Assembly (NCBI GenBank): GCA_008080745.1
Contig: SHMX01000001.1
Span: 210,001 to 242,000, forward strand
DNA from: Candidatus Thorarchaeota archaeon
GTDB lineage: Archaea; Asgardarchaeota; Thorarchaeia; Thorarchaeales; Thorarchaeaceae
Length of the DNA stretch: 32,000 nucleotides
Reading direction: 5' to 3'
Shown here: positions 1 through 32,000 of the stretch, in pieces
Layout of the letters: each line of letters begins with the position of its first letter
Position numbering within the stretch: position 1 is the first letter of the stretch
The notes under the pieces: generated by a model
Told to the model about the DNA's origin: nothing
What the model saw: the letters and a program-made list of their open reading frames with translations, nothing else
The model's database searches: none
Program-made: the position numbers and the translations under genes

Positions 1-1134
1 CCGAGATTTGTAATCTTTCATCTTTTCTAATTCACGTTCGATATCATCTTTCACGCGTAGCAAATCATTCTGATGATACTCTAGGTTCTTTCGAGCCTCC
101 TCCACTTCAACCTTCAGTTTTGCATCTTTAGAGTAAACATCGGAGTCGGCAAATTCTTTTCGTTTGCGTTCTATTTCCTTTGCTTGTTCCTGAAGTTCAA
201 AGAGTTCACCCTTCTTGATAGATTCAGCTTCTTCAATAGCACGCCTACCTAATCTGTCTTTCAGTGGAAATGCATCGGTCTCAACAGCTTGCTTCAATGC
301 TTCAAGTCCTTCGATGAGACCTGGTTGTCCATCTGGCTCTTCTATTATTGCTTGGTAAGGATCTTCAAAATAGTCTAGTAATGCCTTTGATCCTGCTGGA
401 CTAACTCTAACCCCGTGATCGTGCTGAAGGAACTTTTTAACTGGTTTCTTAAGGGTGTTTAATTTCATTCGTAATAAGGTAGCAATACGATCGGCTTCGT
501 CATCAAGATTTAGCAGGTCTCCAACATTGGACTTTTCAACAAAATCACTGTATTTCTTTTTAGCAGCCATATACTCTCCACGAGCATGGTCAATCTTCAA
601 ACGAACTTGTCTAATTTGCTCCTCGAATACGTCTCGACTGTATGTCATGTCGCGCAGAGTGTTAATCCTGGCATCTATTCGTTCCAAATCCTTAACCCAA
701 CTGTATTCGTATAGAAGTTTGCCAAGTATTTTCATATCGCGTGATAGGTCTTTCATTAGATTGTCCAATACTTTAATGGTGCTCTTGTGTTTCTTATCCA
801 TACGTTTAATCCATCGAGCACCTGCACCCCAAAGATCATTGATGAATTGTTGAATCTCCGCTTGCATATCCTCAGTACTTTCATAAGTAATATCTTGGTC
901 AACCTCAAAACCATCCACTAACTCACGTAATTTCAGACCAAATCTAGTTGCAGTGCCTTCGCTATCCTCCTCGGTAGCCTCCTTCAGCAAATCTTTGGAT
1001 AATTCTTCAATATCTTTCAGAGTTCGACCTACAGATTTGTAGCTCTTTTCTGCATTTTTTCGAAAGTCCTTAGACTTTTTCTTTAACTGTTTCCTATACC
1101 ATTTAGACAAGGAGTCGATATCAAGTTGCGTCAT
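1..1134 (-). CDS. Long alpha-helical/coiled-coil hypothetical protein, 3' end truncated by the window edge (missing from ORF track)
   Basis: Hand translation of the minus strand from ATG at 1134 is open for 378 codons to position 1 (MTQLDIDSLSKWYRKQLKEK...ERELEKMKDYKSR). It is rich in E/K/L/R with heptad-like character. In-frame upstream ATGs (up to 1209) are possible alternative starts. Confidence 0.85.
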   Translation of the reverse strand, partial: MTQLDIDSLSKWYRKQLKKKSKDFRKNAEKSYKSVGRTLKDIEELSKDLLKEATEEDSEGTATRFGLKLRELVDGFEVDQDITYESTEDMQAEIQQFINDLWGAGARWIKRMDKKHKSTIKVLDNLMKDLSRDMKILGKLLYEYSWVKDLERIDARINTLRDMTYSRDVFEEQIRQVRLKIDHARGEYMAAKKKYSDFVEKSNVGDLLNLDDEADRIATLLRMKLNTLKKPVKKFLQHDHGVRVSPAGSKALLDYFEDPYQAIIEEPDGQPGLIEGLEALKQAVETDAFPLKDRLGRRAIEEAESIKKGELFELQEQAKEIERKRKEFADSDVYSKDAKLKVEVEEARKNLEYHQNDLLRVKDDIERELEKMKDYKSR

Positions 1135-1276
1135 AAGAAATGAACACCCATCAAACGGAAATTCTTCAAGCACTTTATCAACTTTACGAAGCATGTAGAA
1201 TTGTTCCATTAGTCGATATCCGTAGTCTTATATCAATCACAGAGTACTCGTACACAACAAACAAACAGTGATTATC

Positions 1277-2077
1277 ATGTCTGAGCTCTTAGATACGGGA
1301 AACCAATATCCAAGGCTCGATATAGAATATGCTGTCGAATGTGCCTCATGAGGAAAAGGTCGCAAAGGCTTCTATTTCAAACGCCTAAGTCTGATAGACG
1401 AGTCCAATGAGAATTGTCTACTACTTAGAAATCCTGCGGACTACAAAGCAGGTTTCTGGGTATCATACATAATGAATGGTGAAATCCAAGTGTGTGGTTC
1501 AACTGATAGTGAAAGATTGAATCTCATCAGTCAAGAATATGATAAAGAACGGTATCACTTCACATTGGAGAATACCCCGCTGTTTAAGGAATCACCAGTT
1601 CTGAAATTTGACATTGATGTGTGGAGTTACAACGAACCCTTCATGCTTATTCGTCATGTTACACGAAATGTTGGCGAAGAACAAATAGAGGATTTGAAAA
1701 TCTACAACATCATGGACTTTGACATTGGAGGCCCCATAAGTTACAAAGATGATATGGGACTCTATAATACCGATACAGGGGTCATTATGGTATACGATCT
1801 AAGCTCACTTACCGTAGCAATGACTGGTATACCACAACCAAATGGTTGGGACTTGGACAAACCCACTAGTTTCAAACTAGAAGCAGACCGCGACCTTAGA
1901 GGAACCACAAAATTAGGACCACAAGATATTGCTACGGGATTGCAATGGGATCTCGGAAATCTTGATCCTTGCGACTCGAAAAAATTAGAAATTGTTCTTG
2001 TTGCAGCCAAATGCCCTAATGAGGTAAATTCGCTCATAGAACGAGCCAAGAATATGTTCGATAAGAAGATGCAATGA
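1277..2077 (+). CDS. Candidate selenoprotein: N-terminal CxxU motif followed by a beta-rich domain; 266 aa if TGA 1349-1351 is read as Sec
   Basis: ATG 1277, preceded by GTGA at 1268-1271, reads MSELLDTGNQYPRLDIEYAVECAS, then TGA, then GKGRKGFYFKRLSLIDESNENCLLLRNPADYKAGFWVSYI. This runs without another stop into the 1472..2077 ORF in the same frame. A SECIS-like hairpin lies at the 3' end. The 1472..2077 part is a confident CDS; the extension and Sec reading are inferred. Confidence 0.75.
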
Positions 2078-2113
2078 TGTAGCTGTGTAAAGCTAAGCAG
2101 CAGCTAAGGAGCA
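2070..2113 (+). promoter_or_regulatory. Eukaryote-type SECIS-like element (kink-turn core plus apical AAA) overlapping the stop codon of 1277..2077
   Basis: ATGA (2074-77), 11 nt, AAA (2089-91), GA (2109-10). K-turn: UGC 2070-72 pairs with GCA 2111-13, with a 3-nt AAU bulge and tandem G.A/A.G pairs. Upper stem UAGCUG 2080-85 / CAGCUA 2101-06. An outer helix 2054-2070 / 2130-2145 is also possible. Confidence 0.65.
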
Positions 2114-2205
2114 ACGGGAAGCCCCCAATATCTTCTTCCGAACATCTTCCCATATGGATAAATATCATTCCGAAATTGTATGAATTCTTCTATTTATTGG
2201 ATAAT

Positions 2206-2237
2206 AAAAAAAGGCTTGAAGGGACCTCAGCCCCTTC
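2206..2237 (-). terminator. Hairpin plus U-tract terminator of the wHTH gene
   Basis: Minus-strand RNA reads GAAGGG-G-CUGAGG-U-CCCUUC, then AAGCC and U7, starting at the TAG of 2237..2635. Confidence 0.6.
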
Positions 2238-2635
2238 TATTCTTTCTGTTCTTCCAAATACGACACCAATAGCATTGCTGGCGGGGTCAATTTGGAGGGC
2301 TCACCCTTGTTTTCAGAGTTTCCACCGGTGACAAGACCAAGATTCATCAAGGCACGAAGATTCCATTTTGCAGTAGAATAAGGAACCTTTGTTTTACAAG
2401 ATAGAATATCTGCTAACCCGGTGATTGTTAGAACACGTGTTCTAAGAATTTCAGCACTAGCTACTAAGATGGTCTTTTGAGTGTCAGACATTTTTTCTAT
2501 TGCCAGACGGAAAAAAGCCTCAGCTAGACAATCAAAGGATATTTGAGATTCAGAACAAGTATTATTCGAGTAGACCTTCTGGCTACTGGAGAACACACTC
2601 ACCTGGTAAGCGGATTTCGCACTCACCTGATGCAT
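2237..2635 (-). CDS. Winged helix-turn-helix protein, putative regulator (start uncertain)
   Basis: C-terminal part MSDTQKTILVA...TITGLADILSCKTKVPYSTAKWNLRALMNLGLV...SKLTPPAMLL has a wHTH pattern. Confidence 0.7.
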   Translation of the reverse strand: MHQVSAKSAYQVSVFSSSQKVYSNNTCSESQISFDCLAEAFFRLAIEKMSDTQKTILVASAEILRTRVLTITGLADILSCKTKVPYSTAKWNLRALMNLGLVTGGNSENKGEPSKLTPPAMLLVSYLEEQKE

Positions 2636-2681
2636 TCGTGACCCGATATCGATGGGCTTCTGAGTTGGTTTCGGTACCCAT
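2583..2681 (-). CDS. Possible 32-aa leader ORF (or frameshifted true N-terminus) overlapping the wHTH gene
   Basis: A strong RBS GAGGTGA (2690-2696) precedes ATG 2681, giving MGTETNSEAHRYRVTNASGECEIRLPGECVLQ*. It is out of frame with 2237..2635. Confidence 0.3.
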   Translation of the reverse strand: MGTETNSEAHRYRVTNASGECEIRLPGECVLQ

Positions 2682-2742
2682 TGCGTTTTTCACCTCATTT
2701 TTCATTTGGGTCTAATCATGAAATAGGAAAGTGGACACTTAA

Positions 2743-2758
2743 GCATTACTAGTAATGC
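2743..2758. promoter_or_regulatory. Perfect 16-bp palindrome GCATTACTAGTAATGC (operator or terminator)
   Basis: Seen directly, between the stop of 2763..3257 and the upstream region of the wHTH gene. Function inferred. Confidence 0.4.
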
Positions 2759-2762
2759 AGGT

Positions 2763-3257
2763 TTAGAGCATCTCTTCAGGTATCTCAAGTCCTAGAGTCC
2801 CCAACTTTGCAAATCCTTGTGAAAAGAGACTCATTTGATGACGTATCTCTTCCTCAGTATCAATGATTCCCCGGAGATAATGTATTGCCTCCTCCAGACC
2901 CTCTGTCTTGTATTCTTCCATCATACGACCAAATTGATCGCTCATACCAAGCATGCTATCCTGAATTAGCTGAGTAAGATCAATCATTGAGCGAACTGTG
3001 TTTCTGGCCTCATCTCCTGGCATGTATGGGAGGAAATCCTCTAAGGCTACTGCAGCGCCCTGGCACATATCTACTCGACCGGGGATAAGTTCGTCTTGCA
3101 TCTTATGCATCCAGCCAAGAATTTCTCTGCTGGTTAGAGAACGAAGATTTTCCAAGTTGAAATATCCAGTCCAAGGACCGAATTCCTCAGCTTCATAGGA
3201 TATCCAATCCTCGAAAGCGGTCAATACCCGTGCCCATCCTTCTGCGGTTTCAGACAT
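2763..3257 (-). CDS. Hypothetical all-alpha acidic protein
   Basis: 164-aa ORF with plausible composition and a GGGA-type RBS. No recognisable motif. Confidence 0.8.
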   Translation of the reverse strand: MSETAEGWARVLTAFEDWISYEAEEFGPWTGYFNLENLRSLTSREILGWMHKMQDELIPGRVDMCQGAAVALEDFLPYMPGDEARNTVRSMIDLTQLIQDSMLGMSDQFGRMMEEYKTEGLEEAIHYLRGIIDTEEEIRHQMSLFSQGFAKLGTLGLEIPEEML

Positions 3258-3326
3258 ATATATCCCATTTTTGTGTCTGCATCCGAGGATATAAAGTAAA
3301 GCCCCAATAAAAATGAGTGATGAATT

Positions 3327-3989
3327 ATGAGTAAAAAGGAGTGGTTACTAGAGATATTGGAGAAAACAAAAAACGATACACAATTTGACGATCCACCAAA
3401 GTATATCATAGAGATATGCAATGAAATTGGTCTAAGAGGGTTAACGGATAATAGTATCGAATTATCACGGGAGCAGCGCATGGATGTAGCTAGATACACA
3501 GTGGCACAAGGAGTGCAAATAGAAACTGTAGTTGAAGGACTTACCTGGAAAGATTTTGAGGGGTTTATTGCATCCATCCTAGTAGAGAACACATACAAGT
3601 GTACGGAGAGCCTTCGCAGGATAGGTAATGAAACAGCAAAAGGAATGGAGATTGATGTTGTAGGAGTTAAGGGACGAACCATTCTGTCAATCGATGCAAA
3701 GATGTGGGGAATGAGAACAGGGAAGGCATCCGCTTTGAGAAAAGCTGCTGAAAAGCAATTAGAAAGATCGTGTGAATTAGCCTCACAGTTATCTCTTATT
3801 CACAACCGAATACAAACACTACCTAGGGGACAATACACCATATTTCCCGTACTCACAACATGGCTTGTGGAAGATATAATGATTCATCAAGGAGTTCCTA
3901 TTGTCCCAATATTTCAAATCAACTCTTTCATATTGAACTTTGAAAATTATCAACATCTGATTCAATCATTTCAAGGAGAATTAAAATAA
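3327..3989 (+). CDS. Mrr-like PD-(D/E)XK restriction endonuclease domain protein
   Basis: WKDFEGFIASIL ... EIDVVGVKG ... IDAKMW matches the Mrr_cat/PD-(D/E)xK catalytic pattern. Confidence 0.8.
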   Translation: MSKKEWLLEILEKTKNDTQFDDPPKYIIEICNEIGLRGLTDNSIELSREQRMDVARYTVAQGVQIETVVEGLTWKDFEGFIASILVENTYKCTESLRRIGNETAKGMEIDVVGVKGRTILSIDAKMWGMRTGKASALRKAAEKQLERSCELASQLSLIHNRIQTLPRGQYTIFPVLTTWLVEDIMIHQGVPIVPIFQINSFILNFENYQHLIQSFQGELK

Positions 3990-3992
3990 AAT

Positions 3993-4012
3993 TGAGGAGG
4001 AATTCCTCCTCA
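3993..4012. terminator. Perfect 20-bp palindrome TGAGGAGGAATTCCTCCTCA between convergent genes; possible bidirectional terminator
   Basis: Seen directly between stops at 3989 (+) and 4023 (-). Confidence 0.5.
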
Positions 4013-4022
4013 TACTGTAGAA

Positions 4023-5018
4023 TTAATCAAAATCTTTAATCTCACCAGTTACGGTATCAATCATTCCTAGCCGGATGACCTCGATCTTGCTCTCATCGTA
4101 AGCAGGATATGTAGAGAGATTTTTCTTAATTGCTTCTGCTAATGAAAGAAGTCTCTTTTCAGGTGATTCAGGAGGTTCATCTTCAAAGCTCGATGCCTCT
4201 TGATTCAGAGTTTCAATAACTGGACGTAAATAGGTTCCATGAACATCTGACGGATTCAGAGATGCCTTGCCAGCACCACAGTGTTGTCCTTCTTCCTCAA
4301 TCTTACCGTGTGGAATGAAAACAATATATTTCTTTGAACCTCCTGTCGCTTGCCAAGTTTCTAAGAATGCATTAAATTGGGCAGTTTCATCATCATCACC
4401 AGTATAGGCGGGAACATGACCACCTAAGGTTTGGATTGCATATGGTAATCCAGCATATGTTAGCGGTGGGTGGACTCTTGAATCAGAACACACCAATATC
4501 ATTACATCATCATTGACTGTAGTAGGTATTGTTGTTGCTCGTGATATAAGATGTTGTTCCACGGCCTGATTTCTATGGTATGAATGAGAGTGTGGAGAAA
4601 CCTCTCCACTATTGTAGTTTATCTTGAGAGCTACAATAGGAATACCCTTAGTATCAGGATTCTCAGAGACATTCTTCAATGATGCTTCAATTACGGCATC
4701 ATCTTCGTCGTGTTCAAAGGTTATCACGATTCCATTCTTCTCGGGAAAGTGCTCATTATATGCAGCCGGACCACTGAAAAAGATAGGCGTCTTATCACTC
4801 TCAGGTATTGATCGACCAGGCACTCGTGTACCTGAAAAAGCGTCACCCTGTTTGAGATCAAAGAGCTGAAGGTCCTGGGCACCTCTCTTAATCGATGAGA
4901 TTAGAAGAAAGCGTGGCTGTTGACCATTTGCTGCAATGTTCATTTTTTCTCGCAAAATTGGATTGTTTTTACGTTCAACCCTAGTTGCTTTTGATATCTC
5001 GATAAGTTCGTTTATCAT
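4023..5018 (-). CDS. Beta-carbonic anhydrase-like protein with two tandem domains (N-terminal domain degenerate)
   Basis: C-terminal domain has LVCSDSR and H...CGA Zn ligands. N-terminal GQQPRFLLISSIKR...FDLKQGDAF aligns by eye to the beta-CA start GQxPxxxxxxCxDSR...F...GDxF but lacks the Cys and Asp. Confidence 0.7.
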   Translation of the reverse strand: MINELIEISKATRVERKNNPILREKMNIAANGQQPRFLLISSIKRGAQDLQLFDLKQGDAFSGTRVPGRSIPESDKTPIFFSGPAAYNEHFPEKNGIVITFEHDEDDAVIEASLKNVSENPDTKGIPIVALKINYNSGEVSPHSHSYHRNQAVEQHLISRATTIPTTVNDDVMILVCSDSRVHPPLTYAGLPYAIQTLGGHVPAYTGDDDETAQFNAFLETWQATGGSKKYIVFIPHGKIEEEGQHCGAGKASLNPSDVHGTYLRPVIETLNQEASSFEDEPPESPEKRLLSLAEAIKKNLSTYPAYDESKIEVIRLGMIDTVTGEIKDFD

Positions 5019-5319
5019 GTTTTGTCCCCATTTGTGTTATTGTGCGTAGAATCTCACACCATGGACAGTAAAGGTCCCAGTTCTCTATGTGTTCAATTCT
5101 AGGTCCCAAGTAACAGATGAACATCGTGTTTTTGGTTTATAATGATTTTTTGTTGGTAAGTTGCCTTTTGCAAGTTACAGGTTATTTGGGTACCAATGAG
5201 TACCGGTTATATTATTTAACCTTCAATCATTAAATATTCTTGGTTTTTTTTACTAAAGGAAACTAGAAAAGGGAGGCACTCTGAGAATTCACAACGATAT
5301 TATCTAGGGGTATCTGACC

Positions 5320-6204
5320 ATGCTGTTCTCAATATCATATCACGAAAATGTCAATAATTGGGCAACCAAAAGTCTCATTGAGGCCATAAGAGGGAAAGGA
5401 CACGATGTCCGACCTATCAGACTGGCAGATTTAGGTGCAGAGATTCCTCACAAATTTGTTCATCTTGATGAAGACATCTCAGATATTGCAGGTCTCATCG
5501 TGAGAACCATTGGTTTTGGAACAGGCGATCAGATTACATTCCGAATAAGTGTATTGGAACAGTTTGAGGATGCTGGTGTCTATGTTATGAATCCAGCTTA
5601 TTCTTTTAGAAGGGCCAAGGATAAGTATGCCACATTAACATCTCTCCACAAAGCTGGAATATATGTTCCAAAGACATATGTTGGAGAGAATCTTGAGGCT
5701 GCAATGGAGTTTGTTGAGGAGGTAGGGGATGTGGTAATCAAACCACTTATCGGTTCTAGGGGTTTGGGTGCAATCAGAGCGGGTATGCCTGAATTGACAT
5801 ACCGTGCCATGAAATTCATCCATCAACTTGGGCAGGTTCTTTACGTGCAGGAAATGATAGAAAAGCCCGATAGAGATATTCGAGCTTTTGTTATTGGGGG
5901 AAAACTTGTTGGAGCAATGTATAGATATCTACCAGAAGAGAATAGAGATGAATGGAGAACTAATGTTCATGGCGGAGGAAGAGCGGAACTTGCTCAACTT
6001 GAACCAGAGTATGAAGAATGTGCAATCAAAACAGCAGAGGCACTCAATCTTGACTACACTGGTGTGGATATAATTGAGTCAGAAAATGGTCCTTGTGTTC
6101 TTGAGGCAAATGCTTCTCCATCTTGGAGTGCTCTATCACGTGTCACGGATTTGGACGTTGCAGGAATGATAATTGACCATTTTATTGAAAAGTGTAGAAG
6201 ATAG
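5320..6204 (+). CDS. RimK-family ATP-grasp alpha-L-glutamate ligase (RimK/MptN/CofF group)
   Basis: DKYAT, VVIKPLIGSRGLG, YVQEMI, DIRAFVIGG, WRTNVHGGG, GVDIIES and EANASPSW motifs. Confidence 0.9.
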   Translation: MLFSISYHENVNNWATKSLIEAIRGKGHDVRPIRLADLGAEIPHKFVHLDEDISDIAGLIVRTIGFGTGDQITFRISVLEQFEDAGVYVMNPAYSFRRAKDKYATLTSLHKAGIYVPKTYVGENLEAAMEFVEEVGDVVIKPLIGSRGLGAIRAGMPELTYRAMKFIHQLGQVLYVQEMIEKPDRDIRAFVIGGKLVGAMYRYLPEENRDEWRTNVHGGGRAELAQLEPEYEECAIKTAEALNLDYTGVDIIESENGPCVLEANASPSWSALSRVTDLDVAGMIIDHFIEKCRR

Positions 6205-6302
6205 TATAATCAAAAGGTGATTGCAGGTATCTATCGTCTTATAAATTGTCAGAGAGCCGCTCCCAATGCAGTAAGTTGCAGACGAAAATTGGGGACTAAG
6301 CT

Positions 6303-6599
6303 ATGACATTATGCGGAAGGCCTGCCTGTATTTGCCTCTACAGAACACGTGATTGTTATTTCTGTGATGTTGCAAGAGAGGTATTGGTCCGTGCAATCAA
6401 GGATACTGGAATTAAAGGTGTCAGTTATACTGAAGTAGATATAGACAAAAATCCTATGAATGGATTAGATGAGAGTCTTGCTCTGCCAGCAATCAGTATC
6501 TGCGATACAATTCTAACAGGTATACCAGATTTAGACTCGCTAAGTACAACATTAAATCGTTATATTCACAAAGATTGTTTTGCTGAATCGGGAATATAA
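6303..6599 (+). CDS. Thioredoxin/glutaredoxin-like CxxC protein
   Basis: LYRTRDCYFCDVA, EVDID, and LPAISI (cis-Pro loop). Confidence 0.75.
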   Translation: MTLCGRPACICLYRTRDCYFCDVAREVLVRAIKDTGIKGVSYTEVDIDKNPMNGLDESLALPAISICDTILTGIPDLDSLSTTLNRYIHKDCFAESGI

Positions 6600-6626
6600 A
6601 AGTGAAAAACACTATAGACATGAAAT

Positions 6627-7361
6627 CTATAGTGTCTTGAGGATTTCTTCTACCTCAGAATTCTCAAGAATTTTGAATTTCTCTTCCTCTGTTGTGACTC
6701 GTCCAATCTCTACAGATTTAGCCTTCTCAACAGGATCAATTTCTGCTTTCTCACCAGTTGCTTTCAGCAGACCTTCAAGGGCAAGTTTCATTGCACCTTC
6801 GACATTGATTGTTGGATCGTACTTTTCCTTGAAGAAATCACGAACAACATCAGCATCTTTTCCGATAGCTGTGGCTTTCCAACCCCAGTATGAACCCGAG
6901 GGATCAGTAGTAAAGAGTTGGGGGCCTTCAAAATCTACACCACCCACAAGTAGAGATACACCAAAGGGACGTACTCCACCATACTGTGTGTGAGCTTGTT
7001 TAGTATCACAGATGCTGACAACAAGTGACTGAACAGAAATCGCCTCGTCAAAGTTGAGCCGATACATCTGAGCCTGTCCCCGAGCCTCACCAATGAGTTT
7101 TCTTGCATCTGCATGCAGACCTGCAATGGCAGTTCCAACATGATCATCTATGAGTAAGACCTTCTTCAGAGTGTCCAAGTCAACAAGAGCGTGTGGAGAA
7201 CGTTTCTCACCAGCCAATACAACCCCATCTACACCTTTGACACCGACAGCAAGAGGTCCATAGCGAACAGCCTCCATGGCGTATTCGACCTGATACAGAC
7301 GGCCTTCTGGCGAGAACATTGTTATGGCTCGGTCATAATTCGTGCTCTGTGCGGAAAACAT
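6627..7361 (-). CDS. psmA: Proteasome alpha subunit
   Basis: YDRAITMFSPEGRLYQVEYAMEAV signature; RPFGVSLLVGG; TDPSGSY; AIGK. Confidence 0.97.
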   Translation of the reverse strand: MFSAQSTNYDRAITMFSPEGRLYQVEYAMEAVRYGPLAVGVKGVDGVVLAGEKRSPHALVDLDTLKKVLLIDDHVGTAIAGLHADARKLIGEARGQAQMYRLNFDEAISVQSLVVSICDTKQAHTQYGGVRPFGVSLLVGGVDFEGPQLFTTDPSGSYWGWKATAIGKDADVVRDFFKEKYDPTINVEGAMKLALEGLLKATGEKAEIDPVEKAKSVEIGRVTTEEEKFKILENSEVEEILKTL

Positions 7362-7472
7362 GCTTTACTGACACTCCATTTGGTTTGACATCTTCCCAAG
7401 AGTCAATCAGTGAAAACCAAAGGGTGTGGCGTTTTTAAGGTTGTCTGTGTGTTTGTTCAACTCAAATTATAT

Positions 7473-8168
7473 CTATCGCCACTCAAGATTGATAGTAATA
7501 GTAGGGGGTATCAAATCCAAGATTTCAGTGATTTCTGATTTTTGTGGTTCCCTAAGATGTATTTTCTCTTCCGCACGAACGCCCGTCGATGCTATGTAAT
7601 TCTGAACGGTATACTTACCTGAAAAATCAAGTTTCTGTAATTCTTCTGCAATACGAACAACATCTTTGGGTTCCATAAGTATACCAGTGTAAGTCGTTCG
7701 AGGCCATAATTCTACTGAGGATTGAAGAATCATTTTTAGGCTCTTGACCACTTTGTCCCACGGATTCTGTTTTGTTCTACTTATGGACTTATAGGATTCA
7801 GGAGAGGTTTTGATATCAAACCATACTGAATCCAGATAGGGTAGGCACTTTTCCAGAATATTAGGAACCGATCCTTGCGTATTGAGGTTAATATGACCAT
7901 CAGTTGATTCTCTGAGAGAAGCTAAAAGATCTGGTAATTCATTCTGTAGTGTGGGCTCACCGCCAGTTATGCAATAGCCATCAACAAAATGTCCCGACAC
8001 TCTCGAAATAATCTCAAGAATACTCACTTCAGAGCCAGAGTCATGGGATATCAAATCTGCATTCTGACAATAGGGACAATTAAAGTTGCATCCACTAGTA
8101 AAAATCACTGAAACAGGTATACCCGGTACATCAACTAGACTGACATCAATAATAGAACCAATCCGCAT
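7473..8168 (-). CDS. nrdG: Anaerobic ribonucleotide reductase activating protein-like radical SAM enzyme
   Basis: SLVDVPG...IFTSGCNFNCPYCQN (CxxxCxxC), ITGGEPTLQ, LNTQGS, FDIK. Confidence 0.8.
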   Translation of the reverse strand: MRIGSIIDVSLVDVPGIPVSVIFTSGCNFNCPYCQNADLISHDSGSEVSILEIISRVSGHFVDGYCITGGEPTLQNELPDLLASLRESTDGHINLNTQGSVPNILEKCLPYLDSVWFDIKTSPESYKSISRTKQNPWDKVVKSLKMILQSSVELWPRTTYTGILMEPKDVVRIAEELQKLDFSGKYTVQNYIASTGVRAEEKIHLREPQKSEITEILDLIPPTITINLEWR

Positions 8169-8236
8169 TGAGATTATACCTCACATTAGATAGCCAAACC
8201 ATTGGTTATATCACCAACGGTATGGCTTTTGTATTT

Positions 8237-9970
8237 CTAAGACTCGCTAAAACAAGACTGCAAGTCTTTGATTATTTTTTCTTTTGCTATTCCAATATAT
8301 TCGGAGTTTGCCTCAATAGTCAAATCGTTAATTATGCCATTCCGCCGGTCATAATGTAATGTGACTTTAGTGTCATCCTCGCCTTTTGAAGGAAGAATGT
8401 AATGAACACGGACGTCCTCTGAATCGTCTTGGAACTCCTCATCAATCGATATTATTTCTTTGTTTGCTAGATACTCCTCGATGGCAGCAACGTCACATTT
8501 TTGATTCAGGGTCACCCGTACTAGATGACTTTTCTCGACCTTTGATTCAAGCCAGTCCATTCCCTTCTTTAGGACAATAACTATTGCGGTCCAAAGAGTA
8601 ACAGCTAAGGTGAAGAATAAAATTGGATTGCTTTCTGGAAACAGATGGAAATCTGTTGAATACTCTCCAGTGATTGCTAAGACAATGTCGAAAGCAATGG
8701 TACCAGAAAGAATCAATTCAATGACATTGAGAACATTACCTGTTCTTTCGCTTGCACGAATGACTTCGCTTGTGCTTTGGGTATTGTCACGAAGTGCACT
8801 ATAGACCCTTCGCATCTGTTGTTCAATTTGTGTAGAAAGCAAGGTCTGAAGACCTTCGACTTCACTAGAAAGGCTCTGGAGATCAATGTCGGTGTCACTA
8901 ATACGGTTCATGAGACGATCAAAGGTATTTTGAAAGTTTAGTACAGACACAGCTTCTTCATCGACACCCTCTCGTTCTGAAAGCCACTTTTCTTTGAGTA
9001 GAGCAAAACCTCTCTTTAGATAGCTGCCTATCGATTGAATTATGGTGAAGTTTGCTGAGGCTTCGGTCAATATATTTTGTGCTCGAGTAATGACCGAATG
9101 ATCACCACTAGCAGTCTTTTCAATAAGTATTCTTACTTGAGCTAACTCATCCCAGAGCAATGACATCCTGTGGTAGAGGCCATCAACAAACATTTCAGCA
9201 CTTCGTACTAGTGCATAAAAGGATACAAGAGATTCATATTTGCTCCAGTTTTCAGAAACAAGAATGAGGCCAGCATCTCCAACAAGAAGCAGACTTCCAT
9301 CGTTTAGTCGATGTGTGATGATTAAATTATCTAGTAGTTGCTCCAGTTCGTTCTGATATTCTTCTCCATCCATATACTGTGTTATATCATCAAAATTTGG
9401 AGCCATTGAACTAGCAAGCATGCCAACAAATTTGTATCGACTTCTCGATTCACCTTTGTAAATACAATCCATTAGACGTCGTTGATGATGAGTGAGTAGT
9501 GTTTCCATCATTAAAGAGCTATCGTATATTAGATCAACCACTACTCTGGATATTTTGTCCAAGGAAACCCCATTGATATTTGTTTCTTCTCCACAAGTTT
9601 CGAATATCTCGGCGCCATAGACAACATGACCATCATGGCTGATGTACATTCCAACGGTTTCTTCCTGTTCTATAGATGAGTCATCGTCAGGGTCTTGTAT
9701 CTTAATCTCACTTGCAATATATTCAGAATTAGCAGCATCGATTACTCGGACAAAGTTGATTTCAGACTCGCTGGTAAAAGTAGTACTCTCAGGAAACTTA
9801 TCAACCAACATAGTGACAAATTCGCCATGCACGTGACGAGTTGACATCAATTTGTTTCCAATGTCTTCTAGTATATTTCGATCACAGGGTATGTACTCAC
9901 TCAGCAGAATTCTTACATCCTTTAGTATCATAGATTCTGTTAGGTCATCTCGAATGTTGCCTCCACTCAT
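8237..9970 (-). CDS. CorA-like architecture membrane protein (large soluble domain, coiled coil, two TM helices, extra C-terminal domain); lacks the GMN motif
   Basis: Long helical region is followed by hydrophobic segments VLNVIELILSGTIAFDIVLAIT and ILFFTLAVTLWTAIVIVL. ITGEY occupies the position of the CorA GMN loop. Confidence 0.6.
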   Translation of the reverse strand: MSGGNIRDDLTESMILKDVRILLSEYIPCDRNILEDIGNKLMSTRHVHGEFVTMLVDKFPESTTFTSESEINFVRVIDAANSEYIASEIKIQDPDDDSSIEQEETVGMYISHDGHVVYGAEIFETCGEETNINGVSLDKISRVVVDLIYDSSLMMETLLTHHQRRLMDCIYKGESRSRYKFVGMLASSMAPNFDDITQYMDGEEYQNELEQLLDNLIITHRLNDGSLLLVGDAGLILVSENWSKYESLVSFYALVRSAEMFVDGLYHRMSLLWDELAQVRILIEKTASGDHSVITRAQNILTEASANFTIIQSIGSYLKRGFALLKEKWLSEREGVDEEAVSVLNFQNTFDRLMNRISDTDIDLQSLSSEVEGLQTLLSTQIEQQMRRVYSALRDNTQSTSEVIRASERTGNVLNVIELILSGTIAFDIVLAITGEYSTDFHLFPESNPILFFTLAVTLWTAIVIVLKKGMDWLESKVEKSHLVRVTLNQKCDVAAIEEYLANKEIISIDEEFQDDSEDVRVHYILPSKGEDDTKVTLHYDRRNGIINDLTIEANSEYIGIAKEKIIKDLQSCFSES

Positions 9971-10542
9971 TCTTTTTCACCTCTAGCTAAATCACCAATA
10001 CCAAGATATTTTGGGAGATAAGATCTGGACTTGTACGGAATGTCCTCAAGGTCATCAATAGAAACTCTTTCGCGAATTCCACATGCAGTACAAAAGAGAT
10101 AGAACTGACGATTTTGAATTTCTACAAATCTAAGGTGTTCTGAGTTGCAATAAAGTAACTGGTTAACTGTTTTCTTAATCTCTTCTGAGGCTGATGAGAG
10201 AAAACTTGCCCCCCGTGGAGTAACTCGATAAGCGGTTATGTATCCATAATTACCAGTACTCAAACGAAGTATAGAAATTAACCCGAGTCTCAAGAGGTCT
10301 TCAAGATCGTCTTTCGCCTCACGACTTACATTTAACCATTGTCGGGTACCATCCAGCATTTGTACACTCCAGGGAGCATAGTCATATGTTTCAAAAAGAC
10401 CAGTGATGATACCCTTGTAAATAAGGGTGGCAAGTGGAAGTTCTTTTATCCATTTAGGATCCTTTTCTTTCTCTTCTTGAAGCGTATACTTGTGGATGAT
10501 ATGCAATAACTTGATCATATCCTCAGTTATTTCGTCCTGCAT
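9967..10542 (-). CDS. Hypothetical protein, winged-helix-like core with C-terminal Zn-ribbon-like Cys/His cluster; translationally coupled to 8237..9970
   Basis: DLEDLLRLGLISIL...AYRVTPRGASFL is wHTH-like; YCNSEH...FCTAC. ATGA 4-bp overlap with the downstream gene; GGAGGT RBS. Confidence 0.75.
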   Translation of the reverse strand: MQDEITEDMIKLLHIIHKYTLQEEKEKDPKWIKELPLATLIYKGIITGLFETYDYAPWSVQMLDGTRQWLNVSREAKDDLEDLLRLGLISILRLSTGNYGYITAYRVTPRGASFLSSASEEIKKTVNQLLYCNSEHLRFVEIQNRQFYLFCTACGIRERVSIDDLEDIPYKSRSYLPKYLGIGDLARGEKE

Positions 10543-10672
10543 GATATACCTCCAGTATTTGTAGTCGAAATAGTAGTCAGAAATCCTCCTAAAGAGTCTA
10601 TTGTGAAAATAATCGAAGAGGTTTTCTAGAACGCTTAATTATAATGCTGCATATGGTATTCTGGGGACCACT

Positions 10673-10945
10673 ATGGAGTCATTGATAATATCACGTGATG
10701 AGATTCTTAAAAGCACACTTTTTCATATTCAGGTCAAAAGATGTCAATTCATTGATAATTTTCCTGAAGTCGTGACCGAAGTGATTCACGAATCTATGGT
10801 TGAAAAAGGAATCTCAGACTACGCAAAATTAAAGAGAAAGCTCTACAGGATAGATACCAATTTCTTCACGATCAACAAGGATAAGATCAAGAAGAAAGAC
10901 TTCTATGAAAGCCTATATTCAAGAATACAGGCCAGAGCTAGCTGA
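10673..10945 (+). CDS. Small hypothetical protein
   Basis: 90-aa ORF fills the intergenic gap and has a GGGG RBS-like motif. No motif recognised. Confidence 0.5.
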   Translation: MESLIISRDEILKSTLFHIQVKRCQFIDNFPEVVTEVIHESMVEKGISDYAKLKRKLYRIDTNFFTINKDKIKKKDFYESLYSRIQARAS

Positions 10946-11000
10946 TTTTTTCAACCATGTTGAGTCGAGAGAGCGGGATGGTGGGGACCAATCTGAGCTC

Positions 11001-12779
11001 TCAGACCTCAACAAGATTCAAAGTTACCACAAATTTTGCACCAAGATTAGGATTATCCTCCACTCGATTTTGGACCGAAATATTACCACCGTATTTTCTA
11101 ATCATCGAAGCTACAAGTGTAAGTCCAACTCCACCATAACGTCGACTCTTATCGAAAACAGACTGTTTCTTTGCATCACTTATTCCAGGCCCGTTATCCT
11201 CGATAATGAGGTCCACCGAATCATCTCTAGAAAAACATGAAATCCATACTTTTTTCTCGTCTTTGGGATTATGTCGTGCTGCATTCTCAAGCAAATTCCA
11301 AATCAATTCTCCAAGAAGGGTGTCAGCCTCTACATAGACGGGCCCATCAGGGAGGTCCAGATCTATTATAGCATTGTATACCCTCTTCAAAACAGCAGCT
11401 TTCTCATGGACCACACTAATCAGGTCAATCTCAGATTCTGGAAGGGCTGATAACTGACTGGCTCGCTTTACCTTTGTAATCAGTCGATTGCATCTTTGGG
11501 CAGCGTCAAGCACATCATTCCTAGCATCATCAATGTAAGATGTTGGAAGTTCGGAATCAAGAAGACCTGCTGAGGTGATGATTATTTGTAACTGATTGGC
11601 AATATCATGAGATAAGAGATCGAGATAAAACTGAACAGTTTCTTCTGCGTTCTTCTGTTTCGTAATGTCTGTAATCACTGCAAAGGTGCCTTGGAATTCA
11701 TTATTTGAGTCAAAGATTGGCATTGCAGAAACAACACTATGGATTACTTCACCCTGTTTACTAAGCCATTGTAATTCGTAGTGTTCAGATATTCCTTTTG
11801 TACGGTCGGTATGTTTTCTCCTTGCATCCGCCTCATTCATCGATAAAGCAAAGTCAGTCCACCTATTACCAACAATCTCATCTTGGTCGTATCCTAACAT
11901 CTCACAGAATGCCTTGTTGGTATAGATAAGAATACCATCTTCATCATCTATGACTAGACCATCATTCATAGTTTCTACAAGCATACGATACCGAGATTCA
12001 GTCTCTCCAAGAGCCTCTAGTTCCTGTTCCTGATGGGTAACATCTAGAAAATGAGCAACTGTTTTTACCGATCCATCACTCAAATGGATGACCTCAACAT
12101 TTACCTCAATCGTCTTTAATTCTCCATTTGGGGTCTCAATCTGTAGGTGATAAGATGAAGGAACATCAATTCCATCCTGTCTTTTCCTGAATATGGGTTC
12201 TAACTTAGCAATTTGTTCAGGTGTAAGAAATTCATCGAAACGATGACCTAGAGTTACTTCAGCCGGTCGCTCCATGACATCAACTGCCCTTTTGTTAACA
12301 TATTCAATTATTCCCTTGTCATCAAGTACCAGAATACCATCGTGTGAATAATCGATTATCACACTTTGGACTTCTCCTAACGATTCAACCGATGAAGTAG
12401 AATCTTGCCAGTCCTTCATTTCAACTACGACATAGAATCGATTAGTATCATTGTCATTTTTTTTGTAATGGATTTTTAGAACTGCAGAACTGGAATCAGT
12501 ATCATTTAGAAGTACAGGTAAATCGATTTCCGAGCCGGATTTTTTTAGTTTCTCAAACTGCTCTATTACAGAAGGATGATAATTTGTGTTAATAACATCC
12601 AATAATGTGAGAGAAGATATATCCTTCTCAGAAATATAATCAAAAATATTTCTAGCATATTGATTCATTTCTATGATTGATAGGTTCTCGTCTAAGAACA
12701 GAATTGCAATCGGAATATCAGCCAATTGAACTAAGGTGTCCTCTGAAGAAGTGATATTTCTCTTCGATTTCTTAGACAT
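11001..12779 (-). CDS. Cytoplasmic sensor histidine kinase with three PAS domains
   Basis: PAS S-boxes (YVNKRAVDVM, YTNKAFCEMLGY); H-box LLSHDIANQL; N-box NLLENAARH; DNGPGI; GGVGL. No TM segments. Confidence 0.92.
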   Translation of the reverse strand: MSKKSKRNITSSEDTLVQLADIPIAILFLDENLSIIEMNQYARNIFDYISEKDISSLTLLDVINTNYHPSVIEQFEKLKKSGSEIDLPVLLNDTDSSSAVLKIHYKKNDNDTNRFYVVVEMKDWQDSTSSVESLGEVQSVIIDYSHDGILVLDDKGIIEYVNKRAVDVMERPAEVTLGHRFDEFLTPEQIAKLEPIFRKRQDGIDVPSSYHLQIETPNGELKTIEVNVEVIHLSDGSVKTVAHFLDVTHQEQELEALGETESRYRMLVETMNDGLVIDDEDGILIYTNKAFCEMLGYDQDEIVGNRWTDFALSMNEADARRKHTDRTKGISEHYELQWLSKQGEVIHSVVSAMPIFDSNNEFQGTFAVITDITKQKNAEETVQFYLDLLSHDIANQLQIIITSAGLLDSELPTSYIDDARNDVLDAAQRCNRLITKVKRASQLSALPESEIDLISVVHEKAAVLKRVYNAIIDLDLPDGPVYVEADTLLGELIWNLLENAARHNPKDEKKVWISCFSRDDSVDLIIEDNGPGISDAKKQSVFDKSRRYGGVGLTLVASMIRKYGGNISVQNRVEDNPNLGAKFVVTLNLVEV

Positions 12780-12887
12780 TATAACAACACCAGTTCAATA
12801 TTCAAGTCATTCATTCAGTCAATAACTCTATTGGATTTGTAAGGACACTATTTCATTCCGTGTAATATCAATCTCAGGATGGAAATA

Positions 12888-14240
12888 TCAGCTTTTCTCG
12901 ATTTTCCTCCAAAATCGTGTCGCACTTCTCTGACGACCATATCCAATAAGATCATCCATTAATACAATCATTCGGTTCAACCAAGGCATATGTCGAACCA
13001 TCCAAAGAACCATTTTGTGAAGAACGTTGTTTGGTTTGTTGTAAGGGCAGCTACGAATGCAGTTTGAGCATTCACCACCATTTTGTACCCAGAAATCGTA
13101 ACAGCTCTCAACGTCCACATACCATTTCTTTACTCCTGGATTGTTAGATTTTGACGTTCCTTTCCAACTCTGTTCTTTATCATAGGGGATAGACTGTGAA
13201 GGGCAATCTTTTGCGCATCTTTTACAGGTTTTACAAAACCGGATAACAGAATCACAAAAACCCTTGTCGGGTTTATCGGGAATAAGAGGCATATCAGTTA
13301 GAATTTTAGCAAGTCTGACCCTTGGACCATATTCCTTTGTTATAAGTAAACCATGACGGCCGTATTGACCAAGTCCGGCATCAATCGCAAGAGGTACACT
13401 GAGTGCAACATCATTGCCGCAGGCAATTGCATGATATCCCATTCTTCTAATCAAAGAGGATAATTGAATCTCAACAAATGCCATCTTGGAATATCCTATA
13501 GAAGAGGCTGCCTGAGCAGCAAAAGCAGGTGATGCAGCAAGACCATCATAATCCATCTCGATAGCAATCACTATGGCCCGATTGAGTGTTTCTGGTACAT
13601 CATATGGTTCACCTTTTCTATCGACAGAATAAATCCACTTACGATCTAGAGGTGCAATTCCAACCAGAGACCCACCAAAGAGTTTTCCCGCCCTTTTGAT
13701 CAATTGGGTTAACTCGGAAGGATTCTCCAATTTTTTCTCATGTTTGCCTTCAAATCTCAAGATATCTGCTTCATGAACCAATCTACGAGAGTCGTACAAT
13801 GTCCAATTAGCCTGCGTGATTTCATGTTCCCATTGTGTGTACCCTGATATTCCCCTTGAAATCATATCCATTGCACCAGAATACACCGAATTGCCATAAT
13901 TATCAAAATTCGAGTCATTGTATACTCTGGTAAATATCATATCAGATTCAGGAAACTGTGATAGATTTTCAGATACTTCATAGGGATGAATTGATAATTC
14001 CGAATCGTGTTCAGAGCTGGCAGATGTCTTCTTTGTGGATATTTTTGATGCCGTAATAGCTCCCTTAGTACAAGCCCGTAGACAACTAAGACATTCCGTA
14101 CATCTCCCCAAATTATACGTGAGAGCGTGTGCGCCCTGGGTATAGATCAAGGGCGCATTCTCACCATGAATTCGTTGACAAGCCACTACACAGGCTTGAT
14201 TACATTTACGAGGGTCACAGAGGTCTTTATCGATTATCAC
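12888..14240 (-). CDS. Reductive dehalogenase (RdhA/QueG superfamily) with additional N-terminal ferredoxin-like domain
   Basis: SVPLAIDAGLGQYGRHGLLITKEYGPRVRL (corrinoid region), FCKTCKRCAKDCP and C...CSNCIRSCP. N-terminal CDPRKCNQACVVAC and CTECLSCLRAC. No twin-arginine signal. Confidence 0.85.
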   Translation of the reverse strand: MIIDKDLCDPRKCNQACVVACQRIHGENAPLIYTQGAHALTYNLGRCTECLSCLRACTKGAITASKISTKKTSASSEHDSELSIHPYEVSENLSQFPESDMIFTRVYNDSNFDNYGNSVYSGAMDMISRGISGYTQWEHEITQANWTLYDSRRLVHEADILRFEGKHEKKLENPSELTQLIKRAGKLFGGSLVGIAPLDRKWIYSVDRKGEPYDVPETLNRAIVIAIEMDYDGLAASPAFAAQAASSIGYSKMAFVEIQLSSLIRRMGYHAIACGNDVALSVPLAIDAGLGQYGRHGLLITKEYGPRVRLAKILTDMPLIPDKPDKGFCDSVIRFCKTCKRCAKDCPSQSIPYDKEQSWKGTSKSNNPGVKKWYVDVESCYDFWVQNGGECSNCIRSCPYNKPNNVLHKMVLWMVRHMPWLNRMIVLMDDLIGYGRQRSATRFWRKIEKS

Positions 14241-14374
14241 AAATGCACACCTTGTCTATCCTTTGAGGGATACAAAAGATATGATTAATCCATTGGAAGA
14301 GGTCAGAGTCAGAACGTAGAACTTAAATAATATAAACCATAGTTAATTTTTGAATTCACCATTCGTAGTAGTGA

Positions 14375-14419
14375 AGTGATTCTGTTCAAAAATTGGAGAG
14401 TCGATTGAACGGAATCACT
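14375..14419. terminator. 15-bp inverted repeat directly after the HDAC-family stop codon
   Basis: AGTGATTCTGTTCAA-N15-TTGAACGGAATCACT, with one G.U/mismatch position. Confidence 0.5.
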
Positions 14420-15508
14420 CTACTCTTTTTTAATATCATGAATTGGAAAAACCAACTTCTGCACCAGCCTAACATTATCCTTCACAACTCCCCAAGTTTC
14501 CTCATCATCCTCAAAAGGAGGACTCTGGATAGGTGGAGAATATTCGTTTCCAGAGATTACTGAGAGTACTGTGCCAGCACACCATAAAAAAGCCTCAGGG
14601 TGATATCCACCCCCTGAAACAACACCCAATTTTCCTTCACTCCAGCGATGTGCTGCATTATGGGTCCATTTGCTAGTGTAACGAATAATATCTGTAGTGA
14701 GTATCAGATGGGCCATAGGATCACGATAATGACCATCAAAGCCTGGAAGAAGAAATATGAACTCTGGTTTGAAAGAGTCAACTAAGGGTGGAACCAGAGC
14801 ATCAAAGGCGTATCTATACACGGCGTCTCCAGAATCCATTGGAAACGGAAAATTCACATTATATCCCAGTCCTGCACCAAACCCAATATCTTGAATGTAG
14901 CCATCATGGGGATAGAGCCATTCCGGATCTTCGTGAAATGATATCGTCAGTACCTCGGGGTCTTGATAGAAATACTCCTGAGTTCCATTTCCATGATGAA
15001 CATCCAGGTCAAGAATGAGCACTCTTGAAAAACCATTATCTTTCAATTTGTAGACAGCTGCGGCAATATCATTGAACACACAAAACCCCCCACCCCATTC
15101 ATACTTAGCATGATGAAATCCACCAGTAGGCGAATAGAAATGATCGCAATCTCCAGAGAGTATTGAGTTCACACCAGTAACTGTTGCACCACTAGTAAAT
15201 CTTGCATTCTCGTATATTCCTTGGAACCCAGGTGTGTCTATGTCGATATCGCCCACACCCGTTTTAGAGATTCGTCGTACTTCATCCAGATAATCAGGTG
15301 CATGAATTCGTTCAAGCAATTCCTCTGACAAGGGATGGGGTTTGATAGTAGAAATATTGTCAGCTGAAAGTAGTTGGATTTCTTTTAGGAAGTCACGTAC
15401 CATCTGGAATCTACCCACCCTGACTGGATGACTTTTTCCAAAATCAAAGGTTTCCATCATAGGATCCCAGAGAAAACCAACATTACATTTTCGAGGGGAA
15501 GGACTCAT
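14420..15508 (-). CDS. Histone deacetylase/AcuC-family Zn deacetylase
   Basis: GGFHHA, GFCVFND, LDLDVHHGNG, GFDGHYRDP, GGGY. Start placed at ATG 15508 (MSPSPRK) because the longer ORF overlaps the divergent gene. Confidence 0.92.
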   Translation of the reverse strand: MSPSPRKCNVGFLWDPMMETFDFGKSHPVRVGRFQMVRDFLKEIQLLSADNISTIKPHPLSEELLERIHAPDYLDEVRRISKTGVGDIDIDTPGFQGIYENARFTSGATVTGVNSILSGDCDHFYSPTGGFHHAKYEWGGGFCVFNDIAAAVYKLKDNGFSRVLILDLDVHHGNGTQEYFYQDPEVLTISFHEDPEWLYPHDGYIQDIGFGAGLGYNVNFPFPMDSGDAVYRYAFDALVPPLVDSFKPEFIFLLPGFDGHYRDPMAHLILTTDIIRYTSKWTHNAAHRWSEGKLGVVSGGGYHPEAFLWCAGTVLSVISGNEYSPPIQSPPFEDDEETWGVVKDNVRLVQKLVFPIHDIKKE

Positions 15509-15559
15509 TAGATGGTCATTTGCTACTGCATACTTATTAGGTTTCACAATAAGAATTCG

Positions 15560-17020
15560 GTGGTGCAAGATTTAGTGAAAATTCGCTCAATCGCAAGAGT
15601 GCCAACTCCTTCAGAAATATACTCAGTATATGTAAGACAACGGAAGGATGCAAGTGCTCAAATCTTTTCTTTAGATTATGGGGACAGACTTAGAGTATTT
15701 GATGCTAAGGGAACTCTAAGATCCACAATGAAGTGGAGTAGCAAAGTAAGATGCATCGCTGTTGCAGATGTCGAAGGAGAAGGCGATGACGCTCTGGTAG
15801 GCGGTGTTGGCAAGTATGTCCTTGTTGTGGACCAAAAAGGAAAGCAACTATGGAAAATTGTACTTGAAAGTCCGGTTATTGCTTGCGATGCAAGAGATGT
15901 TGATGGAGACGATGCAGCAGAAGTAGTTGTAGCACTCCAAAATAAGCGGGTAATCTTGTGGAATAATGATCAAGATGCGTTATTTACTCGTTCGATGGAT
16001 TCAACTATCGTGGATGTATGGTTAGAAGATATCACAAATGATACTGAACTAGAAGTCGTCACAGCGATGAGGAATGGCAATGTAACAATTGTCAGCTCAG
16101 CAGGTTATCTTCTCAAAGAAATTAGTCTAGGAGAAGAGATTACAACTTTTGCAGTATTAACATTTGGAGAAAGAAAACTCTTCGTAACAAGTAATCTCTC
16201 TAATACCCTACGGTTCTGGGACATTGAAGGTGACTTGGTGGATAAACTAGATATTGGTGGAAGACCAAGATCAATGGCAACAGGGGTGCCAGATGATATA
16301 TCCGATATCGCATATTTGGTAGTAAGTACCGATGAGAAGAAGATTAGTTTTTGGGAGGTTCAACGGTCTGGAAAGGCAAGTCGAACCGAACAGGTTGTTC
16401 TGCAACAAATTGGTTCAACAAAGGACACGGTATATCGACGTTCCATAAAGTGTGGAAATTGTGGTGCACCAGCATCTCCTGAGAGTCCGGTTTGCGATTC
16501 GTGTGGTGCTCAGCTTGAAATGATGGAAGAATATGTAATTGAGGAATACATCCAAGAGAGTATTGAATCAATCACAGCAAAACACCCTCGGATCAAGCTC
16601 AAAGATCTTGACCGTATTCTCAGAAGAACACTCCCACGTCCCGCAGCTTACAATCTGAGAAGAAGTCTTCAGACGATGATTCAGAGTGGTGAGATTGAGG
16701 GACACATTGACGGCAATGTGTTTGTTCGAACTGAGAAGCCAAAAATCGCAAGGTCTGACAGGCCTACGGAGAAATCGGTTAAAGAAACACGACAGATTCT
16801 GCAAGATTTGCTCGACAGAAAAGATTCCTTTGATATTGATCAGATTGAGAAGGAAACAGGAGTGGATCGAAAGATACTCAGACGAACACTACTGATTCTA
16901 TTAGGAGATGGAGTGATCGAAGGTTCCCTCACGGGACAAATCTTCACTCTTGATGATAAAAAGAAAGCAGAGGAGTTTATCCTTCGCTTTGATAGCGAAT
17001 TGAGAAATTGGATGCGATAG
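15560..17020 (+). CDS. FG-GAP/WD-like beta-propeller + Zn ribbon + two PCI-like winged-helix domains
   Basis: Repeats ADVEGEGDD, RDVDGDDAAE, EDITNDTELE; CGNCG...CDSCG; C-terminal IKLKDL...MIQSGEIEGHID and FDIDQI...LLGDGVIEGSL. Likely start GTG 15560/15563. No signal peptide. Confidence 0.75.
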   Translation: MVQDLVKIRSIARVPTPSEIYSVYVRQRKDASAQIFSLDYGDRLRVFDAKGTLRSTMKWSSKVRCIAVADVEGEGDDALVGGVGKYVLVVDQKGKQLWKIVLESPVIACDARDVDGDDAAEVVVALQNKRVILWNNDQDALFTRSMDSTIVDVWLEDITNDTELEVVTAMRNGNVTIVSSAGYLLKEISLGEEITTFAVLTFGERKLFVTSNLSNTLRFWDIEGDLVDKLDIGGRPRSMATGVPDDISDIAYLVVSTDEKKISFWEVQRSGKASRTEQVVLQQIGSTKDTVYRRSIKCGNCGAPASPESPVCDSCGAQLEMMEEYVIEEYIQESIESITAKHPRIKLKDLDRILRRTLPRPAAYNLRRSLQTMIQSGEIEGHIDGNVFVRTEKPKIARSDRPTEKSVKETRQILQDLLDRKDSFDIDQIEKETGVDRKILRRTLLILLGDGVIEGSLTGQIFTLDDKKKAEEFILRFDSELRNWMR

Positions 17021-17080
17021 TGCATACAAATGATGACGATTTACAATGAATTGGTTTTATTTACAAAAGGAGAGTAACAA

Positions 17081-19915
17081 ATGGACATTAGCAAGAGAAT
17101 AATCATTATCTTCGTTAGTGTGTCGCTGATTCCGATATTGTGTATATCGGCCCTTTCAGCATATAGCATCTTTAATGTATCAAATGAAAATGCAGGAGAT
17201 TCTGCTAATGCCCTCAGAAGTGAGGAGTTAGCAAATCTAGACAGATTATCAGATGATACTGCGCTCTTTATTGAAGAGAGGATGCAGAACTATATTGACG
17301 GAGTATTGATGATGGAGAAATATTGTGAGGATTTATTCAATAATAGATTGAATGCCTCACCCCAACATTCGTATTGGTGGGATTATGAAGAAGAGTTTGC
17401 TGAAACAGGTGAACTAGTGCCAAGTAGGCATTTTGAAGCAGATTATGATTCAAGTGACATCTCATTTGAAGTAAGCTGTTATTATATGCCCCGGGAGCAC
17501 TACGATACCCCCGGAGACCCGTTCGATCGAACAGCAGAAACTAATTATTTCATTGATATGTCGAGTAATATGGACAATGTTTTCAGGTCACTCCATGAGA
17601 TGAGTTCTGATTATATCTGGTTATACATGGGATTCAATCCAGATATCTGTGACAGCCATCTGTTTCGAAACTATCCATATGATAATCTCGAATACTTTTG
17701 GGATTACTATAACAATGGCAATGACTACGACCCAGTATTAGAGGACTGGTATTCGAATGCAGTAGATGCCACAGATGGGGAAGTAGCATTTACCAGCCCA
17801 TACGGAGATCCTTCAACTGGACTGGTAATATCAATGGGACGTCCAGTTCATTTTGATAATGGCACTCTTATTGGAGTGGTTTCAGCTGATGTTACACTTG
17901 ACACAATTCTTGCGAGTGTAGTTGACATCGAAGTCCTAGATACGGGATATGCATATCTCCTCAACTCCGATGGAAGTCCCCTCGCACATCCAGACATAAC
18001 AGATGAAGAACAGACTATCTACGAATTAGAGTTTGGTAGCTCAACGTCTTCTGAAGCTATAGCATTCGCAAATATCCTTGCAGATGCAGAGACACAGAGT
18101 ACTGGTCAGGTTGAGTTCACTAAGAATGGAGAACCTTGGATTCTTACATACAATCGAATTCCAAATACAGGATTCCTGCTTGCAATCGTGGTCCCCGTTT
18201 CAGAAGTGGTAGCACCGGCAAATGCAATTCTTGGACTTGTACTAGGACAAACTACAAACCTTACAATAATCCTTGGAGGAATTTTAGCAGTTGTAGCAGG
18301 TTGTGTCGCGTATGTGTCCTACAGACGAGCAAATTCGGTAGTTGAACCCATCGAGGAGATGACATCTCTTGTACAGAAAATGTCACGTCAAGATTTTACC
18401 AGAGGTATAACTGCTAAGGGAGCAATGTTTGAAGAAGTAGGAACAACCGTAGATGCATTGCTAAGTTTCCAAGAAGCATGCAGATTTGGTAATCAAGCCT
18501 TTGTCAGGGGTGATCTCAACAGAGCTCTGGCTAACTATCAGAATCTCTTGGAGATTAGCAGAAGATTGGATATCCCAGTTGGAGAACAGACCATGTGTTT
18601 GAATATTGGAAATGTCTTCCGTCAACGTGGAGATACTGGTAACGCAATCGAATACTATGAAAGAGCATTAGATATAGCAAAGGAACTTCTTGAGAAGGCT
18701 AAGATGGATGGTGCTGATGAGAGAGATGCAATGGTTCGCATTGGTTCCGTCTACCACAACCTCGCACTAGTCGAGATGGATAGAGGGAATTTCACCGAAG
18801 CACTCCAATATCTTCAGGATGCTGAAGCCATTGATCGAAGTCTCAGTAATGACAGGGGCCTAGCAAAACGATTTGATGCTATGGGTCTAGTCATGATGCG
18901 TCAACAACGTCACAGTCAAGCCCAATCAAAGTTCGATGAAGCTGAAAAGATGGCTAAACGTTCTGGATACGATAGGAGTCTGGCATACATCAACTTTCAT
19001 AGAGGAGAACTAAATGTGGACCAAGGCTTCTACGAGAAGGCTGAAGAATCCTTCAAGGCAGCAATAGACTATGGCAAAAGAGTAGAAGAATACGGTTTAG
19101 TTGTTCATGCACTCAGAGAGTTGGCTGATGTGATGGATAGACTAGGAAAACCAAGTCATGAGCTTCGTAGAGAGGCTGAGAGAATTCGAAGGTCCATGCA
19201 GTTCAAGAAGAGTGTCATCTTTGTGATCGATTACTCTGGAAGCATGCAGGCCCAAGGAAGGATAAAAGCAGCTATCACAGGTGCCAAAGAAATACTTGAC
19301 AGTCAGGTCAATCCCCAAGATGAGGTCAGTATCATTGTATTCAACAATACATACAGAGAAGTGCTACCATTAACCAAGAAAGGGGAATATCAAGACCCCG
19401 ATGACAGCCCAATAGTCAAAGCACTCGATTCCTTGAGATATCCAAACTACGCGACTGCATTTTATGACGCGTTGGGTAAGGCTCTACAAGAACTTGACAA
19501 GGTCGAGTCTAGTGAGCACCGTTGGATTATTGCCTTAACGGACGGACAGGACAACAGTTCAAAGATATTCTCACTTGATGCCCTAGAGGGAATCACTGAA
19601 AAGGATCGTTACAAGAAGAACCGACCTCTAACAATTGAGGGATACATTCGAGATAATCATCTAGATGTGAATCTCATCATCATTGGGGTTGGCGGTGAGC
19701 TGAAGTCTTATGTTGACAAGGAGATTGCTGGATCTAAAAGTGGTCGAATGACCTTTGAAGAGTTACTCATGTCAGTATGTGATAATATCCCACAGGGACA
19801 ATATCTCTCAGTAACAGATTCAATAGATGTACATTTGGATATACAGAAAGCATTCCAACAGGTTGGAGTCCTTATGGCACAACTGGAAGTTGGAGGGAGT
19901 ACTACAGACTACTAG
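17081..19915 (+). CDS. Two-TM receptor: dCache_1 - HAMP - TPR array - VWA (intact MIDAS)
   Basis: TM1 near the N-terminus; YDPxxxxWY...PYxD...GVVSAD dCache motif; TM2; EPIEEMT HAMP; TPRs (NIGNVFRQRGDTGNAIEYYERAL etc.); VWA FVIDYSGSM...TAFYDAL...LTDGQDN. Confidence 0.88.
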   Translation: MDISKRIIIIFVSVSLIPILCISALSAYSIFNVSNENAGDSANALRSEELANLDRLSDDTALFIEERMQNYIDGVLMMEKYCEDLFNNRLNASPQHSYWWDYEEEFAETGELVPSRHFEADYDSSDISFEVSCYYMPREHYDTPGDPFDRTAETNYFIDMSSNMDNVFRSLHEMSSDYIWLYMGFNPDICDSHLFRNYPYDNLEYFWDYYNNGNDYDPVLEDWYSNAVDATDGEVAFTSPYGDPSTGLVISMGRPVHFDNGTLIGVVSADVTLDTILASVVDIEVLDTGYAYLLNSDGSPLAHPDITDEEQTIYELEFGSSTSSEAIAFANILADAETQSTGQVEFTKNGEPWILTYNRIPNTGFLLAIVVPVSEVVAPANAILGLVLGQTTNLTIILGGILAVVAGCVAYVSYRRANSVVEPIEEMTSLVQKMSRQDFTRGITAKGAMFEEVGTTVDALLSFQEACRFGNQAFVRGDLNRALANYQNLLEISRRLDIPVGEQTMCLNIGNVFRQRGDTGNAIEYYERALDIAKELLEKAKMDGADERDAMVRIGSVYHNLALVEMDRGNFTEALQYLQDAEAIDRSLSNDRGLAKRFDAMGLVMMRQQRHSQAQSKFDEAEKMAKRSGYDRSLAYINFHRGELNVDQGFYEKAEESFKAAIDYGKRVEEYGLVVHALRELADVMDRLGKPSHELRREAERIRRSMQFKKSVIFVIDYSGSMQAQGRIKAAITGAKEILDSQVNPQDEVSIIVFNNTYREVLPLTKKGEYQDPDDSPIVKALDSLRYPNYATAFYDALGKALQELDKVESSEHRWIIALTDGQDNSSKIFSLDALEGITEKDRYKKNRPLTIEGYIRDNHLDVNLIIIGVGGELKSYVDKEIAGSKSGRMTFEELLMSVCDNIPQGQYLSVTDSIDVHLDIQKAFQQVGVLMAQLEVGGSTTDY

Positions 19916-19928
19916 GAGGTTGAAAAGA

Positions 19929-21383
19929 ATGGCACAAGGAATAGAAACCAAGAAGAAAGGAAGTTTTCAGAAGAATGTAATCATTACATTTCTGACGATA
20001 TCAATAATATCCCTTGCTGCAACTGGTGCAATCTCATTGGGCTTTGTCAACCTCATGGGAGACTATACTACAGTTGAGAGCACGGACGCGTTGGAGTCAC
20101 AGATCGAAACTAACATGGCGCTTACTGCACAGCAGAACGCACTTGTAATAAATCAAAAACTATCTAGCGCCGAGTCAATGGTTCTATCTATGGCTGAAGA
20201 ATGTGAGAGAATATTCTCTCCTGACTCAACATTTGAGCATAGAACAACATACTATGACTACTTCTTTGAGAATACAGAGGACGGTCCACATCCGAGTGAT
20301 GTTGCATTTGATCCTCGCTATGGTCTTAATGTATCTTGGACCTACAGTAGTTGGTATGTAGCTGGTTCAAACTCTACCAATTATGCAACCTATGAAACGC
20401 AGAATCAGGAACGCCTTGGACTGGTCTCCAACATGGACTATACATTCCAATCAATTCACAATCAGATGCCTGAATTTAGATGGCTTTACATTACCTTTGC
20501 AGATAATGGAATGTTCATCAACTATCCAGGTAGTGATTTGGGCGGCTCGGATCTTGCTCGAAACACAGAACCCTGGTATCCTACATTAGATGACTGGTAC
20601 ATCGAAATCGAGAATGGAGAGGGTGACATGGTTTTTGTCGACCCATATTACGATCCGATTGATCAGGTTCTGCTGATATCTATTGGGAAAGCCATCTACT
20701 TTGAAAATGGCACTCTCATCGGAATTATAGCAGGAGACATTACTATTGAGAGCATCAACGATAAAATCTTGGATGTAACCATTCTTGAAACAGGATATGC
20801 TTCATTGATTCTTCAGGATGGTTCAGTCATCGCTCATCCAGATTTGAGTCCCGAGGACTATGAATATGGATTGGTTCCTCTCTATCAGGTAGAAACAAAC
20901 ACTGATGCATCGAGGGCACTCTCACCAGATCAGATGGCCCAAATTACCTCGGGCCAGACAGGAATTCTTCGATACACCAAAGATGGAGAAGAGTATCTTC
21001 TTGCGTATACCTCAGTTGGCAAAGCAGGCTATATCTGTACAATATCGGTACCAGTCAGTGAAGTACTCGATGCTATTCCTGCTTTAGAGAACAGAATCGC
21101 TGAGGCTAATGTGGCAGTATCGACATTTATTATTGCCATAACAGTGGGAGGTATAATACTTGCAGGGGGTGCAGCAGTCGTAGTAGCCAGGCAAATAACA
21201 GGCCCTCTACAGTATCTGATGGACCTAGCAATGAAGAATGTCTCTGCGATGATCCAAGAAGCTCCTACCGACACCCTCGACCTTCAGGTGGATACCGAAT
21301 ACACTGGAAAGGACGATGAGATAGGAGAATTAGCCAGAGCGTTTCAAGGCATGCTGGATACTATTCGAGAAGACGAAATGTAG
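19929..21383 (+). CDS. Two-TM dCache_1 - HAMP protein with no output domain
   Basis: GGAGGT RBS before ATG 19929; TM1; WYPxxxxWY...PYYD...GIIAGD; TM2; ITGPL...DEIGELARAFQGM, then a stop 9 residues later. Confidence 0.88.
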   Translation: MAQGIETKKKGSFQKNVIITFLTISIISLAATGAISLGFVNLMGDYTTVESTDALESQIETNMALTAQQNALVINQKLSSAESMVLSMAEECERIFSPDSTFEHRTTYYDYFFENTEDGPHPSDVAFDPRYGLNVSWTYSSWYVAGSNSTNYATYETQNQERLGLVSNMDYTFQSIHNQMPEFRWLYITFADNGMFINYPGSDLGGSDLARNTEPWYPTLDDWYIEIENGEGDMVFVDPYYDPIDQVLLISIGKAIYFENGTLIGIIAGDITIESINDKILDVTILETGYASLILQDGSVIAHPDLSPEDYEYGLVPLYQVETNTDASRALSPDQMAQITSGQTGILRYTKDGEEYLLAYTSVGKAGYICTISVPVSEVLDAIPALENRIAEANVAVSTFIIAITVGGIILAGGAAVVVARQITGPLQYLMDLAMKNVSAMIQEAPTDTLDLQVDTEYTGKDDEIGELARAFQGMLDTIREDEM

Positions 21384-21395
21384 TGTAAAGGATGA

Positions 21396-23240
21396 GTGGA
21401 TGAGATGAGTACAGATCAATGGACAATCGAACGTTCAAAACTTGTCTATGGATTGGATCGCAATGATCTGCATTTCCTAGATATCGATGATGAAGGAAAT
21501 TTGCTCCTTCGCATTGGAGACCATACTATCTCTTTCAAAGAAATTACGGATCTAGTTAGAGAACAGAACGGTTCTTCCACTGGTTATACTTCGTCATTCA
21601 CTCTCCGTATGCCTCAACTGATTACATATCAGATGATGAAACTCAAAGCATCCTTTGCCCGTGCTATGAAGGAGGCTGATTATCAGGGCGAATTTAGTGC
21701 AGTCTACCCTGTGAAGGTAAATCAAAGGTATGATTGTGTTATGCCAGTACTTGCCTCAGATTCAAATTATGGGCTTGAGGCTGGTACTAAGGCAGAATTA
21801 TTCTTAATCAAGTCGGTGACCGAGAAAGAGAAACATCGGCTTATTATTTGCAATGGCGCAAAGGATCCCGAGTATCTGAAGAGTATTCAACAATGTGTAG
21901 AAGAGGGTTACAATCTCACTGTTTCAATTGAGTCATTCCACGAAGCAGAAATGATAGTAGAATTATTGGATCCTGAAAAATCCGCCATAGTTCTCAGAAT
22001 CAAGCCATATTTGATGGTGAGAGGGCATTGGTCACATTCAGCTGGGCGCGACTCCAAATTCGGACTTAGCATACATGACCTCTATGATGTGATTGAATTG
22101 TTGAAAGAGAAGGGTTTCACAAAATCAGTTACAACAATTCTAGGTCATGTTGGTTCACAGATTACAGCAATGGATGATTTTCATAAATTTGCCAAGTTCA
22201 TGGTACGAGTCTATCACGAAGTTCGAAAATTGGGTCTAACAGAAGTAAGAACTATAGATTTTGGTGGAGGTCTACCGATAGACTATACCAGTTCACATCC
22301 GCCAGACCTCATGAATCAATATGCTGATGCTTTAGTAGCTGGTATACTGGACGGAATTGAAGAAATGGGAGGGGAAATGAAACATCCCAACATACTCACC
22401 GAATCCGGTCGCGGAATAACAGCTTTAGGCTCAGCAGTAGTAGTGAAGATATTAGAGGTTCGCTCAGTATTTCCATCACCCTATCAAGAGATCAGTGAAA
22501 AACGTGATAATGAACGAGATGAATGCATTGCAAATATGAGAAAGGCTACATCAGTGGCCGAACTACTAGAATTATGGAGCGAATTTCATGCATTACACGG
22601 AACTTCCAATGGTTCTATGAGAGACCTTTTTGAAAATGAACTTCTGATTGGTGATGTACGAAGCGAACTCAGGAGACAGCTAGCCAGAATTGCTACTCCT
22701 GGCATTCGTCCAGAGAAGCTTGTAGAGAGCATCTGGCATCCAGATCACCTAGCAATCGGGAATTTTAGTGTCTTTAATGCTGCCTGTGACTATGTGCTTG
22801 TTAATCAGCACTTCCCCATAGTTCCAATTCAAGATCTACATGTCAGACCAGAAACCACTGTCAGACTCGTAGATATCACCTGTGATTCAGATGGTGAATT
22901 ATCACAATTTCATCGTAAAGGTGCAGGAGAAATTTGGTGGTCGAGAGACTATCGACCCTTGACCATGAGAACAGATGATATGGGACAGGGAATACCAGTA
23001 GGATATCTGAAGAATATCCAAGGCTCATATTTTGTAATCGGACTTACCGGTGCCTACCAGGATGTTATCGAGGCCGATCACAATCTACTGGGAGACTTGC
23101 CAGATGTGGAGATTGTAGTGACTGAAGAAGGAGACTGGAAGATTACTTGGACAGCTGGAGCTCAAAAGATGGAGGATCTGCTAGCAGATGCCGGATACGA
23201 AGGTTTTGATATTGACGAAGACCCCTATATGGCAGATTAA
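21396..23240 (+). CDS. speA: Biosynthetic PLP-dependent arginine decarboxylase (bacterial SpeA type)
   Basis: YPVKVNQ (PLP Lys), GLEAGTKAEL, CNGAKD, HVGSQI, DFGGGL, ESGR, DITCDSDG, GAYQD. Confidence 0.88.
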   Translation: MDEMSTDQWTIERSKLVYGLDRNDLHFLDIDDEGNLLLRIGDHTISFKEITDLVREQNGSSTGYTSSFTLRMPQLITYQMMKLKASFARAMKEADYQGEFSAVYPVKVNQRYDCVMPVLASDSNYGLEAGTKAELFLIKSVTEKEKHRLIICNGAKDPEYLKSIQQCVEEGYNLTVSIESFHEAEMIVELLDPEKSAIVLRIKPYLMVRGHWSHSAGRDSKFGLSIHDLYDVIELLKEKGFTKSVTTILGHVGSQITAMDDFHKFAKFMVRVYHEVRKLGLTEVRTIDFGGGLPIDYTSSHPPDLMNQYADALVAGILDGIEEMGGEMKHPNILTESGRGITALGSAVVVKILEVRSVFPSPYQEISEKRDNERDECIANMRKATSVAELLELWSEFHALHGTSNGSMRDLFENELLIGDVRSELRRQLARIATPGIRPEKLVESIWHPDHLAIGNFSVFNAACDYVLVNQHFPIVPIQDLHVRPETTVRLVDITCDSDGELSQFHRKGAGEIWWSRDYRPLTMRTDDMGQGIPVGYLKNIQGSYFVIGLTGAYQDVIEADHNLLGDLPDVEIVVTEEGDWKITWTAGAQKMEDLLADAGYEGFDIDEDPYMAD

Positions 23241-23275
23241 ATTGAAATATCTAACAAATATCTGGTTGTTATCCC

Positions 23276-24064
23276 ATGAGTGAAGATAAGTTTGCAAAGG
23301 TTAGAGAGCTGTTAAGGGGAAAGAGAGTACTTGTAGCATTCAGTGGTGGAGTAGATAGTACAGTCTTAGCAAAGATTGCGGAACAGGAGTCCAAAGAGGT
23401 TTTACTTCTCAATGTAATAATGCCTACCGCACCAAGTTTTGAGGCACAAAGAACAGAAAGCATAGCTGAAGAAATAGGGGCACCTCTTGAAATTGTAACA
23501 TTTGATTGGTTAGGTCATGACAAACTAGTTGCCAATGATGAAAAGAGATGTTACTTATGCAAATTAGAAATTGGCAAGCTCTGGTTAGAGGTTGCAAAAA
23601 AGAGAGAAATGGATCTGGTAATTGAAGGCACCACCGCAACAGAGATCGAAGGACATAGACCGGGAGCTCAAGCCCTTCGAGAGCTTGAGATATTATCCCC
23701 GTTTCTTGAAGCAGGTATAACAAAGGAGGAGATACGAGATTTTGCAAGACAGCACAATCTCTCAATTGCAGAACTACCATCAATGGCATGCCTAGCGTCA
23801 AGATTTCCAACAAATACACAAATTACTGCTGAGAAACTTAGAATGGTAGACAATCTTGAGAATGCAGTACGTAAGCTATTTGATGTAGAATGTGTTCGAG
23901 TAAGATATCATGAAGGTCTAGCTAGAATCGAGGTAGGAAAGGAAGAAAGGAATAAGCTATTTGGTGTACAAAAATTGGATGAGATTCACAAAATTGGAGT
24001 AGCTATCGGATTCAAGTACATAACGTTTGATGTTCGAGGTTATCAAACAGGTTCAACTAGTTAG
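23276..24064 (+). CDS. larE: LarE-like PP-loop ATP-dependent sulfur transferase (TIGR00268 type)
   Basis: AFSGGVDS PP-loop, RCYLCK, RPGAQA, PSMACLASRFP, RVRYH, ARIEV. Confidence 0.88.
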   Translation: MSEDKFAKVRELLRGKRVLVAFSGGVDSTVLAKIAEQESKEVLLLNVIMPTAPSFEAQRTESIAEEIGAPLEIVTFDWLGHDKLVANDEKRCYLCKLEIGKLWLEVAKKREMDLVIEGTTATEIEGHRPGAQALRELEILSPFLEAGITKEEIRDFARQHNLSIAELPSMACLASRFPTNTQITAEKLRMVDNLENAVRKLFDVECVRVRYHEGLARIEVGKEERNKLFGVQKLDEIHKIGVAIGFKYITFDVRGYQTGSTS

Positions 24065-25185
24065 CAGTCATTATTTTTACAGAACTCGTCAATTATGCCC
24101 TCATAATCATATATTGGGGAATCAACAATTCCGGCTTCTTTGTCAAAAAGAAACTTAAAATACTGGATAGGACCTTGACTTACTGAAACTGCAAATCCAA
24201 ATTTATACCAGTCTAGATGTGGTTTGAGTAAATGGAAGCCTCTAAGGAACTCGGACGCGTCATCGCCATAACATCGGACACGAAGTGCATAGACATCCCC
24301 AGACCCGTAAAGAATCTCTTTTGGAAATGGTAGATGTGAAAGCGCAGAGAGAACCTGATCTGGTTTATTTCGAACATGGAAGAAGCAATAAACTACCATG
24401 GGATTAATGGGTTCCTTGAAGAATAAACGATATCCTTTGATAATCCCCTCTTCTTCTAGACGTGATAAACGATTACTTACTTGGGTGCCTGAGAGGTCCA
24501 CCTTTTTACCGAGTTCAGTATAGGATATTCGTGCATCCATCTTTATGGTGGTCAGGAGTTCGACGTCAATTTCATCAAATTTAATGATTCCAGGATTTTT
24601 ATCAAACTTCAAGTCAACTAGATGTTCTCCCCCCAAGCATTGCTTAATTTCCGATATCCATGTTTCATGAGTCCAATCCCAAAGTCCATCATGATTCATA
24701 TACCTCAATTCTGGTTGAAATGAATGAAAATCTATAACCTCGTAGAAGAAGAAATCTTCAACAATTCCTCTATCTTTCAAGATCTCACAGGTTTTCTCTG
24801 CATCATTTCCACGTCCAACAGAAACTCCAAAATCCATCAACCAACCATTAAAACATCCATATACTGGACTGAGATAAGAAATATGAAATAGTGAATTGAT
24901 GAGGTTCATTGGAATAGGACCAAATTCAAGATTCTCCTGTAATATCAGACAGATATGTCGCATACCTAATTTTCGCTCATGTGTCATGGTATATAATTCT
25001 CGCAGATAGCCAAGGTCTCGCAAGCGGTTCAGTCTATATCGAACTGTCCGAGGAGATATATCGAGTTTTGTACTCAGTTGCTCTGCAGATATCTTCCCTC
25101 CACTCCTAGCCATCGCAATTAGAATTTTGAGGTCTTTTTCTGAAAGGTCCATTGGTAAATCACTATAGTAGTTCTCAAATGCCAC
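24061..25185 (-). CDS. Tandem Lrp/AsnC-type winged-helix transcriptional regulator
   Basis: Two HTH units: LSEKDLKIL...SPRTVRYRLNRL and FDEIDVELL...SYTELGKKVDLSGTQVSNRLSRLEEEGII. Confidence 0.85.
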   Translation of the reverse strand: MAFENYYSDLPMDLSEKDLKILIAMARSGGKISAEQLSTKLDISPRTVRYRLNRLRDLGYLRELYTMTHERKLGMRHICLILQENLEFGPIPMNLINSLFHISYLSPVYGCFNGWLMDFGVSVGRGNDAEKTCEILKDRGIVEDFFFYEVIDFHSFQPELRYMNHDGLWDWTHETWISEIKQCLGGEHLVDLKFDKNPGIIKFDEIDVELLTTIKMDARISYTELGKKVDLSGTQVSNRLSRLEEEGIIKGYRLFFKEPINPMVVYCFFHVRNKPDQVLSALSHLPFPKEILYGSGDVYALRVRCYGDDASEFLRGFHLLKPHLDWYKFGFAVSVSQGPIQYFKFLFDKEAGIVDSPIYDYEGIIDEFCKNNDC

Positions 25186-25337
25186 AAGAAGTAGTATATC
25201 TTAAACATATACTTTGGTAAACCAACCATAATAGTCGATTTGAATCGCGGAAAAAAATAGATTTATATTTGCCGTTTTCCAAATTTTTTCTGACACTTTG
25301 TGTTCAAATCCCCCTCGCCAAGAGGGGTGAACTACTA

Positions 25338-25637
25338 ATGGTGAAAAAAATGGCGACAAAAACCAAGCTCCCAAAGAGTGCAATTATTGTCTTAGACCAC
25401 CTCTCTCATAAGGGGCCTCAATCACCTCAGGACATTTCTTCTAGAACAAACATGCCACTTAGAACAGTTACATTTGCTCTAAAGAAACTACTAGGTGCAA
25501 AGTTTTGCAAACGAATACCTAATCTTCAGGACATGAGACGTCCGCTATATGCGATTAATAGAAGCAGGCATCAAGATGTTCGCGAAACTCTAGCAAGCGT
25601 GAGGGCTCGAGAAACGTTGAGACTTAAACGAGTCTAG
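25338..25637 (+). CDS. Small archaeal MarR-like wHTH regulator
   Basis: LPKSAIIVL...SPQDISSRTNMPLRTVTFALKKL...PNLQDMRRPLY. GAGGGGTGA RBS before ATG 25338; BRE/TATA-like AAAAAAA...TTTATATT at about 25251-25269. Confidence 0.85.
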   Translation: MVKKMATKTKLPKSAIIVLDHLSHKGPQSPQDISSRTNMPLRTVTFALKKLLGAKFCKRIPNLQDMRRPLYAINRSRHQDVRETLASVRARETLRLKRV

Positions 25638-26818
25638 AAGATACATATGAGCTCAGTTTGAGGACGAGAAAGAAATTCGCATCCATCTCTTGTAATCAGG
25701 ATGTTCTCTTCGAGACTAACTTGACCATGATTACTAGTAGTGACATACAATTCAAGAGTGAATACGTTACCAACTTCGATTTTTTGTTTTGGTAGGTCAC
25801 CATATCTTTCCCAAAGAGGGCCTAATAATGCACCACCATCATGGGCTTTTCGACCCACCTGATGTCCTAGAGCATGTTTATACTCCTCATAGCCTCGTTC
25901 CATTACATAATCACGAGCTATCGCATCTACTTCGTACCCCTTCAATCCAGGTTTGATATATTCTGCAGCAGTCTGAATTGCATCTCGTACAGTTACAAAT
26001 GCCTCTGTTACCTCTTCAGGTACTGTTTCGGGTGCTCCAAAAAAGAACATTCTTTGGAGATCAGAACAATATCCTTGATATTTCACACCAAAATCAAAAT
26101 GCAATAGATGACCGGATTTAGTAAGATTATCAGTTGGACCAGAATGCCCAAATGGTTTATTCGGTCCGGCATCAACTGCAGGATTATGATCCTCACTCCA
26201 AGCATTTTCTACATCATATTTTTCCATCTGTTGGTGAAACATATCATAGATGTATAGTTCAGAAATTCCCACGCGCAAAAACTTCTTGGCATAATCGTAA
26301 ATCTTCTCTGTGATATCTATAGCACGTTTAATCCGTTCCAGTTCGGTTGTTGTCTTTCTGCCTCTTAACCGGGTAATGACGTCCTCCGCAGATATCAATC
26401 TTTTTTGATAGGGTGTATCTTCTAGATAGTCCTTGAGTATCTCATACATGCCCACAGTCAAACCATCTGCTGCTACATTGTCCCTACTATAATTTATTGC
26501 AATAGAAGATGGTTCAACCTTCTCAATTTCATCCCGCAATAGCGAACTAATCCCTTTGTCATAGGTCATTATTTCGTCAAATACTTCTAGTGGTCGAATC
26601 CCATCAGCATCAAAGGTACCAACAATGGCCTTTCGCTCTCCTTCTTTGGTATACATCAATGCGGACTCCCATACTAGGTCAGCTCCTAAAACAAGTTCTA
26701 AAACGGGGTCCGCCACCTGAGAGGTTTCTCTCACCCAAACCAGCCACATATCAATATCCAATTCTTTTAGGATATCAGCAACTTGTTTGCTCTTCTCTTT
26801 TTGCACGGAATATGTCAT
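25634..26818 (-). CDS. Xaa-Pro aminopeptidase family (M24) peptidase
   Basis: HFDFG...CSDLQR, HALGHQVG...HD, FTLE, VSLEENILIT. Confidence 0.92.
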   Translation of the reverse strand: MTYSVQKEKSKQVADILKELDIDMWLVWVRETSQVADPVLELVLGADLVWESALMYTKEGERKAIVGTFDADGIRPLEVFDEIMTYDKGISSLLRDEIEKVEPSSIAINYSRDNVAADGLTVGMYEILKDYLEDTPYQKRLISAEDVITRLRGRKTTTELERIKRAIDITEKIYDYAKKFLRVGISELYIYDMFHQQMEKYDVENAWSEDHNPAVDAGPNKPFGHSGPTDNLTKSGHLLHFDFGVKYQGYCSDLQRMFFFGAPETVPEEVTEAFVTVRDAIQTAAEYIKPGLKGYEVDAIARDYVMERGYEEYKHALGHQVGRKAHDGGALLGPLWERYGDLPKQKIEVGNVFTLELYVTTSNHGQVSLEENILITRDGCEFLSRPQTELICIF

Positions 26819-26891
26819 GTTTCAACCACTAATATATAGATAGACTAATAGTTCAATAATAATTCGGTCATAGGTAGTTATCCAGAGGCTA

Positions 26892-27302
26892 ATGGTTATG
26901 GCGGATACATTCACCATGAAGCTAGATGAGATTCAACCAAGTCAATTATACATTAGCCAAAAAAAGTTGAAAAAAATAATGAAACTCTTTGAAAAGGATT
27001 TGACACATCTAATTCCACCCATCCCAATTAAGCAATTAGATGGCCATATGATGTCTACAGACGGACATACTCGTAGTCTGGCCTGGTATTTGAATGGATA
27101 TACCCAAGTTGAATGCGAATGGGAAGACTCTGACTTGGATTGGGAAGCATATAGTATCTGTATCAGATGGTGTATAGAGGAGGGAATCCATTCAATTATC
27201 AATCTAAAAGAACGAATAGTTCCACATGATCAGTACAAAATAGTCTGGTTGGAACGATGTCAGATTATGCAAGATGAGTTAGCGAAAAAACGTGACATCT
27301 AA
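26892..27302 (+). CDS. ParB/Sulfiredoxin-like N-terminal domain protein
   Basis: IQPSQLY...PIPI...DGHTR motif. Confidence 0.7.
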   Translation: MVMADTFTMKLDEIQPSQLYISQKKLKKIMKLFEKDLTHLIPPIPIKQLDGHMMSTDGHTRSLAWYLNGYTQVECEWEDSDLDWEAYSICIRWCIEEGIHSIINLKERIVPHDQYKIVWLERCQIMQDELAKKRDI

Positions 27303-27348
27303 TTCTTTTTTAACCATTGTTAATATATTTATATGGAGATGTACTCCA

Positions 27349-27591
27349 TTGACTGGCGAATATGATGTAAAAAAAACAATCGATTGTATTGAGAAGACCT
27401 GTTCTGATTTAGTGAGTGACACAAGCGATGCCATGAAGAGCATGGAATCCAACGACTATATCGAAATTCTATCCGATTATGAAGATGCTGAAGATGAATT
27501 GAAAAAGTTGGTATTGGATACCCAGCACGAACTGGTACGGATATTTGAAGAAGAAAATGATGTCAAACGATTTATTCTTCGCAAAATTTAA
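27349..27591 (+). CDS. Divergent TusA/SirA-like protein (CPxP replaced by CSDL)
   Basis: TIDCIEKTCSDL...IEILSD...RFILRK aligns by eye to the neighbouring TusA. TTG start 27349 preceded by GGAGA. Confidence 0.7.
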   Translation: MTGEYDVKKTIDCIEKTCSDLVSDTSDAMKSMESNDYIEILSDYEDAEDELKKLVLDTQHELVRIFEEENDVKRFILRKI

Positions 27592-27663
27592 GGCCAACCA
27601 CACGAGTAGGAGGGAGTTGGTCCAAAAGAATATCATTTGAATCAGAAAGGTTATATGTTCTAG

Positions 27664-27692
27664 TAACTATTGTTAATCGTTAGCAATAGTTA
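27664..27692 (+). promoter_or_regulatory. 13-bp inverted repeat (operator candidate) between the TATA box and tusA
   Basis: TAACTATTGTTAA-TCG-TTAGCAATAGTTA lies immediately downstream of BRE/TATA-like GAAAGGTTATATG (about 27645-27657). Confidence 0.55.
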
Positions 27693-27702
27693 AGTGATAA
27701 CG

Positions 27703-27942
27703 ATGAGTGTCCACAAACCTACAGATTCTCTAGACTGTATCGGACTCTTTTGTCCGCAACCGCTCTTTCAGACAAGAGAAGCAATTGATGCCCTGGAATC
27801 AGGTGAAGTTCTTGAATTACTGACTGATGACCCTGCATCCGAAGAAGACATCAAACGGTTCGCTAAGAGGACAGGACACGAACTATTGTTCTTTCAGCAA
27901 ATGGATGATGGTTCATTTCGTTTTCTAATCAAGAAGAAATAG
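27703..27942 (+). CDS. tusA: Sulfur carrier TusA/SirA family
   Basis: LDCIGLFCPQPL...LLTDDPASEEDI. ATG 27703 follows GTGA; the alternative start is GTG 27694. Confidence 0.92.
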   Translation: MSVHKPTDSLDCIGLFCPQPLFQTREAIDALESGEVLELLTDDPASEEDIKRFAKRTGHELLFFQQMDDGSFRFLIKKK

Positions 27943-28305
27943 GTGATACAACTGAACTCGATATTATATGTACAGACAAGCGATGACCCAGAGAGACAAT
28001 ACTCTCCTGTTGTCCTAGCACTTAGTGCAAAAGCTATGGATATTGATGCCAAGATATACTATCTTGGACAAGGACTGAGAATACTCAAACCAGGAGAGGC
28101 AGATAAAATCAAAATGGGGGACTTCCCCAGTTTGAAAGAGATGTTACAAAAGGCGATATCTCAAGGAATTCCAGTCTACGTCTGTGAAGCATCAAAACAG
28201 ATGTTGGGATGGGACAAAGTAGAATTTGACTTGGATCTCAAAATCGTAGGTGCTGCAACACTCAACGACCTCACTCTAGAAGCAGATGCGACTATGTGGT
28301 TTTAG
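27943..28305 (+). CDS. DsrE/DsrF family protein
   Basis: P...LALSAKAMD...IYYLGQG...VYVCEAS...GAATL. Confidence 0.88.
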   Translation: MIQLNSILYVQTSDDPERQYSPVVLALSAKAMDIDAKIYYLGQGLRILKPGEADKIKMGDFPSLKEMLQKAISQGIPVYVCEASKQMLGWDKVEFDLDLKIVGAATLNDLTLEADATMWF

Positions 28306-28314
28306 GAGGAACAG

Positions 28315-29496
28315 ATGATGGACGAGGTATATCTAGATTATCAGTCAGCAAAACCCGTTGATCCCAGAGTGCTGGAGCTGATGCGTCCATATTTCACAAA
28401 ACACTATGGAAATCCTTCGGCCTTACATAGTATTGGAGATAGAGCAACTGAAGTATTGGAAAAGAGCAGAGAAAAAATTTCTCGGTTCATTAATGCAGAC
28501 CCAGGCGAGATAATCTTCACCTCGGGAGCTACTGAATCAAATAATATGGCACTAATAGGATATGCTCTTAGGAATAAGAGGAAAGGAAATCATATTATCA
28601 TTTCAGAAATTGAGCACATCTCGATAAGAAATATTGCAAAGTATCTTGAGCGAGAAGGATTCAAAGTTACCAGAGTGCCTGTAAACCTCTATGGTAGGTT
28701 GGATATAAAAAAGTTAGAACGGAGAATTACACCTGAAACAATCCTAATATCTGTGGGATATGCAAATAACGAGATTGGGACGATTCAGAGTGTTTCTAAG
28801 ATTGGCAAGCTTGCTGAAGAGAGAGGAATTGCATTCCATACTGATGCGGTGGCTGCAGAAGGGTTAATTCCCATTGATGTGAAACGAGATCACATTCACC
28901 TCATGTCACTTTCTTCTAATGATCTCTATGGACCCAAAGGAGTGGGTGTATTGTACATGAAAAAGAAGTATCGTGTCAATCCATTGATTATAGGAGGAGG
29001 TCAAGAGAGAGGTCTCAGATCAGGCAGTGAAAATATGCCGGGAATAGTTGGAATGGGGTACGCTGCGGAGATAACTCAGAAGGAGATGAAAAAAGAGAGC
29101 GAAAAGCTCGAGAAGTATCGGGATCGACTAATCAAAGAACTATTGGAGATTCCAGATAGCTATCTCAACGGCCATCCCACTAAACGTTTACCAAACAACG
29201 CACATGTGCGATTTGAAGGACTAGAGGGTGAGGCATTACTACTATCATTCAAGGACAAGGGAATTGCAGTATCGACTGGCTCTGCATGTACATCGAAGAC
29301 CCTCGAACCATCTCATACACTAATAGCAACTGGATTGACCCATGAAGAGGCCCATGGATCACTTCAGCTAACCCCTGGACGATTTACACAAGATGAAGAC
29401 ATTGATCGGATTTTGGATGCGACACCAGAAATTGTGCAGCGTCTTCGAGAGATGTCTCCGATTTACAAACCAAAGGAGAAGATGATATCAAAATGA
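28315..29496 (+). CDS. iscS: IscS/NifS-family protein with PLP Schiff-base Lys replaced by Asp
   Basis: YGNPSALH, FTSGATESNN, EH, HTDA, GGGQERG, STGSAC (catalytic Cys). SSNDLYGPKG replaces the usual SxHKxYGPKG. Confidence 0.92.
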   Translation: MMDEVYLDYQSAKPVDPRVLELMRPYFTKHYGNPSALHSIGDRATEVLEKSREKISRFINADPGEIIFTSGATESNNMALIGYALRNKRKGNHIIISEIEHISIRNIAKYLEREGFKVTRVPVNLYGRLDIKKLERRITPETILISVGYANNEIGTIQSVSKIGKLAEERGIAFHTDAVAAEGLIPIDVKRDHIHLMSLSSNDLYGPKGVGVLYMKKKYRVNPLIIGGGQERGLRSGSENMPGIVGMGYAAEITQKEMKKESEKLEKYRDRLIKELLEIPDSYLNGHPTKRLPNNAHVRFEGLEGEALLLSFKDKGIAVSTGSACTSKTLEPSHTLIATGLTHEEAHGSLQLTPGRFTQDEDIDRILDATPEIVQRLREMSPIYKPKEKMISK

Positions 29497-30284
29497 AATC
29501 AACACAATACTCAGAGAAAACTCTAGACCACTTTAGAAATCCCAGAAATGTCGGTGTTCTTGAAGGAAACGACGTGGCGGTAGGACGAGTAGGCAATCCC
29601 ACCTGTGGAGACCTCATGGAGGTCTTCATAAAAGTGAAGAATGTAGACGGGGTTGACATCATAGAAGATGCAAAGTTCCGTACCTTTGGTTGTGGATCTG
29701 CTATTGCTACAAGCAGTATGACAACTGAGATGGTAAAGGGAATGTCGCTGGATGAAGCTCTAGAGATAACCAGAGACGATGTAGCAACTGAACTTGATGG
29801 ACTTCCTCCTATCAAGATGCACTGCTCCAATTTAGCTGCTGATGCACTCCATGAAGCCATTAAGAACTACCAAGCTGCAGTTGAAAAAGAGATAGAACTA
29901 CCTGAAGATGTACCCTCTGCACCCAGCTGTATAATTGGTAGGGAGGAATTTTTGGATAGAGGAGTATACCATTCAGTCATCATGGATATTGACGAATTTG
30001 AAGACAAAAGAACATTGGTACTTCATACCGGTGACGAATCAATTGATATGGCACTTGAACTAACATCGGTCACAGAACGGGTAATCTTACTCACCCCCGC
30101 AGAAATGATTCACACCACAGAGGAACTTGCAGAAGAATTAGCCAATTCAAGTGTGAAGGTATTGACTCAATCACGTTTACTTGAGGTGCGTGGTGAGTTT
30201 GAGGTTGAGCGGGTCCTAGTCAAAAATTTGGATGAGGACGAGGATTACGAACTACATGTTGATGCGGTTGTCATAATCGATTAG
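29493..30284 (+). CDS. iscU: IscU/NifU scaffold fused to a degenerate thioredoxin-reductase NADPH-binding domain
   Basis: N-terminal HFRNPRNVG, NPTCGD, FGCGSAIA and KMHCSNLA. C-terminal GREEFLDRGV...RTLVLHTGDESIDMALEL...VRGEFEVERV...LHVDAV. Confidence 0.88.
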   Translation: MKSTQYSEKTLDHFRNPRNVGVLEGNDVAVGRVGNPTCGDLMEVFIKVKNVDGVDIIEDAKFRTFGCGSAIATSSMTTEMVKGMSLDEALEITRDDVATELDGLPPIKMHCSNLAADALHEAIKNYQAAVEKEIELPEDVPSAPSCIIGREEFLDRGVYHSVIMDIDEFEDKRTLVLHTGDESIDMALELTSVTERVILLTPAEMIHTTEELAEELANSSVKVLTQSRLLEVRGEFEVERVLVKNLDEDEDYELHVDAVVIID

Positions 30285-30288
30285 ATAT

Positions 30289-31254
30289 TTATTGTCCATA
30301 GTACGGTGATTTGGCTAGGAGCCTTCGTCGTACTAATGGGCGGAATAGCATTGCAAGATACCTTTTGATTCCAGCTAGTTCCTTGTATTCTTCAAGAAAG
30401 TCTTCAAAGTCATGTTTTTGAAAGTCTAGGATTTTTTGAGACTCCTCTGTATCCATCCAATCAGTGTGAAACCAATCTTCATCACATGTGACTTCTTTAA
30501 ACGCAGAGTCCGGAAGCATTCCTATACCCATCGCATCCAACATCTTGCTTACAAAATGACGATACGTCATTCTGCACGACTCACCACCCCCAAGTAGAAG
30601 AATCTTCTCTTGAGCATCTACCTCCACCGCATTGGCACAAGCCAGACCAATATCACGAGTATGGACAAATTCGATTCTTTGTTCTAGAGGGATTTCGAAC
30701 ATTATGGGATCCACATCCATACCAATCGATAATGGTGTTACGACCCCAAATCGCAAAATTGTCCAAGGTAAATCACTTGCTTTGACCAGCTTTTCACATT
30801 CAATCTTATGTTCAGTGTATGGGTCTGTAGCCTGTTGTGGATCTGAAGCAGTTTTTGGAGGGCCTTCTCCAGTGCAATGTCCATAGGTAGCAATGGAGCT
30901 AGCATAGATGAACTTCGGAGGGGATTCCATCTCCTGTGCAGCCTTCAAAAGATTGGAGGTTCCTCCAACGTTGACCTCTCTGGCTAAATCGGGATTTATA
31001 TCTGAAACTGGAGGTATAATTGCAGCAAGATGGATTATAGTTTCCATATTGAGAGCTGCCATTGATACTGCATCATAATCACGTATGTCACCCCACACAG
31101 TCTGAAAATCCCCAATTTCTTCCATTTTTTTCTGGGTCTTTTCATTCCTTTTTGTGGGAAGGTCGAAACATCTTATGTAGTACCCCTTCTCTAGAAGTGC
31201 CATCAGCGTACTCTCGCCGACATTTCCAAAAGCTCCAGTCACCAATACCTGCAT
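30289..31254 (-). CDS. Extended SDR / NAD-dependent epimerase-dehydratase
   Basis: VLVTGAFGNVG, HLAAI, NVGGT, YASS, YTEHK. Confidence 0.92.
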   Translation of the reverse strand: MQVLVTGAFGNVGESTLMALLEKGYYIRCFDLPTKRNEKTQKKMEEIGDFQTVWGDIRDYDAVSMAALNMETIIHLAAIIPPVSDINPDLAREVNVGGTSNLLKAAQEMESPPKFIYASSIATYGHCTGEGPPKTASDPQQATDPYTEHKIECEKLVKASDLPWTILRFGVVTPLSIGMDVDPIMFEIPLEQRIEFVHTRDIGLACANAVEVDAQEKILLLGGGESCRMTYRHFVSKMLDAMGIGMLPDSAFKEVTCDEDWFHTDWMDTEESQKILDFQKHDFEDFLEEYKELAGIKRYLAMLFRPLVRRRLLAKSPYYGQ

Positions 31255-31315
31255 AATGAAAAACTCTCACAATTACTTATCTCAGTTATGTTTCTTTTTA
31301 GAGGTTTGTTGGACG

Positions 31316-32000
31316 TCACAAGTTGGCAACTCTGTGCACGGTCTGTACAAAAGCATCAAGTGAGTCTAAACGCATCATATGTTCAGGTTCAAATGTGAAA
31401 ATTCCAGAATATCCCCAGTCATCCTGTATTTTTCTAACCGCTTCATCAAATGTGAACGGGGCATTATCCAGAGTATACTGATTCCCCTGGAGAGTTCCAC
31501 GTAGATGAATGTTAGCAATTCGATCTACCACTACGGAAAATTTCTCAAGTTCGTCATACAATGCGGCCCATCGAATATCCAAGGTAATGGCATTAAAATG
31601 ACGAATCAAATCGAAAGGAGTCGAACCTTCAAGATGTGTAGGAACATTTTCCACACTTCCTGTAATGGATGGATATTCCTTAGAAACATCAGCTAAAGTT
31701 GTCTTCAAAAATTCAATATCAAAATGTTTCTTGTAAGTATCCCAGAAATGGAAAACAATTACTTTAGCACCAACAGATTCTGCCAAATGGAACGTATCAC
31801 GAACCATATCTTTGCCAATTTCACGCTCACGCGGATTTTCTGAACAGAGACAAATGCCCACATCACGATTACCGTGAATTGACATAATAGGAAGATCAGC
31901 TGCTTTGAGTATATCCACAATATTTTGAATCGAGTGTTTTTCACTCTTCTTCCAGGTTTCAGGTCGGTGTCCTTTTGTCTTATTATCACGAGGAGGACAT
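31316..32000 (-). CDS. Xylose-isomerase-like TIM barrel (sugar phosphate isomerase/epimerase family), 5' end beyond window
   Basis: SIHG, VIVFH, SVEN, TLD, NIHL, FTFE metal-ligand pattern. The frame stays open from 31918 to the window edge. Confidence 0.8.
   Translation of the reverse strand, partial: CPPRDNKTKGHRPETWKKSEKHSIQNIVDILKAADLPIMSIHGNRDVGICLCSENPREREIGKDMVRDTFHLAESVGAKVIVFHFWDTYKKHFDIEFLKTTLADVSKEYPSITGSVENVPTHLEGSTPFDLIRHFNAITLDIRWAALYDELEKFSVVVDRIANIHLRGTLQGNQYTLDNAPFTFDEAVRKIQDDWGYSGIFTFEPEHMMRLDSLDAFVQTVHRVANL

Follow-up and report, generated by a model that had tools for sequence, protein, structure and literature searches.

A candidate enzyme-free Cache receptor of Asgard archaea with a predicted TPR-VWA docking arm

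Among the extracellular sensors of prokaryotes, Cache/HAMP receptors are the most common, and all types described to date, to our knowledge, terminate in an enzyme or a chemotaxis scaffold. A gene within a 32,000-nucleotide stretch of Thorarchaeota DNA, which we call the window, raises the question of how such a sensor could signal with neither. Its product, here named CTV, was originally predicted to wire a dCache sensor and a HAMP segment directly to TPRs and a VWA domain, and to transmit by metal-dependent protein-protein interaction. Our analysis inclines us, with a confidence only slightly better than even, to the view that CTV is the output subunit of a conserved, enzyme-free receptor that acts by docking partners and, in the Thor and Heimdall lineages, responds to an amine.

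Pfam, hydropathy and homologues confirm that a TM-dCache-TM input is joined to TPRs and a VWA domain. The protein runs from a TM segment through dCache_1, a second TM segment, a HAMP-like segment and about six TPRs to a C-terminal VWA domain, and the full-length AF2 model has a mean pLDDT of 86.9. The gene is single-copy in its own genome and has more than 120 full-length orthologues (61-90% identity), each on independent contigs; their collinearity and the single open frame rule out an assembly chimera, a concern attached to the original prediction. CTV contains exactly two hydrophobic segments, with K/R on the N-terminal and post-TM2 flanks, while the loop between TM1 and TM2 has only 3.7% K+R. 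This positive-inside pattern places the TPR-VWA arm in the cytoplasm, in line with what had been proposed, as far as topology can be predicted from sequence.

Features of the CTV locus (positions in the window) with the evidence used to assign them
Feature	Position	Strand	Residues	Description and basis
HDAC-like deacetylase, class II	14420..15568	-		Divergent transcription; conserved neighbour only in Thor clade
Propeller partner	15512..17020	+		WD40-like beta-propeller; Zn ribbon (CxxC..CxxC, residues ~314-334); winged-helix-like tail
CTV, receptor subunit bearing output	17081..19915	+	944 aa	Pfam, homologues, AF2 model
TM1	17099..17167	+	~7-29	Hydropathy and charge flanks; N-terminus (K5, R6) predicted inside
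Extracytoplasmic dCache_1 sensor	17168..18235	+	~30-385	Pfam; PctA 5LTX alignment
TM2	18251..18325	+	~391-415	Followed by YRR on inner side; hydropathy; AF2 helix 378-435
Degenerate HAMP	18329..18490	+	~417-470	AS1 VVEPIEEMTSLV, AS2 EEVGTTVDALLSFQEACRFG; homology to relatives' HAMP
TPR solenoid	18491..19135	+	~471-685	11 helices in AF2 model (479-687)
TPR-VWA linker helix	19136..19195	+	686-705	DRLGKPSHELRREAERIRRS; predicted propeller docking site (complex prediction)
Cytoplasmic VWA (predicted)	19196..19888	+	~706-936	Pfam, invariant columns, AF2, Foldseek
Cache2	19929..21383	+	~484 aa	TM, dCache_1, TM, HAMP; output-less CTV paralogue
SpeA-like biosynthetic arginine decarboxylase (ArgDC)	21396..23240	+		PRK05354 2.7e-103, full length; synteny

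No kinase, MCPsignal, GGDEF/EAL or cyclase domain was found in CTV with Pfam at E<=0.1, and the NCBIfam matches to sensor kinases or phosphodiesterases (FimS, HK_near_YfiR_like, GepA) lie far under their cut-offs and fall on the TPR, HAMP-like or Cache parts. Nor do MCP, kinase, GGDEF/EAL or cyclase outputs figure among the 25 families found most often in 55 CTV relatives. Both the reported lack of a kinase, MCP or cyclase domain and the non-enzymatic output drawn from it therefore hold. The HAMP assignment needs qualifying: the segment is homologous to the bona fide HAMP of relatives, which scores 29-45 bits at this position (44.9 in P0147, 32.5 in P0136) and reaches E<=1e-3 in 21 of 55 family members, but in CTV itself Pfam HAMP (PF00672) matches the first helix (AS1) only, at 13.1 bits (E=0.13) against a cut-off of 25 bits. 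The AS2 helix continues directly as the first TPR helix, and TPR matches extend across residues 469-690 (TPR_12 1.2e-22, TPR_2 1.6e-15, also TPR_1).

The VWA domain is matched by Pfam VWA_2 and VWA at residues 712-892 (49 and 42 bits). Its MIDAS comprises DYSGS at 717-721 (D717-x-S719-x-S721), T792 and D821, and was correctly described as complete: across 68 homologues sharing 20-68% identity, no substitution occurs at D717, S719, T792 or D821, and S721 is more than 90% conserved. A search of the PDB with the single VWA-part sequence returned no match, and a profile search was required; Foldseek with the AF2 model of the domain (pLDDT 89.9, pTM 0.89) gave VWA matches with E down to 2.5e-11.

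On the input side, CTV has its sensor module and TM-dCache_1-TM-HAMP topology in common with bacterial dCache_1-HAMP receptors such as PctA/B/C, Mlp24 and the Cache histidine kinases. Unlike them, it carries TPRs and a MIDAS-VWA in place of an MCPsignal, kinase, cyclase or phosphatase domain, and it is paired with an output-less paralogue. Pfam dCache_1 (PF02743) covers residues 209-369, between the two TM segments, at 70.5 bits, above the gathering score of 45, and MCP-like_PDC_1 matches residues 169-276; the best PDB sequence matches of the sensor are PctA (5LTX, 5.6e-12), 3C8C (7.4e-12) and CACHD1 (8s7c, 7.5e-10).

The paralogue, Cache2 (Pfam dCache_1 4e-20, HAMP 1.2e-6), begins 13 nt after CTV, its GGAGG Shine-Dalgarno sequence overlapping the CTV stop codon. 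It lies directly downstream of CTV in all sufficiently long Asgard loci (Thor, Heimdall/Hodarchaeales, Loki and others), and a Cache2-like gene also adjoins CTV on giant-virus MAG (GVMAG) contigs and in Gonapodya. One Loki Cache2 matches Pfam VWA_N. We examined eight representative proteins of 1,520-1,650 aa as candidate Cache2-CTV fusions. Most have four TM segments and a Cache2-like dCache sensor N-terminal to the CTV part; in P0217, P0257 and P0271 the first sensor has no significant sequence match. These candidate fusions provide a Rosetta-stone argument for CTV and Cache2 as a physical pair. In a tree of the sensor region, the split between CTV and Cache2 has an SH-aLRT support of 99, and Asgard as well as GVMAG-type members fall on each side of it, which implies that the duplication predates the separation of Asgard and GVMAG-type lineages.

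Alignment to PctA (5LTX) identifies Y216, E221, W223, Y224, Y241 and D270 as the pocket residues of CTV. Most ligand-contact residues are common to CTV and PctA-type receptors: W128, Y129, Y144 and D173 of PctA are kept, as is every element of the dCache_1AA motif Y..R.WY...Y...D except the Arg. That residue, R126 in PctA, binds the ligand carboxylate (PMC10589655), and it is replaced by Glu in the clade of the present protein, here E221. The Cache2 pocket reads 'LDDWY', with Asp at the Arg position. Arg occupies this position in 46 of 68 family members, and in Thor and Heimdall loci it is swapped for Glu, Gln or Tyr.

Twelve nucleotides past Cache2 starts a gene for an arginine decarboxylase that has the PLP-Lys motif 'YPVKVN' as well as 'GGGLP' and 'CDSDG'. 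This gene, ArgDC, adjoins the module in all Thor and most Heimdall loci, and the link survives rearrangements. All Thor and Heimdall loci with a non-Arg (mostly acidic) pocket and enough flanking sequence have an adjoining ArgDC, on either strand, and no adjacent ArgDC was detected at those Arg-type loci whose flanks are long enough (Loki L068-L070 and the Heimdall paralogue L076), an association behind which there are perhaps two independent evolutionary contrasts. At one Promethearchaeia locus (L081), the pocket has Asp and no ArgDC is in view. The replaced Arg and the neighbouring decarboxylase together suggest amine sensing. Because the carboxylate-binding Arg is exchanged for Glu (Asp in Cache2) and ArgDC is adjacent, the ligand in the Thor/Heimdall subfamily is likely a cationic amine, for example agmatine or a polyamine, and polyamine synthesis is a likely regulatory target. 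Control could be exerted via the propeller protein described below, by means of its winged-helix-like tail, or directly on ArgDC. The association of the HDAC-like gene with the CTV module is uncertain. We considered whether this neighbour is an acetylpolyamine amidohydrolase and rejected the idea: among solved structures it is closest to HDAC6 and HDAH, there is no APAH-specific signal, and we therefore left it out of the polyamine evidence.

Upstream of CTV lies the gene for the propeller protein, whose true start is probably near 15572-15575. Its homologues adjoin CTV in Thor, Hodarchaeales and Loki with order and strand rearranged (phmmer E 1e-15 to 1e-26). We predicted the complex of the two proteins and obtained a score of 0.72, compared with 0.00 for the best of three controls; 58 of 80 solved complexes attain this score, as do 2 of 110 mismatched pairs, counts that apply only roughly here since our own alignments were supplied and Mg was included in the prediction. 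The runs agreed on at least 66% of contacts, with a partner pLDDT of at least 83. In the predicted interface, CTV residues 686-704 face the top of the propeller, including partner residues Y37, Y56 and S77. These three are 91-97% conserved, Loki and Heimdall homologues included; the CTV interface helix is conserved solely within the Thor clade. The modelling thus supports a propeller docked on the helix that joins the TPRs to the VWA domain, a contact that leaves the MIDAS, the protein's most conserved feature, uninvolved. Of the metal-dependent protein-protein output originally proposed, the protein-protein part is in this way supported by the complex prediction, but the metal dependence is not, the contact being on 686-704 and off the MIDAS. 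We detected no propeller homologue in several Heimdall loci, on GVMAG contigs or at chytrid loci, so the propeller may be a lineage-specific accessory and not a universal output.

In the mechanism that we favour, CTV and Cache2 would assemble as a heteromeric receptor, as their pairing leads us to infer. Ligand binding in the dCache pockets would be relayed through TM2 and HAMP to a rigid TPR-VWA arm, which would then alter its hold on cytoplasmic partners, the propeller protein sitting on the linker helix and a putative acidic ligand on the MIDAS. The signal would exit as protein assembly, release or sequestration and not as phosphorylation or a second messenger. Such a non-enzymatic scaffolding output, as proposed for CTV, would resemble that of chemoreceptors, which scaffold CheW/CheA. 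An archaeal precedent for cytoplasmic MIDAS-vWA signalling exists in Sulfolobus ArnA-ArnB (PMC6509490). Both systems have an archaeal cytoplasmic MIDAS-vWA, a regulatory protein-protein interaction (proposed in the case of CTV) and a partner bearing a Zn ribbon, and the CTV VWA profile matches the ArnB homologue vWA2 (5a8j) at 1.3e-9. They differ in that ArnA is a Zn-finger/FHA protein and ArnB is soluble, with a beta-sandwich and a four-helix bundle under phosphorylation/FHA control, whereas in CTV the TPRs tether the VWA to a receptor, and the partner, which lacks an FHA domain, carries a propeller.

A different target for the arm would be ArgDC itself, bound directly through a surface Asp/Glu on the MIDAS and sequestered or activated at the membrane by external agmatine, polyamine or arginine, with the propeller as an accessory. 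The persistence of the decarboxylase beside all Thor and most Heimdall loci despite rearrangements fits this reading, as does a MIDAS left unoccupied in the predicted propeller complex. In E. coli, the RavA-ViaA (MoxR-VWA) system associates with the lysine decarboxylase LdcI, and by analogy CTV might engage its neighbouring decarboxylase. Against it, the MIDAS stays invariant in Loki, GVMAG and chytrid members, where no ArgDC adjoins; a more universal MIDAS ligand is thus to be expected, and we give direct ArgDC binding a low probability.

CTV could also be a static membrane scaffold like BatA/BatB, its Cache part structural or adhesive and its output never switched. Like the aerotolerance-type Bat proteins, it is a membrane protein with VWA and TPR; BatB (3ibs) is among the best VWA matches (profile 2.4e-11, Foldseek 4.3e-11), BatA-like 4jdu is matched as well, and the absence of an enzymatic output and the degenerate HAMP of the Thor clade would suit a scaffold. 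However, Bat proteins lack a Cache/HAMP sensor, have their VWA close to the N-terminal TM, differ in domain order and topology, and are encoded in MoxR operons, and we found no MoxR/AAA+ gene within the 32-kb window. Moreover, conservation extends to the ligand-contact residues of the dCache, which co-vary with the enzyme gene next door, and most family members possess a canonical HAMP. We therefore regard a static scaffold as rather unlikely, and continue to prefer a receptor with a switchable docking arm.

The conserved adjacency of propeller and VWA genes, the binding supported by the complex model and weak Pfam FG-GAP_3 and BBS2_Mid matches in the propeller protein could point to an integrin-like arrangement, in which an FG-GAP, integrin-alpha-like propeller meets the VWA domain at its MIDAS face. 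An FG-GAP/integrin identity is unsupported: the nearest solved relatives of the propeller profile are WD40 proteins (2ymu at 1.8e-13, Gbeta, LST8), the best 60 of 123 matches at E<=1 include no integrin alpha chain, and the confident contacts are on the helix before the VWA domain, not on the VWA/MIDAS. This arrangement is in our judgement very improbable.

Scarcely credible, finally, is an extracellular VWA adhesin of alpha2delta-like topology or an assembly/annotation artefact: alpha2delta and CACHD1 do combine dCache and VWA, and one clade-specific profile ranks the alpha2delta-1 VWA marginally first among solved VWAs, but the two TM segments with positive-inside flanks, the HAMP and TPRs between TM2 and VWA, and the orthologues and open frame described above argue against both, and an extracellular VWA is rejected on predicted topology.

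The likeness to alpha2delta/CACHD1 lies in having dCache_1 and VWA families in one membrane protein. In alpha2delta the first dCache_1 contains the VWA as an insertion, the whole of which is extracellular, and neither HAMP nor TPR is present (PMC8915833), whereas the VWA of CTV is C-terminal after TM2, HAMP and TPRs and is predicted to be cytoplasmic; the original prediction drew this contrast correctly. The alpha2delta-1 VWA is matched at 4e-9 by a whole-family VWA profile and at 2e-19 by a profile of the eukaryote/GVMAG clade. A special kinship with alpha2delta is not borne out by the whole-family profile, which ranks ITIH4, 8s05 and BatB higher; only the eukaryote/GVMAG-clade profile places alpha2delta narrowly at the top (72 bits against 69 and 67), a sequence signal that we treat as a lead only.

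The CTV family has been conserved from one Asgard class to another, and the cultured Lokiarchaeum ossiferum also has it. The architecture and the CTV/Cache2 pair also occur in at least 13 chytrid (zoosporic) fungi as native, intron-bearing genes, and on GVMAG contigs, whose viral assignment is based on IMG/VR names, a "viral metagenome" label in UniRef, low GC and gene content. The main text of the Mycodnaviridae paper has no mention of these genes or of Cladochytrium, Zopfochytrium or Gonapodya. Separately, Chytriomyces hyalinus appears in that paper only in a supplementary-figure legend on a capsid-gene contig. We found no published description of the architecture in the literature on Asgard archaea, on dCache/vWA/TPR proteins or on giant-virus Cache domains. 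The original statement that it could not be assigned to a named prokaryotic pathway survives to the extent that we found no paper describing it, but its prokaryotic framing was too narrow for a family shared with chytrid fungi and GVMAG contigs. The original prediction also overlooked that CTV is one member of a conserved pair or triad, and that it adjoins ArgDC and has a ligand pocket of reversed charge.

In the best paralogue-rooted tree, the eukaryote/GVMAG clade stands beside a Heimdall subgroup (support 90). An AU test did not reject Asgard monophyly (p=0.29), and another AU result against it (p=0.0001) was discarded as confounded by the L079 paralogues. It is conceivable, though we think it improbable, that the pair was born in Asgard archaea, passed to eukaryotes around eukaryogenesis, persists in zoosporic fungi and was taken up by giant viruses. 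If true, this would make it a genuine Asgard-eukaryote signalling module and a possible source of the dCache-VWA combination later rearranged into alpha2delta/CACHD1. It would also conflict with what has been published, namely that an inserted VWA is present in all eukaryotic dCache_1 proteins and that Cache reached eukaryotes only from bacteria. Fungi have, in addition, been stated to lack amino-acid-type dCache_1 sensors (dCache_1AA). The chytrid CTV genes are an exception to both the inserted-VWA and the fungal dCache_1AA statements.

CTV thus belongs to an undescribed receptor family in which it is paired with a second sensor subunit and, among Asgard archaea, joined by a propeller partner. 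The link between pocket residue and ArgDC supplies a concrete, testable ligand hypothesis for it. Its TPR-VWA docking arm, two-paralogue receptor and predicted propeller adaptor would together constitute an undescribed route of transmembrane signalling, and its occurrence in Asgard archaea, chytrids and GVMAGs bears on the signalling machinery of the archaeal ancestor of eukaryotes.

CTV, the receptor subunit carrying the output arm, is a real, conserved gene. It is present once in its own genome, and more than 120 full-length orthologues (61-90% identity) were found in independent MAGs, nearly all labelled Thorarchaeota. Pfam searches located dCache_1 at residues 209-369 (70.5 bits), TPR families over 469-690 and VWA_2/VWA at 712-892, and the MIDAS is complete (D717-Y-S719-G-S721, T792, D821), as the original prediction had described. 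Its HAMP claim needs correcting: CTV itself stays under the Pfam threshold (13.1 bits), with the first helix alone matched, although the position is homologous to that of a clear HAMP in relatives (21 of 55 members, scoring up to 44.9 bits). Hydropathy analysis revealed two TM segments (residues ~7-29 and ~391-415). Because the segments are flanked by basic residues on their N-terminal and post-TM2 sides while K+R make up 3.7% of the intervening loop, the Cache domain is predicted to be extracytoplasmic and HAMP-TPR-VWA cytoplasmic, in agreement with the location claimed for the VWA. A full-length AlphaFold2 model from a 68-sequence alignment reached a mean pLDDT of 86.9, its one weak part being the HAMP region, which would be dimeric. 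The VWA modelled alone (pLDDT 89.9, pTM 0.89) matches ordinary MIDAS VWA domains, namely those of ITIH1, BatB, CMG2, TFIIH p44, alpha2delta and integrin I domains. With this correction to HAMP, the observation is confirmed.

Pfam and NCBIfam profile searches detected no kinase, MCP, cyclase or phosphatase family in CTV, as had been claimed for the first three, which rules out an MCP or a kinase. Membership tests rejected three further assignments, to alpha2delta proteins, to Bat proteins and to integrin-like pairs. Compared with the PDB, the alignment of the eukaryote/giant-virus MAG (GVMAG) clade scores best, among solved VWAs, against alpha2delta-1 (72 bits), narrowly ahead of 8s05 (69 bits) and ITIH4 (67 bits), whereas a Thor-inclusive profile places ITIH4 far ahead. 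As with every functional statement here, we infer that CTV works like a Cache/HAMP receptor outside and like a scaffold inside.

The window is Asgard DNA of Thorarchaeota-like character, at ~40% GC; we compared its proteins with 82 loci by tblastn. Cache2, an output-less paralogue, lies directly 3' of CTV in all loci of sufficient length in every Asgard class; in the window, TAG at 19913-15, which ends CTV, shares bases with the GGAGG preceding the Cache2 ATG. In addition, eight representative proteins of 1,520-1,650 aa are candidate fusions, most with four TM segments and a Cache2-like sensor preceding the CTV part, in the layout TM-dCache-TM-(HAMP)-TM-dCache-TM-HAMP-TPR-VWA; the first sensor of P0217, P0257 and P0271 gave no significant sequence match. 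Because of this invariant adjacency and the fusion forms, Cache2 and CTV probably form one receptor. A tree of sensor regions separates CTV from Cache2 (SH-aLRT 99), with Asgard and GVMAG-type members on both sides, and the duplication is therefore older than the Asgard/GVMAG-type split. In a sensor tree, Cache2 of locus L079 clusters with the CTV of that locus and the Cache2s of Loki (L068/L069) branch basally on the CTV side, a hint that gene conversion or independent duplication took place in these lineages. The Pfam VWA_N model matched by one Loki Cache2 derives from the N-terminal part of alpha2delta, a region that in fact corresponds to the first half of a dCache.

Coordinates of the receptor module and surrounding genes, in the window or in the Lokiarchaeum ossiferum locus L069
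Feature	Location	Strand	Description
Sensor histidine kinase	window 11001-12779	-	PAS-PAS-HATPase_c, without TM segments
Reductive dehalogenase-like	window 12888-14240	-	450 aa; subfamily model TIGR02486, 3.9e-64, over cut-off; 4Fe-4S motifs
HDAC-like	window 14420-15568	-	longest ORF
Propeller protein	window 15512-17020	+	longest ORF; beta-propeller, Zn ribbon, winged-helix-like tail; 480-500 aa
CTV	window 17081-19915	+	944 aa
Cache2	window 19929-21383	+	TM-dCache_1-TM-HAMP
LarE-type	window 23276-24064	+	ATP-dependent sacrificial sulfur transferase; TIGR00268, 1.2e-70
Loki Cache2	L069 8614-10044		Pfam VWA_N, 2.2e-9
Roadblock-GTPase	L069 12644-13642		Roadblock/LC7 domain fused to Ras/Roc-type small GTPase

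The propeller gene lies 60 nt upstream of CTV. Homologues found by phmmer and HMM searches (E-values 1e-15 to 1e-26) adjoin the CTV/Cache2 pair downstream, convergently in Hodarchaeales and on the same strand in Loki. Its nearest solved relatives are WD40 proteins, with no integrin alpha chain among the best 60 of 123 hits at E<=1. The longest ORFs of the propeller and HDAC-like genes overlap head to head by 57 nt; orthologues point to a propeller start ~20 codons later, near 15572-15575. The reductive dehalogenase-like and LarE-type genes are kept in many Thor loci, upstream of the module and directly 3' of the arginine decarboxylase, respectively, and the histidine kinase is syntenic in several. 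In L069, a eukaryote-like Asgard signalling protein, the Roadblock-GTPase, is encoded ~1.4 kb past the propeller gene, beyond an M29 peptidase gene.

Complex prediction with the cytoplasmic TPR-VWA arm (CTV 465-944) plus Mg and the propeller protein supports binding, with a score of 0.72 against 0.00 for the best of three controls; 58 of 80 solved complexes and 2 of 110 mismatched pairs reach this mark, a rough guide here given our own alignments and the Mg added relative to the calibration. Contact agreement between runs was at least 66% and partner pLDDT at least 83. Confident contacts are predicted to join CTV 686-704, a helix that connects the last TPR with the first strand of the VWA, to loops of successive blades on the propeller top face, where WD40 propellers usually bind peptides or helices. 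They include propeller residues Y37, Y56 and S77, whose conservation among the homologues from Thor, Heimdall and Loki is 91-97%, and we know of no similar complex on which the prediction could have drawn. The original prediction of transmission by metal-dependent protein-protein interaction is thus partly supported, in its protein-protein output; the MIDAS lies outside the predicted interface. Cytoplasmic MIDAS-vWA proteins do serve regulation in archaea, as in the ArnA-ArnB system (PMC6509490). Near the C-terminus, an acidic residue (column 938 of family alignment A1; P0001 933-944) is conserved, with Glu in 57 members and Asp in 4 of the 68, and might act as a built-in ligand for the MIDAS or the TPRs. 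Aligned fungal and GVMAG proteins, except Gonapodya, mostly end in '...VESL', and the motif is shifted ('LEVGG') in the Thor clade.

Aligned to the bacterial chemoreceptor PctA (5LTX), CTV keeps W128, Y129, Y144 and D173 and carries E221 at the R126 position, where Cache2 has Asp. In PctA, R126 hydrogen-bonds the ligand carboxylate, and it is not conserved in amine sensors (PMC10589655). Across the family, this position is Arg in 46 of 68 members ("YDPRCRxWY"), Glu in 13 and Asp in 2; the Cys between the two Arg (column 220, A1) occurs in 37 of 68 and is >90% conserved in the eukaryote/GVMAG clade. A full-length SpeA-like arginine decarboxylase gene starts 12 nt after Cache2. All Thor and Heimdall loci with a non-Arg, mostly acidic residue and enough flank adjoin such a gene, in varied orientation, and none adjoins the Arg-type loci for which flanks are available (Loki L068-70 and the Heimdall paralogue L076); the acidic locus L081 is an exception to the association. 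This pattern, drawn from few independent contrasts, fits agmatine or polyamine sensing in this subfamily and amino acid sensing in the rest.

An exhaustive search of 1.84 billion representatives returned 153 proteins at E<=1e-30, ~100 of which share the CTV layout at 20-45% identity; D717, S719, T792 and D821 are invariant in 68 homologues. Of 96 relatives from species-representative genomes, the top 80 come from Asgard lineages (Thor, Heimdall/Hodarchaeum, Lokiarchaeum ossiferum, Promethearchaeum, Hermod), with the sole exception of one Bathyarchaeia-labelled contig. By sequence, the family extends beyond Asgard. An "RCR" group, which shares 25-32% identity with the closest Asgard member, is encoded on contigs that are rich in ORFans, low in GC (29-34%) and carry U-box, C2H2, LRR, RFC and photolyase genes. 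One member, P0189, labelled "viral metagenome" in UniRef, is 100% identical to a gene on IMGVR_UViG_GVMAG-M-3300023179-27; relatives lie on two further GVMAG contigs. In this group, again, a Cache2-like gene is found next door.

With this clade as the query, searches recovered full-length members whose names point to at least 13 zoosporic fungi (Zopfochytrium, Cladochytrium, two Phlyctochytrium, Polyrhizophydium, Siphonaria, Irineochytrium, three Chytriomyces, Obelidium, Podochytrium, Gonapodya). Both genes examined, one from Zopfochytrium and one from Gonapodya, contain introns, have 53% GC and sit among ordinary fungal genes; the Gonapodya gene also adjoins a Cache2-like gene. Two TM segments were found in each of three fungal proteins checked, and MIDAS and a canonical HAMP are kept in 11 of 11 aligned. 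P0307 (Podochytrium sp. JEL0797, 1122 aa), annotated 'Centrin-1' and containing EF-hand families, represents either two gene models merged into one or a genuine fusion with EF-hands. In a full-length tree, a single branch (SH-aLRT 100) divides the 48 Asgard sequences from the 36 GVMAG-like plus fungal ones, and within the latter the fungi form a clade. In the best paralogue-rooted tree, the eukaryote/GVMAG clade neighbours a Heimdall subgroup (support 90), and an AU test did not reject Asgard monophyly (p=0.29).

Our literature search found no description of this receptor architecture. New in this analysis are the predicted arm-propeller complex and its interface, the fused forms, the recognition of the propeller as WD40-like, and the members from chytrids and giant-virus contigs. 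The chytrid members conflict with published statements that dCache_1AA proteins are absent from fungi and that every eukaryotic dCache_1 protein has an inserted VWA (PMC8915833), and the receptor is of high interest because its family is distributed in both Asgard archaea and eukaryotes.

What the first reader, a model, noticed from the sequence alone, without database searches (positions are those of the whole stretch)
17726..23240. Charge-reversed dCache pockets next to arginine decarboxylase suggest agmatine/polyamine sensing
Established: the dCache_1 amino-acid motif YxxxxRxWY...Y...D (PctA Y121, R126, W128, Y144, D173) uses Arg for the ligand carboxylate and Tyr/Asp for the amino group. 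Seen: receptor A reads YDPVLEDWY (17726-17752) and receptor B reads WYPTLDDWY (20574-20600). Both keep W, the downstream Y and the distal D (29-30 residues later), but have Glu or Asp at the Arg position. The next gene is speA, which removes the carboxylate from arginine to give agmatine. Inference: the cluster makes and senses a decarboxylated di-cationic amine, possibly as an extracellular signal.
Basis: partly seen in the sequence, partly recalled or inferred. Interest (0 to 1): 0.72.

Follow-up and report, generated by a model that had tools for sequence, protein, structure and literature searches.

The report
Acid-pocket receptor pair beside arginine decarboxylase
Two neighbouring membrane sensors of an Asgard (Thor) archaeon carry an amino-acid-sensor pocket in which the arginine that grips the ligand's carboxylate is replaced by an acidic residue. 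Across Asgard genomes this change goes with an adjacent arginine decarboxylase gene, so the sensors probably detect agmatine or a related amine.

Summary
Both motifs sit at the stated coordinates. HMMER aligns them without gaps to PctA YDPRSRPWY, so Glu221 of receptor A and Asp221 of receptor B occupy the Arg126 position. The amino-group residues Y144, D146 and D173 are kept.

The receptors are a conserved pair found widely in Asgard archaea. A is dCache_1-TPR-VWA. B is dCache_1-HAMP with no output domain.

I surveyed 64 loci:
- **speA adjacent (34 loci):** none has Arg or Lys at this position. B has E/D in 33 and Q in 1. A has E/D in 25 of 32.
- **speA not adjacent (13 loci):** B has R/K in 7, as part of the full amino-acid motif. 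Four loci have an acidic B without speA.

Three different gene orders keep speA next to the pair. The position is the single most discriminating column of the sensor domain.

In this family SpeA replaces the usual archaeal PdaD. TiaS is present and no agmatinase was found, so agmatine is probably an end product.

The ligand is untested, and the independent evolutionary transitions may number only one to three. The "extracellular signal" idea has no direct support. Verdict: a new variant of the known amine-sensing dCache theme, and a sharply testable prediction.

The parts
15560..17020 (+). Cytoplasmic beta-propeller (FG-GAP/BBS2-like), Zn-ribbon and winged-helix protein. It is the first gene of the co-directional block and a frequent companion of the receptor pair across Asgard.
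   Evidence: Pfam Beta-prop_CGLA, BBS2_Mid and Zn_ribbon hits. A propeller gene lies next to the A/B pair in f1, f18, f26, f9, f27, f25 and Hodarchaeales loci.
17081..19915 (+). Receptor A. Layout: TM, extracellular dCache_1, TM, HAMP-like linker, TPR repeats, VWA domain with an intact MIDAS site (DxSxS...T...D).
   Evidence: Pfam dCache_1, TPR_12 and VWA_2. MIDAS residues are invariant in 22 homologues. Model pLDDT is 87.3.
17726..17752 (+). Receptor A pocket motif YDPVLEDWY. Glu221 sits at the PctA Arg126 position.
   Evidence: Gap-free HMMER alignment to PctA. Among 42 homologues the position is E in 36, Q in 5 and L in 1.
19929..21383 (+). Receptor B. Layout: TM, extracellular dCache_1, TM, HAMP. 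The protein ends after HAMP, so it has no output domain.
   Evidence: Pfam dCache_1 and HAMP. All homologues are about 480-500 aa. Model pLDDT is 85.6.
20574..20600 (+). Receptor B pocket motif WYPTLDDWY. Asp221 sits at the PctA Arg126 position.
   Evidence: HMMER alignment to Mlp24 and PctA. Among 45 homologues the position is E in 30, D in 14 and N in 1. Y240, D242 and D270 are invariant.
21396..23240 (+). SpeA-type (PLP, fold type III) arginine decarboxylase. It starts 12 bases after B.
   Evidence: NCBIfam PRK05354 346.7 bits over its full length. PDB 3NZP, 3NZQ and 3N2O are the only strong hits. Catalytic motifs are intact.
14420..15568 (-). Class II HDAC-like deacetylase, divergently oriented. 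It is conserved beside the block in family f1 only, so it may or may not belong to the system.
   Evidence: Pfam Hist_deacetyl 253.8 bits. Closest solved structures are HDAC6 and HDAH. In G005 it lies directly beside speA and the receptor block is absent.

Best explanation
**What it is.** The two genes encode the two subunits of an Asgard-wide membrane receptor. B is the better-conserved ligand-binding subunit and has no output. A carries the cytoplasmic HAMP-like, TPR and VWA(MIDAS) output.

[quoted passage not shown] The close relatives that are not linked to speA still carry the full Y-R-W-Y-D motif.

**The change.** In the receptor pairs that sit next to a SpeA-type arginine decarboxylase, the Arg that clamps the ligand's carboxylate has been replaced. 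The replacement is Glu or Asp, rarely Gln, and in A occasionally Tyr or Ser. The triad that holds the ligand's primary amino group (Y144, D146, D173) is kept.

**Likely ligand (inferred).** The pocket should therefore reject a carboxylate and favour a second positive group. The most likely ligand is agmatine, the SpeA product, or a related short di- or polyamine.

**Likely role (inferred).** The receptor adjusts agmatine production to external or periplasmic amine supply, as feedback or supply sensing. In this family SpeA is probably the only source of agmatine, and agmatine is needed at least for the TiaS tRNA-Ile2 modification.

**Shown versus inferred.** Shown: homology, residue equivalence, conservation, synteny and its correlation with the residue, and the gene content of the genome. 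Inferred: the ligand, A/B pairing, the direction of regulation, and the output path.
For: 1. **Residue equivalence and fold.** Established by HMMER alignments and structure matches.
2. **Conservation.** The position is E/D in 44 of 45 B and 36 of 42 A homologues, and the amine triad is invariant in B.
3. **Ancestry.** Among the 150 nearest cluster representatives, 112 domains keep Arg126 with the whole AA motif, so the acidic state is derived.
4. **Context.**
   - In 34 speA-adjacent loci no domain has R/K. B is E/D in 33 and Q in 1. A is E/D in 25, Q in 4, Y in 2 and S in 1.
   - In 13 loci without adjacent speA, B is R/K in 7.
5. **Gene order.** Three gene orders keep speA beside the pair: A-B-speA, speA-A-B, and divergent speA next to A-B.
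6. **Discriminating column.** The Arg126 column is the most discriminating of the sensor-domain columns compared between speA-linked and unlinked receptors (overlap 0). Next come the PctA A147-equivalent (Pro versus Ala) and two further positions that are acidic only in the linked set.
7. **Two substitutions.** The A/B duplication predates the split, since R-type loci have both A and B. The substitution therefore happened separately in both paralogues.
8. **Precedent.** McpU and TlpQ dCache_1 domains bind agmatine and polyamines at nM-uM affinity. They use the same Y/D/D amine triad plus an extra Glu in a strongly negative pocket (PMC6234866). dCache_1AM amine sensors evolved from dCache_1AA (PMC10589655).
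9. **Genome content.** No PdaD, arginase/agmatinase or agmatine deiminase was found, and TiaS is present. PdaD is 0 of 25 in family f1 against 12 of 16 in other Asgard families.
Against: - No binding data exist and no coordinates were available to inspect the pocket, so side-chain orientation is inferred from homology.
- Family f9 has an acidic B pocket (FKDDWY with Y, D, D) but no SpeA in the genome. Acidity does not require speA.
- Some speA-linked A subunits have Q, Y or S at the position, or have lost Y144. A may not bind the same ligand, or any ligand.
- The association may rest on very few events. Holding all speA-linked rows as one clade is not rejected for A (p-AU 0.50). For B it is rejected only post hoc (p-AU 0.023). 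The independent-pairs test has no power.
- R-type genomes lack SpeA altogether. The contrast is therefore partly presence or absence of a co-inherited block.
- Four f1 genomes have a more divergent SpeA without the receptors.
- TlpQ and McpU are not among the closest structural neighbours.
Confidence: 0.55

Rival explanations
1. **Substrate sensing.** The pocket binds L-arginine or another basic amino acid in a non-canonical pose. The guanidinium or side-chain amine would lie between Glu/Asp221 and the aromatic residues. The receptor would then induce SpeA when its substrate is available.
For: - The closest solved relatives are amino-acid binders, several crystallised with arginine (Mlp24, Mlp37 and PctB).
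- Substrate induction of a decarboxylase is common logic.
- The amine triad is retained.
Against: - In all dCache_1AA structures the alpha-carboxylate is held by R126, and R126A lowers affinity 61-fold (PMC8915833).
- An acidic residue at that spot should repel a carboxylate.
- The change is systematic in both paralogues.
Confidence: 0.12
2. **Proton or metal-cation sensing.** The acidic pocket titrates with pH or binds a divalent cation. SpeA would act as a proton-consuming or stress-response enzyme, as in the Cad and Adi acid-stress modules of bacteria.
For: - The linked receptors carry extra acidic residues at positions 221, 222 and 114/105.
- Membrane sensors next to amino-acid decarboxylases are the pattern of CadC-CadBA (established knowledge).
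- dCache_1 domains that bind inorganic ions are reported (cited in PMC10589655).
Against: - SpeA is the biosynthetic type, not the inducible acid-stress type.
- No amino acid/amine antiporter is in the cluster or window.
- SpeA replaces the housekeeping PdaD in this family.
- The small-molecule amine triad is strictly conserved in B.
Confidence: 0.12
3. **No ligand link.** The receptors and speA are neighbours only through shared descent of a block. The acidic residue would be a lineage marker with no bearing on SpeA chemistry, and the ligand would be unrelated.
For: - The number of independent transitions may be as low as one.
- f9 has acidic B without SpeA, and some f1 genomes have SpeA without receptors.
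- A downstream LarE gene is also syntenic within f1 with no obvious functional tie.
Against: - Adjacency survives three different gene orders and sequence divergence down to about 30% identity, while the flanking genes change.
- The Arg126 column is the top discriminator of the sensor-domain columns compared.
- Both paralogues changed.
Confidence: 0.1

Closest known systems
dCache_1AA universal amino-acid sensor (PctA, Mlp24, Mlp37, Tlp3, alpha2delta; Gumerov et al. 2022, PMC8915833)
   Same: - The fold matches (Z about 21, rmsd 2.1-2.4 A).
- The motif register is the same.
- Y121-type aromatic, W128, Y129, Y144, D146 and D173 are retained.
- The nearest non-speA-linked homologues of both A and B carry the complete motif.
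   Different: - The defining carboxylate-binding Arg126 is Glu or Asp.
- The sensor domain is about 90 residues longer, with an insert between the first helix and the distal module.
- The outputs are TPR-VWA or none, rather than MCP, kinase or cyclase.
McpU/TlpQ polyamine, agmatine and histamine chemoreceptors (PDB 6F9G, 6FU4; PMC6234866)
   Same: - Both are dCache_1 domains.
- The primary amine is held by the Tyr/Asp/Asp triad equivalent to Y144, D146 and D173.
- An additional Glu makes the pocket strongly negative.
- Agmatine is a high-affinity ligand (0.15-0.48 uM).
- The ligand-binding domain is unusually large.
   Different: - In TlpQ the extra Glu170 comes from a loop inserted between strands 1 and 2, not from the Arg126 position.
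- TlpQ and McpU are structurally nearest to the M. mazei 3LIB class and are not among the top 50 neighbours of the model here (Table S1 of PMC6234866).
- They are chemotaxis receptors and are not linked to speA.
dCache_1AM amine-recognising domain (PctD, PacA, McpX, M. mazei 3LIB; Cerna-Vargas et al. 2023, PMC10589655)
   Same: - It shares the evolutionary logic: an amine sensor derived from dCache_1AA by loss of the carboxylate-binding residues.
- The W128/Y129 pair and D173 are retained.
- It is also found in archaea.
   Different: - The AM motif relies on an aromatic sandwich (PctD W155/F188) for cation-pi binding, plus a small insertion.
- Its Arg126 position is not conserved (Gln in PacA).
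- Its tested members did not respond to putrescine or agmatine in the ligand screens.
- It was reported in only one archaeal phylum, Halobacteriota.
- Here the nearest relatives are AA-type, which implies an independent origin.
CadC-CadBA and Adi-type sensor-decarboxylase modules of bacteria (established knowledge)
   Same: A membrane sensor is encoded beside an amino-acid decarboxylase. In Cad the product amine, cadaverine, is sensed by the periplasmic domain as feedback.
   Different: - The sensor fold is unrelated (ToxR-like CadC).
- The decarboxylases are inducible and paired with antiporters for acid stress.
- Here the enzyme is the biosynthetic SpeA type and no antiporter is present.

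Membership tests
Pfam dCache_1 (PF02743) | Match to the family profile above the gathering score, and the double-PAS-like fold | tested here: met
   A scores 70.5 bits and B 72.7 bits against a cut-off of 45. The models match dCache_1 structures at Z about 21.
dCache_1AA (amino-acid sensor) | Arg at PctA position 126, contacting the ligand carboxylate | tested here: not met
   The position is Glu221 in A and Asp221 in B. It is never Arg or Lys in 66 speA-linked domains.
dCache_1AA (amino-acid sensor) | Y121, W128, Y144 and D173 equivalents | tested here: met
   A has Y216, W223, Y241 and D270. B has W216, W223, Y240 and D270.
dCache_1AM (amine sensor, PMC10589655) | AM_motif: aromatic sandwich (PctD W155 and F188), R103 and D133 above the pocket, hydrophobic M215, D235, and a small pocket insertion | tested here: inconclusive
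   - The F188/Y189 and D235 equivalents are present (W223, Y224, D270).
- The other positions could not be mapped, because the motif figure is not held and no residue-level structural alignment was available.
- 3LIB and PctD are weaker neighbours than the AA-type domains.
McpU/TlpQ polyamine-binding dCache_1 | Tyr/Asp/Asp triad for the primary amine, plus an additional acidic residue that makes the pocket negative | tested here: met
   The triad is Y241/D243/D270 in A and Y240/D242/D270 in B, plus E/D221. The residues are compared with TlpQ Y208, D210, D239, E170 and W192 from PMC6234866 and PMC7584622.
McpU/TlpQ polyamine-binding dCache_1 | Close sequence or structural relationship, including the 20-22 residue loop between strands 1 and 2 that carries the extra Glu | tested here: inconclusive
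   Neither 6FU4 nor 6F9G appears in the sequence hits at E<1 or in the 50 best structural rows. The insert here lies before strand 1.
SpeA biosynthetic arginine decarboxylase (NCBIfam PRK05354 / TIGR01273) | Full-length match above the curated cut-off | tested here: not met
   It scores 346.7 bits against cut-off 369 on PRK05354, and 334.9 against 624.1 on TIGR01273. The match is full length (residues 4-605) and these are the best-scoring families by far.
SpeA biosynthetic arginine decarboxylase (NCBIfam PRK05354 / TIGR01273) | PLP lysine and the conserved active-site motifs | tested here: met
   YPVKVNQ, HVGSQ, GGGLP, ESGR and CDSDG align to C. jejuni SpeA 3NZP. Substrate specificity itself is not testable here.
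VWA domain with MIDAS | DxSxS...T...D metal-ion-dependent adhesion site | tested here: met
   D717-x-S-x-S, T792 and D821 of A are invariant in 22 homologues. These are alignment positions D28, S30, S32, T103 and D132.

The most novel reading that the evidence does not exclude
Agmatine made by SpeA is released and read back by the A/B receptor as a self-produced extracellular cue. That would be a quorum- or autocrine-type amine signal in Asgard archaea. It would be received by a two-subunit receptor in which an output-less ligand-binding subunit drives a TPR-VWA partner, which is eukaryote-like receptor logic on an alpha2delta-like dCache scaffold.
Probability: 0.08. Interest if true: 0.88.

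Novelty: new variant of a known kind. Interest (0 to 1): 0.62.

Why it matters
Ligands of almost all archaeal receptors are unknown, and Asgard signalling is nearly unexplored.

- **A specific prediction.** A single-residue charge reversal in the best-understood sensor motif, together with a conserved metabolic neighbour, gives a cheap and falsifiable ligand prediction: agmatine or short polyamines.
- **A natural contrast.** Arg-type and acid-type versions of the same receptor pair exist within one protein family, so specificity can be compared directly.
- **A second route to amine sensing.** It would be a second, independent evolutionary route from amino-acid sensing to amine sensing.
- **A new receptor family.** It defines a widespread Asgard family (dCache-TPR-VWA, dCache-HAMP, and a beta-propeller) whose output mechanism is unknown.
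- **A metabolic link.** It ties the receptor to agmatine supply, which every archaeon needs for tRNA-Ile2 decoding.

Tried and rejected
- **Complex prediction.** Complex prediction of the A VWA domain with the beta-propeller of the upstream gene gave no answer (score 0.00, controls not run). This is neither for nor against binding.
- **RNA evidence.** No RNA holder was listed. Only two marine-sediment DNA runs hold the stretch, and they are probably its source.
- **Pocket compensation idea.** I considered that a conserved Arg/Lys in the 'GRP/GK' strand (A R254) might compensate for the lost Arg126. By hairpin register it should lie far from D270, and in B it does not co-vary. I dropped this without a structural test.
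- **SpeA tail docking idea.** I considered that the conserved acidic SpeA C-terminal tail (DEDPYM) docks on the TPR domain of A. A similar tail occurs in SpeA copies without the receptors, so I did not pursue it.
- **Agmatine receptor PacG.** PacG (PMC13215616) is a four-helix bundle, not dCache, and is therefore irrelevant.
- **TlpQ/McpU residue mapping.** Neither appeared among the sequence hits or the top 50 structural rows. Their residue at the Arg126-equivalent position could not be retrieved, because the supplementary alignment is an image.
- **Statistics.** The independent-pairs sign test gave only one informative pair on supported branches.
- **Short contigs.** Three context look-ups could not be scored: P0262 and P0281 (L037), and the downstream side of P0280 (L043).

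Full report
**What is there**

The window comes from a Thorarchaeota (Asgard) metagenome-assembled genome. Database names of near-identical proteins say so.

Between 15560 and 24064 lie five co-directional genes separated by 12-60 bases:
- a cytoplasmic beta-propeller/Zn-ribbon/winged-helix protein;
- receptor A (17081-19915);
- receptor B (conserved start 19929, end 21383);
- a SpeA-type decarboxylase (21396-23240);
- a LarE-type PP-loop protein.

A has the layout TM, dCache_1, TM, HAMP-like segment, TPR, VWA, with an intact and invariant MIDAS site. B has TM, dCache_1, TM, HAMP and then stops. All of its roughly 200 homologues are about 480-500 aa, so the missing output is real. These are the only two dCache_1 domains in the 3.16-Mb, 98%-complete genome.

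The two nonapeptides are at the stated coordinates. HMMER aligns them without gaps to PctA YDPRSRPWY and Mlp24 WDPRVRPWY.

A Glu221 and B Asp221 therefore occupy the Arg126 position. W128, Y129, Y144, D146 and D173 are all present.

AlphaFold models built on 45 and 42 homologues are confident (pLDDT 85.6 and 87.3). The B model superposes on amino-acid-bound dCache_1 domains at Z 20-21 and rmsd 2.1-2.4 A over about 238 residues. Eukaryotic alpha2delta is tied at the top (Z 22.4, 288 residues aligned).

Among homologues the position is E or D in 44 of 45 B sequences. In A it is E in 36 of 42, Q in 5 and L in 1. It is never basic. Position 127 is variable and should face away from the pocket.

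**The wider family gives the key contrast**

A profile of the sensor domains found 117 cluster representatives at E<=1e-30. They fall into an A-like size class (about 870-950 aa) and a B-like size class (about 450-520 aa). Aligned to the profile, 112 of the nearest domains keep Arg126 within a complete YDPRxRxWY...Y.D...D motif, and 37 are acidic.

I determined genomic context by 12 contig look-ups and by fetching 38 further loci from Asgard genomes. Of the 64 loci in the final table, context could not be determined for 17 because the contigs were short.

| Context | Loci | B at position 126 | A at position 126 |
|---|---|---|---|
| SpeA gene adjacent | 34 | E/D 33, Q 1, R/K 0 | E/D 25, Q 4, Y 2, S 1, R/K 0 |
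| No SpeA gene adjacent | 13 | R/K 7, E/D 4, other 2 | R/K 6, E/D 3, other 1 |

The genomes with Arg-type pairs that I checked have no SpeA orthologue at all.

Adjacency is kept in three gene orders:
- (propeller-)A-B-speA in f1, f20, f14, Hodarchaeales and others;
- speA-A-B in L036;
- speA divergent from A-B in f18 and one f5 genome.

Receptor identity falls to about 30% and flanking genes differ across these loci.

I compared every aligned column of the sensor domain between linked and unlinked receptors. The Arg126 column separates them completely and ranks first. Next come the PctA A147-equivalent, which is a pocket residue according to PMC7584622 (Pro versus Ala), and two positions that are acidic only in the linked set.

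**How independent is the association?**

A and B split at the root of the tree and show mirrored topologies, so the pair co-evolves. Because the duplication predates the Arg/acid split, the substitution occurred separately in each paralogue.

Arg-type loci (L035/L042 and L031) nest among acid-type clades. I tested the constraint that holds all speA-linked rows together as one clade, apart from the Arg-type rows. For B it is rejected (p-AU 0.023), but the group was named after seeing the tree. For A it is not rejected (p-AU 0.50).

The independent-pairs test has only one informative pair. The number of independent transitions is therefore somewhere between one and three. The correlation is striking but not statistically established.

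**Exceptions**

- Family f9 has an acidic B pocket (FKDDWY, Y, D, D) beside a degenerate A pocket. Its genomes have no SpeA and use PdaD.
- Family f12 has Q in B and W or F in A. Its context could not be determined.
- Four f1 genomes carry a more divergent SpeA without the receptors.
- One genome, G002, has only a decayed remnant of B next to speA.
- B keeps the full amine triad in 33 of 34 linked loci, whereas A keeps it in 25 of 32. B therefore looks like the primary ligand-binding subunit.

**Metabolic setting**

The genome has no pyruvoyl arginine decarboxylase, no arginase/agmatinase family protein and no agmatine deiminase. It has only weak spermidine-synthase-like matches. It does encode TiaS, which needs agmatine to modify tRNA-Ile2 (the TiaS requirement is established knowledge).

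PdaD was found in 0 of 25 genomes of this family but in 12 of 16 genomes of other Asgard families. SpeA was found in 22 of 24 relatives of the family. SpeA therefore looks like the housekeeping agmatine source, and agmatine may be an end product. That favours supply or feedback control over a dedicated signalling role.

**Mechanism proposed**

An amine lacking a carboxylate binds the distal module of B, and in most lineages also of A. Agmatine is the first candidate, then C3-C5 diamines.
- Its primary amine would sit on Y240/D242/D270.
- Its second cationic group would sit on Glu/Asp221, flanked by W223 and the Y121-type aromatic residue.
- Swapping Arg for the shorter Glu or Asp should leave room for a second cationic group where the ligand's carboxylate sat in PctA. 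I had no coordinates, so no distances were measured and this is a geometric expectation only.

The signal would pass through TM2 and the HAMP segments to the TPR-VWA module of A. The partners of that module are unknown. They may include the conserved propeller protein, but the one complex prediction gave no answer.

The precedent is direct. McpU and TlpQ bind agmatine at 0.15-0.48 uM, using the same triad plus an extra Glu in a negative pocket (PMC6234866). dCache_1AM shows that amine sensors arise from dCache_1AA (PMC10589655).

**Comparison and novelty**

- The domains fail the defining Arg of dCache_1AA.
- They meet the functional hallmarks of the TlpQ/McpU pocket but are not close relatives of it.
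- They could not be scored fully against the AM_motif.
- Their nearest kin are AA-type, so this looks like an independent conversion to amine sensing.

I found no paper describing this receptor family or its link to SpeA in the searched library. I rate it a new variant of a known kind: a well-founded, testable ligand prediction, not a demonstrated function.

Noticed in passing
window 17081-21383 and loci L031-L081: The A (dCache-TPR-VWA) and B (dCache-HAMP, no output) pair, usually with a beta-propeller gene, is a widespread Asgard module. It was found in 119 of 400 genomes across at least 10 GTDB families. A and B have mirrored trees. B's pocket is better conserved than A's, which suggests a ligand-binding subunit paired with a signalling subunit.
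   Followed up: partly
L048, L056, L059 (family f12): This is a third pocket type: B has Gln and A has Trp or Phe at the Arg126 position. B is also 585-670 aa, with an extra C-terminal extension. speA context is unknown because the contigs are short.
   Followed up: no
L073-L077 (family f9): The B pocket is acidic (FKDDWY with Y, D, D), but A has a degenerate triad (N, S, E). The propeller gene is large, at 622 aa. No SpeA is present in these genomes, which carry PdaD instead.
   Followed up: partly
model m32b5b75e8c15 (B), residues 96-182: The sensor domain is about 90 residues longer than bacterial dCache_1AA domains. The best and longest structural match is eukaryotic alpha2delta-1 (Z 22.4, 288 residues). 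Some family members give weak Pfam VWA_N hits (L033 A, L036 B). This dCache plus VWA combination in Asgard may bear on the origin of alpha2delta/CACHD1, although here the VWA domain is cytoplasmic.
   Followed up: no
whole genome G000 and relatives: SpeA-type arginine decarboxylase appears to have replaced the archaeal pyruvoyl enzyme PdaD in this Thor family. PdaD is 0 of 25 in the family against 12 of 16 in other Asgard families. No agmatinase/arginase or agmatine deiminase was found, and TiaS is present on contig C12.
   Followed up: partly
window 14420-15568 (-): This class II HDAC-like deacetylase is closest to HDAC6 and bacterial HDAH. It is divergent from the block in family f1. In G005 the receptor block is missing and this gene lies directly beside speA. 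A role in deacetylating polyamines is possible but untested.
   Followed up: partly
window 23205-23240 (SpeA C-terminus): A conserved acidic tail ending in D-P-Y-M/F occurs in SpeA orthologues of the family. It lies beyond the region that aligns to the C. jejuni SpeA structure. It is also present in some copies that lack the receptors.
   Followed up: partly
G002:C7:15034-15339: Only a remnant of receptor B (the TM2-HAMP part, with TAG and TAA stops) remains next to speA, and no sensor domain was found in that genome. This looks like a cassette in decay.
   Followed up: no
L043 (JGI 3300017613 contig): In this Arg-type locus the sensor domains of A and B are each other's closest relatives. That points to a separate recent duplication or to gene conversion.
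   Followed up: no
window 23276-24064 (+): The gene after speA is a LarE-type ATP-dependent sacrificial sulfur transferase (237.8 bits against cut-off 150). It is syntenic in many f1 genomes, with no evident link to polyamines.
   Followed up: no
window 12888-14240 (-) and 11001-12779 (-): A reductive-dehalogenase-family protein (TIGR02486, 217.5 bits) carries an N-terminal RLI-like Fe-S domain. A PAS histidine-kinase-like protein lies next to it. Both are syntenic beside the HDAC-like gene in several f1 genomes.
   Followed up: no

Follow-up and report, generated by a model that had tools for sequence, protein, structure and literature searches.

Genes of the cassette and their distribution

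The window, i.e., the whole stretch of 32,000 nucleotides of Candidatus Thorarchaeota DNA that was analysed, harbors a four-gene cassette on its forward strand. Its first gene (27694..27942) encodes a TusA-family sulfur carrier (Pfam TusA, E = 1.3e-24), with the codon of the CPxP cysteine (Cys20) at 27751. It is followed by a DsrE-family sulfur transferase (27943..28305; Pfam DsrE, E = 2.7e-16), whose VCEAS motif contains Cys81 (codon at 28183). Both signatures, D..GL.CP.PLF of TusA and the Cys motif of DsrE, are at least 90% conserved. The third gene (28315..29496) encodes a cysteine desulfurase homolog, IscS, of the Archaeoglobus fulgidus type (Pfam Aminotran_5, E = 6e-73). A. fulgidus IscS2 (4eb5/4hvk) is its best match in the PDB (E = 1.6e-143) and shares the identical SSND motif. 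This motif (28912-28923) places Asp203 (28921-28923) at the position of the PLP lysine, and the Cys loop STGSAC (29272-29289) is kept. SSND was present in 45 of the 45 cassette IscS proteins examined. A. fulgidus IscS2 is inactive and may contribute a cysteine as cluster ligand (PMC8918507). By analogy, the cassette protein, hereafter IscS*, would make no sulfur from cysteine and would mainly serve the cluster on IscU, as a platform and as the source of a Cys ligand; we infer that the sulfur source of the cassette is sulfide or another donor. Furthermore, basic residues at positions +13, +14 and +17 after the Asp, which correspond to R219, R220 and R223 of Escherichia coli IscS, are kept in about 40 of these 45 proteins.

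The last gene of the cassette (29493..30284, + strand; 263 amino acids plus stop) starts with an ATG that overlaps the stop codon of IscS (ATGA). It encodes a complete IscU, a disordered linker and about 115 residues folded like the NAD(P)H domain of a thioredoxin reductase (TrxR)-like flavoprotein, which we term X. The IscU scaffold domain (residues 1-132; 29493..29888) matches Pfam NifU_N (PF01592; E = 9e-48) over residues 5-130 (162.1 bits; cut-off, 22) and scores slightly under the cut-off of the narrower equivalog TIGR03419 (181.3 versus 187.9). Its cluster ligands C38, D40, C67, H110 and C111 are invariant in 31 aligned relatives, and the domain is 60-63% identical to the structures 7c8m and 4eb5_C found with Foldseek. 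Like other members of the IscU/NifU_N family, it is predicted to assemble and pass on a transient Fe-S cluster. In current annotation the protein is named just 'Fe-S cluster assembly scaffold protein', with the second domain recorded in only a few of the matches.

The interdomain linker (residues 133-148; 29889..29936) includes Cys146 (codon 29928-29930) and has pLDDT values below 50 for residues 134-144 in the AlphaFold model. In the family the linker is 15-36 residues long, and it carries a cysteine in 150 of 163 fusions, at varying positions. The model of the whole protein has a pTM of only 0.49 despite confident individual domains, so that the relative orientation of the domains cannot be read from it; this combination points to a flexible tether.

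Across loci the gene order is always TusA-(DsrE)-IscS-IscU-X. TusA lies upstream of the fusion at every locus that reaches far enough upstream, and DsrE was found in 36 of the surveyed loci and is absent from about eight cassettes that retain X. Among 55 loci, only TusA and DsrE recur beside the IscS-IscU pair; no fifth conserved neighbor such as a ferredoxin, a thioredoxin or a flavin-domain protein was detected, and no frataxin, IscX or IscA-like gene is found in the cassette. Further apparently recurring families in the vicinity turned out to be antisense shadow ORFs or lineage-specific genes. A strict tie of X to TusA and DsrE can be dismissed, given the cassettes that have X without DsrE and one genome (G001) with the cassette TusA-DsrE-IscS(SANS)-IscU, which lacks X. 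The latter identifies X as an add-on rather than a requirement. In the same Thor genome as the fusion, a plain IscU2 is paired with a different IscS, with neither TusA nor DsrE nearby.

Full-length IscU-X occurs in most of the Thor and Loki-type genomes searched, where it is the main form of IscU, and the cassette is conserved in five Asgard families (f1, f9, f24, f30 and f22). The full-length fusion was also found in metagenome-assembled genomes (MAGs) of Actinomycetota, Aerophobetes, Spirochaetota, Aminicenantes, Thermodesulfobacteriota and Bacillota, some contigs of the named bacterial MAGs with the cassette reaching 1.37 Mb. In some nanopore-derived MAGs the IscU-X gene is split by frameshifts (L106, L110, L128). 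The preliminary description of this locus had allowed for the fusion itself being a frameshift artefact absent from relatives. This idea, as well as that of a chimera, is refuted by more than 160 distinct full-length fusions from independent assemblies, closed chromosomes included, in archaeal and bacterial relatives. It had also stated that such a fusion is not known from characterised ISC systems, and we indeed found no description of the fusion or of the cassette in the literature searched.

Taken together, our data support well that the cassette is a self-contained four-gene unit for Fe-S assembly and sulfur relay, with IscU-X as its scaffold subunit. It is equally well supported that the cassette, which occurs in Asgard archaea and many anaerobic bacteria, moved between these groups, crossing the boundary between the two domains of life several times; in the phylogenetic tree, X sequences from archaea and bacteria are intermingled.

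Fold and ancestry of the X domain

The X domain (residues 149-263; 29937..30281, + strand) was assigned by three comparisons. In a search with the entire protein, positions 118-232 of the 300-position thioredoxin-reductase model TIGR01292 align to residues 148-261 (E = 1.3e-14), and the C-terminal part searched alone matches the same positions with E = 2e-15. The score of 53.7 bits lies far below the cut-off of 343, and the match over positions 118-232 only means that the two-part FAD-binding domain of low-Mr TrxR is absent from IscU-X. Pfam Pyr_redox stays below its threshold on X (16 versus 22 bits). Within the PDB, phmmer and a family profile retrieved only the NAD(P)H domains of TrxR, of TrxR-like ferredoxin-NADP reductases (FNR) and of AhpF, the best match being 2zbw (3e-15). 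The AlphaFold model of X, with a pLDDT of 85-92, superposes on these same domains with 1.7-2.8 Å over ~120 columns as judged by Foldseek (E = 1e-10 to 1e-11), in detail with an r.m.s.d. of 1.7 Å over 119 columns for 1fl2 and of 2.7-2.8 Å over 122 columns for 3lzw and 6gas. The last strand of the NADPH domain coincides with the end of the protein.

No catalytic motif of the related enzymes is left in X. The segment YHSVIMD (residues 159-165; 29967..29987) aligns to the CxxC position of TrxR, where none of the 163 fusions has a cysteine, and 158 of them lack cysteine throughout the X core. A degenerate dinucleotide loop, HTGDES (residues 178-183; 30024..30041), aligns to the GGGxSA/GxGxxA position. 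Here, the first glycine is never kept (H in 78, Y in 43 and D in 35 of the 163 fusions), the second (G180) is kept in 160 and D181 in 136, and the alanine of GxGxxA is a serine (S183) in 157. The HRR motif, which binds the 2'-phosphate of NADPH, is replaced by TPA (residues 201-203; 30093..30101), with T in 158, P in 114 and E or D in 108 of the fusions. X further features an acidic β-hairpin, LDEDEDYEL (30228..30254), in which D247, E248, Y252, E253 and L254 each reach 90% conservation or more (alignment A1). A search with the hairpin motif alone recovered fusions from archaea and bacteria.

The preliminary description thus read the protein correctly in several respects. It had recognized a complete IscU with three cysteines and an aspartate, all of which are in place together with the histidine ligand, and ~120 C-terminal residues following a TrxB pattern, in agreement with the TIGR01292, PDB and Foldseek matches. 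Likewise, it had placed YHSVIMD at the redox CxxC and HTGDES at the nucleotide loop, as our alignments do. Its own objection, that the C-terminal region might lack a Rossmann/TrxB fold, fails in view of the superpositions. As judged from its sequence, X cannot carry out TrxR chemistry because it has no flavin domain, no redox cysteines and a broken dinucleotide site.

What probably does not hold is the notion that the domain had been catalytically stripped of its CxxC motif. In the tree, X is monophyletic and forms a clade of its own (SH-aLRT 97) outside the well-supported clade of CxxC-containing TrxR and next to CxxC-less TrxR-like proteins of the FNR type. Moreover, X and these proteins have in common a GVYY.V.D..F segment that is shorter by one residue, and YHSVIMD resembles its GVYY.V.D part. 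Neither the tree nor the length of the segment supports loss of CxxC from a TrxR; both go with the CxxC-less proteins, and the stripping scenario is probably the wrong history. Descent of X, as a relic, from the NAD(P)H-binding domain of a TrxR-like flavoprotein of the FNR type that lacks CxxC is well supported. Since X branches outside the CxxC clade, the motif was probably never present in its ancestry.

Two further candidates were rejected. A full-length protein that seemed especially close to X (L129, 36% identity) proved to be an ordinary TrxR with CATC, GGGDSA and HRR motifs. Matches of 96-198 residues that might represent stand-alone X proteins are mostly truncated gene calls that begin at a methionine inside IscU (MHCSNLAADAL...).

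Purifying selection on X is strong, with a dN/dS of 0.023 compared to 0.048 for the IscU domain. Its mean pairwise identity is 0.52 versus 0.17 for the linker, and about 50% identity is kept between archaeal and bacterial X sequences. The net charge of X is about -20 in the protein described here. Its median is -19 among the fusions versus -1.5 in 52 NAD(P)H domains of TrxR-like proteins; bacterial X domains are much less acidic, with a median of -11 and a range reaching 0.

Candidate functions of X

Any mechanism proposed for X is shaped by its occurrence in a cassette with a desulfurase-dead IscS. The preliminary description had seen X as a redox-dead module repurposed for docking or regulation. 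The missing FAD domain, the cysteine-free core, the lost motifs and a dN/dS of about 0.02 fit this view; its account was drawn from the protein alone, without the four-gene cassette and the inactive IscS. Taking these into account, the best explanation as a whole, to which we give a little under an even chance, is that IscU-X is the scaffold of the cassette and X a non-redox docking module, most likely for the basic patch of IscS*. On its disordered tether of 15-36 residues, usually with one cysteine, X would act as a protein-docking module in the assembly complex. Its very acidic surface would contact, in cis, the conserved basic patch that lies next to the Cys loop of IscS*, at the site that the acidic effectors CyaY and IscX occupy on E. 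coli IscS. There, the patch formed by R116, R220, R223, R225 and R237 binds both effectors, the R220E and R223E exchanges abolish their binding, and both bind together with IscU (PMC2854127). Docked in this way, X may anchor the scaffold to IscS* and either order or gate the transfer of sulfur carried by TusA/DsrE, or of sulfide, to the cluster site.

A fuller version makes X a frataxin/IscX analogue within a cysteine-independent, mobile Fe-S assembly line. Sulfane sulfur from TusA/DsrE, or sulfide, would pass to the Cys loop of the dead IscS, X would dock on the IscS patch and gate the hand-over, and the linker cysteine might act as fourth cluster ligand or persulfide relay. We regard this combination of steps as unlikely.

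The divergence of X tracks that of IscS (partial Mantel 0.24-0.37, p ≤ 0.003) and that of DsrE (0.45, p = 0.001), but not that of TusA; tests of this kind are known to be liberal with related sequences, and faster-evolving proteins correlate for trivial reasons. The strongest correlation is hence with DsrE, though about eight cassettes have X without DsrE. Against docking on IscS* stands the observation that A. fulgidus IscS, which works with an IscU lacking X, has this basic patch as well, so that the patch does not discriminate.

Several other roles for X have to be weighed against docking on IscS*. X might recruit an external electron donor (ferredoxin, thioredoxin or flavoprotein) for the reduction of sulfane sulfur or for cluster coupling. 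In ISC this job falls to Fdx and in NifU to the central domain. No electron donor is encoded in the cassette, and in true TrxR and FNR the NAD(P)H domain adjoins the partner-binding region. Moreover, sulfur delivered by TusA/DsrE has the oxidation state S0 and must be reduced (PMC11094781). However, the segment matching the CxxC helix, beside which thioredoxin docks, is among the least conserved in X, ferredoxins and many thioredoxins are themselves acidic like X with its net charge of about -19, and a cassette moving between domains would more easily use partners it carries along. We thus hold this role to be quite unlikely, and the recruitment of a reductase, as proposed in the preliminary description, is one option among several and not favored. 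More doubtful still is a metabolic sensor that tunes Fe-S assembly by binding NAD(H), ADP or another phosphate compound at the Rossmann remnant. The intact fold, the conservation of G180, D181 and S183, and the E or D two positions after β2 in 108 of the 163 fusions, as in NAD-specific Rossmann folds, argue for such a sensor. Against it, the first glycine is lost in every fusion, the basic residues for the 2'-phosphate are gone, Pyr_redox stays below threshold, and Asp and Ser are standard in TrxR too and may be inherited structural residues. In the former nucleotide loop, the second Gly, the Asp and the Ser are conserved at 83% or more, and an acidic residue follows β2; this leaves room for some ligand binding and in this respect speaks against docking.

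The acidity of X could alternatively reflect binding and delivery of iron, in analogy to the acidic ridge of frataxin, to feed Fe2+ to the IscU site. Strong, family-specific acidification, the conserved LDEDE.YEL hairpin and the absence of frataxin, IscX and IscA-like genes from the cassette are consistent with this proposal. Its probability nevertheless appears lower again than that of a ligand sensor: X has neither a metal-site geometry nor a His/Cys cluster, docking on a basic patch explains the acidity equally well, and bacterial X domains are much less acidic, with net charges reaching 0. Finally, the disappearance of all catalytic motifs and the split genes in some nanopore-derived MAGs might be taken to indicate a functionless relic, a spacer, a solubility tag or an assembly or frameshift artefact. 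The low dN/dS of X and the identity retained between archaea and bacteria, compared to a linker that drops to 17%, make this very improbable, and its artefact part is refuted by the number of full-length fusions.

Relation to known Fe-S assembly systems

The closest solved relative of IscS* is found in the (IscS2-IscU)2 complex of A. fulgidus (4EB5, 4EB7, 4HVK; D199K variant 4R5F), with which it has the SSND motif and the Cys loop in common. AfIscU is 60% identical to the IscU domain of IscU-X, and in both systems IscS and IscU make up a two-protein core that lacks chaperones and ferredoxin. The matched AfIscU chains comprise 135-138 residues without X, whereas the Thor cassette adds X as well as TusA and DsrE upstream. 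The MIS system of anaerobic archaea and bacteria (MisS-MisU, PMC13066941) likewise pairs an IscS-like with an IscU-like protein and dispenses with chaperones, ferredoxin and an A-type carrier, and the gene content of the 55 loci agrees with this description. The MisS-like protein of the cassette, however, lacks the catalytic lysine, and the account of MIS in PMC13066941 mentions neither a TrxR-like domain on IscU nor any fixed association with TusA/DsrE.

NifU resembles IscU-X in that an IscU-type N-terminal scaffold is joined to one or more C-terminal domains that take over ISC accessory functions (PMC13066941). The added domains are unrelated: IscU-X has neither the [2Fe-2S] ferredoxin-like middle domain nor the Nfu domain, and only positions 3-123 of the 290 positions of TIGR02000, the model for NifU proper, match (145.5 bits versus a cut-off of 273). 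The NAD(P)H domains of TrxR, TrxR-like FNR and AhpF (2ZBW, 3LZW, 6GAS, 1FL2) share the fold of X and are collinear with it over about 115 residues; they sit inserted in a flavin domain, whereas X is attached to IscU without any FAD domain. Even with TrxR-like FNR (2ZBW, 3LZW), X agrees only in the absence of CxxC and in the sequence of that segment, and lacks both the FAD domain and the NADPH motifs. CyaY (frataxin) and IscX are acidic like X, and the equivalent basic residues of IscS are kept in the cassette. They are not homologous to X, share no fold with it and are not tethered to IscU as X covalently is, and binding of X to IscS is a putative parallel.

The Fe-S field has yet to explain where IscS-IscU pairs whose desulfurase is dead get their sulfur and electrons (PMC8918507, PMC13066941). 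The cassette offers candidate answers within one conserved, portable operon, which combines two sulfur carriers, an inactive IscS and a scaffold with an additional domain under selection, and which can be expressed and tested as a single unit. X would clearly exemplify how an enzyme domain can lose every cofactor and turn into a charged docking surface. If X is indeed an analogue of frataxin/IscX, it would represent a fifth accessory solution for IscU-type scaffolds beside Fdx, CyaY, IscX and the NifU domains. Thor and Loki-type Asgard genomes belong to relatives of the eukaryotic host lineage, and the form with X would then be that of the closest archaeal relatives of eukaryotes.

Architecture, motif loss and origin of the IscU-X fusion

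The IscU-X reading frame (window 29493-30284, +) encodes a protein of 263 residues, and its ATG overlaps the stop codon of the upstream iscS gene (ATGA). A complete IscU spans residues 5-130 (Pfam NifU_N, E = 9e-48; 162 bits, the cut-off being 22), with all IscU ligands in place (i.e., C38, D40, C67, H110 and C111). The thioredoxin reductase (TrxR) model TIGR01292 (300 positions) aligns through its positions 118-232 to residues 148-261 at E = 1.3e-14, or 2e-15 if the C-terminal 123 residues are scored alone; the Pfam Pyr_redox models stayed below threshold on the IscU-X protein. A phmmer search of this C-terminal part (X) against the PDB returned solely NAD(P)H domains of TrxR, TrxR-like ferredoxin-NADP reductases (FNR) and AhpF, and with a family profile the best match, 2zbw, improved to 3e-15. 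In an AlphaFold2 model built on 31 relatives (mean pLDDT 83.5), IscU (residues 1-132) is joined by a disordered linker (134-144, pLDDT <50) to an α/β domain at the C-terminus that is modelled with confidence (pLDDT 85-92). The pTM of only 0.49 suggests that IscU and X have no fixed mutual orientation. Foldseek matched the N-terminal half to the IscU structures 7c8m (63% identity) and A. fulgidus 4eb5_C (60%), and the C-terminal half to NAD(P)H domains of AhpF, FNR and TrxR (r.m.s.d. 1.7-2.8 Å over ~120 columns, E = 1e-10 to 1e-11). Thus, the preliminary description of a complete IscU followed by a TrxR-like domain is confirmed, in the position given there, by NifU_N, TIGR01292, AlphaFold2 and Foldseek. 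The Foldseek placement rules out the lack of a Rossmann/TrxB fold, and the 163 distinct full-length fusions that we collected rule out a frameshift artefact absent from relatives.

To follow the cofactor motifs, we aligned these 163 fusions to the canonical TrxR of the same genome. None carries a Cys at the CxxC place, and the X core is Cys-free in 158/163. At GxGxxA, the first Gly is replaced in every fusion (H in 78, Y in 43, D in 35), the second is kept in 160/163, and the Ala is Ser in 157/163. The HRR position holds T (158/163), P (114/163) and E or D (108/163). Furthermore, IscU-X stops after the final strand of the NAD(P)H domain, and an FAD domain is absent. With CxxC, the first Gly, HRR and the FAD domain all missing, TrxR-type catalysis by X is excluded, which bears out the "redox-dead" domain proposed earlier, and on sequence alone X may retain residual binding of some phosphate-bearing ligand. 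X is homologous to TrxR/FNR enzymes, yet no member of them, as it lacks three of their four defining features.

In the 31-sequence alignment, pairwise identity averages 0.76 over IscU and 0.52 over X, with 0.17 over the linker; against its closest relative (genome G299), the window has a dN/dS of 0.048 in IscU and 0.023 in X. At the sequence level, X is under selection and not decaying.

About half of the full-length TrxR-like proteins scoring best against the X profile miss CxxC as well; these contain an X-like GV(Y/F)Y.V.D..F segment, one residue shorter than that of TrxR. We placed 78 domains in a quick maximum-likelihood tree. There, X makes up a single clade (SH-aLRT 97) among the CxxC-less TrxR-like proteins, the exact sister not being settled by the tree; another supported clade (98) holds the CxxC TrxRs and leaves X outside. 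Judging from this placement and the CxxC-less-type segment, the ancestor of X probably never had a CxxC. The term "catalytically stripped" used previously thus holds for the nucleotide site and the flavin domain, but not for the disulfide.

Distribution among archaea and bacteria

We recovered over 120 full-length clusters (67-94% identity) in a protein search; they are named solely "Fe-S cluster assembly scaffold protein" and assigned to Thorarchaeota or Lokiarchaeota. We then counted full-length matches in 300 Asgard genomes. The fusion occurs in ~66/76 genomes of the window's own family (f1), in ~62/68 of family f9, also in f24 and f30, and in f22 on one short contig only; the other families in this survey have plain IscU and no fusion. 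In GTDB species genomes, scanned by pattern and with organism names attached, it turned up in Thor-, Prometh- and Hermodarchaeota and Methanobacteriota MAGs, and in bacteria of the Actinomycetota (including Gaiellales and Coriobacteriia), Aerophobetes, Spirochaetota, Aminicenantes, Thermodesulfobacteriota and Eubacteriales, some on contigs of 0.1-1.4 Mb. Moreover, an ESM Atlas "scaffold protein" cluster of 458 mostly bacterial members, all with NifU_N, matches X structurally (TM 0.92). Archaeal and bacterial sequences interleave in the X tree, and Thor-to-bacteria identity (55-59%) equals Thor-to-Loki identity. Taken together, these observations point to repeated movement of the fusion between archaea and bacteria.

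In three uncultured Actinomycetes/Actinomycetota MAGs (loci L106, L110 and L128), the IscS and IscU-X genes are split into overlapping frames, most likely by sequencing indels and not naturally. Locus L037 (G240:C171, 4998-5594, -) encodes a remnant of 198 residues, beginning at about residue 70 of IscU, in which the C-terminal helix and X are retained. Its N-terminal IscU part was found in no frame, and the DNA upstream has neither IscS nor TusA. This remnant may be a pseudogene or mark the breakpoint of a rearrangement.

The TusA-DsrE-IscS-IscU-X cassette

IscS (window 28315-29496, +) and TusA (27694-27942, +) precede the fusion in every locus reaching far enough upstream. DsrE (27943-28305, +) is also present in most, ~8 cassettes being without it, and the order TusA-DsrE-IscS-IscU-X is the same in archaea and bacteria. 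The TusA CPxP and DsrE VCEAS cysteines are at least 90% conserved. No recurrent neighbours beyond the four genes were found in the loci surveyed.

In all 45 cassette IscS examined, archaeal and bacterial, SSND replaces the desulfurase S-x-H-K, which puts Asp at the PLP lysine (Asp203 in the window, codon 28921-28923); these proteins retain the Cys loop (S/T)GSAC. Among solved structures, A. fulgidus IscS2 (4eb5/4hvk, E = 1.6e-143) comes closest and has an identical SSND motif. In that protein the residue is Asp199, desulfurase activity is absent, and it is thought to give a Cys ligand to the IscU cluster (PMC8918507). An A. fulgidus-type, MIS-like IscS-IscU pair forms the core of the cassette. 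A 1.4-Mb Asgard genome (G001; L133, C1:1174474-1184836) has TusA-DsrE-IscS-IscU with a plain 131-residue IscU and no X; its IscS reads SANS, with Ser in place of the lysine, another form of lysine loss. Genome G041 combines an SSND IscS with plain IscU, TusA missing. These two genomes show X to be an add-on to a pre-existing module; the parallel to NifU is limited to the idea of adding domains to IscU.

The window's genome encodes a second pair, IscS2 and a plain 121-residue IscU (G000:C4:330131-331767; L044, L138); neither TusA nor DsrE occurs within 5 kb of it. This IscS2 ends in an acidic, His-rich tail and also lacks the PLP lysine, since its motif is DAHR (Lys to Arg). A SufS-like gene (C2:280198-281331) has the normal SVHK motif. 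In a Loki-type genome (L134, G243:C132), the cassette is accompanied by a tandem pair of plain IscU genes and, 2.5 kb upstream, by a canonical IscS (SAHK); several f9 genomes thus have both active-type and inactive-type systems.

Just upstream of TusA, a 99-residue frame (27292-27591, +) encodes a distant TusA paralogue (~29% identity) with TC..L in place of the CPxP active-site motif. The adjacent 136-residue protein (26892-27302, +) has no Pfam match; its DGHTR motif recalls the ParB/sulfiredoxin fold, and a homologue lies near the cassette in five other Thor-type loci (L042, L073, L099, L117 and L121). A 158-residue antisense frame across the IscS/IscU junction (29384-29860, -) was rejected as a gene, as it recurs in relatives merely as a shadow of the conserved sense genes.

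A possible docking role of X

X is strongly acidic, with a median net charge of -19 (-11 in bacteria), whereas 52 TrxR-like NAD(P)H domains have -1.5 and the IscU to which X is attached has -4; a conserved LDEDE.YEL hairpin contributes. In ~40/45 cassette IscS sequences, positions +13, +14 and +17 from the Asp are basic; they correspond to R219, R220 and R223 of E. coli IscS as counted from Lys206. In E. coli, IscS with R220E or R223E no longer binds the acidic effectors CyaY and IscX, each of which can bind IscS together with IscU, and TusA and IscU are not able to bind concurrently (PMC2854127). The non-conserved linker (15-36 residues) is long enough to bring X back from where the IscU C-terminal helix ends. 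In partial Mantel tests on 29-37 cassettes, controlled for the other components, X divergence tracks IscS (0.24-0.37, p ≤ 0.003) and DsrE (0.45, p = 0.001) and does not track TusA; the test is liberal and the co-variation only suggestive.

From this charge, basic patch, tether length and co-variation, we tentatively favour X as a tethered acidic adaptor that would dock on the cassette's own IscS and stabilise the assembly complex or gate the entry of sulfur. Rival readings make X a docking site for an external electron donor, a residual ligand sensor or an iron-binding module. Of the docking or regulatory module suggested in the preliminary description, the non-catalytic character stands, and the selection on X fits such a role; its partner would then be IscS, which we put somewhat short of an even chance, with the external donor as one rival. 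A Cys in the linker (150/163 fusions, at variable positions; absent in 13) could, speculatively, serve as an extra ligand or a persulfide relay.

Fusion and cassette are not mentioned in the full-text literature searched, including a 2026 review of Fe-S systems (PMC13066941). The IscU-X fusion is thus apparently undescribed so far; it is real and widespread, and the mechanism proposed for X is testable.
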